Shown here one piece after another: positions 1 to 54,489 of a DNA stretch of 54,489 bases. The stretch lies in the NCBI GenBank assembly GCA_045534555.1, contig JAZSJW010000024.1, positions 1 through 54,489 of the forward strand. Reading direction: 5' to 3'. This stretch comes from Clostridia bacterium. GTDB lineage: Bacteria > Bacillota > Clostridia > Christensenellales > UBA1242. The position numbers and the translations under genes were made by a program. Every line of letters starts with the position of its first letter. Within the stretch, counting starts at the first letter, position 1. Under the pieces are notes generated by a model. The model was not told the origin of the DNA, did not search any database, and saw only the letters and a list, made by a program, of their open reading frames with translations.

Positions 1-174
1 ATAAGACATTTTAAAACTTTTGTCGTATTATCTATTGTATATATTCAAGTCTTGAACAAAATTATACATTTTAGGAAGTAAAATTTTGTTATATAATATT
101 TAAGCATTTGTATATAATGTATTTGTGCTTTTATAAACAAAATTATAACAACAATATAAAGGAAAAAGATTAGA

Positions 175-2046
175 TTGAATAGTTTCGAAAAATTTAACTT
201 GTTTAGAGAAGAGTTAAAAACAAAAAATGATATTGTTTCTATAATTTCTAAATATGTTCCATTAGAAAGAAAAGGCAGAACTTTTTGGGGGCGTTGTCCA
301 TTTCATAATGAAAAAACGCCTTCTTTTGCTGTTAATTCTGATGGTCAATTTTATCATTGTTTTGGCTGTGGGGCTGGTGGCGATGTTGTAAGATTTGTTC
401 AAGAGATTGAGTCAATTGATTATATGGGGGCAATTCATATGTTGGCTGAGTTGGCTCACATGGAAGTTCCTTCGTTTTCTAACTATGTAGAAGATAATTC
501 AATTAAACAAAGAAAAGAAGAAAAAGATAGGCTGCTTAAGTTGATGAAAGAAGCAGCGATGTTTTATGTTAATAATTTAAAAAGCATGTCTGCGTATCAT
601 GCTAGAGAATATTTACAAAAAAGACAAATTTCTCCTGAAGTTGCGAGGGCTTTTGGTATTGGTTATTCGTCAAATTATTATGATGTTATAAAACACTTAA
701 AGTCTAAGGGTTATACATTTGAAGAAATAGAAAAAGCAGGTGTTGGAAAAAGAAAAGATGGTGACAAAGAGCCTTATGATGCTATGGGAAATCGAGTTGT
801 GTTTCCAATTATTGATATTTCATCAAATGTAATAGCATTTAGTGGTCGTTCTTTAGAAGCAAAACCCAACTTTGCTAAATATTTAAACACAGCAGAAACT
901 GTTTTATTTAATAAAAGCAAAAGCTTGTTTGGAATTAATATGGTTAAAAAGGCAAAAATGAATTCCGGAGCAGTAGATTCTCTTATTATTGTTGAGGGTC
1001 ATATGGATGTGGTTAGTTTACATAAAGCGGGATTTAATACTGCTGTTGCTAGCATGGGAACTGCGTTAACAAATGAACAAGCAAAATTAATTAAGAGATT
1101 TGCTGATAAGGTTTATATTTGCTATGATGGAGATACTGCTGGTAAAAAGGCAACGTTGCGTGGGCTTGACATTTTGAGAGAATGTGGTCTTGATGTATAT
1201 GTAATGAGTATGCCTGAAGGCATGGATCCTGATGATGTTATAAACAAGTATGGAGCTGCTGGCTATAGTAAACTTATGGAGAAAGCTTTGCCTCTGATAG
1301 ATTTTAAGTTAGAGTTTTTAAAAAGTTTATATGATTTAACAACCTCAGAAGGAAAAACCAAGTTTTTAAATGAGGCATTGTCTGTTTTAAGGTCATTAGA
1401 CGATGTTGAACGCGAGGTTTATGTTCAAAAAGTAAGTGATTTGTCTGGTATAATGAAGGATTTTATAAAAAGACAATTGGATACAAAGTCGGCTGATTTA
1501 AGTGGAGATACAAAAGCTTTGCTTTCAACAAAAACAGATATTGTTGAAAAGAGACAAAAATCACCGATTGATAGCAGAGTTGTGCAGGCTGAAAAATTTA
1601 TATTATCAGCATATTTACATCAGAAACCATACGTAAATTTTAAGAATGACATGAATGAATATTTTACTGAAGAGAGGCAAAATTTTTATAAAGCAATAAG
1701 AGATATCTTAAATGAAAAGCAAGGTCAGCATGCGGTTCAAGCTTTTTATAACAAATATGCAAATGAATGTGTTCAACCAGATGGTTTAGAAAGTGCTGAA
1801 AATGATGAATTAAGTGAGCAAGCAAGTGAAATAATTAATTACATGCTAAAGAACTCAAGTGAAGAGTTTGATTTGAATTATTATAAAGATTGTTTATTCA
1901 TAATTTATAAAAATTATGCCGAAAATCAAATTGATACTTTAACTAAAAGTTTAGATAGTGTTATCGAGAAAGAAAAAAGAAATGAAATACTAAACAAAAT
2001 TAAACAATTATCGTTTAATATAAAAAATAAGAAGGTGGATTTATAA
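175..2046 (+). CDS. dnaG: DNA primase
   Basis: CPFH..CFGC zinc-binding domain ([18 protein letters not shown]); TOPRIM motifs VEGHMDV and CYDGDTAG; DPDD. TTG start; directly upstream of rpoD. Confidence 0.98.
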
Positions 2047-3098
2047 TGGCAATAAAATCTAAAGTTGAAGCCGAAATTAATAAAGTAATTGAAATGGGAA
2101 AAAAATCAGGAAGCATTAATATTGAAGATGTTTCTGAAAGATTTGCAAAATTAAATGCAGAAGAAATTGATGAAATTTTACAACGCATACAAGAAAGTGG
2201 TGTAAAAATTATTGAAAATACAGTAATTCAAAATGATAATGAAATAGAAGATTTGATGAATAGGGCTAGCATAGATGACCCAGTTAAAATGTATTTGAAA
2301 GATATTGGTAAGGTTCCTCTATTATCATCAGAAGAAGAAATTGAACTTGCTGTAAGAATGATGGAAGGTGACGAGACTGCAAAAAGAAGATTATCTGAAG
2401 CGAATTTAAGACTTGTTGTTAGTATTGCAAAAAGATATGTTGGAAGAGGTTTATTGTTTCTTGATTTAATTCAAGAAGGAAACTTTGGTTTGATGAAAGC
2501 TGTAGAAAAGTTTGATTATACAAAGGGATTTAGATTTTCAACATATGCAACTTGGTGGATACGTCAATCTATCACAAGGGCAATTGCGGACCAAGCGAGA
2601 ACAATTCGTATTCCTGTTCATATGGTAGAAACTATCAATAAACAAATAAGAGTTGCTAGAAGTTTGCTTCAAACTTTAGGTAGAGAGCCAACAACTGAAG
2701 AAATTGCAAAAGAGATGGGTGTTACCGAGGAGAAAGTTAGAGAAATTCAAAAAATTGCACAAGAAACAATTTCGTTAGATACACCGGTTGGTGAAGAGGA
2801 AGATAGTAATTTAGGAACATTCCTTCAAGACGAGTCTGCATTAAATCCTGCAGAATCTGCAACAAACTTAATGCTTAAAGAACAACTACTTGATGTTTTA
2901 AATACATTAACGCCAAGAGAACAAAAGGTTATAATGCTTAGATATGGTGTTGATGATGGACACCCAAGAACCCTTGAGGAAGTTGGTAAAGAGTTTAACG
3001 TAACAAGAGAGCGTATTAGACAAATTGAGGCAAAAGCCCTTAAAAAATTAAGACATCCATCAAGAAGTAAAAGGTTAAAAGATTTCTTAGAAGATTAA
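2046..3098 (+). CDS. rpoD: RNA polymerase primary sigma factor SigA/RpoD
   Basis: [53 protein letters not shown], and region 4 [13 protein letters not shown]. Confidence 0.99.
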
Positions 3099-3156
3099 TA
3101 AATTTGACTTACTTTGACTTTTAATTTGTTATTAAAATTTTATAGGAGATAAAAAC

Positions 3157-3847
3157 ATGCAAGAAATGATAAGGTATCAAGAAATAGATGCTAAACTTAG
3201 AAGATTAACAAACGAATTGGCATCTAGTCAAAATAAAAAAAAATAAAGAAGATATGCAACAATATTTGAAAGATGGCCAAGCAAAGCTTTTAAAAGTTGA
3301 AGCCGCTGCTGCAAACTTAACTGCTCAATATGAAAAAGCTGTGATGTATTATAATGATTTTGTTGCAAAATTAGAGTTATTAACTAAAAGTGTTGAAGCT
3401 GCTGGGTTAGATAAAATGACTGAACTTGAAAGTAAAATTAATGCATTCATTGCAAAATCTGAAACTTTAGAAAACAATATTGCAGGACTGGCGAATAAAG
3501 TTGCTCAAGTAAATAAAGACTTTGAGGTTATATGGAATAATGCAAAAAAAGCAAAACACAATTTGGAAGTTTATAAAGCTAATTATTTAAAAGAAAAAGA
3601 AAGATTAGAACCAGAAATTGCAAAGTTGACAAATGAATTAGCTGTGCAAAAAACCAAAGTTGATGCAGTTCTTTTGAAAAAATACAATGCTAAATCAGAT
3701 GGTAAAATGTTCCCCATATTTGTTGCTGAAACATCAGGAAAATGTGGTGGTTGCAGTTTAGATATTTCTGCGAGTAGGCTTTCTGATTTAAAAAACAAAG
3801 GTGTAATTGAATGTGAGAATTGTGGAAGGTTGATTTATAAAAAGTAA
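3157..3847 (+). pseudogene. Coiled-coil + C4-type zinc-ribbon protein, frameshifted at an A9 run (real frameshift or sequencing error)
   Basis: SD AGGAG precedes ATG 3157; this frame reads MQEMIRYQEIDAKLRRL... and stops at 3244-3246 after A9 (3235-3243). The downstream frame 3254-3847 carries the coiled coil and CGGC...CENC. Removing one A fuses them into 229 aa. Confidence 0.8.
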
Positions 3848-3859
3848 CAAACTTTGTTT

Positions 3860-3886
3860 AGAGGTGTATTTTACACCTCTTTTTTT
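3860..3886 (+). terminator. Rho-independent terminator of dnaG-rpoD-zinc ribbon unit
   Basis: AGAGGTGTA-ttt-TACACCTCT followed by a T-run. Confidence 0.85.
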
Positions 3887-4392
3887 ATGTATTAAATTTT
3901 TAGATTGCTTATTATTGTTTTTTATAACCTTATCGATATATTTTAATGGTAATTATTCATTAAAAATAAAAGTGCAAAAATCAACATTTAAGCATAAATA
4001 ATGAAAGTTTTACAACATTTTGGTTGTTTATTTTGTGTATTTATTATGTGTGGTTTTGTTTATTATTGAAATGTGTGTTATTTATGTAGTTTTTATTTCA
4101 AAAGTGTTTGTTTTAATGTCTTTAATTTTTATAAAAAGTGCAAAAAGTTATAATAAATTAGAAAATATTAGGTATTTTTTATATGTTTTCTTGTAATTGC
4201 TGCGTTTTATTAAACATATTGGTTGTTAGTAATTGCTAAATTAACATCATTTTTTGTTTGCTTTAATTTATTAATTTTTTAATTTGTGCTTCATTTTATT
4301 TGGTATTTCTTTTTCTTTTTGTTAAACTAAATATATATTATATATATTTATTAAAACTTGGGCACATAATAAAATTAATATTGAGGTGTTTT

Positions 4393-7300
4393 ATGGTTCT
4401 TACAACGAAGCAAAGAAGAGGGTTAAATATATTTTTTATAGCATTATTTGTTGCTGTAATTTTGTCTGGTATTGGGCTAGGCATCTTTTTTATGTTAAAA
4501 GATGAGGGTGGTTTGACTGCTAGACAAAAACAATTTGGCTATAATGTTAATGCATCTAATTTAAAAGCTCAAGTTCAAAATATTGATACTGAAAGACTGC
4601 CAAGTGATGTTGAGTTTGATGATATTGTTATTTGTTCGGGTGATTATGTTGTTACAAAAGATTTGAGTGAAAATTATTTGATTTATTCTTTAGTTACGAA
4701 CCAAACAGTTCCTATTGATAGCATGGTTACATATGATGCGGTTAAGGCTATTTATAATAACTTTGCTTTTGTATCTCAAGGTGATATTTTAAAGTTGATT
4801 AATCTAAAAACAGGAAGACTTACTTGTGTATTATCAAATGTTTCCTATGTAATGAAAAATAATTATTTATTGCTAGAAACGAGTGATGGAAATAAAATTT
4901 CTTATTCTGAAGACCTACAAACAGAAAATAATGTTTTATCAGTTTTAATAAATATGGCAACAACAGAAACAATTTTTAAAGTTACTGATTTGGAATTTGT
5001 TATAGATGTTGAGCTTACAAATAATTATTTTATTGCGACATATAGGGATAAAACTGATATTTACTCTCTTAATAATTTTGCATTAGTCAAATCTTTTGAT
5101 AATGTTGGCGAAGAAGCTTTGCAGACAAGTAATGTGGTAAGTTTTGTCGATGGTAAAACATATCATATGGCAACTTATTTTAAGGCATATGAACTTTCAA
5201 AGAATGCTGTTTTAATTGAGAAAATGCAAACTACAAATAATGATGATTTTGATATAAAAGCAAATCTTTATAGTGGTTTGGAACAAGGCTATTATTTAAG
5301 TTATCAAATTTTTGATCTAAAAACATCAAAGTTGATAGATTTAAAAGCTAGCAACAATGTTGTTAAAAAAGTGGATACTAATCTCGGTGATGATTATTTT
5401 GCAGTCTTATTTTGCCCTATAAAAGACAAAGCTATAATTCAAGAAAACAAGTCGATAATTAAGTATTATCAAATTGATAAGAGAGATAACTCAAGAAAAA
5501 TTTACAACATTGTATCTTATGACTACAATGCTTTTGGTAAAATAGTTGGTTTTAATGGAAATAGTCTTGTAACATCGGGGGGTACAAATTCAACAACATT
5601 AGATTTTAATGGAAATAAAAACACATCGTTGTCATTAAACGATGGGGATAAAATTTCTATGAGTAATTATGATAATGTTGTAGTTGTTTCTTCTTTAATT
5701 GGACAAAAAAGGATCTTATCAAAAACAGGAGAAACGTTAGTAGAGGGAAATTTTAGTAAAGTATCTCCGTTTATTGATGGTTATGCAATTGCACAAGATA
5801 TAGATGGATATTATCTTATTTCTGCAAAAGGTCAAAAAACAATAATTGATAATTTTGCTGTAGCGCTTAGTGATTATGTCTTTATGGGAATTGGTTTTTA
5901 TTTCACAGAAGAAGATGAAATGTTTAATGTGTACAATATTAAGGGAGAAAAGTTGTATTCACATGCTGTAGTTACATTAACTTATGATGCGGCTATAAAC
6001 AAGATTTTATTGGCAGTTAAAGCGGATAAAAATTACTTAATTGACATTACTCCAATAAATAAGTTGCTTATAACAGATGATAAAAGTGCGGGCAATAATG
6101 TACAGTTGAATAATTTAACAATAAAAAGTTTTGGTTTAAAAAGTTATGTTAAGAATGTTGCTGAAGAAGATGATGAAATAACTCCTACTATTGATATTAG
6201 TGTTAATGATGAATTTGGTTATGGAACTGTTACCAATACCTTTGATTTGGATTTTTCTTCTATAACATTTACATCATTTGATCAATTGACAGAGTGGCAA
6301 AAAAACTTTTTACCAGCTTTTGATGACGAAGAAAATTGTTTATATGTATCTGAAGGATATACATTTGCTGTTGAAGGAATGCATGTTTATACCGGATATA
6401 ATTATTCGTTAGCAATTATTCAGTTAGCTGTTGTTTCAGGTGGTGATGAGAGCTTAACTGGTGGTTACTATTATATGATCACCCTTGCTATGAAAAACTC
6501 ATATTTGTATTCACTAGAAGCAACATCTTCATTATTAGAGAACCAAAGTGAAATGTTAAAAACATATCATAACGGAATTGTTAATGCTTCAATAGATGCA
6601 TCAACTAGGGTTATTCCAGCTGTAAGTTTAGATGGTAAAGGATTGACATATTTTGACCAAAGTATTGATGATGAGGCAAGAGTTGTAAATTATAATTCTG
6701 TTGGTTATGATGGTGGGTTAATTCTTGCATCTACCTATTGTGATAAAATTAATCTAACATTTACAATGAGCAATATTTTTAATGGTAATGACTATGATAC
6801 AAACTATATTGATTGGACGGGTTTTGCATTATCAGAACCTATGGAATATGATTTTGAAAAGTATCAAATAACAATTTTAAATGATAATGGTACTAGTTAT
6901 GCTCAAATTTCAGCAAAAGAAGGATACCTAATTACAGAGTTTGATTTTGTTACAGCAAAAGCTTCAACAAACACATATGAAGATATTGAAATTCTTACAC
7001 AAGAACAATATACAACATTATCAAGTTTTGCCAAGTTTGTGATAACTCAAAGTGAGGGTGAATTTAGTTTATTTAAATTTACTAATGTTTGCATTGTGGA
7101 GAGATATTCAATTTTAAGTTTTGTTGGTTTTGAAGGTTCTGAAGAAACAGAGAGCGAAAAATTTACCACATATTATTTCCATGGATATGGTCAAGATTTA
7201 GTGTCATCTTATAATCCTGCATATTTTGGATTTGAAAATTTTGCTAGAAAAACACAAGTTAATGTGCTAGAGAGAAGGGGATACGAGTTTAAAGGTTATT

Positions 7301-10300
7301 CTTTAAATGGAGAAATGGTTGTTGGTGAAAGTGGTTTAATAATTGCAGCTATTGATTATAAGAACTTATTTTCTATTGATACAAGTGCTATGCAACCTCA
7401 AACTTTTAATTTAAAAGCAGAATGGGAAGCAAAAAGATATTACATTTATTTTGTTAATGATGGGGAAGCACTATCGGGTCAAGAAAAAAATGTTACCTTT
7501 GATCAATCGGTTGGTGTTCTTCCTAGTTTAGAAAAAGAGGGACATACATTTGTTGGTTGGTTTGATGTAAATAGTTCAGAAGGTGGAAATTGTTATACTG
7601 CAGATACCATATATAAGGTTGATGATGATATAACTTTATATGCAAGGTGGACACCGGATGTATATACTTTAACCTTTGATGCAAATATAAGTAGTTATCA
7701 AGACCTCGATGTTGGTGGTTTTGTATACAATATAACAGATGTTTACTTTATGGAAGCTATTGGTGAAGCTGTAGCTGGTGATGACTTCTCTGGTTATACA
7801 AAAAATATTACATACGGCTTAACATATGGGGCGTTGCCAAGAATTGTAGCATATAATAGTGAAAATTCTTTTGGTGGCAAAAAAGAAATATATGTGTTTA
7901 AAGGTTGGTTTGATGCGGCTTCAGGAGGGACCCTTTATGATGGGCATGAAGAAGTTTCTCTTTCGTCAGCAAGAACTTTATATGCCCAATATGAAAGAGA
8001 GGTTTATAATATTTCTTTAGAGACAAATGGTTCTTTTGATACTATGGCTTATGTGGGTTCAACAGATGCAGGTGTCAAAACAACAATGAGTACAAGAGAT
8101 ACTTGGTCTGATGAAGCAAATATATATCAAATGTATTCACTACAAGGTGAAGATGCTATATTAGATGTGTCAGTATTGCAAGGAACATATGTTTCAAGCA
8201 TAGAATTTAAAGTGTATGATAATTTTGGAAATACAACAACTTATGTAATTGATGGTGTATGGAATTCATTGGCACCTACAAATTATGGGGTTGTACTAGC
8301 TGAAGGTTCAGAAGAACTTCCTAGCAATATTACAGTTGTAAACGATGGCTTTAACTTAAAAATAAACTTAACAAAAATGTTTGAAGCATATAACAAAAAA
8401 TATGCAGACATTAAAGTGACGATAGAAAACATGCAATTTTCTAACGTTATAAAAATTACAGCTCCAGAAGGACAAGATTTATCTGCAATTATTATGGACA
8501 GTGATGATAATGAAATGCAAGAGTATACACAAAGTGATGCTTCATACAATAACTCTTTAACATTAAGGACAAAATCAAATAGTGTTAATAATTCAAGCGG
8601 AGAAGTTGTTGATAAATCTTATTTAACAAAAATTACAGTTGATGGAACAACTATAAACTTTACTGTAAATTATGATTTGACAAGTAAAAGGAATGTGATT
8701 TCTACTGATTATGAAGCTTTAGAAACAAATGCTTATTCTTCTACATATATTGTTGGTAATGTTACTTTTGTTATAACATACAATAACGGTACTGGTTTAT
8801 ATGAATGTATGTTTACAATTATTAACACAGAAAACCATTTGATTGATGTAGAATACGGAATAAAAACCATTGTAACAAGTATTGTATCAAACAATTGTGG
8901 AGAGGGCTCTATAGATGGCATAGACGTAACTTCAAACATTTCTAATTTGTCAACAAATTCCATTGTTTCTAGTGATACGATTGTTTATAATGTTAAACCA
9001 AAAGAAAATATATTAGTAAATTACATATCTGTTAAAATAGGTTCTGGAGACTATCAATATTTAGCATATCCAGGTTATGAAATTAAAGAATTAAATGTTG
9101 TTCAAAACATGGGTAAAATAGTAAATGCTAATTTAAATCCAGAGATTGTTGGTACAAATGTAAAAATATCTTATAATCAAGAAGCAGAAAGTTTTGTAAT
9201 AACAATAAATAACATTTCAAGCGATATATCATTCCTATTTGACTATGTTACTTATAAATTAATACATGTTGACGTTGAACAAGAAGGCGATAATGTATTT
9301 GATATTGTAACACAAAACGGTGATAACTTAAATGCATTAACAAAAACACAACAGGCAGATAGAATAACTAGTGGTGATATATATAAATTTGGTGTCGCAG
9401 TAGATGCAGATACTTATAGATACAATTATTTGATTTTAGGCTTATCTGAAAGTGTTAATACATTAACACTCAACACTTTGGTTGAGAGTAATTATTCTTA
9501 TAAAATAGCGGCCGTTGAGCCTGTAGGAAGTGAGCAAATTGTACTAGATAGTAATAAGACAAGCGCACAAATAAAAGAGGTGTTTGCTTCAAAATTTGTA
9601 ATTGAACTTGTTGATATTAGTGTTGCAATAAAATCATATTTAGGAATTGGTGGTGGAGACTTTGAGAGTGATCCAAGAACTGGTTTTGGTTTGTTAACAC
9701 AATTAACAGCTAGGTATTATGATATAAATAATTTAGATACTGCAACATCATCAGAATTGAATTCGTCAGTACTTGAGATTGAACTATTGGGTTCGTATTT
9801 ATCTATAGAAATTAGTGATATTGAAGGTTATATTTATAATTCTTCAAGAACAGGACTTTTTGCAAGCGGAGAGAAACTTCCAGTAGATTATAGTAAATCT
9901 GGTTCAGTTCATACATTAACATATACATTAACAGATTTAAGTATAGATAGCTATACCTTTGACGTGTATTTTGATGCTATTGAATACGATGTAAATTATA
10001 TTTCAATAGATGGTAATGGTGTATCAAGTGAAACTGTGGGAAGGACTGAAAATTCACATCATGTTTACAATGTTTGGTCTAATCTATCAACAAATGGATA
10101 TTCAAGAACTGGGTATACATTCTTAGGTTACTCTAAAGAAGAAGTTTCAGGTATTGATTTATCAGAAGTTGATTATACTTCAAATCAAGTCTTGGAAGAG
10201 AATTTAACAAGCACAAATGGTGCGACCGTAACTCTTTATAGTGTATTTAGAGCAAATGAATATAACATTGTACTTAATGAAAATGATGAAACTCATTCAA

Positions 10301-12831
10301 ATGGCTCATCTCCAGCGGATATTATATCAGGTTCTACTTTAACTGTTAAATTTGACCATTCATTTGGAATACTTAATGAGGCGACAAGACAGGGATATAC
10401 ATTCCTTGGTTGGTTTGTTTCTAAGGATGTTGGATCAGTTCAAGTGTCTCAAGGGGATAAATTAAATCTTGAATTATACAACAATATTATAACAAAAACA
10501 GATGTTGTGGGTTCAAGAGAAATAACTTTATATGCTAAGTGGGATAAGATAAAATATACCTTGACAATCAATCCTAATGATGTGTCATATAGTAATGGAT
10601 CTTCTCAAGCGGCAGATGATGGGTTAGGCGGATACACGCAAGAAGTAACTTATGATACAGAGTTTACTTTAGGGGCAATAAAACGTATAGGTTATGATTT
10701 CTTAGGTTATAAGAGTGTTAAATTATCTTCAGACCAAGCTAAAGTTAATAGTTTAGATTACATAGCAAATGGAATTAACTCACATAACAAGATAGATTAT
10801 TCAATTGGCAATGCATCTTCTGGATATAATCTTTTAATAGATGATGTAAATAGAACAATAACACTTTATGCGGTTTATGTAGCAAAGGTGTTTAAAGCAT
10901 ATGTAAATCTTAATAATGATGTATTAAAAACTTATGGCAGAAATGATGGTAAGTTTAAAGCGGAAATTAGTGGTGGTGGAAATGTAGAGACATCAACACA
11001 CTATACAGATTTGTTTGTTGAATTTGAATTTGATAAACAAATGGGCAATATATCAACGATTAGTGTTACTCCAATTGGATATATTTTTGAAGGTCTATAT
11101 TCAAACACAAGTTTTGATTTGATGGTTAATTCTGACACAAATAAAATAACAGCAACGACAGTGTTTAATAAAGAATTGTTTGATAAATTGACATATAGGG
11201 CTTCAGGTGATAATTTAACAGATGTTACAGAGCTGTTGACATTATATAACTCAAACCCTCAAAAATTAACATTCTCAATGTATGCACATTACACATACAA
11301 AGACTATAGTATCAATTATATAAATGGTAAAAACACTTCAGAAATTTATTTGTCAACTAGTGCAAAAGGCTTAGATTATGAATATAGTGGCTATAATTAC
11401 AAAAATACCAATGCTGGTAGTGCGGATTTATCTATAACAACAACTTACGGTAATGATTTTGTTTTAGATATTATGACAAACGAAGGTTATTACGTAAGTA
11501 AAATATTACTAAACTATAATAACGGAAGTACAGAAAAGTCCTCATGGTTATTATTTACATGGAATACGAATAAGAGTTTAGTGGCTACATTTGATGGCGA
11601 AGAATTAGCTTTTGATTTGGATAATTACACTAACTTTATGGGACAAACTGCCTACGTTATAGATGGTATGTATTTAAAAGTCATTCCATATAATGAAGAT
11701 GGCAGTGATGTTAATAATGTAGTATATGATGCGTTTAGAATAGTTTTGGGATTTGATTTTGTAAAATCTAATTTCACTATTAGTGCGGAAAGTGAAAGGC
11801 AATATTTTGATGTTGAGTATTATAGACAATTTAATGGATATTCTGCATATATAGATGAAGAGGATTTACCAGATAATTATCTATATACAAAACAAATTTA
11901 TTATGGTGATGCTTTTAATAACGAATGGTTAGAAAAGGTTTATACTCGTAAATTTAATTTTGACGAAACTAAAGGGTGGCGTTATGGCTCAAACAATTTA
12001 GGTGTTCTTTCTTGGACTGAAAATCAAGCTTTGGTTGGTGACATTATTACAGAAAACAAATATATTGTAGGAAATTATGACATTAGCTTAGATCAATCTG
12101 TAACATACTATTTTTGGGATATTACAACATCTAGCTATGTTGAAAGAACAATAACAAGTGAAGAATATATATTTGCATACTATCATTCAGGCTTAGGATG
12201 GGTTGGTGGTGAAAATGATGAAAATCTCTATGATTTAGATAGTTACAAAACAGCTGTTGTTGGTGGTGTAGAGCATAGAGAAAAGAATAATACTGCTGGT
12301 AAGGTGTTAAAATTACCTACATCGTCAAGTGAATTATGGCCAGAGGGAACATTCTTTGCGGGCTTTGTAGTTACAGATGTAGCACCAGTTGGATATTACA
12401 CTTCAGAAATATTTAATAGCTTACCTAAATTTGATAATACAACAATTGTTGAAGAAAAATTTGTCGTATATGCTGTATATGATGAGGCTAATTTCGAACT
12501 TTCTATGAATGGAAATCAAGCAAAAGTTGATTTATCATTTGGTGAAATATTGCCAGATGGAACTGTAAGTTTATTCAATTATAGTGACGTTTATGTTTTA
12601 GGCTTATCTTCAGTACAAAAGGCTGAATATGATGCAAAAATTTCAACAGCTGGCTATACAAAAGAAGTTGCTTTAAGAGAAATATTAAATGCGAATTACT
12701 CAGGGGCAGAGCAACTTACATCTATAAATTATACGTCTGTTACACCTGCAGATTATTATATAGCAGTTATATTTAAAATTAACGAATATGGTAATAGATA
12801 TTTATATGCTGTAAGTGAAAATGTATTTTAA
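4393..12831 (+). CDS. Giant membrane-anchored surface protein with InlB B-repeat (Listeria-Bacteroides/Flg_new-like) domains, ~2812 aa
   Basis: GAGGTG SD before ATG 4393. Basic N-terminus plus one hydrophobic helix. Recurrent 'R/K-x-G-Y/H-T-F-x-G-W/Y ... TLYA-x-W/Y' units (e.g. KEGHTFVGWFD..ITLYARW, RQGYTFLGWF..ITLYAKW). Beta-rich N-terminal region. Confidence 0.85.
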   Translation: MVLTTKQRRGLNIFFIALFVAVILSGIGLGIFFMLKDEGGLTARQKQFGYNVNASNLKAQVQNIDTERLPSDVEFDDIVICSGDYVVTKDLSENYLIYSLVTNQTVPIDSMVTYDAVKAIYNNFAFVSQGDILKLINLKTGRLTCVLSNVSYVMKNNYLLLETSDGNKISYSEDLQTENNVLSVLINMATTETIFKVTDLEFVIDVELTNNYFIATYRDKTDIYSLNNFALVKSFDNVGEEALQTSNVVSFVDGKTYHMATYFKAYELSKNAVLIEKMQTTNNDDFDIKANLYSGLEQGYYLSYQIFDLKTSKLIDLKASNNVVKKVDTNLGDDYFAVLFCPIKDKAIIQENKSIIKYYQIDKRDNSRKIYNIVSYDYNAFGKIVGFNGNSLVTSGGTNSTTLDFNGNKNTSLSLNDGDKISMSNYDNVVVVSSLIGQKRILSKTGETLVEGNFSKVSPFIDGYAIAQDIDGYYLISAKGQKTIIDNFAVALSDYVFMGIGFYFTEEDEMFNVYNIKGEKLYSHAVVTLTYDAAINKILLAVKADKNYLIDITPINKLLITDDKSAGNNVQLNNLTIKSFGLKSYVKNVAEEDDEITPTIDISVNDEFGYGTVTNTFDLDFSSITFTSFDQLTEWQKNFLPAFDDEENCLYVSEGYTFAVEGMHVYTGYNYSLAIIQLAVVSGGDESLTGGYYYMITLAMKNSYLYSLEATSSLLENQSEMLKTYHNGIVNASIDASTRVIPAVSLDGKGLTYFDQSIDDEARVVNYNSVGYDGGLILASTYCDKINLTFTMSNIFNGNDYDTNYIDWTGFALSEPMEYDFEKYQITILNDNGTSYAQISAKEGYLITEFDFVTAKASTNTYEDIEILTQEQYTTLSSFAKFVITQSEGEFSLFKFTNVCIVERYSILSFVGFEGSEETESEKFTTYYFHGYGQDLVSSYNPAYFGFENFARKTQVNVLERRGYEFKGYSLNGEMVVGESGLIIAAIDYKNLFSIDTSAMQPQTFNLKAEWEAKRYYIYFVNDGEALSGQEKNVTFDQSVGVLPSLEKEGHTFVGWFDVNSSEGGNCYTADTIYKVDDDITLYARWTPDVYTLTFDANISSYQDLDVGGFVYNITDVYFMEAIGEAVAGDDFSGYTKNITYGLTYGALPRIVAYNSENSFGGKKEIYVFKGWFDAASGGTLYDGHEEVSLSSARTLYAQYEREVYNISLETNGSFDTMAYVGSTDAGVKTTMSTRDTWSDEANIYQMYSLQGEDAILDVSVLQGTYVSSIEFKVYDNFGNTTTYVIDGVWNSLAPTNYGVVLAEGSEELPSNITVVNDGFNLKINLTKMFEAYNKKYADIKVTIENMQFSNVIKITAPEGQDLSAIIMDSDDNEMQEYTQSDASYNNSLTLRTKSNSVNNSSGEVVDKSYLTKITVDGTTINFTVNYDLTSKRNVISTDYEALETNAYSSTYIVGNVTFVITYNNGTGLYECMFTIINTENHLIDVEYGIKTIVTSIVSNNCGEGSIDGIDVTSNISNLSTNSIVSSDTIVYNVKPKENILVNYISVKIGSGDYQYLAYPGYEIKELNVVQNMGKIVNANLNPEIVGTNVKISYNQEAESFVITINNISSDISFLFDYVTYKLIHVDVEQEGDNVFDIVTQNGDNLNALTKTQQADRITSGDIYKFGVAVDADTYRYNYLILGLSESVNTLTLNTLVESNYSYKIAAVEPVGSEQIVLDSNKTSAQIKEVFASKFVIELVDISVAIKSYLGIGGGDFESDPRTGFGLLTQLTARYYDINNLDTATSSELNSSVLEIELLGSYLSIEISDIEGYIYNSSRTGLFASGEKLPVDYSKSGSVHTLTYTLTDLSIDSYTFDVYFDAIEYDVNYISIDGNGVSSETVGRTENSHHVYNVWSNLSTNGYSRTGYTFLGYSKEEVSGIDLSEVDYTSNQVLEENLTSTNGATVTLYSVFRANEYNIVLNENDETHSNGSSPADIISGSTLTVKFDHSFGILNEATRQGYTFLGWFVSKDVGSVQVSQGDKLNLELYNNIITKTDVVGSREITLYAKWDKIKYTLTINPNDVSYSNGSSQAADDGLGGYTQEVTYDTEFTLGAIKRIGYDFLGYKSVKLSSDQAKVNSLDYIANGINSHNKIDYSIGNASSGYNLLIDDVNRTITLYAVYVAKVFKAYVNLNNDVLKTYGRNDGKFKAEISGGGNVETSTHYTDLFVEFEFDKQMGNISTISVTPIGYIFEGLYSNTSFDLMVNSDTNKITATTVFNKELFDKLTYRASGDNLTDVTELLTLYNSNPQKLTFSMYAHYTYKDYSINYINGKNTSEIYLSTSAKGLDYEYSGYNYKNTNAGSADLSITTTYGNDFVLDIMTNEGYYVSKILLNYNNGSTEKSSWLLFTWNTNKSLVATFDGEELAFDLDNYTNFMGQTAYVIDGMYLKVIPYNEDGSDVNNVVYDAFRIVLGFDFVKSNFTISAESERQYFDVEYYRQFNGYSAYIDEEDLPDNYLYTKQIYYGDAFNNEWLEKVYTRKFNFDETKGWRYGSNNLGVLSWTENQALVGDIITENKYIVGNYDISLDQSVTYYFWDITTSSYVERTITSEEYIFAYYHSGLGWVGGENDENLYDLDSYKTAVVGGVEHREKNNTAGKVLKLPTSSSELWPEGTFFAGFVVTDVAPVGYYTSEIFNSLPKFDNTTIVEEKFVVYAVYDEANFELSMNGNQAKVDLSFGEILPDGTVSLFNYSDVYVLGLSSVQKAEYDAKISTAGYTKEVALREILNANYSGAEQLTSINYTSVTPADYYIAVIFKINEYGNRYLYAVSENVF

Positions 12832-12834
12832 AAT

Positions 12835-12870
12835 GGTGGTGGAAGATTTTTCTTCCACTGCTGTTTGATT
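12835..12870 (+). terminator. Probable terminator hairpin
   Basis: GGTGGTGGAAGA-tttt-TCTTCCACTGCT (G-U pairs) just after the stop; the U-tail is weak. Confidence 0.6.
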
Positions 12871-12909
12871 TAATTAAATTAGTTTTTTATGAAATTGGCT
12901 AAAAACAAG

Positions 12910-12938
12910 TTGACATAAATTTTTGTTTTTGAGATAAT
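12910..12938 (+). promoter_or_regulatory. SigA-type promoter of lipoprotein gene
   Basis: TTGACA-N17-GATAAT with a TG extended -10; SD AAGGAG downstream. Confidence 0.7.
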
Positions 12939-12969
12939 AAACTTGTGAAATAGTATTAAGGAGATAGAA

Positions 12970-13629
12970 ATGAAAAAGATTTTTAAAAGCATATCAATAA
13001 TTTGTTTAATGCTTATAATGCTTTGTCCTTTGGCTTTAGTTGGTTGTGATAAACACTATACTATTGATATAGATGTTGTCGAAGGTAAAGGTTTTGTATA
13101 TTTAAAAGATGTAGAGGGCATTAGTGTTGTTGGAGATAATGCTGTTGATGCAGGCGAAAAGTTTGAGTATTATATTGTACCTAGAGCAGGTTATAGAATT
13201 TCAAAGATTGTTGTTGATGGTAAAGAACAAACAAACTATTCGGATACAGGCGCATACTTAAATTTTGAAGATGTTAAAGAAGATCATAATGTTGATGTAT
13301 ACTTTATCAAAACAAATTTAGTTGTAACTTTCTATTGTGTATCAGCTTCTGGTTCGTTTGAAGTTTTTAAATATGTAGAAGTCAATGATGGTGGATATGT
13401 AAACTTAAATGAAACAACAAATGGTGGAGGGGTTGCTCTTTGGTATAGAAAAGATGGAACACAAAACATTTATATTTACAATCATTCAACAGACATAAAT
13501 GCATCAAAAGACGATATAGATGTAAATAGTGGTCTTGAATCAAACATTCTTTATGTTAGAAATGTAGATGCTGAAATCTATTGTGATAAAACAGCAGATG
13601 AATTAATAGCTATGGGTGTTACAAGATAA
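12970..13629 (+). CDS. Lipoprotein with divergent InlB-B/Flg_new-like repeat
   Basis: Signal peptide ending in lipobox LVGC; 'YIVPRAGYRISKIVVDG...FEDVKEDHNVDVYF' resembles the divergent InlB B-repeat. Confidence 0.7.
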   Translation: MKKIFKSISIICLMLIMLCPLALVGCDKHYTIDIDVVEGKGFVYLKDVEGISVVGDNAVDAGEKFEYYIVPRAGYRISKIVVDGKEQTNYSDTGAYLNFEDVKEDHNVDVYFIKTNLVVTFYCVSASGSFEVFKYVEVNDGGYVNLNETTNGGGVALWYRKDGTQNIYIYNHSTDINASKDDIDVNSGLESNILYVRNVDAEIYCDKTADELIAMGVTR

Positions 13630-13636
13630 TAAACAA

Positions 13637-13680
13637 TAAAAAATAAAAGACATCAATTTGTGTTGATGTCTTTTTATTTT
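13637..13680. terminator. Bidirectional terminator between convergent genes
   Basis: AAAAGACATCAA-tttgtg-TTGATGTCTTTT flanked by A- and T-rich tracts. Confidence 0.85.
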
Positions 13681-13681
13681 G

Positions 13682-14674
13682 CTAAAATCCAATTAGTTGA
13701 ATGGTATAACCGATAGAAATTCCAATTGCTAGCATTGCACCTAAAATAGCAAAGTTTTGTTTAATATTTTTATTTTGTTTGAAAAGTATTACAAATGCAA
13801 TTCCTGCATTAACGATTAGACCTGCAACTAAAGCACCAAATCCTATTCCTCCAATAGAATAAAGGTTTGTTATAACTACCGAGCTTGCGCAGTTTGGTAT
13901 TAATCCAATTAATGCGGAAACCAAAGGTGCAAGGTCTTTGCTTTTAAGTAAAAAGCTTGTTAGTTTGTCTTCACCAAGCCATTCAATTAGGCCGTTAAAG
14001 ATAAAGTTTATTATCAATATAAATCCAAATATTTTAAGTGTGTGAATAAGTGGGTGAATTAAAAACTGTTTTAACTTTACTTTATGAGATGGACTTTCAG
14101 ATAGGTGGTGACCACAACAGCCTGTTTCTATCGAAATTTCATTATCGTGTTGTTTGTCATTATGTTCATTATCTTCGTGATTGTGGTTATGGTCATCTTG
14201 TGTTGTTGAGTTAATATTTTTATGGTCTAAGTTTAATTCTTGATGGTTGATAGGTGTTAAATGTTTTATGTTTGTCTTTTTAAAAATTAAGTCAACTAAG
14301 TAACCGATTAAGACTGCGGCGGCAAATTTAACGAGGAGTAACGGAGCTAAAGCTAATATGTTATCTGGTGAAGATAAGAGGAGAGGAATTGCTTCATCAC
14401 TTGTTGCTATATATACAGCAATAAGGGTACCAAGTTTTATTTTATGTTGTGCAAATAAGTCTGTAGCCACAACTGAGAAACCGCATTGTGGAACAAGTCC
14501 AAAACCAGCTCCGAAAAGAGTGCTCCATTTGTTTGTAAGAAGTTTTGAGTATTTGAGCTTTTTCATGGAGTAATATTCCAAAACTTCTATGAGAATATAC
14601 GAAATGAATAAAAATGGCAACAGTATAACTGAATGCTCAAGAGTATGAAGCAAAATATGCCAAAATTCTTTCAT
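13682..14674 (-). CDS. Putative metal (manganese-type, DUF2899/ArsP_2-like) transporter with His-rich central loop
   Basis: Multiple TM segments; paired motifs GLVPQCGFSV and GLIPNCASSV; ATSDEAIP; central His/Asp loop with CCGHH. Confidence 0.75.
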   Translation of the reverse strand: MKEFWHILLHTLEHSVILLPFLFISYILIEVLEYYSMKKLKYSKLLTNKWSTLFGAGFGLVPQCGFSVVATDLFAQHKIKLGTLIAVYIATSDEAIPLLLSSPDNILALAPLLLVKFAAAVLIGYLVDLIFKKTNIKHLTPINHQELNLDHKNINSTTQDDHNHNHEDNEHNDKQHDNEISIETGCCGHHLSESPSHKVKLKQFLIHPLIHTLKIFGFILIINFIFNGLIEWLGEDKLTSFLLKSKDLAPLVSALIGLIPNCASSVVITNLYSIGGIGFGALVAGLIVNAGIAFVILFKQNKNIKQNFAILGAMLAIGISIGYTIQLIGF

Positions 14675-14738
14675 TTATTTTCTCCTTTAAAATATTATAA
14701 CATAAAATTTAACTTTAGGCTATTAATTACATTTTATA

Positions 14739-14767
14739 AATATAAATTTAGTGTCGAAAAAAGTCAA
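14739..14767 (-). promoter_or_regulatory. SigA-type promoter of the transporter; a Spo0A-box match lies in the spacer
   Basis: Minus strand TTGACT-N17-TATATT; TGTCGAA at 14752-14758 on the + strand. Confidence 0.5.
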
Positions 14768-14862
14768 CCACTTTGCCTATTTTTTTTTCAATTATATAAT
14801 ATTTATTTTACTTGAATTTTTATTTATGATATAATAACTAAAAATACAGTTAAGGGGTAAGT

Positions 14863-16068
14863 ATGGAAGAGCTTTCTACTGAAAACCAAAAGAAAAACAA
14901 GTATTCTCTTGTTACTGGTGAAAAAATAAAAACTAAAAAGATAAGAAAACTAAAGAAAGAACATAAAAAACAGGATAAACTTGATAAGATTGAAGAAAAA
15001 AAGTTTAACAAAAGAAAAAAGAAGGTTGATAAAAAATTAAATAAGAATAATGCTATAACTGTTGAGGCGAAGACTGTATCAAATAACGGACTTGTGTTAA
15101 ATGATGAAGTGAATAAAGTTAACCTTGAAACTGTTGATAATATTAATGTTCAAAAAGTTAAAGAACAAGGCAGAGAGGTTTTAATTGTTCGTAAAAGTGA
15201 AAGAGGAAAGCCTAAAACACTACGTAGTAAGGTAAGAAATCTTTTAAGTTATGTTTTAGTTGGTTTTGTTGCAATCTTTTTTGGTTATTTAGCAGGAAAC
15301 TTTTATGTGGCTAATGTTTTAAATAATGTTGACTACAGTGCATTTAGTGAAGATGTGTTGAGAGATGATGCGAAGGTTGTTTATGAAACAATAATAGCTT
15401 CGGGCAAGTCTTTAGATAAGGTTTCTGCTGGAGAATTGTTTGTTGCTAGTGAATATGTTTTAAATAACCAAGACAATTATTATGCAACTACAGTTGGAGC
15501 AATTCAACCAAGTATTGGTTCTAAGCAAGATATCTGGGGATATAAAAAGAAAACGGGAAATATTTATGAGTGTGAAAGTGCATCAAAAGGAATGCTTTCA
15601 TTAGCCGAAAAATACTATTATGATATAGAAGCAAAAAGTGCTCAAATATATAAAGCATCAAAAATTTCGTCAGGGTCAACCACATATCCAGAAAATGCGA
15701 CTTGGAATATGACTTATGATGAGTACAAAGAAGAATATGGAACAAGTCCAGATGCTCCGTGTGTACCGTACATTATTTCATCGCAAACAATAGTTGAGGG
15801 TACTGAAGCGGTAACAAGTATGGGTGGTGGAAAATATAAAATTTCATTCTCTCTCACAAATGATTCTTCTGTTATAAATTATGTAAAACAAGTTAAGCAT
15901 ATGTCAGGGCTAGAAAGTTATCCAACCTTTAAAGTAATAAATGTTACAGCAATAATTGATAGTGATATGAAGTTTACATATATTAGATATGATGAAGCTT
16001 ATACTGTAATGTATTTTGGAGTTATGGCTACATGTTCTGGTTATGTTGAAAACAATTTTACTTACTAA
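14863..16068 (+). CDS. Hypothetical single-pass membrane protein with Lys-rich N-terminus
   Basis: SD AAGGGG; ~125-aa highly basic region, one hydrophobic helix (LLSYVLVGFVAIFFGYLAG), then a Tyr/Ser-rich C-terminal domain. Confidence 0.75.
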   Translation: MEELSTENQKKNKYSLVTGEKIKTKKIRKLKKEHKKQDKLDKIEEKKFNKRKKKVDKKLNKNNAITVEAKTVSNNGLVLNDEVNKVNLETVDNINVQKVKEQGREVLIVRKSERGKPKTLRSKVRNLLSYVLVGFVAIFFGYLAGNFYVANVLNNVDYSAFSEDVLRDDAKVVYETIIASGKSLDKVSAGELFVASEYVLNNQDNYYATTVGAIQPSIGSKQDIWGYKKKTGNIYECESASKGMLSLAEKYYYDIEAKSAQIYKASKISSGSTTYPENATWNMTYDEYKEEYGTSPDAPCVPYIISSQTIVEGTEAVTSMGGGKYKISFSLTNDSSVINYVKQVKHMSGLESYPTFKVINVTAIIDSDMKFTYIRYDEAYTVMYFGVMATCSGYVENNFTY

Positions 16069-16104
16069 AAAACGCAAAATGGTTAATTTTGGAGTGAAAA
16101 AACA

Positions 16105-16956
16105 ATGAAAAACAAGTGGTTTTATGGTAAAAATATTGTTTTGTCGGGGGCTTCTAGTGGTATAGGCTTTTACATGGCAAAGTATTTAGCAGGAAAATTT
16201 AGTTGTAATGTAATTGGCTTAGGAAGAACGGAAGGTAAGCTAATAAAAGCAAAAGAAGAAATTGATGAGTTTATTGAGGAGTGCTGTAAAAAAAAGAAAA
16301 ACAAAATAAAAGGCAGTTTCCAGTATAAAGTTTTAGATGTTTGTGAGTTATCTGCTTGGCAAAATTTAAAATCAGAGTTTGATAAAGAAAACTTTAAAAT
16401 TGATGTATTAATTAATAATGCAGGTATTATGCTTCCTTTTGATAAATTTAAAAATCATGATTTAAGTACTTGCTTAAAAGTTATGGAAACAAATTTTAAC
16501 TCTCATCTTTATTCGTACAAAACATTTATTGATGATCTGATAAAACATAAAGGTGCGATAATAAATATTGCAAGCTCTGCTAGTATTTGTCCAGTTGTAG
16601 GAACTGCAATTTATTCAGCAAGTAAAGGTGCTGTAAAAAACTTTACTGAAGTGATTGCACAAGAACACAAAAAAGAAATTTACGTAGCATGTGTTTGTCC
16701 AGGGTATGCTCTTACAGAGTTATTTAGAAATGAGGCAGAGCTTGGTAAATTTGTTGTAAGTTTTGCAATGAGTGGAGAAAAAATGGCTCTTAAAATTTTA
16801 AGAAAAATTGCACGAAGAAAGAAACGAATTGTTCTTGGTAAAGATGCTCATTTGATGAGTGGTTTATATAGACTATCGCCAACATTTGCAACAAGTACTG
16901 TCACTAATGTGTTAAAGTTAAGTAAAGATAAAATGTTTGACAAGGTTTTTAAATAA
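16105..16956 (+). CDS. Short-chain dehydrogenase/reductase (SDR)
   Basis: SGASSGIG nucleotide-binding motif, NNAGI, catalytic YSASK, CPG. Confidence 0.93.
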   Translation: MKNKWFYGKNIVLSGASSGIGFYMAKYLAGKFSCNVIGLGRTEGKLIKAKEEIDEFIEECCKKKKNKIKGSFQYKVLDVCELSAWQNLKSEFDKENFKIDVLINNAGIMLPFDKFKNHDLSTCLKVMETNFNSHLYSYKTFIDDLIKHKGAIINIASSASICPVVGTAIYSASKGAVKNFTEVIAQEHKKEIYVACVCPGYALTELFRNEAELGKFVVSFAMSGEKMALKILRKIARRKKRIVLGKDAHLMSGLYRLSPTFATSTVTNVLKLSKDKMFDKVFK

Positions 16957-16960
16957 GATA

Positions 16961-16992
16961 AAAAGGTTGATGTTTCGACATCGACTTTTTTT
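16961..16992 (+). terminator. Rho-independent terminator (UUCG loop)
   Basis: AAAAGGTTGATGT-ttcg-ACATCGACTTTT plus a T-run. Confidence 0.85.
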
Positions 16993-17078
16993 ATTATTTA
17001 AATCATTTAGTTGCTGAAAAATAAATATGTATGTTATTATTTACATAAGTAAATAATTTTAGTATGGGAGATTTAATT

Positions 17079-19367
17079 ATGTCAGAGATTACAGATTTAG
17101 AAAAGGCTAAAGAATATGAGAAGCTTCTTGCGAAGCTTGAAGATACTTTTGGTGATTGGTTTAACGGTAAAATAGAAGCGCTAACGATGACCAGTAATCT
17201 TTATCCGTATACAAGCATGTTTAGTCCTATAAAAGTTAATAACATAGAAATCAAAAACAGGCTGGTTATGGGGCCAATGGGAAATGTAAATATGGCTGAT
17301 GAAACTGGTAGACCGAGTGAAAAAATGATTTCATATTTTGAAGCAAGGGCTAAGGGTGGTGTTGGTTTAATTACGACTGGTTTAGTTCCAACAAGCCATG
17401 GTATAGACCCAACTGTAACAGAAAAAGATGAGCTTTCATATTTTCCAAGAATTGATAGAAGTAGAACTAATCTTGTTGGTTGGAGGAATTTATCGTATGC
17501 AGTGCATAGCTACGGTTCAAAAATTTTTATACAATTAACCCCGGGTCTTGGTAGGGTTGGTAATCCTGAATGTTTGTTATCTAAATTTAAGTTACCTGTA
17601 TCAGCTTCAATGAACCCTAATTTTTATATGCCGGCAATTCCATGTAAAAGAATATCGGGAAGGGCATTAAAAAAGATTATCAAAAGAACAGGGCAAGCTG
17701 CAGCTGATGCTAAATTTTGTAATATAGATGGTGTATATCTTCATGGTCACGAGGGTTATCTTTTAGAACAAATGACAAATCCAGCCTATAACAGAAGATT
17801 AATGGGTAGATATTCTGCATGGCAACAATTTGGTATTGATATGGTTCATAAAATTCGTGAACGCTGTGGCAATAAATTTCCAATAATGTATAGAATAGAT
17901 TTATCGCTAATGCTAAATGCAACATATGGCGAAAGAATGAAAAAAATCAAAAGTCTAAAGAAATTTAGAGATGAAAGGTTGGTTATTGAAACTCTAGATT
18001 ACATGAAGAACCTTGTTAAAGCTGGTGTCGATATATTTGATGTTGATTTAGGTTCATATGATAACTGGTGGTTACCACATCCGCCATCAAGCATGCCATC
18101 GGGTTGCTTTTTAGAGGTTTCAGAGTTAGTAAAAAAATATTTTAAAGAAAATAATATATTATCAAATGCTGGGGTGGAGGTTCCTGTTGTTGCTGTTGGT
18201 AAACTTGGTTATCCTGATTTAGCTGAAAAAGCATTAAGAGAAAACAAATGTGACATGGTAATGCTTGCTCGTCCTCTTCTTGCAGACCCAGAATGGCCAA
18301 ATAAAGCATTTAAAGGTGACAGTAAAGATATAAGACCTTGCATTGGTTGTCACGAAGCGTGTATAAAAGAGTTTGTTGATGGAGGACATCCTCAATGTGC
18401 GGTCTGTCCAACAACAACATTTGAAACAGGTTTGTTAAGTGGTATTCCAAAAGCGGATATAAAAAAGAAAGTTGCAGTTATTGGCGCTGGTCCTGCGGGG
18501 GTTGTTGCTGCAAAAACATTACTTCTTCGTGGACATGATGTAACTTTATATGAAAAAGAAAATAGTGTGGGCGGAATGTTAGTTCTGGCCTCTGTACCAA
18601 AAATAAAATATGAATTAAAAAATTATGTAGAATATTTAACCAAAGTTGTAAATGACATGAAGAAGGAAAAATCTTTTACAGCAAAATTTGGAGTAAATGC
18701 AGATGCTAAAATGCTAAAAGATGAAAAATTTGATGCTGTTATTACAGCTACAGGCTCATCACAAATGGGGTTAAATATAAATGGTGCTGTACAAAAGCAT
18801 GTTTGTTCAGTTGTTGAGGTATTAAAAGATATTTCAAAACTAGAAAAAGCAAAAAATATAGTTATAATCGGTGGTGGAGATTCTGGTTGTGAATTAGCTT
18901 ACTACTGTAAATATGAATTAAATAAAAATGTAACAATTGTTGAAATAGCACCAACTCTTATGACGAATAGTTGTACAGCAAATAGAGGACATATTTTACA
19001 TTATCTTGAAAAAGCAAAAGTTATGTGTTATAATTGTTCTCAAGTTACAAGGATTAATGAAGATTCTGTTGAGATAATGACAAATGCTAGTAAAACAGTT
19101 CCTAATCCATATAATACATGGGAACCAGTTTTACCAGATAACATTCATAATCCATTGGCTAAAAAAATTAAGACATTACCAAAGGCTGTAAATGTAGATG
19201 CGGATTTAGTTGTGTTGGCGGCGGGAACCGTTTCAAACAATGAACTTTTTAAAAAATTACAGGAAGAAAATGTTGCACCTTTAATTTACAATGTTGGTGA
19301 TAGTAATAAATGTGGTAAAGTGTTTACTGCAGTAAAAACAGCATTTAATGTTGCAAAAACTCTATAG
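17079..19367 (+). CDS. NADH:flavin oxidoreductase, OYE/2-enoate-reductase-like Fe-S flavoenzyme
   Basis: FMN TIM barrel (IKNRLVMGPM, ARAKGGVGLI, YLHGHEGYLLEQ, ARPLLADPEW); 4Fe-4S motif CIGCHEAC...C; FAD GAGPAG and NAD GGGDSG Rossmann motifs. ATG 17079 follows GGAG. Confidence 0.9.
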   Translation: MSEITDLEKAKEYEKLLAKLEDTFGDWFNGKIEALTMTSNLYPYTSMFSPIKVNNIEIKNRLVMGPMGNVNMADETGRPSEKMISYFEARAKGGVGLITTGLVPTSHGIDPTVTEKDELSYFPRIDRSRTNLVGWRNLSYAVHSYGSKIFIQLTPGLGRVGNPECLLSKFKLPVSASMNPNFYMPAIPCKRISGRALKKIIKRTGQAAADAKFCNIDGVYLHGHEGYLLEQMTNPAYNRRLMGRYSAWQQFGIDMVHKIRERCGNKFPIMYRIDLSLMLNATYGERMKKIKSLKKFRDERLVIETLDYMKNLVKAGVDIFDVDLGSYDNWWLPHPPSSMPSGCFLEVSELVKKYFKENNILSNAGVEVPVVAVGKLGYPDLAEKALRENKCDMVMLARPLLADPEWPNKAFKGDSKDIRPCIGCHEACIKEFVDGGHPQCAVCPTTTFETGLLSGIPKADIKKKVAVIGAGPAGVVAAKTLLLRGHDVTLYEKENSVGGMLVLASVPKIKYELKNYVEYLTKVVNDMKKEKSFTAKFGVNADAKMLKDEKFDAVITATGSSQMGLNINGAVQKHVCSVVEVLKDISKLEKAKNIVIIGGGDSGCELAYYCKYELNKNVTIVEIAPTLMTNSCTANRGHILHYLEKAKVMCYNCSQVTRINEDSVEIMTNASKTVPNPYNTWEPVLPDNIHNPLAKKIKTLPKAVNVDADLVVLAAGTVSNNELFKKLQEENVAPLIYNVGDSNKCGKVFTAVKTAFNVAKTL

Positions 19368-19392
19368 AAAAAACCTTAAAGGGAAGAAAATT

Positions 19393-20790
19393 ATGGGACT
19401 AAAAATTTATAATTCGTTTACAAAACAAAAAGAAGTGTTTAAACCAATTAACTTAGGACGTGTTAATATGTATGTGTGTGGACCAACAGTTTATGGTCCG
19501 CCACATCTTGGTCATGCTAGAAGCTATACAAACTTTGACGTTGTTTATAGATATCTTCAATATCTTGGATATAAGGTAAAATATGTTCAAAATATAACTG
19601 ATGTTGGTCACTTGGTTGGTGATGGAGATGAAGGTGAAGATAAGATTGCAAAACAGGCAAGAAAAGAAAATATTGATGCTTATGAAATAGCATATAAATA
19701 TGAAACTATGTATTTTGAATATATGGAAAAGCTTAATATCTTAAAGCCATCTATTTCTGCAAGAGCAACAGGTTTTATTCCTGAAATGATAGAAATGGTT
19801 AAGGAGATTTTAGATAGAGGCTATGCATATATAACAAAACAAGGTAATATTTATTTTGATGTTAGAAAATTTTCAAAGTACGGTCAACTTTCAAACAGAA
19901 GTTTAGACAATACAAAGTCGGGTGAAAGAATAGATGTTGCTTCTGATAAAAGAGCTCCAGAAGATTTTGCTATTTGGAAAAGTGTAGAGCCGGGAACTTT
20001 GATGAAGTGGAATTCGCCTTGGGGTGAAGGTTGTCCTGGTTGGCATTTAGAGTGTTCTGTGTTATCTAGAAAATTTTTAGGTAAAACGTTTGATATTCAT
20101 GGTGGCGGAATTGATAATATTTTCCCGCATCATGAATGTGAATGTGCACAAAGTGAAGTTGCTAATGGTCAAAGATTTGTTAATTTCTTTATGCATAACA
20201 ATTTAGTTACTGTTAATGGGACAAAAATGGGTAAGTCTCTAGGAAACTTTATAACACTAGAAGATTTATTTAAAATTTGTGACCCAATGCATGTAAGATA
20301 CTTTATAAATTTATTCCATTATAGAACTCCGGTTGACTTCACTATTGATGCAATTAAAAAAGCTGGTGAGCAATTTGAAAAGATTAAAGAAGTTTATTTA
20401 AAAGCAAATGAATTGGCTGGTGGTGAAGCAGAAGAAATTAAAGTAGATGTTATAAAAGAAATTTTAAATAAATTTGAATTAGCTATGGACGAAGATTTTA
20501 ATACTCCAGTTGCAGTTTCAGAGCTTTTAAAAGTGACAAAAATAAAACTCGAAAACAAGCAAATCGCAGGTGAAGTTGTTTCTTTAATGAATAAAATTGG
20601 TTTTGTTTTAGGCTTAGATTTTTCGTCTAAAGAAGAAACAAAACAAGATAATTCTAACGAAGAAAAGTTACTTGAAATTATTGCAAAAGTAAGAAATCAA
20701 CTTCGCATGGAAAAGAATTATCAAATGAGTGATTTTATTCGTGACGAAATGGCGAAATCAGGAATTTCAGTTCAAGATAAGAAGTTATAA
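19393..20790 (+). CDS. cysS: Cysteine--tRNA ligase
   Basis: MYVCGPTVY, HLGH, PGWHLEC, DIHGGG..FPHHECE, KMGKS. ATG 19393 is the likely start. Confidence 0.98.
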   Translation: MGLKIYNSFTKQKEVFKPINLGRVNMYVCGPTVYGPPHLGHARSYTNFDVVYRYLQYLGYKVKYVQNITDVGHLVGDGDEGEDKIAKQARKENIDAYEIAYKYETMYFEYMEKLNILKPSISARATGFIPEMIEMVKEILDRGYAYITKQGNIYFDVRKFSKYGQLSNRSLDNTKSGERIDVASDKRAPEDFAIWKSVEPGTLMKWNSPWGEGCPGWHLECSVLSRKFLGKTFDIHGGGIDNIFPHHECECAQSEVANGQRFVNFFMHNNLVTVNGTKMGKSLGNFITLEDLFKICDPMHVRYFINLFHYRTPVDFTIDAIKKAGEQFEKIKEVYLKANELAGGEAEEIKVDVIKEILNKFELAMDEDFNTPVAVSELLKVTKIKLENKQIAGEVVSLMNKIGFVLGLDFSSKEETKQDNSNEEKLLEIIAKVRNQLRMEKNYQMSDFIRDEMAKSGISVQDKKL

Positions 20791-20794
20791 ATAT

Positions 20795-20835
20795 AAAAAA
20801 GGAAGAGCTATAATATAAATTTAGCTCTTTTTTTT
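20795..20835 (+). terminator. Rho-independent terminator after cysS
   Basis: AAGAGCTA...TAGCTCTT followed by a long T-run. Confidence 0.75.
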
Positions 20836-20854
20836 GTTTTTTTTGGAGGTGTTA

Positions 20855-20883
20855 TTGAAATGAACTTTAATATAGTGTATAAT
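20855..20883 (+). promoter_or_regulatory. SigA-type promoter
   Basis: TTGAAA-N17-TATAAT; SD AGGAG before ATG 20911. Confidence 0.7.
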
Positions 20884-20910
20884 AAAACCATATAAATTTA
20901 GGAGTTAATT

Positions 20911-22323
20911 ATGGGATTTATTAAAAATTTTTTTAAGTATGACAAGATTGAGTGGTTAAAAGCCGGTTATGCTATTGGTCATGTTAGGGGTAAGGCGACT
21001 AAAGATTTGCTAAAGAATGGTAAAGTTCTTGAAGAAAACATTTGTTCTGTGTCAAATAATATGTTAAGAAATGTTAGGGATTTTAATGAGTCTATATTTT
21101 TAGTTAGAAAAGAAGATGCTCAAAGACCAAACCGTGATGAAGAGGGTAATTTTTTATATAAAGATGGAAAATGGGAGCCTTATTACGACTATACAATAAT
21201 TGATAGACAGGGTAATGTTATTTTTAAAAGTTTAAATGAGGTTGTTAGGCTTGGTGGCATTAAAGAAGATTTAGTTAATTTTGATAATAGTAATGCAAAA
21301 ATCAAACAATACGTATTCCAAAGAGGATCTAATAGTTTTGCTCTTTTAATACCTTCAAGACATTATGTTTCAGATTGGTTCAAAGAAATTGGTGAACCTG
21401 ATGAACAAGGTAGAAGAAAGGTAACAGAGTCGGATTTAGATACTAGACTTAAGCAAATACCAGCAGGAAGAAACTTGAGTTATTATATTAATGAAGTTGG
21501 TGAAAGGGTTTCTCCGCAGTTTGTTTCAGAAGTTGATGCGGGAGATTATGTTATTTTATGGGCTCCAGATGATCAAGAAAATATGTACGATTATATTTGC
21601 GATAAAAAAGATTTTAGTAGAATGAGTTATGGCCATCCAACAATTGAATATTCTAAAGGAAAGTTCTTTGCTAAAAATGGGCCAAATACTTGTTTTTTAA
21701 TAGATGAACAAGGCAAAAGGATATCTAGTAATTTAACTCGTTATTGGGTTTTAGATAATGGAACTGCGGTTTGTGAAGAAAATTATAATAAAGTCAATAT
21801 TTATAATAAAGACTATAAACTATGTTGCGTTTTAGATAATCCTGTAGTATGTGGGAAAACTGGTGTTGTAGTTGGTAGGGTTTATGGTGAAAAAGATTAT
21901 GTTATGTTTGGCTTAGACCTCAATAAAAAGTATCCGGTGAACAGGAATTGTGCAGAATTAATTATAAAAATTTTAGGTGGTTCGGTTCCGCCAAAGCATT
22001 ATACAGCAGGGCTTGTTGAAGGGTTGACTGAAGCCGACATTGAACAAACTGTTACGGCATATGAAGAAATAATGAAAGAAAATTCAAAGTTATCACCAGA
22101 CAATGCTTTTTGTAAAATTTTATCAGTTACTGCAAAACTTGAATTTTTAAAAGAGTTGAAAGAAGCCATGCAATTTTCTGTTAGAAAAACCAGAAATGAG
22201 TTGAAAGATTTAGATAAAGAAAAATTTAAAAAGACTAAACTTTTAAGAGGTAAAATAAAGCAGAAAAAACTGATTGAAGAAATCCTTTTAGATGGTGTTG
22301 ATGAGTGCTTGGCAAAAGAATAA
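20911..22323 (+). CDS. Hypothetical protein (paralog A): beta-repeat (WG-repeat-like) region + C-terminal helical/coiled-coil tail
   Basis: Repeated 'hhID..G..hS..' units (IIDRQGNVIF, YINEVGERVS, LIDEQGKRIS); collinear similarity to the next ORF. Confidence 0.8.
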   Translation: MGFIKNFFKYDKIEWLKAGYAIGHVRGKATKDLLKNGKVLEENICSVSNNMLRNVRDFNESIFLVRKEDAQRPNRDEEGNFLYKDGKWEPYYDYTIIDRQGNVIFKSLNEVVRLGGIKEDLVNFDNSNAKIKQYVFQRGSNSFALLIPSRHYVSDWFKEIGEPDEQGRRKVTESDLDTRLKQIPAGRNLSYYINEVGERVSPQFVSEVDAGDYVILWAPDDQENMYDYICDKKDFSRMSYGHPTIEYSKGKFFAKNGPNTCFLIDEQGKRISSNLTRYWVLDNGTAVCEENYNKVNIYNKDYKLCCVLDNPVVCGKTGVVVGRVYGEKDYVMFGLDLNKKYPVNRNCAELIIKILGGSVPPKHYTAGLVEGLTEADIEQTVTAYEEIMKENSKLSPDNAFCKILSVTAKLEFLKELKEAMQFSVRKTRNELKDLDKEKFKKTKLLRGKIKQKKLIEEILLDGVDECLAKE

Positions 22324-22344
22324 AAACTCAATTAATAATTAAAT

Positions 22345-22377
22345 AATAAAAAGTGAAGAAAATCTTCACTTTTTATT
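22345..22377 (+). terminator. Rho-independent terminator
   Basis: AATAAAAAGTGAAGA-aaa-TCTTCACTTTTTATT. Confidence 0.85.
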
Positions 22378-22461
22378 TATTAATTTTTTAAAAGTATTGA
22401 TTTTGTTAAAGTAGATAATATATAATTAAATTAACAAATATATTTAATAAGGGGCAAAGAT

Positions 22462-23763
22462 ATGGGAGTTTTTTCAAAAATTGTAAACAAGTTTAAATTT
22501 AGTGAGGTTAGCCCTTTAGATGATAAGGGGTTATTGTCTAAAGGTGATTATGGTGATGGCCGCGTAGCCTTACTAAAAAAAGGTAAAGTTATTGATGATA
22601 ACTTGAAAGCTTTTTCGGGTAATCTAGTTTATCCAATTAAACAAAATGCAAGCAAAGAGTTGCTTTTAGCAAAAACACAAGATGGCGACTTTAAGGTGTA
22701 TTTTTCGAACGGTGATGTATTTATTGATAGTATCAACAATCCATCAGATACTGATGTTTTAGTAACTTACGAGGATAATATTTGTATTGTTGATTATGAA
22801 GATGGTTTAAGTCAGTTTGTAATTGTTCCAGAACTTATGTTTATTAGCGAAGATTTAAGTTTTGTCGATGAAATTGGTGCAGATGGTTTGAGATTTGTTT
22901 CTCAGAAAAAATTTGATGAAGATTTTCAGTTGTCATATTATGTGGATAATGAGTTTAAAGTTGTTTCACCAAGTTTTGTTGAGGAACAAGATGTTGGAGA
23001 ATATAAAATTTTAACAATCTTAGATAAAGATGGTCTCAAAAATATTATTTGTGATAATACTTATAAGGTTTTATCTCAAGCATATGAAGAAATTAATTAT
23101 GTTGATGGTAAATTTATTGCTAATAACAAAAATGGAGAAACATTTTTAATTGATGAAAAGGGTGATGCGTTAACAAAAGATTTGGCTAATTATCACATCT
23201 TCAGAAATGGGTGTGTTTTGGCTGAAGAAAGTGGTAAAAATGCTACCAAATTAATTGATGGCAATAATGAAACTGTTGAAATTGTAAGAGAACCAATTGT
23301 TGATAAAAATGCTGGTGTTATTGCAGGATTTGTTGGTGGTAGATATGTTATGTTTGGTTATGACTATCAAGACAGATATGAAGTTGACGAACATGTTGCA
23401 AAACTTATTATTGATAAACTTCAAGGTAAAAAACTTGCTTCTCAATATGTTACTTACGTTCTAGATAATGAAATCGATATGAAACCAACAATGGAAGCTT
23501 ATGAAAAAATTGTTAAAGCTAATTTTGAGAAAGACCCAACAAATGAAGTGTTACAAGATTTAGGTGAAAATGCTAGAACAAAGTTTATTTTAGCATTAGA
23601 TAAAGTATCTAGTGATAGAGTAAAGAGAACTCAAAAGCAAATTGAACAAATGCAGGAGGAGAGTGCTAGAATTTTGTCTAAAGCTGCTTTAGTTAGAAAA
23701 AAACAAGGTAAAGCTTCTAAATTCAATAGCAAAATTAATGAAACCGAAGAAGAAAAAGAATAA
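22462..23763 (+). CDS. Hypothetical protein (paralog B): beta-repeat region + C-terminal coiled-coil tail
   Basis: SD AAGGGG; motifs YVDNEFKVVSPSF, FLIDEKGDALT and RYVMFG match the preceding ORF. Confidence 0.8.
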   Translation: MGVFSKIVNKFKFSEVSPLDDKGLLSKGDYGDGRVALLKKGKVIDDNLKAFSGNLVYPIKQNASKELLLAKTQDGDFKVYFSNGDVFIDSINNPSDTDVLVTYEDNICIVDYEDGLSQFVIVPELMFISEDLSFVDEIGADGLRFVSQKKFDEDFQLSYYVDNEFKVVSPSFVEEQDVGEYKILTILDKDGLKNIICDNTYKVLSQAYEEINYVDGKFIANNKNGETFLIDEKGDALTKDLANYHIFRNGCVLAEESGKNATKLIDGNNETVEIVREPIVDKNAGVIAGFVGGRYVMFGYDYQDRYEVDEHVAKLIIDKLQGKKLASQYVTYVLDNEIDMKPTMEAYEKIVKANFEKDPTNEVLQDLGENARTKFILALDKVSSDRVKRTQKQIEQMQEESARILSKAALVRKKQGKASKFNSKINETEEEKE

Positions 23764-23767
23764 AATT

Positions 23768-23798
23768 AAAAAAGCCTCAAATATTTGAGGCTTTTTTT
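23768..23798. terminator. Bidirectional terminator
   Basis: AAAAAAGCCTCAAA-ta-TTTGAGGCTTTTTT between convergent genes. Confidence 0.85.
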
Positions 23799-24663
23799 AA
23801 GGGGTAACAAAAGTTCCTGATATTGTAATTATTGCACTATTGTCAATGCCTGTTTCAAATCCTTCAATTATAATTGGTCGGCCCGAGGCATTTGGTAAAG
23901 TTAATGTGTTAGTTGTTGTGTTTATTGTGTATTCTGAAGGTGAATAATTATAAGTTGTACCATTTTGTGAAATGCTTATATTGTTGATTGTAAATCCATC
24001 AGGAAGGGTGTCTGTAATTACAACATCAGAAGCACTTAAAGAACCTTGGTTTGAAACGGTGATAGTGTAATCAAGGTTGTCTCCAGAGTTAATCACTGAT
24101 TGATTGCTTTGTTTAATAATTACTAAGCTTGCATCATTTACTCTAGAAATTGTTTGGCTTGTGCTTTCTGTATATGTGTTTGTACCGCTTTCATCTGTTG
24201 CGGTAACTGTTGCAGTGTTTGTAATACTTGCTATTTCTTGTGCTAACGTTTCGTTTACTTGTGCTACGTAAATTAGATTAATAGATTCGCCTACGCCTAA
24301 AGTTGTTGGTAAAGTAAATGTTAAAGGTGAAGTTGATGTAGGGTTGATTGTAGAAATGTTGTCTCCAATGATTAATCTAGCTGATGATAATAAATAGGTT
24401 AATGGTGATACTGTACCAGAACCTAATCCCAAGTCGTCAGATAGAGAAAAGTTTGTTAATGGATTGGCACCATCATTTGTGATTGTAATTGCAAAAGTTA
24501 CGTTTTCGCCAGGAATAAAACCTTGTTGTAAAGACTGTTTTGACACGGTAAAACTAAAGTCTTCAATTAATGTTGTATTTGCAACATTTGATGTTCTTGT
24601 TTCAGGTGCTCTTGCTCCAGTATAAGTATACGATACACTTGCTTGGTTATTTAAAATTGCCAT
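23797..24663 (-). CDS. DUF11 (conserved repeat) domain protein, two Ig-like repeats, no signal peptide
   Basis: VSKQS..PGENVTFAITITNDG..LSDDL and IIKQSN..SGDNLDYTITVSNQG..ASDVVITDTLPDG; strong SD AGGAGG. Confidence 0.85.
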   Translation of the reverse strand: MAILNNQASVSYTYTGARAPETRTSNVANTTLIEDFSFTVSKQSLQQGFIPGENVTFAITITNDGANPLTNFSLSDDLGLGSGTVSPLTYLLSSARLIIGDNISTINPTSTSPLTFTLPTTLGVGESINLIYVAQVNETLAQEIASITNTATVTATDESGTNTYTESTSQTISRVNDASLVIIKQSNQSVINSGDNLDYTITVSNQGSLSASDVVITDTLPDGFTINNISISQNGTTYNYSPSEYTINTTTNTLTLPNASGRPIIIEGFETGIDNSAIITISGTFVTP

Positions 24664-24703
24664 TTTTTCCTCCTATAATATTGGCAAATTTCTTTGCCTA
24701 TTA

Positions 24704-24732
24704 TATTATATTCAGTAAGAAAGAATATGGTT
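24704..24732 (-). promoter_or_regulatory. Possible SigK-type sporulation promoter of the DUF11 gene
   Basis: Minus strand AACC-N16-AATATAATA resembles the SigK pattern mACm-N16-CATA---TA, with one mismatch in the -10. Confidence 0.35.
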
Positions 24733-24752
24733 AAAAAAAATTACAAAAAACG

Positions 24753-24781
24753 TTGCAAAAAACAATTGTTTGTGATAAAAT
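24753..24781 (+). promoter_or_regulatory. SigA-type promoter of tRNA-Leu
   Basis: TTGCAA-N17-TAAAAT with a TG extended -10. Confidence 0.75.
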
Positions 24782-24804
24782 CAAAACATCTAGTAGATAA
24801 TCGT

Positions 24805-24890
24805 GCTGGTGTGGTGGAATGGCAGACGCGTCGGACTCAAAATCCGATGTTGGCAACAACGTGTGGGTACAAGTCCCACCACCAGCACCA
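24805..24890 (+). tRNA. tRNA-Leu (anticodon CAA)
   Basis: Acceptor stem GCTGGTG/CACCAGC plus A-CCA; D-arm GTGGAATGGCAGAC; anticodon arm TCGGA-ctCAAaa-TCCGA; long variable arm GTTG-g-CAAC region; T-arm GTGGG-TACAAGT-CCCAC. Confidence 0.96.
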
Positions 24891-24896
24891 TATATT

Positions 24897-24922
24897 CTAA
24901 GGTGTTAAGCCTTAGTTTTTTT
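24897..24922 (+). terminator. Terminator after tRNA-Leu
   Basis: CTAAGG-tgttaag-CCTTAG-TTTTTTT. Confidence 0.7.
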
Positions 24923-24950
24923 ATATTTTAGAATGTTAATGGAGTAGTAT

Positions 24951-25673
24951 ATGATTTCTGACTGGATTAGAGGGCTTTTAAAAGAAGATTATGTTTTAAA
25001 AAGAATGAGCTGGGATAGCATAAATTATTCTTTTTATAGTAATCAAAAAGAAAACTTACAAGACCAAGGTGTTGAAAACTTGGGCTTGAATAATTTCCTT
25101 TCGGTTATTAAAACTTCCCCAAGATTTAATGTGTTTTTGAAGTATTTAGAAAATATAAAAAGGGAATTTATTTATAAAAGTGAGTGTCATGGTATAACGC
25201 ATAATGAGAGAGTTGCTCTTTTTAGTTTTTATTTAGCAGAAAAGCTTGGTCTTAATGATAAGGATTTAAAAATTGCTTTATACGGCGCCATTTATCATGA
25301 TATAGGTAGACACAATGATTTAACAGATGATTATCATGGTTTAGAAAGTGCAAAAAAACTTCATAAATTAAACTTGAATTTAACTGAAGATGAAATGAAT
25401 TGTTTAAAAGCTATTGTAACTGCACATAGTGTAGATGATGAAGAGTTTTATGAAATTGCTTATGAGAATAAGGTGCAAGATTATGAAAGGTGTGAAACTT
25501 TATTTAAAATTTTAAAAGATAGTGATGGGTTAGATAGGGTTAGACTTGGTTATCCTGTTGTAAGCCCAAGGTTTATAAGAAATAGAGAGGCAAAAGAAAT
25601 TATTTTGGCAGCATATGAATTGTATGAAAACTTTTGTTACTTAAATAAAGACAATAATCAAGAAAAACAATAA
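24951..25673 (+). CDS. HD-domain metal-dependent phosphohydrolase
   Basis: HGITHNERV...YHDIGR...HGLES...AHS...KDSDGLDRVR. Confidence 0.85.
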   Translation: MISDWIRGLLKEDYVLKRMSWDSINYSFYSNQKENLQDQGVENLGLNNFLSVIKTSPRFNVFLKYLENIKREFIYKSECHGITHNERVALFSFYLAEKLGLNDKDLKIALYGAIYHDIGRHNDLTDDYHGLESAKKLHKLNLNLTEDEMNCLKAIVTAHSVDDEEFYEIAYENKVQDYERCETLFKILKDSDGLDRVRLGYPVVSPRFIRNREAKEIILAAYELYENFCYLNKDNNQEKQ

Positions 25674-25679
25674 TAATTT

Positions 25680-25704
25680 AAACTCCGCAGTTGCGGAGTT
25701 TTTT
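25680..25704 (+). terminator. Rho-independent terminator
   Basis: AAACTCCGCA-gt-TGCGGAGTTT followed by TTT. Confidence 0.8.
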
Positions 25705-25903
25705 ATGTGATTTTATCTATTGACGAATTTTATTCATCTTTTTTCTTATAAAATATTAATTTTTGCACTTTTTAATGTGTGAGTAAGATTTTTATTGTAA
25801 GAAAACATTGTACGATATTTTTTGATTAAAGCTAAAATTCTTGATAATGTTGTCTATATTATGATATATTAATTATTGTAAGAAAATTAAGGAGATAAAA
25901 TTA

Positions 25904-27427
25904 ATGTTAGCTGTTGTAAAAAGTTTTGGGCTAGTCGGGCTTTCGGGATATAAAGTAGATGTTGAGGTTGATGTTAATCTTGGAATGCCGCACTATGAGA
26001 TAGTTGGGTTGCCGGACACAGCAATTAAAGAGTCAAAAGAAAGAGTAAGGTCGGCAATAAAAAACTCGGGATTTCAGTTTCCATCAAATCGAATAATTGT
26101 TAATCTTGCTCCGGCAAGCAAGAAAAAAGAAGGGCCGGCTTTTGATTTAGCAATAGCAATTTCTATACTTTGTGCGACTAGCCAATTGGAAATATCAAAG
26201 GTAAAACAATTCTTATATATTGGAGAATTGGGATTGAATGGTGGATTAAAATCTGTTAATGGAGTTTTGCCAATTTTGATTTCTGCAAAAGAGGCGGGTT
26301 ACACAAAATTTATTATTCCTGAGCAGAATATGCAAGAGGCTAGTTTTATTGATGGCATCGAAGTATACACTTTTAATGATTTGAAAAATGTAGTTGCTTT
26401 TTTGAAAGGGGAAAATGTTGTTCTTCCATTAGAAAAGAAAATTTGGAAAGGTGAACAATCAAACTCAAGTGAAGATTTTGCAAGAGTAAAGGGTCAAGTT
26501 GTTGCAAAAAGGGCTATGGAGATAGCTGTGTCTGGAGGACATAATATTTTAATGGTTGGCCCTCCGGGTAGTGGTAAAACAATGCTTGCACATTGTGTAC
26601 CATCAATTTTACCGAATTTAACTTTTGACGAAGCTTTGGAGATTACTAAGATACACAGTGTGGCTGGTGTTCTTGATTTGTCTAAAGGTGTTGTGACAAC
26701 AAGGCCTTTTAGATCACCTCATCATACAGCATCAAAAGTTGCCTTAACTGGTGGTGGAAAAGATGCTAAACCTGGTGAAATTAGTTTGGCGCACAATGGT
26801 GTATTGTTTTTAGATGAAATGCCGGAGTACAACAGGGATTTATTAGAGACCTTAAGACAACCTTTGGAAGATGGGTATATAACAGTATCTAGGGCATCAG
26901 GAACGGTTGAATATCCCTCAAACTTTATTTTAGTTGCAAGTATGAACCCTTGTCCTTGTGGTAACTATGGTTCAAAGGATTTACTATGTGCTTGTTCTCC
27001 TTCGCAAATACAAAGATATATGAAAAAAATATCAGGTCCTTTGTTGGATAGGATAGATTTAAAGATAGATGTTGATAGAGTTAATTTTGTGGACTTAAAT
27101 AATGAGGAACTTGAAGAAAGTAGTGAAGAGGTAAAAAAGAGGGTTGATAGGGCGAGAAAAATTCAACTTGAAAGATTTAAAGATGATAATATATATTGTA
27201 ATGCGAAAATGTCGTCTAAGCATATAAAGAAATATTGTAAAATAGATGAAGATAGTTCCTTTGTATTAGAGCAAGCATTTGAAAAGTTTAAAATGTCCGC
27301 AAGGGGATATAATAGGTTATTAAAAGTTGCTAGAACTATTGCGGATTTAGATGACAGTTTGGAAATAAAATTAGAGCATGTTATTGAGGCTATTAATTAT
27401 AGGAGTATAGAAAAGGTTTTATTGTGA
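25904..27427 (+). CDS. comM: YifB/ComM family Mg-chelatase-like AAA+ ATPase
   Basis: VGLPDTAIKESKERVRSA, NLAPA, Walker A GPPGSGKT, RPFRSPHH, PGEISLAHNGVLFLDE, MNPCPCG. Confidence 0.96.
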   Translation: MLAVVKSFGLVGLSGYKVDVEVDVNLGMPHYEIVGLPDTAIKESKERVRSAIKNSGFQFPSNRIIVNLAPASKKKEGPAFDLAIAISILCATSQLEISKVKQFLYIGELGLNGGLKSVNGVLPILISAKEAGYTKFIIPEQNMQEASFIDGIEVYTFNDLKNVVAFLKGENVVLPLEKKIWKGEQSNSSEDFARVKGQVVAKRAMEIAVSGGHNILMVGPPGSGKTMLAHCVPSILPNLTFDEALEITKIHSVAGVLDLSKGVVTTRPFRSPHHTASKVALTGGGKDAKPGEISLAHNGVLFLDEMPEYNRDLLETLRQPLEDGYITVSRASGTVEYPSNFILVASMNPCPCGNYGSKDLLCACSPSQIQRYMKKISGPLLDRIDLKIDVDRVNFVDLNNEELEESSEEVKKRVDRARKIQLERFKDDNIYCNAKMSSKHIKKYCKIDEDSSFVLEQAFEKFKMSARGYNRLLKVARTIADLDDSLEIKLEHVIEAINYRSIEKVLL

Positions 27428-28512
27428 TGAAGGAAAAGGATTTGTTTTTACTTTATCTTGATAGTATTGCTGTTTCATACAAAGCGATGGTTTTCTTGAT
27501 TGAGAAATATGATAAAGTAAAAGACTTAAATGAGTTAATAAAGAAAGAAGATGAAATTTTAAAAGTTGTAAGTGAAAAACATTTTAATTTAATAAAAAGT
27601 GCAATTTTGTCAAAAAAACATGTAAAAAGTGCTGAAATTCTTGAAAAATACAATATAAAAGCTGTTTTTTATTATAATAATGATTATCCAAAAAGTTTGT
27701 TGAATTTAACAAATAAACCATTAATTTTATATTATAAAGGTGATAAAACTTTATTAAATAAAAACTCTATTGCAATAGTAGGAACAAGAAAACCAACAAA
27801 TTATGGAAGAGAGGTTACTAAACATTTTTCTAGCAAATTATCAAAAGCGGGTTTAGTTACTGTATCAGGTTTAGCTTATGGACTAGATATGGAAGTTGCA
27901 CAATCAACTTTAAATGTCAAAGGAAAAACAATAGCTGTTTTAGGTGGTGGATTAGATAAAATTTATCCATCACAAAATACTTTTTTAGCAGAACAGATTG
28001 TGAACTCTGGAGGGTTACTTTTAAGTTTATATCCGCCACATAGGTCTCCGACAAAATATTCTTTTTTAGAAAGAAACAGAATTATAAGTGGTCTTAGTTT
28101 GGGTACTATAATAATTGAAGCGGGAGAAAGTTCAGGAACACTTAACACTGCTAGTCATACTATTGAACAAGGAAGAGAATTGTTTGTTGTACCAGCAAAT
28201 ATTTTTTCAGAAGCTAGCAAAGGATCAAACAGGCTTATAGAGGAGTTACCAGAAACATTTACTGTTAGTCCTGAAAGGGTTTTAAAAGTTCTTAATATAT
28301 CTAATAATAATGATACTGGATATAGTAAAAAAGAAGCATCTATTTCAGAGGAAATGAAAGTGATTGTTAATTTGCTTTATGAAGGCGAAAAGGATTTTGA
28401 AACCATACTTGAACAAACAAAATTCAATTCAAAATCTTTAATAAGTTTGTTGACAATGATGGAAATAAATGGTTTAATAAAAAAACTGCCGGGCAATTTT
28501 TATTCGCTTTAG
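27424..28512 (+). CDS. dprA: DNA-processing protein DprA
   Basis: IAIVGTRKPTNYG, VSGLAYGLD, TIAVLGGG, RNRIISGLS, IEAGESSGT; C-terminal winged helix. Confidence 0.97.
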   Translation: MMKEKDLFLLYLDSIAVSYKAMVFLIEKYDKVKDLNELIKKEDEILKVVSEKHFNLIKSAILSKKHVKSAEILEKYNIKAVFYYNNDYPKSLLNLTNKPLILYYKGDKTLLNKNSIAIVGTRKPTNYGREVTKHFSSKLSKAGLVTVSGLAYGLDMEVAQSTLNVKGKTIAVLGGGLDKIYPSQNTFLAEQIVNSGGLLLSLYPPHRSPTKYSFLERNRIISGLSLGTIIIEAGESSGTLNTASHTIEQGRELFVVPANIFSEASKGSNRLIEELPETFTVSPERVLKVLNISNNNDTGYSKKEASISEEMKVIVNLLYEGEKDFETILEQTKFNSKSLISLLTMMEINGLIKKLPGNFYSL

Positions 28513-28546
28513 GTGGTAATAATGTAAAATGAATTAAGGAGCTAAT

Positions 28547-30658
28547 ATGAAATTAGTACTTATTGAGGGTATTGGTAAACAGCCTAGTGTCCAGAAATAT
28601 TTAGGTGAAGGATATAAAGTTGTTCCAACATTTGGTCACGTAAGAGATTTACCTGTAAAAGGATTGGGAATTAATTTACTTAAAAATTTTGAACCAGAAT
28701 ATGTTATATCTGCTGACAAGAAAAAAGTCGTGAATGATATCGTTAATGCTTATAAAAAAGCTGACGGTGTTTTAATCGCAACTGACCCTGACCGTGAAGG
28801 TGAGGCTATTGCGTGGCATATATGTGAAATTTTAGGGATTGATAAAACAAGTAATTGTAGAATAGCTTTTAACCAAATTGAAAAAAATGCGGTTCAAGAA
28901 GCTTCAAAACATCCAAGACCAATTGATCAAAATTTAGTAGATGCACAACAAGCGAGAAGAGTTCTTGACAGGCTTGTTGGTTATAAGGTTAGCCCAATTC
29001 TTTGTAAAAAGATACAGGCAAACATGAGTGCAGGAAGAGTTCAGTCTGTAACATTAAGATTAGTTGTTGAAAGAGATAGGGAGATTGAAAACTTTAAGCC
29101 TGAAGAGTATTGGACTTTGACAGCAACACTTACAAAAGAAGGCAACGATAAACTTATTATTAAAAGTAGTTTAGTTGACGGAAAAGATAAAAAGATAAAA
29201 ACAAAAGAACAGATGGACGAAATTCTTTCTAAAATAGAAGAAGGGAAATTTGTTGTAACTAACGTAAAAAAATCTATAACAAGTTCACACCCAAGTGCTC
29301 CATTTACAACAAGTACTATGCAAAAAGAAGCAGGAAATAAGCTTGGTATGAGTTTAAAAGTAATTACCGCAACCGCACAAAAACTTTATGAAGGTGCAGA
29401 TTTAGTTGGTGGAGGAAAACTTGCTTTAGTAACTTACATTCGTACAGACTCTGTTCGTGTTGCTCCTGAAGCACAAGCGATGGCAAAAGACTATATTATG
29501 AATAAGTATGGTGAAAAATATTTGCCAAAACAAACAAGAGTATATAAGAACAAGAAAGACGTTCAAGATGCACACGAAGCTATTCGTCCAATTAGTTTAT
29601 TAAACACTCCAGAAAAAATGAAAGACCAAATTGGTAAAAACGAGTATAAATTATATAAGCTTATTTATGAAAGATTTTTAGCTAGTCAAATGGCTGATGC
29701 AACATATAATAGCTTAAGTGTAGATATAGATAATTCAGGATATAAATTTAAAACAACTGGTCGTTCAGTGATTTTTGATGGTTATACAGCACTTTATAAT
29801 AATATGGTTGAAGATGATGAAGATGAAAACAGTAAGCTTCCAGACATGAATGAGGGTGATGTATTAGAAAAGAAAGAATTAAATCCAGAACAAAAATTTA
29901 CAAAGCCGCCAGCAAGATTTACAGAATCAAGCTTAGTTGATGCTATGGAAAATAAAGGTATTGGAAGACCTGCAACTTACAACCAAACAGTTAGTGTTCT
30001 TTACAATAGAAATTATATTGAAAAAGACAAAGGCAAAGCGATTAAGTCAACAGAACTAGGTAGAGTTGCTGTAGATTATCTTGTTAAACACTTTGAAAAT
30101 ATTATGGACGTTGGTTTCACTGCTGATATGGAAGATAAACTTGATGACATTGAACTTGGGGATACAGATTGGCAGCAAGTTATAGCTAAATTTTATGAAG
30201 GATTTCAAAAAGAATTAAAAGCTGCTCTTGTTAATGGGGAAAAGAGTAAAGTTCCTGATGAAGAGAGTGATGAAATTTGTGAGAAGTGTGGTAGCAAGAT
30301 GGTTATCAGAATTGGTAAATTCGGTAAATTTCTTGCATGTCCAAACTTTCCAACCTGCAAAAATACAAGAAATTTAGATGTGGATAATCAAGTCGTTGGA
30401 ACGTGTCCTAAGTGTGGTAAGAGTATAAAAAAATTAAAATCAAAAAACGGAAAGATTTTCTATGGTTGTGAAGGATATCCAGATTGTGATTATGTATCAT
30501 GGGATATTCCTGCTAATGAAGATTGTCCAAATTGTAAGCAAGATATGATTGTGAAAATATATTCAACTAAAAAAGTTATTTCTTGCAAAAAATGTGGTTT
30601 TTCAAGATCTGAAAAAATTGAAAAGGTAAAAGCGGAAAGTAATGAACAAAAAGATTAG
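28547..30658 (+). CDS. topA: DNA topoisomerase I
   Basis: GHVRDLP, ATDPDREGEAIAWH, SAGRVQS, catalytic TYIRTDS, QDAHEAIRP, GIGRPAT; C-terminal Cys4 ribbons. Confidence 0.98.
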   Translation: MKLVLIEGIGKQPSVQKYLGEGYKVVPTFGHVRDLPVKGLGINLLKNFEPEYVISADKKKVVNDIVNAYKKADGVLIATDPDREGEAIAWHICEILGIDKTSNCRIAFNQIEKNAVQEASKHPRPIDQNLVDAQQARRVLDRLVGYKVSPILCKKIQANMSAGRVQSVTLRLVVERDREIENFKPEEYWTLTATLTKEGNDKLIIKSSLVDGKDKKIKTKEQMDEILSKIEEGKFVVTNVKKSITSSHPSAPFTTSTMQKEAGNKLGMSLKVITATAQKLYEGADLVGGGKLALVTYIRTDSVRVAPEAQAMAKDYIMNKYGEKYLPKQTRVYKNKKDVQDAHEAIRPISLLNTPEKMKDQIGKNEYKLYKLIYERFLASQMADATYNSLSVDIDNSGYKFKTTGRSVIFDGYTALYNNMVEDDEDENSKLPDMNEGDVLEKKELNPEQKFTKPPARFTESSLVDAMENKGIGRPATYNQTVSVLYNRNYIEKDKGKAIKSTELGRVAVDYLVKHFENIMDVGFTADMEDKLDDIELGDTDWQQVIAKFYEGFQKELKAALVNGEKSKVPDEESDEICEKCGSKMVIRIGKFGKFLACPNFPTCKNTRNLDVDNQVVGTCPKCGKSIKKLKSKNGKIFYGCEGYPDCDYVSWDIPANEDCPNCKQDMIVKIYSTKKVISCKKCGFSRSEKIEKVKAESNEQKD

Positions 30659-31952
30659 AGTTATAGGAGGAGGCCTTGCGGGATGCGAGGCTTCTTATCA
30701 ATTGGCGAAACGTGGGTATTTGGTAGATTTATATGAAATGAAACCAAATAATTTTTCTCCTGCACATCATAACAAAAATCTGGCGGAAGTTGTATGTTCA
30801 AATTCTTTTAAAAGCACACTTCTATCAACTGCATCAGGGGTTTTAAAAGAAGAACTCAAAAATCTAGATTGTTTGTTATTACGAGTTGCGGAAGAATGCT
30901 GTGTTCCTGCGGGCTCTGCTTTGGCTGTTGATAGAGAAAAATTTAGTGAAGCTGTTACAAAAGCTCTTGAAAAATTTGACAATATCAATATAATAAGAGA
31001 AGAGGTTGAAAAAATTGATACTTCAGTTCCTACAATTATTGCGACAGGACCTCTTACAAGTGATAAACTTTCTCAAGAAATTAAAAAGTTGTTAAATGAG
31101 GACGGCTTATATTTCTTTGATGCTTCAGCACCTATAGTTGATGCATCAAGCATTGATTTATCTAAAACCTTTACTACATCAAGATATCAAAAAGGTGAAA
31201 GTGATTATATTAACTGTCCCATGAACAGAGATGAGTATTATAATTTTATAGAGGCTTTAGAGGCGGCGGAAAGAGTTAATCTTCATGATTTTGAAGGGGT
31301 AGAAGTTTTTGAGGGGTGTATGCCGGTTGAAGTGATGGCTTCTAGAGGAAAAGATACTCTTCGTTTTGGTCCACTTCGTCCTGTAGGATTATTAGATAGT
31401 GATGGTAAAAGGCCATTTGCTGTTGTTCAACTTAGACGAGAAAACTTAGAAGGTGAAATGTACAATTTGGTTGGTTTTCAAACAAATCTAACATTTCCTG
31501 AGCAAAAAAGAGTTTTTTCTATGATACCAGCTCTTGCAAATGCGGAATTTATCAAGTATGGTGTAATGCATAGAAATACATATATAAATTCACCAAAACA
31601 CTTAAATGCGGATTTTTCAATGAAAAAGCACAAAAATATATTCTTTGCTGGTCAAATTTCTGGTGTGGAAGGTTATGTTGAAAGCATAATGAGTGGATTA
31701 ATAGCTGGTATTAGTTTATCTAGAATGTTAGAGAGTAAAGAAAAAATTATTTTTAATAATTTGACTATTACTGGTGCATTATGTAATTATATAAGTAGTG
31801 AAAACATAGATTTTCAACCAATGAATGCTAATTTCGGAATTCTATCGCCATTAGAAGAGATTATTAAAGATAAACAAAAACGTAAAGAAGCATATGGTGA
31901 AAGAGCAATAAATGAAATACTAAAAATAAAGGAGACTATAGATGGAAATTAG
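30642..31952 (+). CDS. trmFO: tRNA (uracil-54) methyltransferase TrmFO/Gid
   Basis: GGGLAGCEA, EVVCSNS, ATGPLTS, FEGCMPVE, VGFQTNL, YGVMHRNTY, GVEGYVES. Confidence 0.98.
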   Translation: MNKKIRVIGGGLAGCEASYQLAKRGYLVDLYEMKPNNFSPAHHNKNLAEVVCSNSFKSTLLSTASGVLKEELKNLDCLLLRVAEECCVPAGSALAVDREKFSEAVTKALEKFDNINIIREEVEKIDTSVPTIIATGPLTSDKLSQEIKKLLNEDGLYFFDASAPIVDASSIDLSKTFTTSRYQKGESDYINCPMNRDEYYNFIEALEAAERVNLHDFEGVEVFEGCMPVEVMASRGKDTLRFGPLRPVGLLDSDGKRPFAVVQLRRENLEGEMYNLVGFQTNLTFPEQKRVFSMIPALANAEFIKYGVMHRNTYINSPKHLNADFSMKKHKNIFFAGQISGVEGYVESIMSGLIAGISLSRMLESKEKIIFNNLTITGALCNYISSENIDFQPMNANFGILSPLEEIIKDKQKRKEAYGERAINEILKIKETIDGN

Positions 31953-32475
31953 AGGAACAACCATTATTGGTGTTGAGAAAGATGGAAAAAGAGTAATTGC
32001 TGGTGATGGTCAGGCAACTCTTGGTGAACATGTAATTTTTAAAGCTCACACAAAAAAGGTTAGAAGAATTTATAATGATCAAGTAATTGTTGGGTGTGCT
32101 GGTTCTACAGCAGATGCTTTTTACTTGATGGAAAAGTTTGAAAAGTTTTTAAAAAAGTATGCGGGTAATTTAACTAGAGCCTCTGTTGAACTTGCTCAAG
32201 AATGGAGAAGTGATCAAGGCGCAAGAAAGCTTGATACAATGCTTATTGTTGCAGATAAAGACAATATGTATGTTATAACAGGTGTTGGTGATGTTATGGA
32301 ACCAGATGATGGTATTTGTGCTGTTGGTTCGGGGTCAAGTTTTGCTATTGCAGCAGGACGAGCATTAAAAGAAAATACCCAAATGAGTGCTAGAGAAATT
32401 GCAGAAAAAGCTATGGATATTGCAAGTGATTATTGTATTTATACAAATAAGAACTTTGTAATAGAGGAGGTGTAG
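31942..32475 (+). CDS. hslV: ATP-dependent protease subunit HslV
   Basis: N-terminal TTI, AGDGQAT, GSTADA, VGSGS, CIYTN. Confidence 0.97.
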   Translation: MEIRGTTIIGVEKDGKRVIAGDGQATLGEHVIFKAHTKKVRRIYNDQVIVGCAGSTADAFYLMEKFEKFLKKYAGNLTRASVELAQEWRSDQGARKLDTMLIVADKDNMYVITGVGDVMEPDDGICAVGSGSSFAIAAGRALKENTQMSAREIAEKAMDIASDYCIYTNKNFVIEEV

Positions 32476-32476
32476 T

Positions 32477-33787
32477 ATGGAACTTACCCCAAAACAAATA
32501 GTAACAGAGTTGGATAGATTTATTGTTGGGCAAGCAGAGGCAAAGAAGGCTGTTGCAATTGCTCTTCGTAATAGATATAGAAGAAGTCAACTTCCAAAAG
32601 AACTGAGAGATGAGATTACTCCAAAGAATATAATTATGAAGGGTCCAACAGGTGTTGGTAAAACAGAAATTGCAAGAAGACTTGCAAAATTAGTAAAAGC
32701 ACCTTTCGTTAAAGTTGAAGCGACTAAGTTTACTGAAGTTGGTTATGTTGGAAGAGATGTTGAGTCAATGATTAGAGACTTAGTCGAAGCATCAATTCAT
32801 CTTGTTAAGGCTGAAAGGGTTGCGGAAGTTAAAGAAAAAGCAGAAGATGCGGCATTTTCTAGACTTGCAACACATATGTATGCAGGCAAAAGAGATTTAT
32901 ATGTTGGTAAGACTGATGAAGAAATTCGTGATTTAATTAAAAAAGAACTTTCAGGAAACAGATTTGATAATGATATGGTAGAGGTTGATGTTCAAGAAGA
33001 ACCTAAATCTATGCCGTTAATGCCAGGAATGGAAATTAATCTTGGTGATATGTTTGGTAACATGATGCCAAAGAAAAGAAAAAGAAAAACAATGAAAGTT
33101 TCTGATGCTAAGAGAATATTTATCGCAGAAGAAAGTGACCGTTTAATAGATATGGATAATGTTAACTCAGAAGCTTTAATGAGGGCGGAACAGAACGGTA
33201 TTATCTTTATTGACGAGATTGATAAGATTGCAGGAAAAAGTGGTGGAAGAGGATCTTCTCCTGATGTTTCAAGAGAGGGTGTACAAAGAGATATTCTTCC
33301 AATTGTTGAGGGTTCAACGGTTTCAACAAAATATGGACCAATAAAAACTGATTATATATTATTTATTGCAGCTGGTGCTTTCCATATTTCAAAAGTTGAA
33401 GATTTAATTCCTGAGCTTCAAGGAAGATTTCCTGTAATAGTAGAACTTAATAGTTTAGGATATGAGGATTTTGTAAACATTTTAAAAAATACAGAAAATT
33501 CTCAAATCATTCAATATAAAAGTCTTTTAAAAGTAGATAATATTAATTTAGTAGTAAAAGAAGATGCGATGGAAGAGATTGCTAGAGTTGCTGCATATGA
33601 GAATGAGGCTAGTGAAAATATTGGTGCAAGAAGACTACATACAATACTCGAAAAAATACTAGAAGATATTTCATTTAACGCAACAGGAGATCATCCTGAA
33701 ATTACAGTTAATATTGATAAGAAGTATGTTCAAGAACATTTAGCAGATGTTTTAAAGCAATTAGATTTAAGAAAATACATTATTTAA
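32477..33787 (+). CDS. hslU: ATP-dependent protease ATPase subunit HslU
   Basis: GPTGVGKTEIARRLA, GYVGRDVES, FIDEIDK, SREGVQRD, PELQGRFP, NIGARRL. Confidence 0.98.
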   Translation: MELTPKQIVTELDRFIVGQAEAKKAVAIALRNRYRRSQLPKELRDEITPKNIIMKGPTGVGKTEIARRLAKLVKAPFVKVEATKFTEVGYVGRDVESMIRDLVEASIHLVKAERVAEVKEKAEDAAFSRLATHMYAGKRDLYVGKTDEEIRDLIKKELSGNRFDNDMVEVDVQEEPKSMPLMPGMEINLGDMFGNMMPKKRKRKTMKVSDAKRIFIAEESDRLIDMDNVNSEALMRAEQNGIIFIDEIDKIAGKSGGRGSSPDVSREGVQRDILPIVEGSTVSTKYGPIKTDYILFIAAGAFHISKVEDLIPELQGRFPVIVELNSLGYEDFVNILKNTENSQIIQYKSLLKVDNINLVVKEDAMEEIARVAAYENEASENIGARRLHTILEKILEDISFNATGDHPEITVNIDKKYVQEHLADVLKQLDLRKYII

Positions 33788-33801
33788 CGAAGGTAGAAAT
33801 T

Positions 33802-35094
33802 ATGATAAATAGACCAAAAGGTACAAAAGACATTGTTCCAAATGAGATTTTTGAATGGGAACATATTGATATATATGCAAAAAGTGCATTAAAAAAACAT
33901 GGGTTTAAAGAAATTAGAACACCTGTTTTTGAGCATACAGAACTTTTTGTGCGTGGTGTTGGTGAAGGTAGTGATATTGTTAATAAGGAAATGTACACTT
34001 TTAATGATAAAGGTGATAGAAGTATAACTCTTAAGCCCGAAGGAACAGCTTCAATTGTTCGTGCCTTAATTGAAAATGGATTAGATAATGAGGCGATGCC
34101 ACAAAAGTTATTTATGTTTACTCCATGCTTTAGGTATGAAAGGCCACAGGCTGGAAGACTTCGTGAACACCATCAATATTCTATTGAGGCTTTTGGGTCA
34201 GAATTTCCAGTTATGGAACTTGAAGTTATAAGTGTTGTTAAAACTCTTTTTGACTCTTTAAAGTTTAGTAATTATATGTTAAACATTAATTCTATTGGTT
34301 GCCCTGAGTGTAGAAAAAGTTATATTGAAGCACTAAAAAAATATTATTCTAAAAATATTGATAATATGTGTGAGGACTGTAAGGTTCGTTTTGAAAAAAA
34401 TGCCTTAAGAATTCTAGATTGCAAAGAAGAAAGATGTGCTCATTATAAAGAGAATGCACCAAAACCAAGAGAATATTTGTGTGAAGCATGTAAAAATCAT
34501 TTTAACAATTTAAAAGAACTTCTAGATGCAAGTGGTATACAATATAAAGTTAATGATAATCTTGTTAGAGGGATTGATTATTATTCACGCACAGTTTTTG
34601 AATTTTTAACAAATGAAAACGGTGCACTTGGAACTATTTGTGCTGGCGGTAGATATGATGGTTTGGTGAAAGAGCTTGGAGGAAAGGATTTACCGGGAGT
34701 TGGAGTTGGTATTGGAGTGGAAAGACTTTTGTCTTTACTTAAGAAAAACAATATTGATTTAGGCGAAGAGAGGAAATTAGATTTATATATTGCTAATGCT
34801 TCACAAAATGAGTTCTTATACGTTGTATCTCTTGCACAAAAATTAAGAAGATTAGGTGTTTTGGTTGAAATTGACACAATGAATAGAAGTTTAAAAGCTC
34901 AAATGAAATATGCTAATAAACTAGGTACAAAAAGAGTGGTTATTATTGGTGATGAAGAGATTAAAACAGGAAAAGCAATAATAAAAGATATGCAGTATGG
35001 TTTTGAAAAAGAAATTAATTTGAACAAAGAAGATGGCTTAAAACAAATGTCTGAATATGCAATACACGATCATTTATTTTATGAATTTAAGTAG
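33802..35094 (+). CDS. hisS: Histidine--tRNA ligase
   Basis: PKGTKD, KEMYTF, PEGTAS, FRYERPQAGR, LVRGIDYY, AGGRYDGL. Confidence 0.98.
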   Translation: MINRPKGTKDIVPNEIFEWEHIDIYAKSALKKHGFKEIRTPVFEHTELFVRGVGEGSDIVNKEMYTFNDKGDRSITLKPEGTASIVRALIENGLDNEAMPQKLFMFTPCFRYERPQAGRLREHHQYSIEAFGSEFPVMELEVISVVKTLFDSLKFSNYMLNINSIGCPECRKSYIEALKKYYSKNIDNMCEDCKVRFEKNALRILDCKEERCAHYKENAPKPREYLCEACKNHFNNLKELLDASGIQYKVNDNLVRGIDYYSRTVFEFLTNENGALGTICAGGRYDGLVKELGGKDLPGVGVGIGVERLLSLLKKNNIDLGEERKLDLYIANASQNEFLYVVSLAQKLRRLGVLVEIDTMNRSLKAQMKYANKLGTKRVVIIGDEEIKTGKAIIKDMQYGFEKEINLNKEDGLKQMSEYAIHDHLFYEFK

Positions 35095-35102
35095 GAGTAT
35101 TT

Positions 35103-35414
35103 ATGGAAAATTTAACAAGTAATAATTTTAATGAATTAAGAAACAAAAAACTTGTGTTCGTTGACTTTTGGGCAGGTTGGTGTGGACCATGTATGGCTTT
35201 GGCTCCGCTTTACGAAAATGTGAGCAAAAAATATCAAGAAAGAGCAGAATTTATGAAGTGTAATGTTGATGAAGAGCAAGAATTAGCTGTGCATTATGGA
35301 ATAATGAGCATTCCTTGTATTTTAGTATTTGTTAACGGTGAAGTTAAAGATAAGCTTGTTGGATTAACAAATGAAAATCTTTTAACTAATTTTATAGAAA
35401 AACAACTTAATTAA
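35103..35414 (+). CDS. trxA: Thioredoxin
   Basis: VDFWAGWCGPC active site; IMSIP. Confidence 0.96.
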   Translation: MENLTSNNFNELRNKKLVFVDFWAGWCGPCMALAPLYENVSKKYQERAEFMKCNVDEEQELAVHYGIMSIPCILVFVNGEVKDKLVGLTNENLLTNFIEKQLN

Positions 35415-35424
35415 GAAAAATAGT

Positions 35425-35493
35425 AAAAAGCGCAAAAAATCAAAAATGTTCATTGGTTGAAATGTGACATTTGAATATTTTTTGCGTTTTTTT
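35425..35493 (+). terminator. Long imperfect hairpin/terminator after trxA
   Basis: AAAAAGCGCAAAAAAT...ATTTTTTGCGTTTTT outer stem with inner AAATGT(T)CA/TGACATTT stem and a T-tail. Confidence 0.6.
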
Positions 35494-35505
35494 ATTGTGA
35501 GGCTA

Positions 35506-35534
35506 TTGACTAAGTGGAAATCCTATGATAAACT
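35506..35534 (+). promoter_or_regulatory. SigA-type promoter of iscS
   Basis: TTGACT-N17-TAAACT with a TG extended -10. Confidence 0.7.
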
Positions 35535-35572
35535 AAGTTTAGTATAAAAGTTTCTTTTTAAGGAGATTACTT

Positions 35573-36760
35573 ATGGAAAAGCAAAGAGTGTTTTATTTAG
35601 ATAATGCAGCAACAACACCAATGTCAAATGAAGTTTATCGTGAAATGATTGAAGTTTATGGTTCAATTTATGGTAATCCATCAAGTTTATATAAAGTTGG
35701 TCGTGATGCTGATGTGGCTGTTGAAAAAGCTAGAGAAAAAGTAGCAAAAGCTATAGGTGCAAATGCTGACGAAATTTATTTTACTTCTGGTGGAAGCGAA
35801 GCAAATAATCTTGCGATAAAAGGAATTGCAAAAGCAAACAGAAACAAAGGTAATCATATTATTACATCAGCTATTGAGCATGCTTCAGTTTTAGAAAGTT
35901 GTAAAGCTTTAGAAAAAGAAGGTTTTAAGGTTACATATATACCTGTCGATGAACAAGGTGTAATAAAATATTCTGAAATAGTTAAAGCTATTGGGCCTGA
36001 CACTATCTTAATTTCTATTATGACAGCAAACAATGAAGTTGGAACTATTCAACCAATTAAGGCGATAGCAGAACTTGCTAAAGCAAACAAAGTTATTTTC
36101 CATACTGATGCAGTTCAAGCCATAGGTGCTTTAGATATTAATGTTAAAGATATAGGAATTGATGTTTTGTCTTTATCTGGGCATAAAATTTATGGGCCAA
36201 AGGGTATCGGTGCTTTGTATGTAAAAAAAGGTGTGAAAATTCAAAGTCTTATTGATGGCGGGGATCAAGAAAGGCATTTAAGAGCAGGTACAGAAAATGT
36301 TCCAGCAATTGTTGGATTAGGTAGAGCAATTGAAGATATAACTTCAAATGTTGAAGAAAATAACAAACAATTAAGGTCAATCAGAAAATATTTCTTAAAA
36401 CAAGCAAGTGCAGCAATTCATAATATTGCGTTAAATGGCCACCCAACACAAAGATTGCAAAATAATGCAAGCATTACTTTTGAAGGTGCTGAAGGTGAAG
36501 CGGTTTTAATGATGTTAGACAGAGAAGGTATTTATGTGTCAACCGCATCAGCTTGTGCTTCTAGTTTAAATAAACCATCACATGTATTAATAGCTATGGG
36601 TAAAGATGTAGAAACTGCACAATCAACTATAAGATTTAGTTTTGGAAAAAATATTACTAAGGAAGATATTGATTACTTAGTTGAAAAAATCAGAAAAGCG
36701 GTAAAAAGAGTAAGAAGCATTTCTGCTATAAGAATTTATAAAAACAAGGTGGAATTATAG
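35573..36760 (+). CDS. iscS: Cysteine desulfurase (IscS/NifS type)
   Basis: YLDNAATTP, GNPSS, FTSGGSEANN, HTDAVQA, PLP-lysine SGHKIYGPKG, catalytic-loop ASAC..PSHVL. Confidence 0.95.
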   Translation: MEKQRVFYLDNAATTPMSNEVYREMIEVYGSIYGNPSSLYKVGRDADVAVEKAREKVAKAIGANADEIYFTSGGSEANNLAIKGIAKANRNKGNHIITSAIEHASVLESCKALEKEGFKVTYIPVDEQGVIKYSEIVKAIGPDTILISIMTANNEVGTIQPIKAIAELAKANKVIFHTDAVQAIGALDINVKDIGIDVLSLSGHKIYGPKGIGALYVKKGVKIQSLIDGGDQERHLRAGTENVPAIVGLGRAIEDITSNVEENNKQLRSIRKYFLKQASAAIHNIALNGHPTQRLQNNASITFEGAEGEAVLMMLDREGIYVSTASACASSLNKPSHVLIAMGKDVETAQSTIRFSFGKNITKEDIDYLVEKIRKAVKRVRSISAIRIYKNKVEL

Positions 36761-36761
36761 T

Positions 36762-37157
36762 ATGAATTATAGTGAAAAAGTTTTAAATGAATTTTTTAAT
36801 CCACAAAATGTTGGAGTTATCAAAGGTGCTAATGGTAAAGGTAAAGTTGTAAATCCAGAGAATAGAGAGATTATGAAAATCTATGTTAGTTTAGAGGGGA
36901 ACAAAATTGTTGATGCTCAGTTCCAAACATTTGGTTGCCCTGCAGCTATTGCTTGTTGTTCGGTTGCAACAAGACTTATTATAGGTAAATCATTAAGTGA
37001 AGCAGAGCAGATTACCGAAAAGCAAATTTTAACAGAACTTGATAGCTTGCCAGAAAACAAAAAGCAATATCTTCAAATGGCTGTTGAAACAGTTAAAGAT
37101 GCTGTTGATGCATGTAGAAACAAAGGTAAACGTTCTAAAGATGAAGATGATGATTAA
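36762..37157 (+). CDS. IscU/NifU_N-like scaffold homologue, degenerate ligand set
   Basis: YSEKV..F.NPQNVG, FQTFGCPAAIA and GKSLSEA match IscU; directly follows iscS. The CGD and KxHC ligand motifs are replaced. Confidence 0.85.
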   Translation: MNYSEKVLNEFFNPQNVGVIKGANGKGKVVNPENREIMKIYVSLEGNKIVDAQFQTFGCPAAIACCSVATRLIIGKSLSEAEQITEKQILTELDSLPENKKQYLQMAVETVKDAVDACRNKGKRSKDEDDD

Positions 37158-37174
37158 AAATTAATATTAGATAT

Positions 37175-37201
37175 AAAAAGTCACAGTTATGTGGCTTTTT
37201 T
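37175..37201 (+). terminator. Rho-independent terminator
   Basis: AAAAAGTCACA-gtta-TGTGGCTTTTT. Confidence 0.75.
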
Positions 37202-37222
37202 ATTTTGTGTTTTGTTAAATTT

Positions 37223-37252
37223 TGAATAAATAAAAATGTGGTGCACATACTA
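37223..37252 (+). promoter_or_regulatory. SigG-type (forespore) promoter
   Basis: TGAATA-N17-CATACTA matches the SigG consensus (GHATA-N17/18-CATACTA). Confidence 0.65.
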
Positions 37253-37277
37253 TGCATAAGGAAAAAAGGGGGAATTT

Positions 37278-37538
37278 ATGGAAGATATTAAATGCTTTTT
37301 AATCACAATGGGGGTTGGTTTTGCTTTAGGTGCAATGGTTGCATCAACAAATAAAAAAGTGTCAGATATTGCGAAAAAAGCTCAGACAGTTGCGATGGAA
37401 AAGTTAGAAATGGCAAAAGAGGGAGTTGCTAATATTAAAGAAAAAATAGAAGATAAAATTGAAGAGGTTCAAGAGCAAGAAGAAATGAATGTCGAGACTA
37501 ATGGAAATAAAAACAAAAAACAATCTAAAAAGGTTTAA
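37278..37538 (+). CDS. Small membrane-anchored helical protein (YtxH-like)
   Basis: Gly-rich hydrophobic N-terminal helix (FLITMGVGFALGAMVA) followed by a K/E-rich amphipathic helix; SD GGGGG. Confidence 0.7.
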   Translation: MEDIKCFLITMGVGFALGAMVASTNKKVSDIAKKAQTVAMEKLEMAKEGVANIKEKIEDKIEEVQEQEEMNVETNGNKNKKQSKKV

Positions 37539-37544
37539 AAACAA

Positions 37545-37573
37545 TAGACGAATTATTTTTGGTGTGTTAAACT
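37545..37573 (+). promoter_or_regulatory. SigA-type promoter of ruvX
   Basis: TAGACG-N17-TAAACT with a TG extended -10. Confidence 0.5.
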
Positions 37574-37606
37574 AAAGTTATTATAATATGTAAAGGAAGA
37601 ACACTT

Positions 37607-38023
37607 TTGAAAAAAATTATTGGTCTAGACATTGGCACTGTTAGAATTGGAATTGCAACAAGTGATATTCTTGGCATTATAGCTTCGTCTTATGAGGTTT
37701 ATAAAAGACGCAACATGTATCTTGATGTTAGGTATATGAAAACAATTCAAGACAAACTAGATGCAGATACATTTGTTATAGGCTTACCTTTAAAGCTAGA
37801 TGGCTCAGAAGGAGAATCTGTACAAATGGTTAGAGAATTTGCTGAAGAATTATCAAAAATAACTGATGCAAAAATTGTTTTTCAAGATGAAAGATTATCT
37901 ACAGTATCTGCAGAAAGAATTTTAATTGAGTCTAATATGCGTAGAGAAAAAAGAAAAAATGTTGTTGACCAAGTAGCAGCTACAATTATTTTGCAAAATT
38001 ATTTGGACAAAATAAAAAAGTAG
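37607..38023 (+). CDS. ruvX: Holliday junction resolvase-like / pre-16S rRNA nuclease YqgF
   Basis: IGLDIGTVRIGIATSD, VIGLP, QDERLSTVSA, VDQVAATIILQNYLD. Confidence 0.96.
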   Translation: MKKIIGLDIGTVRIGIATSDILGIIASSYEVYKRRNMYLDVRYMKTIQDKLDADTFVIGLPLKLDGSEGESVQMVREFAEELSKITDAKIVFQDERLSTVSAERILIESNMRREKRKNVVDQVAATIILQNYLDKIKK

Positions 38024-38086
38024 TGTATAATATTTTTAGAAAAGTAGTTTTCGCTTTTCATAAATGAAACAATAAGGAGTAACTTT

Positions 38087-38437
38087 ATGGCAAATAATGA
38101 AGAAGAAAAGAAGTTTGGTGGCGAAGCTGTTCCAGAAGCTATTGACCACATGCAAAATGATGAAGATGATATCATAACTCTTATGACAGCAGATGGAGAA
38201 GAGGTTGATTTTGTTGAAGTTGCAGGTATTGCATACCGTGGTAACTTCTATGCTATTTTGCAACCAGTTGAACTTCTAGATGGTATGGAAGAAGACGAAG
38301 CTTTAGTTTTCAAAGTTTCAAGAGGTCAAGACGGTCAAGATAAATTCGAAATTGAGCTTGATGATACTATCATTGATGCTGTATTTGAAGAATACAACAA
38401 ACTTTTAGACGAAGCAGAAGGCAACGGCGAAAACTAA
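38087..38437 (+). CDS. DUF1292 family acidic protein
   Basis: Very acidic; IITL..ADGEEVDF..YAILQP..ALVF..AVFEEY; typical position after ruvX. Confidence 0.85.
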   Translation: MANNEEEKKFGGEAVPEAIDHMQNDEDDIITLMTADGEEVDFVEVAGIAYRGNFYAILQPVELLDGMEEDEALVFKVSRGQDGQDKFEIELDDTIIDAVFEEYNKLLDEAEGNGEN

Positions 38438-38455
38438 TATTAATGCTTAAAATAG

Positions 38456-38486
38456 AAAGGGCACAATTTTATTGTGCTCTTTTTTT
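38456..38486 (+). terminator. Rho-independent terminator
   Basis: AAAGGGCACAA-tttta-TTGTGCTCTTT plus a T-run. Confidence 0.85.
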
Positions 38487-38510
38487 GTTGAAAAATTATA
38501 TAAAAACGAC

Positions 38511-38539
38511 TTGATTTTTTTTTAGATATATGTTATATT
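38511..38539 (+). promoter_or_regulatory. SigA-type promoter of rpsB-tsf
   Basis: TTGATT-N17-TATATT with a TG extended -10. Confidence 0.65.
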
Positions 38540-38545
38540 TTTCGT

Positions 38546-38640
38546 ATCACGTACCCGTGTGGATATTTTGGCTGTTGCTAGCATTTGATTGCTTGTTTCC
38601 AAAATAGGTGAAGCTCGGGGTGGAAATAAACAAGGAGGAA
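38546..38640 (+). ncRNA. Putative rpsB (S2) autoregulatory leader RNA
   Basis: ~100-nt GC-enriched 5'UTR with nested pairings: TACCCG/CGGGGTG, TATTTTGG/CCAAAATA and AGCA/TGCT. S2 leaders are known at this position. Confidence 0.6.
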
Positions 38641-38646
38641 ATAAAA

Positions 38647-39465
38647 ATGTCAGTAGTATCAATGAAACAACTTTTAGAAGCTGGTGTTCATTTTGGTCAC
38701 CCAACAAGAAAGTGGAACCCAAAAATGAAAAAATACATCTATACTTCTAGAAATGATATTTACATTCTTGACCTAGAAATGACAGTTGGTTTAATTGATG
38801 AAGCATATGCTTTTGTTAAATCAGTAGTTGAAACAGGTAAGTCTGTATTATTTGTTGGAACAAAGAAACAAGCTAAAGATGCTGTTATCGAAGAGGCTCA
38901 ACGTTGTGATATGTTCTACATGGGCAATCGTTGGCTTGGAGGTACTTTAACTAACTTCAAAACTATTAGAAGCAGAATTGACAGACTTAACAAACTTAAC
39001 CAAATGGAAAAGTCTGGTGAATTTGACCTTTTAACAAAGAAAGAAGTAATGAAGTTAAAGGCTGAAAGAGATAAACTAGAAGAAAATCTTGGTGGAATTA
39101 AAGAAATTAGAACTCTACCAGGTGTTTTATTCGTAGTTGACCCTAAGAAAGAATACATTGCAGTTCGTGAAGCTCGTTCTCTTGGTATTCCTATCGTTGG
39201 TTTAGTAGACACAAACTGTGGCCCTGATGACGTTGATTACGTTATCCCTGGTAATGACGATGCTATTCGTGCAGTTAAGTTAATTGCTGGTGCAATGGCT
39301 GATGCTGTTATAGAAGCTCGTGAAGGTGAAGAAGGTCTTGCTAAACGTAAAGAAGCTGAAGCTGCGGCTCTTGCTGAAGCTCAAGGCGAAACAACTGAAG
39401 CTGCTTTAGAAGCTGAAACTGAAGAAGTTAAAGCTGAAGAAACTGTTGCTGAAGTTACAGAATAA
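38647..39465 (+). CDS. rpsB: 30S ribosomal protein S2
   Basis: [38 protein letters not shown]; SD AAGGAGG before ATG 38647. Confidence 0.99.
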
Positions 39466-39489
39466 TTATTAAGTATAAGGAGAATAATT

Positions 39490-40140
39490 ATGGCTTTTAC
39501 TGCTAAAGATGTAGTAGATCTTAGAGAAAAAACTGGTGCAGGTATGTTAGATTGCAAAAAAGCATTAACAGAATGTAACGGTAACATGGATAAAGCTGTT
39601 GACTATCTACGTGAAAAGGGTATCGCAGCTGCTGCTAAGCGTCAATCAAGAATTGCTGCTGAAGGTGCTGTGTTCTCATATATTCACATGAACGGAACAA
39701 TTGGTGTTTTGCTTGAAGTAAACTGTGAAACAGACTTCGTTGCAAAAAGTCCTGCATTCCAAGAATTAGGTCACGATATTGCAATGCATATCGCTGCAGC
39801 TAATCCAAAATATGTAACTATTGAAGAAGTAGATATAACAGAACTTGAGAAAGAAAAAGAAATTTTAAAAGCGCAAGCTTTAAATGAAGGTAAGCCAGCT
39901 GCTGTTGTTGATAAAATGGTTGAAGGAAGAATTAAAAAATTCTATAAAGAAGTTTGTCTTTTAGAACAAGAATTTGTTAAAGACCCTTCAAAAACAATTT
40001 CTCAACTAATTGGTGATGCTACTAACAAAATCGGTGAAAAGATTTCTATTCGTAGATTTGTTAGATTCCAAATGGGCGAAGGTTTAGAAAAGAGAAAAGA
40101 CGATTTTGCTGAAGAAGTTAAACGTCAAGCAGGAATGTAA
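39490..40140 (+). CDS. tsf: Elongation factor Ts (short form)
   Basis: [26 protein letters not shown]. Confidence 0.99.
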
Positions 40141-40154
40141 TATTTATTACAATT

Positions 40155-40185
40155 AAAATCAAGCACGATACGTGCTTGATTTTTT
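40155..40185 (+). terminator. Rho-independent terminator after tsf
   Basis: AAAATCAAGCACG-ata-CGTGCTTGATTTT. Confidence 0.9.
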
Positions 40186-40244
40186 ATTTAATATAAAACA
40201 ACATTTTATATATTTATATAAAAAGAAAATCTTTTGTAAATCAA

Positions 40245-40273
40245 TTGCTTAAAAGTGTTAAATTTAGTAAAAT
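40245..40273 (+). promoter_or_regulatory. SigA-type promoter of frr operon
   Basis: TTGCTT-N17-TAAAAT. Confidence 0.55.
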
Positions 40274-40301
40274 ATATGTAAGTAAATTTAAGGAGAATTT
40301 T

Positions 40302-40877
40302 ATGGCTATAGAAAATGAAATTATAGAAGAATTATTTTTAGAATTTGAAGATAAAAATGAAAAGGCAATTGCTCACTTAAAAAGTGAACTTTTAGCAGTT
40401 AGAGCGGGTAGGGCCAATCCTCATGTGTTAGATAAGATAACGGTTGATTATTATGGTTCACCAACACCACTTGCGCACGTTTCTAACATAAGTGTTCAAG
40501 ATGCAAGGCAACTTGTTATATCACCATGGGATATTTCTTTGGTTAAAGAAATTAACAAGGCAATTTTGGCTTCAGATATAGGATTAACTCCATCTGATGA
40601 CGGTAGGGTGATAAGACTTACTTTCCCTATGCTTACAGAAGACAGAAGAAGAGAACTTGTTAAGTCAACTAAAAAGATAGCTGAAGACACTAAAGTTATT
40701 TGTAGAAATGCTAGACGTGATATATTAGATGAGCTCAAAAAACTTAAAAAAGATGGTGATATTTCTGAAGATGATTTAGCATCATATGAAAAAGATGTTC
40801 AAAAATCTTTAGATGCTGCCTGCTTAAAAATTGATCAAATGATGGCTGAAAAAGAAAAGGAAATAATGCAGGTATAA
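40302..40877 (+). CDS. frr: Ribosome recycling factor
   Basis: VRAGRANP, VDYYGSPTPL, LTEDRRRELVK, RNARRD; SD AAGGAG before ATG 40302. Confidence 0.98.
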   Translation: MAIENEIIEELFLEFEDKNEKAIAHLKSELLAVRAGRANPHVLDKITVDYYGSPTPLAHVSNISVQDARQLVISPWDISLVKEINKAILASDIGLTPSDDGRVIRLTFPMLTEDRRRELVKSTKKIAEDTKVICRNARRDILDELKKLKKDGDISEDDLASYEKDVQKSLDAACLKIDQMMAEKEKEIMQV

Positions 40878-41104
40878 TGGTGGAAAATCAATTTAAAAAA
40901 TTTATTGGAAAACCGGCAGAATTAGCAATACAAGAATTGGAACAAGCTGGTGTTTCAGTAATTGTAACTAAAAACTCAAAAATGAAAATAGAGGCTGATT
41001 ATGAACTTGTTGTTTCTGTTAATAAAAGAGATGATAATCTAGTTGAACTTGTTGTTGGAGAGTTTTTAATAAATATTGAAAAAATTAAACCAATTAACCA
41101 ATAA
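40877..41104 (+). CDS. Small hypothetical protein, PASTA-like pattern
   Basis: Translationally coupled to frr (TAATG); FIGKPAELAIQELEQAGV.V...VVSV...VELVV resembles a PASTA unit. Confidence 0.65.
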   Translation: MVENQFKKFIGKPAELAIQELEQAGVSVIVTKNSKMKIEADYELVVSVNKRDDNLVELVVGEFLINIEKIKPINQ

Positions 41105-41150
41105 TGTTTTGTGAAAAAACGCAAAAATGCTCAAAATTAGGAGAAAAACA

Positions 41151-42050
41151 ATGTTAAAACGCACAATTACGGGATTTTTTATACTTTTGGTAACTGTAGG
41201 ATTTATACTTTTAAGGTCTGTTTCAGTTTTGTTTTTTGATGCCTTTGCTTTAGCAATAATGCTTGGTGCAACAATAGAAATGGCTTTAGCTTGTAAATTT
41301 GCAAACAAAAAAGTTAATAAGATTTTGTTATTAATTTTTCCTGTTGGATTAGTTTGTATTTATATTTTTACGAAAGGTCAAACTGCATTACTATTGCAAA
41401 TAGCACTTGTGCTTTTGATGTTTGCTATTTTAATGGCAAAAGAGTTAATAACCAATATGATTTTAAGAAGAAAAGGTGAATTACCATCTAATCAAGATGA
41501 ATTAAATTTAGGTTTATTAAAAGAAACAAAGCATACAATGGAAATTATAATTTATCCAATCGTGCTTTTAGGATTTTTATTTGGAATTAATCATCTTGGA
41601 TTAAATCTTGGCTATGTGGGAATTATTATGGTGTTTGCAATTAGCATGATGACAGATGTTTTTGCATATCTATTTGGTTCAATGATTAAAGGACCAAAAA
41701 TGGCTCCCGAAATTTCACCTAAAAAAAGTATCTCTGGAATGATTTTTGGTGCATTAGGAGGAATAATTGCTGCTGGACTTGGATATTTATTCTTTGAGAG
41801 ACTTGGATATTTAGGAAATGTATTCTCAGGTGTGAAAGATAGTTTAGTAATAGTAATTTTTGTTGTTATGGGTGTTGTTGGAACATTCTTAACTCAATTT
41901 GGTGATTTAGTTGCTTCAGCATATAAAAGAAAAGTTGGAATTAAAGATTTTGGTTCGATATTCCCTGGACATGGTGGGTTTATGGACAGAGTAGATGGCT
42001 TAATGTTTACAAGCGCACTTGTTTACATTTTGTTATCATTACTTGTATAA
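41151..42050 (+). CDS. cdsA: Phosphatidate cytidylyltransferase
   Basis: TDVFAYLFG, ISPKKS, GDLVASAYKRKVGIKDFG.IFPGHGGFMDRVD. Confidence 0.96.
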   Translation: MLKRTITGFFILLVTVGFILLRSVSVLFFDAFALAIMLGATIEMALACKFANKKVNKILLLIFPVGLVCIYIFTKGQTALLLQIALVLLMFAILMAKELITNMILRRKGELPSNQDELNLGLLKETKHTMEIIIYPIVLLGFLFGINHLGLNLGYVGIIMVFAISMMTDVFAYLFGSMIKGPKMAPEISPKKSISGMIFGALGGIIAAGLGYLFFERLGYLGNVFSGVKDSLVIVIFVVMGVVGTFLTQFGDLVASAYKRKVGIKDFGSIFPGHGGFMDRVDGLMFTSALVYILLSLLV

Positions 42051-42065
42051 TAAAGGACGGTTGAA

Positions 42066-43319
42066 ATGAGTTTTTTATACATTTTATTAGCTTTAGCGGT
42101 TTTACTTGTGTTAATAACTGTGCATGAGTTTGGGCACTATGTTGCAGGGAAAATGCTAGGTTTTAAAATAAATGAGTTTGCGATAGGTTTTGGTCCTAAA
42201 ATTTTTAGTAGGACAAATAAAAAAACAGGCGAAGTTTTTTCTATTAGAGTTTTGCCTTTAGGCGGTTTTTGTGCTTTTGAGGGTGAGGACGAAGATAATC
42301 CAAATCCAGATGCTTTTAATAACAAAAAGCCATGGAAAAGATTAATTGTCTTGGTTTCAGGTGTTTTATTCAATTTTCTATTTGGAATTATTACTGCGGT
42401 AATATTTTTAAATGTAAATGGATATGCGTTGCCTTGCATTGCTGATTTTTCACCAAATAATCTAAATGAGGGATTATTAAAGAAAGGTGATATTATAACT
42501 GAGGTAAATGGCAAAAGTTTAGAAATTTATCGATCTATGTCTGACCTTACTAAAAAAATAGAAAAAGGTGAAAATATTACTATTACAGTAAGAAGAAATG
42601 GCGAAATTGTAAAAGTAAAGAATGTTCAAAAATATACAACAGAGGCATTTTTCTTTGTTTCAAAAACAGGTAGTATTGAGGGAAAGATATTTGATAATAC
42701 TTTAACTAATGCTTGGTCTGTTGAGGAATTTAAAGCATATATAAAATCAATAGAGCCAAATAAAGATACTGAAACTGGAAAGTATGATAAATTCACACAC
42801 AACGGTATGTTCTATAAATCAGATGGGACAATATATACAGATGATGAGCTTATTAAACTTGCAGGAATAACTTTATCTACACCTGCGGATACTATGGGTT
42901 TTATATATTACAATGTTCAAGAACATTATGGTTTTTTTGAGAGTTTGTTGAAGGCTTGGCCATTTTGTTTCTATATTTGTTGGTTAATTTTGTCTGCATT
43001 AGGTGGGTTATTCACTGGGGCAACTGCGGTTGCAGAGCTTGGAGGAACGGTAACAGCAATTTCACAAATTGCAGAAATTTCACAAGTTGGTTTAACATCA
43101 TTTTTACTATTGTTGCCGATGTTATCAATGAATTTAGCATTATTTAATATACTGCCGATACCTGCTTTAGATGGTGCTCGGTGTGTATTTGTTGGTATAG
43201 AATGGGTTGCAAGAAAACCTGTGCCAAGAAAGATAGAGAATATTATTCACACAATAGGTTTATTTGTTCTATTAGGACTGGTCGTATTTCTTGATGTTTA
43301 TCACTTTTTTATAGCATAA
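42066..43319 (+). CDS. rseP: RseP/RasP M50 intramembrane zinc metalloprotease with PDZ domain
   Basis: HEFGH, FAIGFGP, LPLGGF, PDZ GLLKKGDII.EVNG, NILPIPALDG. Confidence 0.95.
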   Translation: MSFLYILLALAVLLVLITVHEFGHYVAGKMLGFKINEFAIGFGPKIFSRTNKKTGEVFSIRVLPLGGFCAFEGEDEDNPNPDAFNNKKPWKRLIVLVSGVLFNFLFGIITAVIFLNVNGYALPCIADFSPNNLNEGLLKKGDIITEVNGKSLEIYRSMSDLTKKIEKGENITITVRRNGEIVKVKNVQKYTTEAFFFVSKTGSIEGKIFDNTLTNAWSVEEFKAYIKSIEPNKDTETGKYDKFTHNGMFYKSDGTIYTDDELIKLAGITLSTPADTMGFIYYNVQEHYGFFESLLKAWPFCFYICWLILSALGGLFTGATAVAELGGTVTAISQIAEISQVGLTSFLLLLPMLSMNLALFNILPIPALDGARCVFVGIEWVARKPVPRKIENIIHTIGLFVLLGLVVFLDVYHFFIA

Positions 43320-43347
43320 AACATAATAAATTTAACTTGGGATTAAA

Positions 43348-45012
43348 ATGGGAAAACTTGAGCTAGAAAACATATTAAATGAAAAGACTGGTAATTGCTT
43401 TGGCTTTAAATTAAAGTCGGCATCGCTTGAAAAAGCTACCGGTCTTTGTTTTGTTGACTTTTTTTATAATGACGGAACGATACTTTCGCAAGAAAAAAGA
43501 AATGAAGCAGAGGATATTTTAAAGAGTATTTTACCAAAAGGCTTTGAATATGAAATAAAATTTACTAAAAACTTTGTGGTTAATGAGTCTGTGGAAAATA
43601 TAATTCGAGAATTTTTTAAACATAAATTTCCATCAGTTTTATATAATATTTTAAAAATAGATTGTGAGCAAGAAAATAAGCATATTGAGATTGGTGTTGA
43701 AGAAAAAGTTTATGACTATGTTTTAGACCATAAGGTAGAAAAAGTTTTTGAAGATTATCTTAAAGAGTGTTTTATGGCAGATATTAAGGTAACAATAAAA
43801 GTTGATGCTGGTTATCGTGAGATAGTTGTTGAAGAACAAGACTTTGATTTTGAAATATTTGATCCGGCAAAAAGTGAAGATAGGTTTATTGAGGTAACAG
43901 AAGTTGAACCTTTGGTTGGAGAATTTAAAGATGCTTTAGCATATTATATAAAAGATAAAAAAGTACCAGAAGACAATGTTGTAGTTTGTGGAAAAATTTT
44001 ATTTATAAAAGAATATGCTTATCAAGTTAAATCAAAAGCAATAAAAGAGGAGAAAGAAAACAAAACAGATAATGTTCAAAAAGATCAAGAAGAAAAACAA
44101 ATAGAAGAAGTTACCAATGATGCTAATAGTGTAAATGAAGAAGAACATAAAAACGAACGAAAATATTTTAAGTTTAGTATAGAAGATTTTACAGGAAAGT
44201 TATCTTGTGTATTCTTTGCAAATAAAAACAATGTAGAGTTAATGCATAAGCTAGAACCTGGTCATACTGTTATTATTGAGGGTAAACTAGAACCTGATAC
44301 TTATTCTGGTGGTGTAAGTATGAGGGTTAAAAATATTAGTAAGTGTGTATTGCCTGAAACTTTTGAAGAGAAAATTAATTACAAACCAGAACCTAAATCA
44401 TATAAATTTGTGTTTCCTGAAAAAGTGGAACTTTATACTCAAGGTGATTTGTTCTCAGTTGAAGAAAAAAAAGTTGATGAGTTTTTGCTTAACAATGATG
44501 TTGTTGTTTTCGACTTTGAAACTACAGGTTTAAACTTAGATGGGTCGGATAAAATTATTGAGATAGGTGCTGTAAAGGTTGTAAAAGGTAAAATTACAGA
44601 AAAGTTTATGTGTTTTATAGACCCTGAAATGAAAATACCAGCAGAAGCTAGTAAAATTCATGGAATATTCGATGTTGATGTAAAGGGTGCAAATACATAT
44701 GATCAGGTGTTGGCAGACTTTTATAAATTTACAAGAAATAGTTATTTATCGGGTTACAATATAAAGGGTTTTGATATGGTGTTTTTGCAACATTTTGGAA
44801 AACTTAGTGGATATAATTTTGATAATCCGTTATTAGACGTTTATCCTTTAGCGCAAAAACTTTTGAAAGGTTTAAAGAATTATAAGCTAGGTACTGTTGC
44901 GGCTCATTTAGGTGTAGTATTAGATAATGCACACAGGGCGGTTTTTGATACAATTGCTACTGCTGAGGTTTTATTAAAGCTTTCTGAAATAGAACCGATA
45001 TCGTTAGACTAA
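43348..45012 (+). CDS. PolC-derived 3'-5' exonuclease (N-terminal region + OB fold + DEDDh exonuclease; no PHP or polymerase domain)
   Basis: OB-like FSIEDFTGKLSCVFF..GHTVIIEGKLEPDTYSG; ExoI DFETTG (D389, E391), ExoII YN..FD (D476), ExoIII HRAVFD (H529, D534); sits at the polC position between rseP and rimP. Confidence 0.85.
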   Translation: MGKLELENILNEKTGNCFGFKLKSASLEKATGLCFVDFFYNDGTILSQEKRNEAEDILKSILPKGFEYEIKFTKNFVVNESVENIIREFFKHKFPSVLYNILKIDCEQENKHIEIGVEEKVYDYVLDHKVEKVFEDYLKECFMADIKVTIKVDAGYREIVVEEQDFDFEIFDPAKSEDRFIEVTEVEPLVGEFKDALAYYIKDKKVPEDNVVVCGKILFIKEYAYQVKSKAIKEEKENKTDNVQKDQEEKQIEEVTNDANSVNEEEHKNERKYFKFSIEDFTGKLSCVFFANKNNVELMHKLEPGHTVIIEGKLEPDTYSGGVSMRVKNISKCVLPETFEEKINYKPEPKSYKFVFPEKVELYTQGDLFSVEEKKVDEFLLNNDVVVFDFETTGLNLDGSDKIIEIGAVKVVKGKITEKFMCFIDPEMKIPAEASKIHGIFDVDVKGANTYDQVLADFYKFTRNSYLSGYNIKGFDMVFLQHFGKLSGYNFDNPLLDVYPLAQKLLKGLKNYKLGTVAAHLGVVLDNAHRAVFDTIATAEVLLKLSEIEPISLD

Positions 45013-45041
45013 ATTAAACAAAAGTTTTTTTGACTAAATAC

Positions 45042-45070
45042 TTGCAAAATGGGAACTATATATGTATAAT
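45042..45070 (+). promoter_or_regulatory. SigA-type promoter of rimP-nusA-infB operon
   Basis: TTGCAA-N17-TATAAT. Confidence 0.75.
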
Positions 45071-45090
45071 ATAAGTATATCAAGCGTTTC

Positions 45091-45120
45091 TTTGGGAGTG
45101 GCAAAAATGCCACTCCTAAA
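45091..45120 (+). promoter_or_regulatory. rimP leader hairpin
   Basis: TTTGGGAGTGGCA-aaaa-TGCCACTCCTAAA in the 5'UTR; a GAGTGG/CCACTC hairpin is typical upstream of rimP in Bacillota. Confidence 0.7.
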
Positions 45121-45151
45121 ATTTTGATTAAAAAAAGATAAGGAGAAAAGT

Positions 45152-45613
45152 GTGGCAAACGTAAAAAAACAAGTTGAAGACTTGGTAACACCAATAGCAG
45201 ATGAGTTAGGCCTAGAGATTGTTGAAGTTGCTTTTGAAAAGAAATATGACGGCATGAATTTAACGATTTACATTGATAAGAAAGGTGGTGTAAATCTAGA
45301 TGATTGTGAAGCCTTTCATAAAGCGATTGATGAGCCTCTAGATGAGTTAGACCCAACTAACGGAAGCTCATATACATTAAATGTTTCTTCTGCGGGTCTT
45401 GATAGGGAAATAAAAACCGATAAAGATTTTGAAAGAAATATAAATGAAGTGTTAGAAATAAATTTATTTAAAAAATTGGGTCAAAGTAAAAAGTTTGTGG
45501 GTGAACTTTTAAACTTTGATGACAGTAAAGTATCAATTAAAGACAAAAAGGGTAATGTGATAGATATAGAGAGGAATATTATATCTAAAGCCACAAAGTA
45601 TATAGAATTTTAA
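45152..45613 (+). CDS. rimP: Ribosome maturation factor RimP
   Basis: LTIYIDKKGGVNLDDCE, YTLNVSSAGLDR. Confidence 0.96.
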   Translation: MANVKKQVEDLVTPIADELGLEIVEVAFEKKYDGMNLTIYIDKKGGVNLDDCEAFHKAIDEPLDELDPTNGSSYTLNVSSAGLDREIKTDKDFERNINEVLEINLFKKLGQSKKFVGELLNFDDSKVSIKDKKGNVIDIERNIISKATKYIEF

Positions 45614-45626
45614 GGAGAATAGAAAA

Positions 45627-46757
45627 GTGACAAATAAAGATTTCTTTCTTGCTCTAGATGAGCTTGAAAAACAAAAGGGTATTAAAAAAGAGTTTTTTAT
45701 CGAAACATTAGAAAGTGCATTAGTTGCAGCTTATAAAAAGAATTTTGGAGAATCAAAAGCGGTTACTGTAAAATTAAACCCAGATAAGAATACAATTAAA
45801 GTAATAGCTTATAAAACTGTTGTAGAAGTAGTTGAAGATCCAGATACACAAATTGCTTTAGAAGAAGCTAAACTAATCAAAAAATCTTATAAAGTTGGCG
45901 ATCAAGTAAACGAGGAAATTACACCAAAAGAATTTGGTCGTATTGCTGCAGGAACAGCAAAGCAAGTTATTACTCAAAAATTAAGAGAAGCAGAAAGAAG
46001 TATTGCCTTTGGTGAATTAGAAGAAAAAGTTGATACTTTAATGGCTGGTTATATTCGCCGTCAAGAGAGTGATACTTACTACATAGAACTTGCTAATACA
46101 CAAATTGAAGGTGTATTAATGCCAAATGATCAAATTGCAAGTGAAAAATACATGATTAATGATAGAATTCGTGTATATGTTAAGAAATTAAGAGAAACAT
46201 CAAGAGGTGTTCAAGCAATTGTTTCTAGATCTAACCCAGGATTTGTAAGAAAATTGTTTGAAAACGAAGTTCCTGAAATTTCTACAGGTCACGTAGTAAT
46301 TAAAAGTATAGTACGTGATGCTGGGTATAGAACAAAAATGGCAATACACAGTGATGACCCACAAATTGATCCGCTTGGAGCATGTGTAGGTAATAAAGGA
46401 ACACGTGTAAATAGTGTTGTTTCAGAACTTGGTGGAGAAAAAGTTGATATTATTATTTGGAGCGATGACCCATTTGAATATATTGCAAGAGCTTTATCTC
46501 CAGCAACAGTAATATCTGTTGAAATTGATGAATTAAATAAATCTGCTAAGGTAATTGTTCCTGATGATAAATTATCTTTAGCAATTGGTAAGAGCGGTCA
46601 AAATGTTCGTTTAGCTGCGAAGTTAACAGGCTGGAAAATAGATGTTAAGAGCGAATCTGCTGCACTCAAAGAAGAACAAGCACCAAAAGCTCAAGAAGAA
46701 ATAATTTCTCTTGATGATCTTGATAGCATCTTTGGTTCAGTTGATATTGACGAATAA
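45627..46757 (+). CDS. nusA: Transcription termination factor NusA
   Basis: FGRIAA.TAKQVI.QKLREAER, EVPEI, GACVG, LSLAIGKSGQNVRLAAKLTGWKID. Confidence 0.99.
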   Translation: MTNKDFFLALDELEKQKGIKKEFFIETLESALVAAYKKNFGESKAVTVKLNPDKNTIKVIAYKTVVEVVEDPDTQIALEEAKLIKKSYKVGDQVNEEITPKEFGRIAAGTAKQVITQKLREAERSIAFGELEEKVDTLMAGYIRRQESDTYYIELANTQIEGVLMPNDQIASEKYMINDRIRVYVKKLRETSRGVQAIVSRSNPGFVRKLFENEVPEISTGHVVIKSIVRDAGYRTKMAIHSDDPQIDPLGACVGNKGTRVNSVVSELGGEKVDIIIWSDDPFEYIARALSPATVISVEIDELNKSAKVIVPDDKLSLAIGKSGQNVRLAAKLTGWKIDVKSESAALKEEQAPKAQEEIISLDDLDSIFGSVDIDE

Positions 46758-46759
46758 TA

Positions 46760-47020
46760 TTGGAGAAAAACATGAAAAAACCTGAAAGAACATGTGCCAT
46801 CTGCAGAAAGAAGGCTGAGAAGGGAGCTTTCATTCGTGTAGTTAGGCTGGTTGATGGGCAAATACAAATTGACGTTACTCACAAAAGAGATGGTCGAGGA
46901 ATGTATATTTGTAATACAGAAGAATGCATATCAAAAGCAATAAAAACAAGAGCTATATCAAGAGTGTTTAAAAAAGATGTTGGTAATCAAATTTATGATG
47001 ATTTAGGTGGCTTGTTATGA
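46760..47020 (+). CDS. ylxR: YlxR/RnpM family RNA-binding protein
   Basis: PERTCAICR, GRGMYIC...C; position after nusA. The start may be ATG 46772. Confidence 0.92.
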   Translation: MEKNMKKPERTCAICRKKAEKGAFIRVVRLVDGQIQIDVTHKRDGRGMYICNTEECISKAIKTRAISRVFKKDVGNQIYDDLGGLL

Positions 47021-47301
47021 AGGTAGACAAGATTAAAGCTTATGTTGGGTTTGCAATAAAATCCAAAAGCATATTGTTTGGTTTAGATAAAATCAAAGAA
47101 AAGAAGGTTGAGATTATTATCTTTAGTGAGCAATTATCAAAATCATCAACTATTGATTTGAGAAAGATTGCAGAAAAAAATGATTGCAAATGTATTGAAA
47201 TAAAAAATGAAGAAATGCTAACTCTTGTTGGCAGTGAAAAAGTAAAAGCTTTTGCTATTCAGAATAAAGAATTGGCTAAAGCCATAGAAAGTAATATTTA
47301 A
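47017..47301 (+). CDS. L7Ae-family (YlxQ-like) RNA-binding protein
   Basis: YVGFAIKSKSILFG...AFAIQNKELAKAI; located between ylxR and infB. Confidence 0.8.
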   Translation: MKVDKIKAYVGFAIKSKSILFGLDKIKEKKVEIIIFSEQLSKSSTIDLRKIAEKNDCKCIEIKNEEMLTLVGSEKVKAFAIQNKELAKAIESNI

Positions 47302-47323
47302 CTTAGAATTTGGAGGGAAAAAA

Positions 47324-49837
47324 TTGGTGAATACCGATAAAACTCAAGGAAAGACACAGTTTGAAAGTATAAAAAAGATGCAAGAACTAATGCAAAAAAA
47401 TGCATTAGGTAATTTGAGTGCAAATTTGAAAAGGGCTAGAGCGAGACTAGACCAATTATCAGTAAGTTTTAACCAAAAACGCGAAAAATTAATGAAGGAA
47501 AGTAGTGTTAAGGTTAATATACAAGAGCCTGCACAAGTAAAGGTTGAAGCAAAGGTTAAAGAAGTTTCGGAAAAATCGACTTCACCGACAACAGTTTCTG
47601 TTCAAGAAAGACGTTCTGTAAATAATTCTCAAATGCAAACTCATCAACCAATGCAGAGACAAGGTGGAGGTTTTGCTGATAGAAATGTTCGTAATTTTGG
47701 TCAGAGTGCTCAAAAACAAGGTTTTGGTGCAAGGCAAAATGCTAATAATGGTCAAAGGACTAACGGTGGTTTTAATAAACCATCTAGTTTTGCTGGCAGA
47801 CAAAATCAAGTTAATGTTCAAAAACAAGGTCTTGGTAGAATTTCAAATGCAGATAAAATAGATGCTAGTACTTTAATAAAACCAAATTCTATGGTTAATC
47901 ATACACAAGCAAAGAAGAAAAACTTTGATAGTAAAGCAAGTGACGATAAAAAATCAATGAACAAAAAAGCACTCGTTATGCGCGGTTATGTTGAAGACGA
48001 TACTTTGTTTGATGATGGCGAAAGAATGGGTTCTAAAAAACGTGGTAAAAAACAAAAAGAAGCAGCTCCAGTAGTTGTTGCTCCAAAGATTGAGCATGCT
48101 GTTATTACAACAGATAATTTGACTGTTAAAGTTTTGGCAGAAAAAATTGGTAGACCAGTAGCAGAAATAATGAGTAAGTTCTTGCTTTTGGGTATGATGG
48201 TTAATATAAACAGTAATATTGACTATGATTCAGCAGAGCTTATTGCTTCAGAATTGGGTGTTACATTAGAGAGAAAGGTAGAAAAAACAGCAGAAGAACA
48301 ACTTGCAGATATTTATAGTGCTGAAAGTGATGATGAAAAATCATTAAAGAAAAGACCTCCAGTTGTTACAGTTATGGGTCACGTTGACCATGGTAAAACA
48401 TCTCTTCTTGACTATATCCGTAAAAGCAATGTAATTTCAGGAGAAGCAGGCGGAATTACTCAACATATTGGTGCATATCAAATTCAAGTTAATGGCGAAA
48501 TTGTAACATTTATTGATACTCCGGGTCACGCAGCTTTTGATGCGATGAGAAAACGTGGTGCGAGTTTAACAGACGTTGCGATTTTGGTTGTTGCAGCTGA
48601 TGATGGTGTTATGCCACAGACAAAAGAGTCTATCAAATTTATTAAAGAAGCAAACGTTCCAATGATTGTTGCTATTAATAAAATAGATGTTAAAACAGCT
48701 AATGTTGATAGAGTAAAAGAACAACTTGCCGCTGAAGGAGTTATGCCTGAAGAATGGGGCGGAGAAACAATCATGGTTCCTATCTCAGCTAAGCAAGGAT
48801 TAAATGTAGATAAGCTTTTAGAGATGGTATTATTTGTTGCGGAATATCAAAATTTAAGAGCAAATGCAGATAGAAAAGCTTCAGGTAGCATTATTGAAGC
48901 TAGACTTGATAAAGGTATGGGAACTGTTGCTACAGTACTTGTTCAAAACGGAACATTAAATGTTGGTGATATCGTAGTTGCGGGAACTGCTACAGGTAAA
49001 GTTAGAGCTATGATTAATGAAAAGGGAGCTCATGTCAAGAAAGCTGGACCATCAACACCTGTTGCAATTTTAGGTCTAAGTTCGGTTCCAAATGCGGGTG
49101 ACCAATTATATGTCGTTGATGAAAAATTCTCAAAACAAATTTTAACTGAAAGAACAAACAAACAAAAGACAAGCATGATTAAAGCTGAAGACTTATCGTT
49201 AGATAATCTTCTCAATAAAATAGCCGACAGTAACTATAAAGACTATAATGTTATCATTAAAGGCGATGTTCAAGGTTCAATTGAGGCATTAAAACAATCT
49301 CTTTCTGTAATTAAAAATGACGAAGTAAAAGTTAGATGTATACATGGTGGTGTTGGTGCAATTAATGAAAATGATATTATGCTTGCAGAGGCATCTCATG
49401 CAGTTGTAATTGGATTTAATGTAAAACCAGATGCAAAAGCTAAAAATATGGCTGAAAAAGCAAAAGTAGACATTAAATTCTTTAGAATTATTTATGAAGC
49501 AATTGATTTTGTAACAGAAGAAATTGATAAATTAATGGCTCCAAAATATAGAGAAGTTATTACTGGGCATGCTGAAGTTAGAGCTTTATTCAAAGCAAGC
49601 AAGGTTGGAATTATTGCAGGTTCTTATGTTCTTGATGGAAAAATTACTAAAAATAGCAAAGCAAGAGTATCTAGAAACGGAAAACAAATTTATGAAGGCT
49701 CAATAGCAACTCTTCAAAGAGAGAAAAATGAAGTTAAAGAAGTTAATACAGGTTTTGAATTTGGTACAACTCTTCAAGGTTTCTCAGATATTCAAGTAGG
49801 GGATATTATTGAAACTTATGCTCTAGAAAGAATTTAA
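47324..49837 (+). CDS. infB: Translation initiation factor IF-2
   Basis: RPPVVTVMGHVDHGKTSLLD, EAGGITQHIGAY, DTPGHAAF, NKID. Confidence 0.99.
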   Translation: MVNTDKTQGKTQFESIKKMQELMQKNALGNLSANLKRARARLDQLSVSFNQKREKLMKESSVKVNIQEPAQVKVEAKVKEVSEKSTSPTTVSVQERRSVNNSQMQTHQPMQRQGGGFADRNVRNFGQSAQKQGFGARQNANNGQRTNGGFNKPSSFAGRQNQVNVQKQGLGRISNADKIDASTLIKPNSMVNHTQAKKKNFDSKASDDKKSMNKKALVMRGYVEDDTLFDDGERMGSKKRGKKQKEAAPVVVAPKIEHAVITTDNLTVKVLAEKIGRPVAEIMSKFLLLGMMVNINSNIDYDSAELIASELGVTLERKVEKTAEEQLADIYSAESDDEKSLKKRPPVVTVMGHVDHGKTSLLDYIRKSNVISGEAGGITQHIGAYQIQVNGEIVTFIDTPGHAAFDAMRKRGASLTDVAILVVAADDGVMPQTKESIKFIKEANVPMIVAINKIDVKTANVDRVKEQLAAEGVMPEEWGGETIMVPISAKQGLNVDKLLEMVLFVAEYQNLRANADRKASGSIIEARLDKGMGTVATVLVQNGTLNVGDIVVAGTATGKVRAMINEKGAHVKKAGPSTPVAILGLSSVPNAGDQLYVVDEKFSKQILTERTNKQKTSMIKAEDLSLDNLLNKIADSNYKDYNVIIKGDVQGSIEALKQSLSVIKNDEVKVRCIHGGVGAINENDIMLAEASHAVVIGFNVKPDAKAKNMAEKAKVDIKFFRIIYEAIDFVTEEIDKLMAPKYREVITGHAEVRALFKASKVGIIAGSYVLDGKITKNSKARVSRNGKQIYEGSIATLQREKNEVKEVNTGFEFGTTLQGFSDIQVGDIIETYALERI

Positions 49838-49847
49838 GGAGTAAAAT

Positions 49848-50207
49848 ATGGCTAATATTAGAATGAGTAGGATTAATGGGGAATTGCAGAAAGCTATTGC
49901 AGAGGTTGTTGCAAATAGACTAAACAATCCTGATTTAGATGGTTTAATTATATCTATAATAGATGTTGATACAGCTCCCGATTTGAGTATTGCAAAAATC
50001 GCAGTTAGTGTTTTAGCTCCTAATGAAACGAAACACTTAGTAGTTGCAGAACTTAACAGAGCGAAAAACTTTATAAGAAGAGAAGTAATGCGTATGGTGA
50101 GGTTGAGAACTACGCCTGACTTTATTTTCAATGTTGATGATTCATATGAAAAAGGTCAAAAGATTATGAACCTTATTGATAAAGTTTCTAGTGAAAACAA
50201 GGAGTAG
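49848..50207 (+). CDS. rbfA: Ribosome-binding factor A
   Basis: RMSRINGEL, DLSIAKI, FIRREV, LRTTPDFIF.VDDS. Confidence 0.95.
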   Translation: MANIRMSRINGELQKAIAEVVANRLNNPDLDGLIISIIDVDTAPDLSIAKIAVSVLAPNETKHLVVAELNRAKNFIRREVMRMVRLRTTPDFIFNVDDSYEKGQKIMNLIDKVSSENKE

Positions 50208-50212
50208 TCATT

Positions 50213-51196
50213 TTGGATAATCAAGCCATTGAAAAAATTTGTAGTATAATAAAGAGTAATAGAAGTTTTTCTGTTTATACTCATATCAATGCAGATATTG
50301 ATGCATTAGGTTCTTCATTAGTATTAAAAAGAGCATTATCAAAGATGGGAAAAACAGTACACATATTTGTTGATTCAATATTTCCTAGTAATACAGTAAT
50401 GTTTGAAGATATAGATAAAATTAACAATGAAAAACAAGATGCGTATGATGTCTGCTTTGTGTTAGATGCGCCAACAGAGGCTCGACTTGGTAGATTAAAG
50501 TATAAATATAGAAAAAATATAAAAACTTTAGTTTGTGTAGATCATCATGAGGACAATGAAATACCTACTAAAAATAAACTGGTTGATATTAATGTATCAT
50601 CAACTTGTGAATTAATTTATTTAATAATTAAGGCTTTAAAAGTTGACATTGATAAAGAAATATGTAAACTATTAATTAGTGGAACATATACGGACACAGG
50701 TGCACTGCAATTTTCAAATACAAAAAGTTCAACGTATTTGATGCTTGCAGACCTGCTTAATATATATGGTTCCGCTATTGATGAGATTTCAATGCCATTA
50801 TTTAACAACTTATCTAAAGAAGCGTTTAATTTAAAATGTTTAGCATATGATAGATTAGAACTTCATGGTGAGGATAAGATTGCACTCATTTCAATTAAAA
50901 AAGAAGATTTTGTTAGGCTAAAAGTTAGATTTGGTGAAACAAAAGGTCTTGCAGATATTGGAATGCAAATTGGTTCAGTAAAGGTTGTTGTTTTAATTTC
51001 AGAAAGTGATGTGGATGAAGGGGCATATCACATTTCAATTAGAACAAAAGGCGATTACAGTGCTAAAAATATTGCTGAAGAATTCGGTGGGGGAGGCCAC
51101 TTGAAAGCTTCTGGGTGTAAAATTAGGGATAGCTTAGAAAATGTTAGAAGGAGCATTTTAGAAGCTGCTCAAAGGGAAGTAAATAGATTGTGTTAG
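50213..51196 (+). CDS. nrnA: DHH-family phosphoesterase (NrnA-like)
   Basis: H.NADIDALGS, VLD, DHH, TDTG, SIRTK..GGGGH. Confidence 0.9.
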   Translation: MDNQAIEKICSIIKSNRSFSVYTHINADIDALGSSLVLKRALSKMGKTVHIFVDSIFPSNTVMFEDIDKINNEKQDAYDVCFVLDAPTEARLGRLKYKYRKNIKTLVCVDHHEDNEIPTKNKLVDINVSSTCELIYLIIKALKVDIDKEICKLLISGTYTDTGALQFSNTKSSTYLMLADLLNIYGSAIDEISMPLFNNLSKEAFNLKCLAYDRLELHGEDKIALISIKKEDFVRLKVRFGETKGLADIGMQIGSVKVVVLISESDVDEGAYHISIRTKGDYSAKNIAEEFGGGGHLKASGCKIRDSLENVRRSILEAAQREVNRLC

Positions 51197-52044
51197 GATT
51201 TTATAACGTAATAAAACCGACAGGTGTTTCTTCTGGATATGTTGTTAATAAAATTAAGTGGTTAACTAAAGAAAAAGTTGGGCACTTAGGAACATTGGAT
51301 CCATTAGCATCAGGAGTTTTGCCTATAGCAATAGGTAAAGCAACTAGATTTTTTGATTATTTTTTAAATAAAGACAAAGTATATTATGCACTGATGAAGG
51401 TTGGTGTTTTGACAGATACTCTCGATAGTGAAGGTAAGATTGTAGCTGTTAAAAATCGTAAAATTTCACTTGAAGAAGTGAAAAGTGTTTCTATGTCTTT
51501 TTTAGGGGAAAGCATGCAAGTTCCTCCTCTTTATTCTGCGAGAAGTTTTAATGGAATGAGAGGATATGAAGCTGCATTAAAAAATAAAGATATTTCTTTA
51601 GAAGCAAAAAAAATAAACATATATTCAATTGACGTTGAAAATTGGATACAAGAAGATGTCTTTGCTATAACAATACATTGTTCGAGTGGAACGTATGTGC
51701 GTTCATTGTTAAGAGATATAGCGGATAGGCTTGGTGTTGTTGGCACGACAGTTGCTATAATTAGATTAAAAAGTGGCGCTTTTAAAATTGATAATGCCGT
51801 TACTTTAGAAGATATAGAGAAAGATATTAATGTAGGTTTATTAAAAGTCAATGAAGTTTTGGATAAGCCAAAATATGATTTAACTTTTAAACAGGCTAAG
51901 GATTTGGCTTCTGGAAAAGATGTTTGTCTTGAGAATTTAGATGGTGAATTTTTGCTTTGCTATGATGGCAGAGAATTTTCTTTTGCAAAAATTTCAAACG
52001 GAAAAATAATTAATAATATTTATTTATATGAGGGTGTGCTATGA
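51190..52044 (+). CDS. truB: tRNA pseudouridine(55) synthase
   Basis: KVGHLGTLDPLASGVL, TDTLDSEG, QVPPLYSA, CSSGTYVRSL. Confidence 0.96.
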   Translation: MLGFYNVIKPTGVSSGYVVNKIKWLTKEKVGHLGTLDPLASGVLPIAIGKATRFFDYFLNKDKVYYALMKVGVLTDTLDSEGKIVAVKNRKISLEEVKSVSMSFLGESMQVPPLYSARSFNGMRGYEAALKNKDISLEAKKINIYSIDVENWIQEDVFAITIHCSSGTYVRSLLRDIADRLGVVGTTVAIIRLKSGAFKIDNAVTLEDIEKDINVGLLKVNEVLDKPKYDLTFKQAKDLASGKDVCLENLDGEFLLCYDGREFSFAKISNGKIINNIYLYEGVL

Positions 52045-52886
52045 TTAAATTTGGTCCATCTGGTTTTTGTGATGATTTTTTATTGGAATATTCACATAGC
52101 GAGGAAATGCCAAAATGGTTAAATCAACATGGTTTAAATGCATATGAGTATGCATTTAATAAGGGTGTTCGAATTACTGATGAAAAGGCTATAAAAATTA
52201 AAGAAGCTTTTGACGAATATAATATTGAATTGAGTGTTCACGGACCTTATTACATAAACTTAGCTAATCCAGATGACGAAATGGCAGATAAGTCGAAAGG
52301 CTATATTATTGATAGTCTTAGAAAAATGAAACTTATGGGTGCTAAAAAGCTAGTGTTTCATCCAGGAAGTTTAACAAAAAGTTCAAGAGAAGTTGCCTTT
52401 AACTTAGTTTTAAAAAGGTTAAAAGAATTAGTTGATTTACTTGATGAAAATGGTTTTGATGATATGTATATTTGTCCAGAAACAATGGGAAAGCATGGTC
52501 AAGTTGGAACAGTAGAAGAAGTTGCAAAAATGTGTGCGATAGATAGGCGTATTATGCCAACTCTTGATTTTGGACATATTAATTCGTTTAATCTTGGTTC
52601 GTTAAAGACAGAAGATGATTTTAGAAAAGTGTTTTTGACATTAAAAGAACATATTGGAGATAGATATAAAAATGTTCACATACATTTCTCTAAGATTATG
52701 TTCGGAGATAAAGGAGAATTAAAACATTTAACTTTTGTTGATAATCAAGGTTTCGGTCCGGATTTTGAGCCACTTGCTAAAGTTTTAAAAGAAATGGATA
52801 TAAATGCAACAATAATATGCGAGTCTAGAGGAACTCAAACCGCAGATGCAGTTAAAATGCAAAATATTTTTTTAGGAAACAATTGA
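52041..52886 (+). CDS. Endonuclease IV-like TIM-barrel protein
   Basis: LSVHGPYYINLAN, VFHPG, PETMGK, LDFGH, HIHFS, ICES metal-binding motifs. Confidence 0.88.
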   Translation: MIKFGPSGFCDDFLLEYSHSEEMPKWLNQHGLNAYEYAFNKGVRITDEKAIKIKEAFDEYNIELSVHGPYYINLANPDDEMADKSKGYIIDSLRKMKLMGAKKLVFHPGSLTKSSREVAFNLVLKRLKELVDLLDENGFDDMYICPETMGKHGQVGTVEEVAKMCAIDRRIMPTLDFGHINSFNLGSLKTEDDFRKVFLTLKEHIGDRYKNVHIHFSKIMFGDKGELKHLTFVDNQGFGPDFEPLAKVLKEMDINATIICESRGTQTADAVKMQNIFLGNN

Positions 52887-52911
52887 TTTGGTATAAGTCA
52901 TATGTTATAAT
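52883..52911 (+). promoter_or_regulatory. SigA-type promoter of efp
   Basis: TTGATT-N17-TATAAT with a TG extended -10. Confidence 0.7.
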
Positions 52912-52941
52912 ATAAAAGTAAGTTATTTATTGGAGGATATT

Positions 52942-53499
52942 ATGATTACTGCTGGAGATTTAAGAAAGGGTGTAACCTTTGAAATGGAAGGAAAAATTTA
53001 TATCGTTGTAGATTTTTTACATGTTAAACCAGGTAAAGGTGCGGCATTTGTTAGAACAAAGCTAAAGAACATTGTAACTGGTCAAGTTGTTGAAAAAACA
53101 TTTAACCCAGTTGAAAAGTTTGAAAAAGCACATATCGAAAGAAAAGAAATGGTTTATTTATACAATGATAGTGGTCTTTACTATTTTATGGATAATGAAA
53201 CATATGAACAAGTTCCATTAAATCATGAACAAGTAGAAGATGCTTTAAGCTTTATCGTAGAAAATATGAATTGTTCAATTCAATTCTATAAAGGTGAAGC
53301 TTTCAGTGTTGAGCCACCAACATTTGTTGAATTAAACATTGTTGAATGTGAGCCAGGAATTCAAGGTGATACTTCTAAAGCAAGCTATAAGCCTGCAACT
53401 CTTGAAACAGGTTTTGTAATTCAAGTTCCACTATTTGTTAATAATGGTGATAGAATTAGAATTGATACAAGAACTGGAACATATATGTCAAGAGCATAG
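52942..53499 (+). CDS. efp: Elongation factor P
   Basis: [30 protein letters not shown]; SD GGAGG before ATG 52942. Confidence 0.99.
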
Positions 53500-53515
53500 A
53501 AACTTGTATTTATAT

Positions 53516-53546
53516 AAAATATGTCAATTTTTGACATATTTTTTTT
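53516..53546 (+). terminator. Rho-independent terminator after efp
   Basis: AAAATATGTCAA-ttt-TTGACATATTTT plus a T-run. Confidence 0.8.
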
Positions 53547-53606
53547 ATGCAAAAAAACATATGGCAATTCATGTTTGAGTACTTATTTAATGTAGGGAAA
53601 TAAAGT

Positions 53607-54489
53607 ATGTTTAATAATCTTTTGCCAGAACAAATTTTAAAACACTTGATAAAATACAATTATAAAGACATTTATGAAATTAGATTAAGAAGAAATTGTC
53701 CTATAGTAATAAATTATTGTGGTAAAAACTTATTATTGACTAACAGCAATAATGAACGAATATTCGTGGATCGCACTGCTTTAGAATTTGTGTTAAAAAA
53801 AGCAACGGAAAACTCGCTATATGCATATAACAATCAAATAAAGCAAGGCTTTATTACAACTAGAGGTGGGATAAGAATTGGTATTGCTGGAGAAAGTGTA
53901 AATAGTGATAATTTCATGCCAAGTACAATAAAAAACATAAATTCTCTTGATATAAGAATTCCTCACGAAGTGATTAATTGTTCTTCACAAATTTTCAAAA
54001 TGCTGTATAGTAAAGATTTTGGGGTAAAGAACACTTTAATTATTGCTCCTCCAGGAGCGGGAAAAACCACTCTAATAAGAGATATTTCAAGACAAATTTC
54101 GTTAATAGATGATAAGATATATAACACTTTAATAGTTGATGAACGTTTCGAAATTGCTGCATGTGATAATGGGGAAACGTCACTAAATGTTGGTCAGTAT
54201 ACAGATATTGTATCAGGTTCAACAAAAATGTATGCCTTCACAAATGCTATAAGGTCATTAAAACCAGATATCATTGTAACAGATGAACTGATGGGGATAG
54301 ATGATGTTTTAGCTTGTAAAAGAGCGATAAACTCAGGAGTAAAAGTTATTGCTACAGTACATGCAAACAATCATAGAGAACTTTTAGAAAAGGAAGAATT
54401 TAAAGATTTATTTAAATTAAATATGTTCGAAAGATTTGTTGTCTTGTCAGAGAAATTGAAACCTGGACATATTGATGGTGTATTTGATG
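53607..54489 (+). CDS. spoIIIAA: Stage III sporulation protein AA (ATPase), runs off the window end
   Basis: Not in the ORF track because no stop is inside the window. My translation: MFNNLLP..YEIRLR..SLYAYNNQIKQGFIT..GIRIGIAG..APPGAGKTTLIRD..VDERFEIA..TDEL..ATVHA..FERFVVL. Confidence 0.93.
   Translation, partial: MFNNLLPEQILKHLIKYNYKDIYEIRLRRNCPIVINYCGKNLLLTNSNNERIFVDRTALEFVLKKATENSLYAYNNQIKQGFITTRGGIRIGIAGESVNSDNFMPSTIKNINSLDIRIPHEVINCSSQIFKMLYSKDFGVKNTLIIAPPGAGKTTLIRDISRQISLIDDKIYNTLIVDERFEIAACDNGETSLNVGQYTDIVSGSTKMYAFTNAIRSLKPDIIVTDELMGIDDVLACKRAINSGVKVIATVHANNHRELLEKEEFKDLFKLNMFERFVVLSEKLKPGHIDGVFD

Follow-up and report, generated by a model that had tools for sequence, protein, structure and literature searches.

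Three replicase set-ups are recognised in bacteria in the relevant parts of PMC3919608 and PMC12926913, namely DnaE1 alone, PolC with DnaE1, and PolC with DnaE3. Some Clostridia are described in a portion of the former source as containing DnaE1 only, and some clostridial PolCs as lacking the exonuclease insert. In Bacillus subtilis the exonuclease of PolC complements DnaE3 in trans, as stated in a section of PMC12926913 (this is also a topic of PMC5627055). A noncanonical DnaQ of mycobacteria binds the beta clamp via the motif Q[Y/L]ALF and cooperates with a PHP proofreader, according to part of PMC11348249. The N-terminal domain of PolC is flexible and was unresolved in the 2025 cryo-EM structures (excerpts of PMC12592400).

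Here we describe a gene for a protein that we call mini-PolC, encoded in a window of 54,489 nucleotides (the whole stretch of DNA that was analysed). The order of its modules is an N-terminal domain pair, an OB fold, a linker and a DEDDh exonuclease. The N-terminal domain, OB fold and exonuclease are homologous to those of PolC, its ancestor, and the gene occupies the same locus, but PolC also has the PHP domain, palm, thumb, fingers (PF07733), HhH and a C-terminal part, all of which are lacking in the mini-PolC. The epsilon subunit (DnaQ) of Escherichia coli Pol III is comparable, as a DEDDh exonuclease of the proofreading type that stands alone in an organism with DnaE1 only, and the exonuclease fold of the mini-PolC matches 1j53, 2gui and 5fku_D in this comparison. 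Epsilon bears a clamp-binding motif beside its exonuclease. The PHP domain of E. coli is inactive, in contrast to the DnaE1 of genomes with a mini-PolC, where the PHP site is intact. Unlike epsilon, the mini-PolC has no C-terminal tail for binding of alpha (PHP), possesses the N-terminal domain pair and the OB fold, and descends from PolC and not from dnaQ.

Nearest to the mechanism that we propose below comes the mycobacterial DnaQ, which serves as a second DEDDh proofreader in addition to a PHP-active DnaE1. Its BRCT domain and its clamp motif both lie at the C terminus (part of PMC11348249), whereas the clamp-binding-like motif of the mini-PolC precedes the exonuclease. The mini-PolC is also of another origin, and Pfam gave no BRCT match in it. 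The PolC exonuclease of B. subtilis belongs to a working polymerase, while in the mini-PolC the polymerase is gone. The exonuclease-less clostridial PolCs represent the converse of the mini-PolC, in which the exonuclease was kept and the polymerase was lost, and both illustrate the same plasticity of the PolC plus DnaE1 arrangement. No description of a polymerase-less PolC was found in searches of the openly available literature.

Architecture of the mini-PolC and its locus

An earlier note on this DNA had reported an intact ORF of 554 amino acids at the canonical polC position, between rseP and rimP, with a promoter about 30 nt after the stop. The ORF is present with these neighbours (Table 1), and the downstream gene order is rimP, nusA, ylxR, an L7Ae-like gene and infB. 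In relatives, loci with a mini-PolC and loci with a full PolC have the synteny rseP-X-rimP-nusA in common, with rseP judged by ORF sizes and order. The promoter-like site was also found, as a match by consensus alone in a region that has no excess of such sites over shuffled sequences (8 vs a shuffle mean of 9.5). Terminator-like sites numbered 2 where 0.5 were expected.

Table 1. Features of the mini-polC locus, with positions in the window
Feature	Position	Strand	Basis or remark
rseP-like site-2 protease gene	42066..43319	+	Upstream neighbour, as at canonical polC loci
mini-polC ORF, 554 aa + stop, ATG start	43348..45012	+	Polymerase-less PolC remnant; intact; conserved in relatives
PolC-type N-terminal domain, two alpha/beta subdomains, residues 1-158	43348..43821	+	hhalign; PolC model; AF2
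OB fold, residues 179-334, broken by a low-confidence charged insert	43882..44349	+	PF01336; AF2 strands; Foldseek
Lys/Glu-rich insert in OB fold, residues 231-267	44038..44148	+	Predicted disordered, poorly conserved
Conserved linker of ~50 residues, 335-384, at position of PHP N-half	44350..44499	+	Conservation; AF2
QGDLF, clamp-binding-like Q-x-x-[LIMF]-[FL], residues 365-369	44440..44454	+	Conservation; co-folding with DnaN weak
DEDDh 3'-5' exonuclease domain, residues 385-548	44500..44991	+	PF00929; D389, E391, D476, H529, D534
Promoter-like site TTGCAA-17-TATAAT	45042-45070	+	30 nt past mini-polC stop; consensus match only
13-bp hairpin, then T-rich run	45091..45120	+	Between promoter-like site and rimP
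rimP	45152..45613	+	Downstream neighbour of mini-polC; nusA next at 45627-46757

The N-terminal half aligned to that of full PolCs in the same order (hhalign probability 94.8%, E 5.2e-8, 132 columns), and positions 51-329 of a PolC model match the N-terminal domain with an E-value of 2.4e-7. This domain was modelled by AF2 with a pLDDT of about 90 or higher. PF14480 and PF11490 are assigned to the clusters that lie nearest in the Atlas; in the family itself Pfam detected the former in 0/82 members and the latter in 1/82. The fold of the PolC N-terminal domain was reportedly likened to tau domain V by Timinskas and Venclovas in 2011. A tau-domain-V-like chain was not among the 50 Foldseek matches listed for the whole model or for a model of the N-terminal domain plus OB fold, which are dominated by OB folds and exonucleases. 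PF01336 was assigned to residues 268-331 (E 1.1e-9) and was found in 79 of the 82 family members. The Lys/Glu-rich insert that interrupts the OB fold has a pLDDT below 50 and a pooled pairwise identity of 0.19, and is short or absent in other families.

The exonuclease is recognised by PF00929 (RNase_T) at residues 386-542 with 112.3 bits against a cut-off of 24 (E 4.5e-32), and among solved structures it is closest to the PolC exonuclease 2p1j (E 5.5e-54). For the model of the whole mini-PolC, Foldseek also gave a PolC as best match (9qpc_A, E 1.3e-17), covering the OB fold. The protein ends 6-12 residues past the last exonuclease helix and everything that comes later in PolC is gone; Pfam and alignment revealed no PF07733 catalytic core, fingers, HhH or PHP C-half. 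The scores of curated models reflect this composition. The mini-PolC stays below the cut-offs of the PolC models NF001688, which it matches in two stretches (149.3 bits vs 873), and TIGR01405 (140.8 vs 1043). For TIGR00573, the domain model of the epsilon family, it exceeds the cut-off (97.1 vs 71.5 bits), and it falls under those of epsilon equivalog models, e.g. TIGR01406 (77.4 vs 222.7 bits).

These results agree with the earlier note in that the N-terminal half is PolC-like, that both PHP halves and the polymerase core are missing and that all five DEDDh catalytic residues are present. The statement that the exonuclease directly follows the OB fold was incorrect, since the conserved linker sits between them. 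The idea of two precise deletions was roughly right. The linker has taken the place of the N-half of PHP, and whatever followed the exonuclease in PolC has disappeared. In this linker Y352 is invariant and P357 nearly so, Q365 occurs in 119/119 homologs and L368 in 118/119. The idea that the linker is a shrunken PHP N-half found no support, as the profiles of the two could be aligned over no more than the first exonuclease strand (10 columns, probability 64.7%). In the first alignment the 'FPE' of the linker fell under the 'FPEA' of PolC, and profiles detected no significant likeness to PHP-N.

The linker also contains the clamp-binding-like motif, which is found as Q-x-x-[LIMF]-[FL] in 58 of 66 sequences from relatives. 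The consensus for sliding-clamp binding is of the QL[SD]LF type. Co-folding of residues 335-554 with the DnaN dimer resulted in a score of 0.35 (runs 0.35, 0.38 and 0.23), compared with 0.00 for the best control, and lends weak support to binding. The pass mark used was reached by 58/80 solved complexes and by 2/110 mismatched pairs, but passes at 0.60 or lower comprised just 7/80 solved complexes plus both passing mismatches. Verdicts of this grade are more often wrong than right unless the interaction was likely beforehand. Contact agreement between runs was at least 88% and the pLDDT of the partner at least 75, with the score given without an interface. Since clamp-peptide complexes have already been solved, the pass may reflect likeness to them. 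The linker has a pLDDT of 81-96 in the AF2 monomer model and is thus unlike a free disordered peptide motif.

Replicative polymerases and selection in the genome and its relatives

The source genome (941 kb in 45 contigs, 81.8% complete) encodes one C-family polymerase with a PF07733 match, a DnaE of 1217 amino acids on another contig, and the mini-PolC is its only RNase_T-family match. A search of the contigs with NF001688 yielded no PolC-level match. Among 41 genomes of relatives, 28 carry a mini-PolC-type frame of 511-616 amino acids. One DnaE is present in each of the 30 genomes that lack a full PolC frame (split across two contigs in G005), and PolC plus DnaE occur in the 10 whose PolC frames measure 1416-1474 amino acids. 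A single DnaE is also present in five near-closed genomes of the mini type, with one PF07733 gene in genomes of 1-9 contigs. In the single-contig genome G255 a 46-bit PF07733 match appeared as a possible second polymerase, but it is an ORF of 313 amino acids in a mobile or defence-like island and not a polymerase. No split polC or second polymerase half was detected with NF001688 and PF07733 in the source genome, 40 relatives and the five near-closed genomes, which leaves the DnaE as sole C-family polymerase.

The PHP metal-site signature HHDHEHCDH was complete in all 18 DnaE sequences inspected, from 10/10 mini-type and 8/8 PolC-type genomes. The DnaE therefore has a candidate proofreader of its own and on the face of it would not need a DnaQ proofreader. 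The exonuclease of the mini-PolC is thus not the sole candidate proofreader.

Conservation within the family is strongest in the exonuclease, with a pooled identity of 0.59 and 73 of 164 columns conserved at 80% or more. The five catalytic residues are unchanged in 119/119 close homologs and in 66/66 copies from relatives. Together, these invariant residues and the highest conservation point to selection on catalysis in the family of the window. The linker is matched in its degree of conservation by N-terminal subdomain I and by the OB fold (pooled identity 0.38-0.43). The only usable pair with unsaturated dS, G018 and L052, gave a dN/dS of 0.07 (dN 0.088, dS 1.21). In four of six pairs dS was saturated and the ratio could not be computed, and the value of 0.23 for G000 and G007 is unreliable at a dS of 1.6. 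Related MAGs have thus kept the architecture with an intact active site, under purifying selection.

Descent of the mini-PolC and its further reduced forms

In a survey of 301 genomes of the order, PolC scored over the curated cut-off in 145 genomes and was in pieces in one. The remaining 155 genomes, which belong to 17 of the 39 families, have no PolC and gave weak matches only. For most of the mini-type genomes in the survey the presence of a mini-PolC was deduced from the best E-value alone, and it was directly verified only in the genomes that were searched individually. In public MAGs the frame also occurs at another 43 loci, between the same neighbours. Outside the order, none of five other PolC-less Clostridia tested had a mini-PolC-like protein, while both positive controls matched. 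In the tree the 62 mini-PolC rows group in a single clade (SH-aLRT 100, stem length 0.78) that is nested among the full PolCs of the order. Synteny, tree, N-terminal homology and a PolC as best structural match support that the mini-PolC gene derives from PolC.

Parts of the clade have gone further in the reduction of PolC. One subclade retains the N-terminal domain and OB fold alone (G015, G012 and 14 database proteins). These forms measure 217-335 amino acids, are 34-49% identical to the query and constitute a single clade with an SH-aLRT of 100, and an AF2 model of such a form has a pLDDT of 91. Replacement of every one of the five catalytic residues was seen in four of five genomes tested from families f39 and f25, with the frame intact at 485-548 amino acids and the linker residues Y352 and P357 still in place; the fifth genome had no match whatever. 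The exonuclease was therefore lost or inactivated in parts of the clade that kept the N-terminal domain and OB fold, so it is not the indispensable part for the clade as a whole. It is the non-catalytic front part of PolC that persists longest.

Possible function and its meaning

We lean towards the view that the mini-PolC is a functional polymerase-less descendant of PolC and acts in trans as an accessory 3'-5' editing subunit of the DnaE1 replisome. As part of this explanation, the architecture would have arisen once, in the ancestor of a large branch of an order of Christensenellales-like gut Clostridia. In this ancestor the PHP and polymerase parts of PolC would have disappeared, and replication would have passed to a DnaE1 whose PHP site is intact and which also carries a clamp-binding motif, an OB fold and a C-terminal domain. 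The mini-PolC most likely works at the replication fork, where it would edit the products of DnaE1 in trans. It would be anchored there by its N-terminal domain and OB fold, and probably also by the clamp-binding-like Q-x-x-[LIMF]-[FL] motif in the linker. Exonuclease activity, replisome association, clamp binding and proofreading in trans are properties that we infer for the mini-PolC. Several observations speak against this view: the complete PHP signature of DnaE1, the lack of a comparable protein in the five other PolC-less Clostridia, the loss or inactivation of the exonuclease in parts of the clade, the confidently modelled linker, the weakness of the co-folding verdict and the missing epsilon-type C-terminal tail. 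The earlier note had proposed that PolC was converted into an epsilon-like proofreader for a DnaE-only replisome; the origin from PolC and the single DnaE were borne out, and proofreading is plausible.

The pattern of loss in the clade also fits another role, in which the mini-PolC is kept chiefly for a non-catalytic function of its N-terminal domain and OB fold, possibly as a replisome adaptor that links DnaE1, tau, the clamp or the single-stranded template, with the exonuclease as an optional passenger. The domain and the OB fold are common to all descendants, one subclade holds nothing else, the dead-exonuclease copies maintain intact frames with the two linker residues, and the conservation of subdomain I and of the OB fold equals that of the linker. 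Against an optional passenger stand the catalytic residues, which are invariant in the family of the window and in all 66 copies and lie in the most conserved region of the protein. Moreover, Foldseek with the N-terminal-domain-plus-OB model returned generic OB matches only, and G107, a genome of the clade that is 98% complete, is without any match. We regard this role as rather unlikely for the mini-PolC. A stand-alone exonuclease that acts off the replisome in mismatch or end processing, or in flap or primer trimming, is improbable. In that case the OB fold would be a DNA handle and the polC locus mere history. A DEDDh exonuclease with an OB fold is indeed a generic nuclease design, a DinG-fused exonuclease and ExoX are among the close relatives in sequence and fold, and DnaE1 has its own PHP site. 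As the only DnaQ-family nuclease in a genome of about 1 Mb, the protein might have assumed general duties. Yet it retains the PolC-specific N-terminal domain and the clamp-binding-like motif, its gene remains inside the rseP-rimP-nusA-infB block, and a pure nuclease role does not explain why lineages with a dead or deleted exonuclease retain the rest.

The draft state of the source genome, with its many contigs and partial completeness, could also suggest that the ORF results from mis-assembly, is a pseudogene in decay or represents the first half of a polC that has been split. This is very improbable, as the same frame with the same neighbours recurs in the 28 relatives and 43 public MAG loci, each genome has one PF07733 gene, the active site is invariant and dN/dS is low. 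Independent gut-metagenome contigs bridge the junction of rseP and the start of the gene (X1, 43212-43640; X4, 43207-43418) and the junction of its stop with the intergenic region (X3, 44871-45053), with no joints reported. The bridging contigs are short, with a depth of 2-6, none covers the whole stretch and several bins are bare.

Database labels for these proteins are 'ribonuclease H-like domain-containing protein' or '3'-5' exoribonuclease' only, and polymerase surveys that discard fragments without a polymerase active site would overlook the mini-PolC. The antibiotic ibezapolstat targets PolC (PMC12592400), and PolC-targeting antibiotics such as this one have no target in these commensals. 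With its candidate DEDDh proofreader beside a PHP-active DnaE1, the mini-PolC adds a case that is independent of the one in mycobacteria.

The finding adds a large uncultured branch of gut Clostridia, which in the genomes sampled amounts to roughly half of an order, and in which PolC has been dismantled stepwise. This is a natural dissection of the roles of the non-polymerase parts of PolC, and the mini-PolC forms are small separable objects for probing the job of the PolC N-terminal domain, an old question. Tentatively, and with some doubt, the N-terminal domain pair and OB fold of PolC may be an autonomous replisome module, an adaptor that would connect DnaE1, the clamp or its loader and the template strand. 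These bacteria could then not dispense with it, although the polymerase (in the mini-PolC), the chemistry of the exonuclease (in the dead-exonuclease forms) and finally the exonuclease domain (in the forms of N-terminal domain plus OB fold) were given up. If this is true, the clade would be a natural deletion series that isolates the function of the N-terminal domain plus OB fold, and DnaE1 with a PolC-derived accessory subunit would be a fourth type of bacterial replisome.

Structure and origin of the PolC remnant

The gene for mini-PolC, a polymerase-less PolC descendant, starts 28 nt past rseP and stops 139 nt ahead of rimP, in the gene order tsf-frr-(small ORF)-cdsA-rseP-[mini-PolC]-rimP-nusA-ylxR-L7Ae-infB. 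The earlier note had placed an intact ORF at the canonical polC position, between rseP and rimP, and a promoter some 30 nt past its stop; the ORF is intact with an ATG start, and a promoter-like site is found there. The hairpin that follows could end transcription of mini-polC, or else serve the rimP-nusA-infB operon as a leader or attenuator. One independent contig that aligns here lacks two bases in the hairpin region, at 45105.

Features of mini-PolC and its locus (nucleotide positions are those of the window)
Feature	Position	Strand	Remarks
75-aa ORF	40877-41104		between frr and cdsA, the place of uppS in many Firmicutes
mini-PolC ORF	43348-45012	+	554 aa, intact, ATG start
PolC N-terminal domain	residues 1-158		two alpha/beta subdomains
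OB fold	residues 179-334		
Disordered charged insert in OB fold	residues 231-267		in the window's genus
Linker	residues 335-384		Y352 invariant; P357, Q365 and L368 nearly invariant
DEDDh exonuclease	residues 385-548		highest conservation in mini-PolC (0.59 pooled identity)
Promoter-like site	30 nt past mini-PolC stop		
Hairpin (13 bp, G+C-containing), then T-rich run	45091-45120		3' of promoter-like site, about 30 nt 5' of rimP start

Pfam recognizes an OB fold (residues 268–331) and an RNase_T exonuclease (residues 386–542), and the top NCBIfam models are two PolC models that match partially (149 and 141 bits vs. cut-offs of 873 and 1043). The claim that the N-terminal half is related to PolC was borne out by profile–profile comparison of residues 1–175 with the N-terminal domain of the order's PolCs (probability 94.8%, E 5.2e-8, 132 columns); subdomain I is better conserved than the other subdomain (pooled identity 0.38 vs. 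0.22). The top solved relative of the exonuclease is the PolC exonuclease domain 2p1j (E 5.5e-54), and the AF2 model of the whole protein (pLDDT 87.1, pTM 0.58) has the PolC chain 9qpc_A as top fold match (E 1.3e-17, 420 columns). The five catalytic residues named in the earlier note are the DEDDh residues, and each of the 119 close homologs keeps all of them. The linker occupies the place of the N-terminal half of the PHP domain but has no significant likeness to it.

An rseP-like gene upstream and rimP and nusA downstream are common to the remnant and the full PolCs of the order. In a tree of 508 shared columns, from which the PHP columns (filled in <60% of rows) were excluded, the 62 remnant rows group as a single clade (SH-aLRT 100, stem 0.78) adjoining the full PolCs of the same order; as this was a quick search (LG+G4, outgroup root), its deep branching order is insecure. 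A single origin of mini-PolC is not contradicted.

Distribution and replicase content

The architecture proved to be conserved in relatives. Among the 41 genomes sampled from the family and order, 28 have such a frame (511–616 aa), as do 43 more public MAG loci (494–596 aa). At least 119 database clusters, from Clostridia MAGs, match mini-PolC over its whole length at 41–77% identity, labeled solely ‘ribonuclease H-like domain-containing protein’ or ‘3'-5' exoribonuclease’. Among 301 genomes of the order, each ≥90% complete save the window's own, PolC scored above the curated cut-off in 145 and was in pieces in one; the other 155, from 17 of 39 families, had weak matches only, and most of these probably carry the remnant. 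Class-wide, PolC was found in 233 of 251 genomes, and eight PolC-less genomes of that sample fall outside the order. PolC was below the cut-off in G386, G413, G462, G485 (f71), G557 (f101) and G369 (f76). The remnant was found in none of five PolC-less Clostridia tested outside the order, while both positive controls matched. These lineages presumably correspond to the plain ‘single DnaE1’ Clostridia of Timinskas et al. (2014).

At 941 kb in 45 contigs (81.8% complete), the window's genome contains no PolC-level match, full or split; its one Pol III alpha core match (PF07733) is a 1217-aa DnaE on a separate contig, and mini-PolC is its sole RNase_T family gene. Since this genome is incomplete, the missing polymerase half was also sought in relatives. 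All 30 without a full-length PolC frame encode one DnaE (split across two contigs in G005), as do near-closed PolC-less genomes (1–9 contigs), and all 10 with a PolC frame of 1416–1474 aa encode PolC and DnaE. An extra weak match in the single-contig genome G255 was rejected as a second polymerase: this 313-aa ORF (L179:4607-5548) covers only the first ~110 positions of PF07733 (46 bits), a stand-alone polymerase-core fragment whose neighboring genes suggest a mobile or defence island.

The DnaE of remnant-type and PolC-type genomes alike has an internal clamp motif, an OB fold and a C-terminal domain. The PHP metal ligands were checked, and the nine-residue signature HHDHEHCDH is kept in all 18 DnaE examined (10 remnant-type, 8 PolC-type); PMC12926913 uses this signature to recognize an active PHP proofreader. 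Because this signature is complete, mini-PolC would be at most a second proofreader. Directly before the DnaE OB fold, an acidic insert of ~10–25 residues is present in all 10 PolC-less genomes checked (L009:4395-8048 on contig C36 of G000; L123–L131), absent from seven of eight PolC-bearing genomes of the order and partial in G025; it may have co-evolved with PolC loss.

Proposed catalytic and non-catalytic roles

Three features of the window's lineage clearly point to selection on catalysis: an invariant active site, higher conservation of the exonuclease than of any other region, and a dN/dS of ~0.07 in the single usable pair. In the best-supported model, mini-PolC would assist DnaE1 as an accessory subunit for 3'-5' editing, tethered by its non-catalytic part. 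Similar roles are described for mycobacterial DnaQ, which is clamp-bound and works with the PHP proofreader (PMC11348249), and for the B. subtilis PolC exonuclease, which edits for DnaE3 (PMC12926913).

The main rival is that the clade also selects for a non-catalytic job of the N-terminal domain and OB fold, and the reduced forms argue for it. In two genera of the window's family the exonuclease is deleted and the gene 3' of rseP stops directly after the OB fold: in G015 (91% complete) it encodes 338 aa, in G012 (90% complete) 214 aa. No RNase_T gene was found in the former, and only a weak, unrelated one in the latter. This short form (model pLDDT 91.0) is one clade within the remnant clade (SH-aLRT 100), with 14 database relatives of 217–335 aa at 34–49% identity to the query mini-PolC, apart from its own cluster. 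Five genomes were tested from families f39 and f25. In four of them the frame is intact (485–548 aa), yet every copy has all five catalytic residues replaced; linker residues Y352 and P357 are retained, and the C-terminal part of the f25 copy aligns poorly. The fifth genome, G107 (f25, 98% complete), gave no match to the mini-PolC profile and may have lost the remnant wholly; its sister genus has the inactivated copy. What persists across the reduced forms is the N-terminal domain together with the OB fold. The editing-subunit model and selection for a non-catalytic job are compatible.

The linker motif QGDLF (Q-x-x-[LIMF]-[FL] in 58 of 66 relatives) resembles the clamp-binding consensus; in the same genomes DnaE has Q[FMIV]S[LM]F. 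Co-folding of residues 335–554 with a DnaN dimer lent weak support (score 0.35 vs. 0.00 for the best control) and gave no reported interface, and linker pLDDT values of 81–96 in the monomer model count against a free peptide motif. Clamp binding is proposed from the motif and the weak co-fold.

Relation to known replicases and strand bias

DnaE1-only Clostridia and exonuclease-less PolCs were described by Timinskas et al. (2014; PMC3919608), who left out of their data fragments lacking a polymerase active site. A 2026 survey of complete genomes (PMC12926913) distinguishes three replicase combinations, and its available text does not mention a PolC remnant. Full-text searches of the main articles returned no description of a polymerase-less PolC remnant.

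Every 2-kb bin of the window (1–54489) shows a strongly positive GC skew (0.19 to 0.36), the cumulative skew climbs steadily, and the ORFs listed for 39490–49837 are on the + strand. A strong leading-strand signature therefore persists in a lineage without the PolC polymerase. Older proposals reportedly tie PolC to strand bias, and such a signature without this polymerase bears on them.
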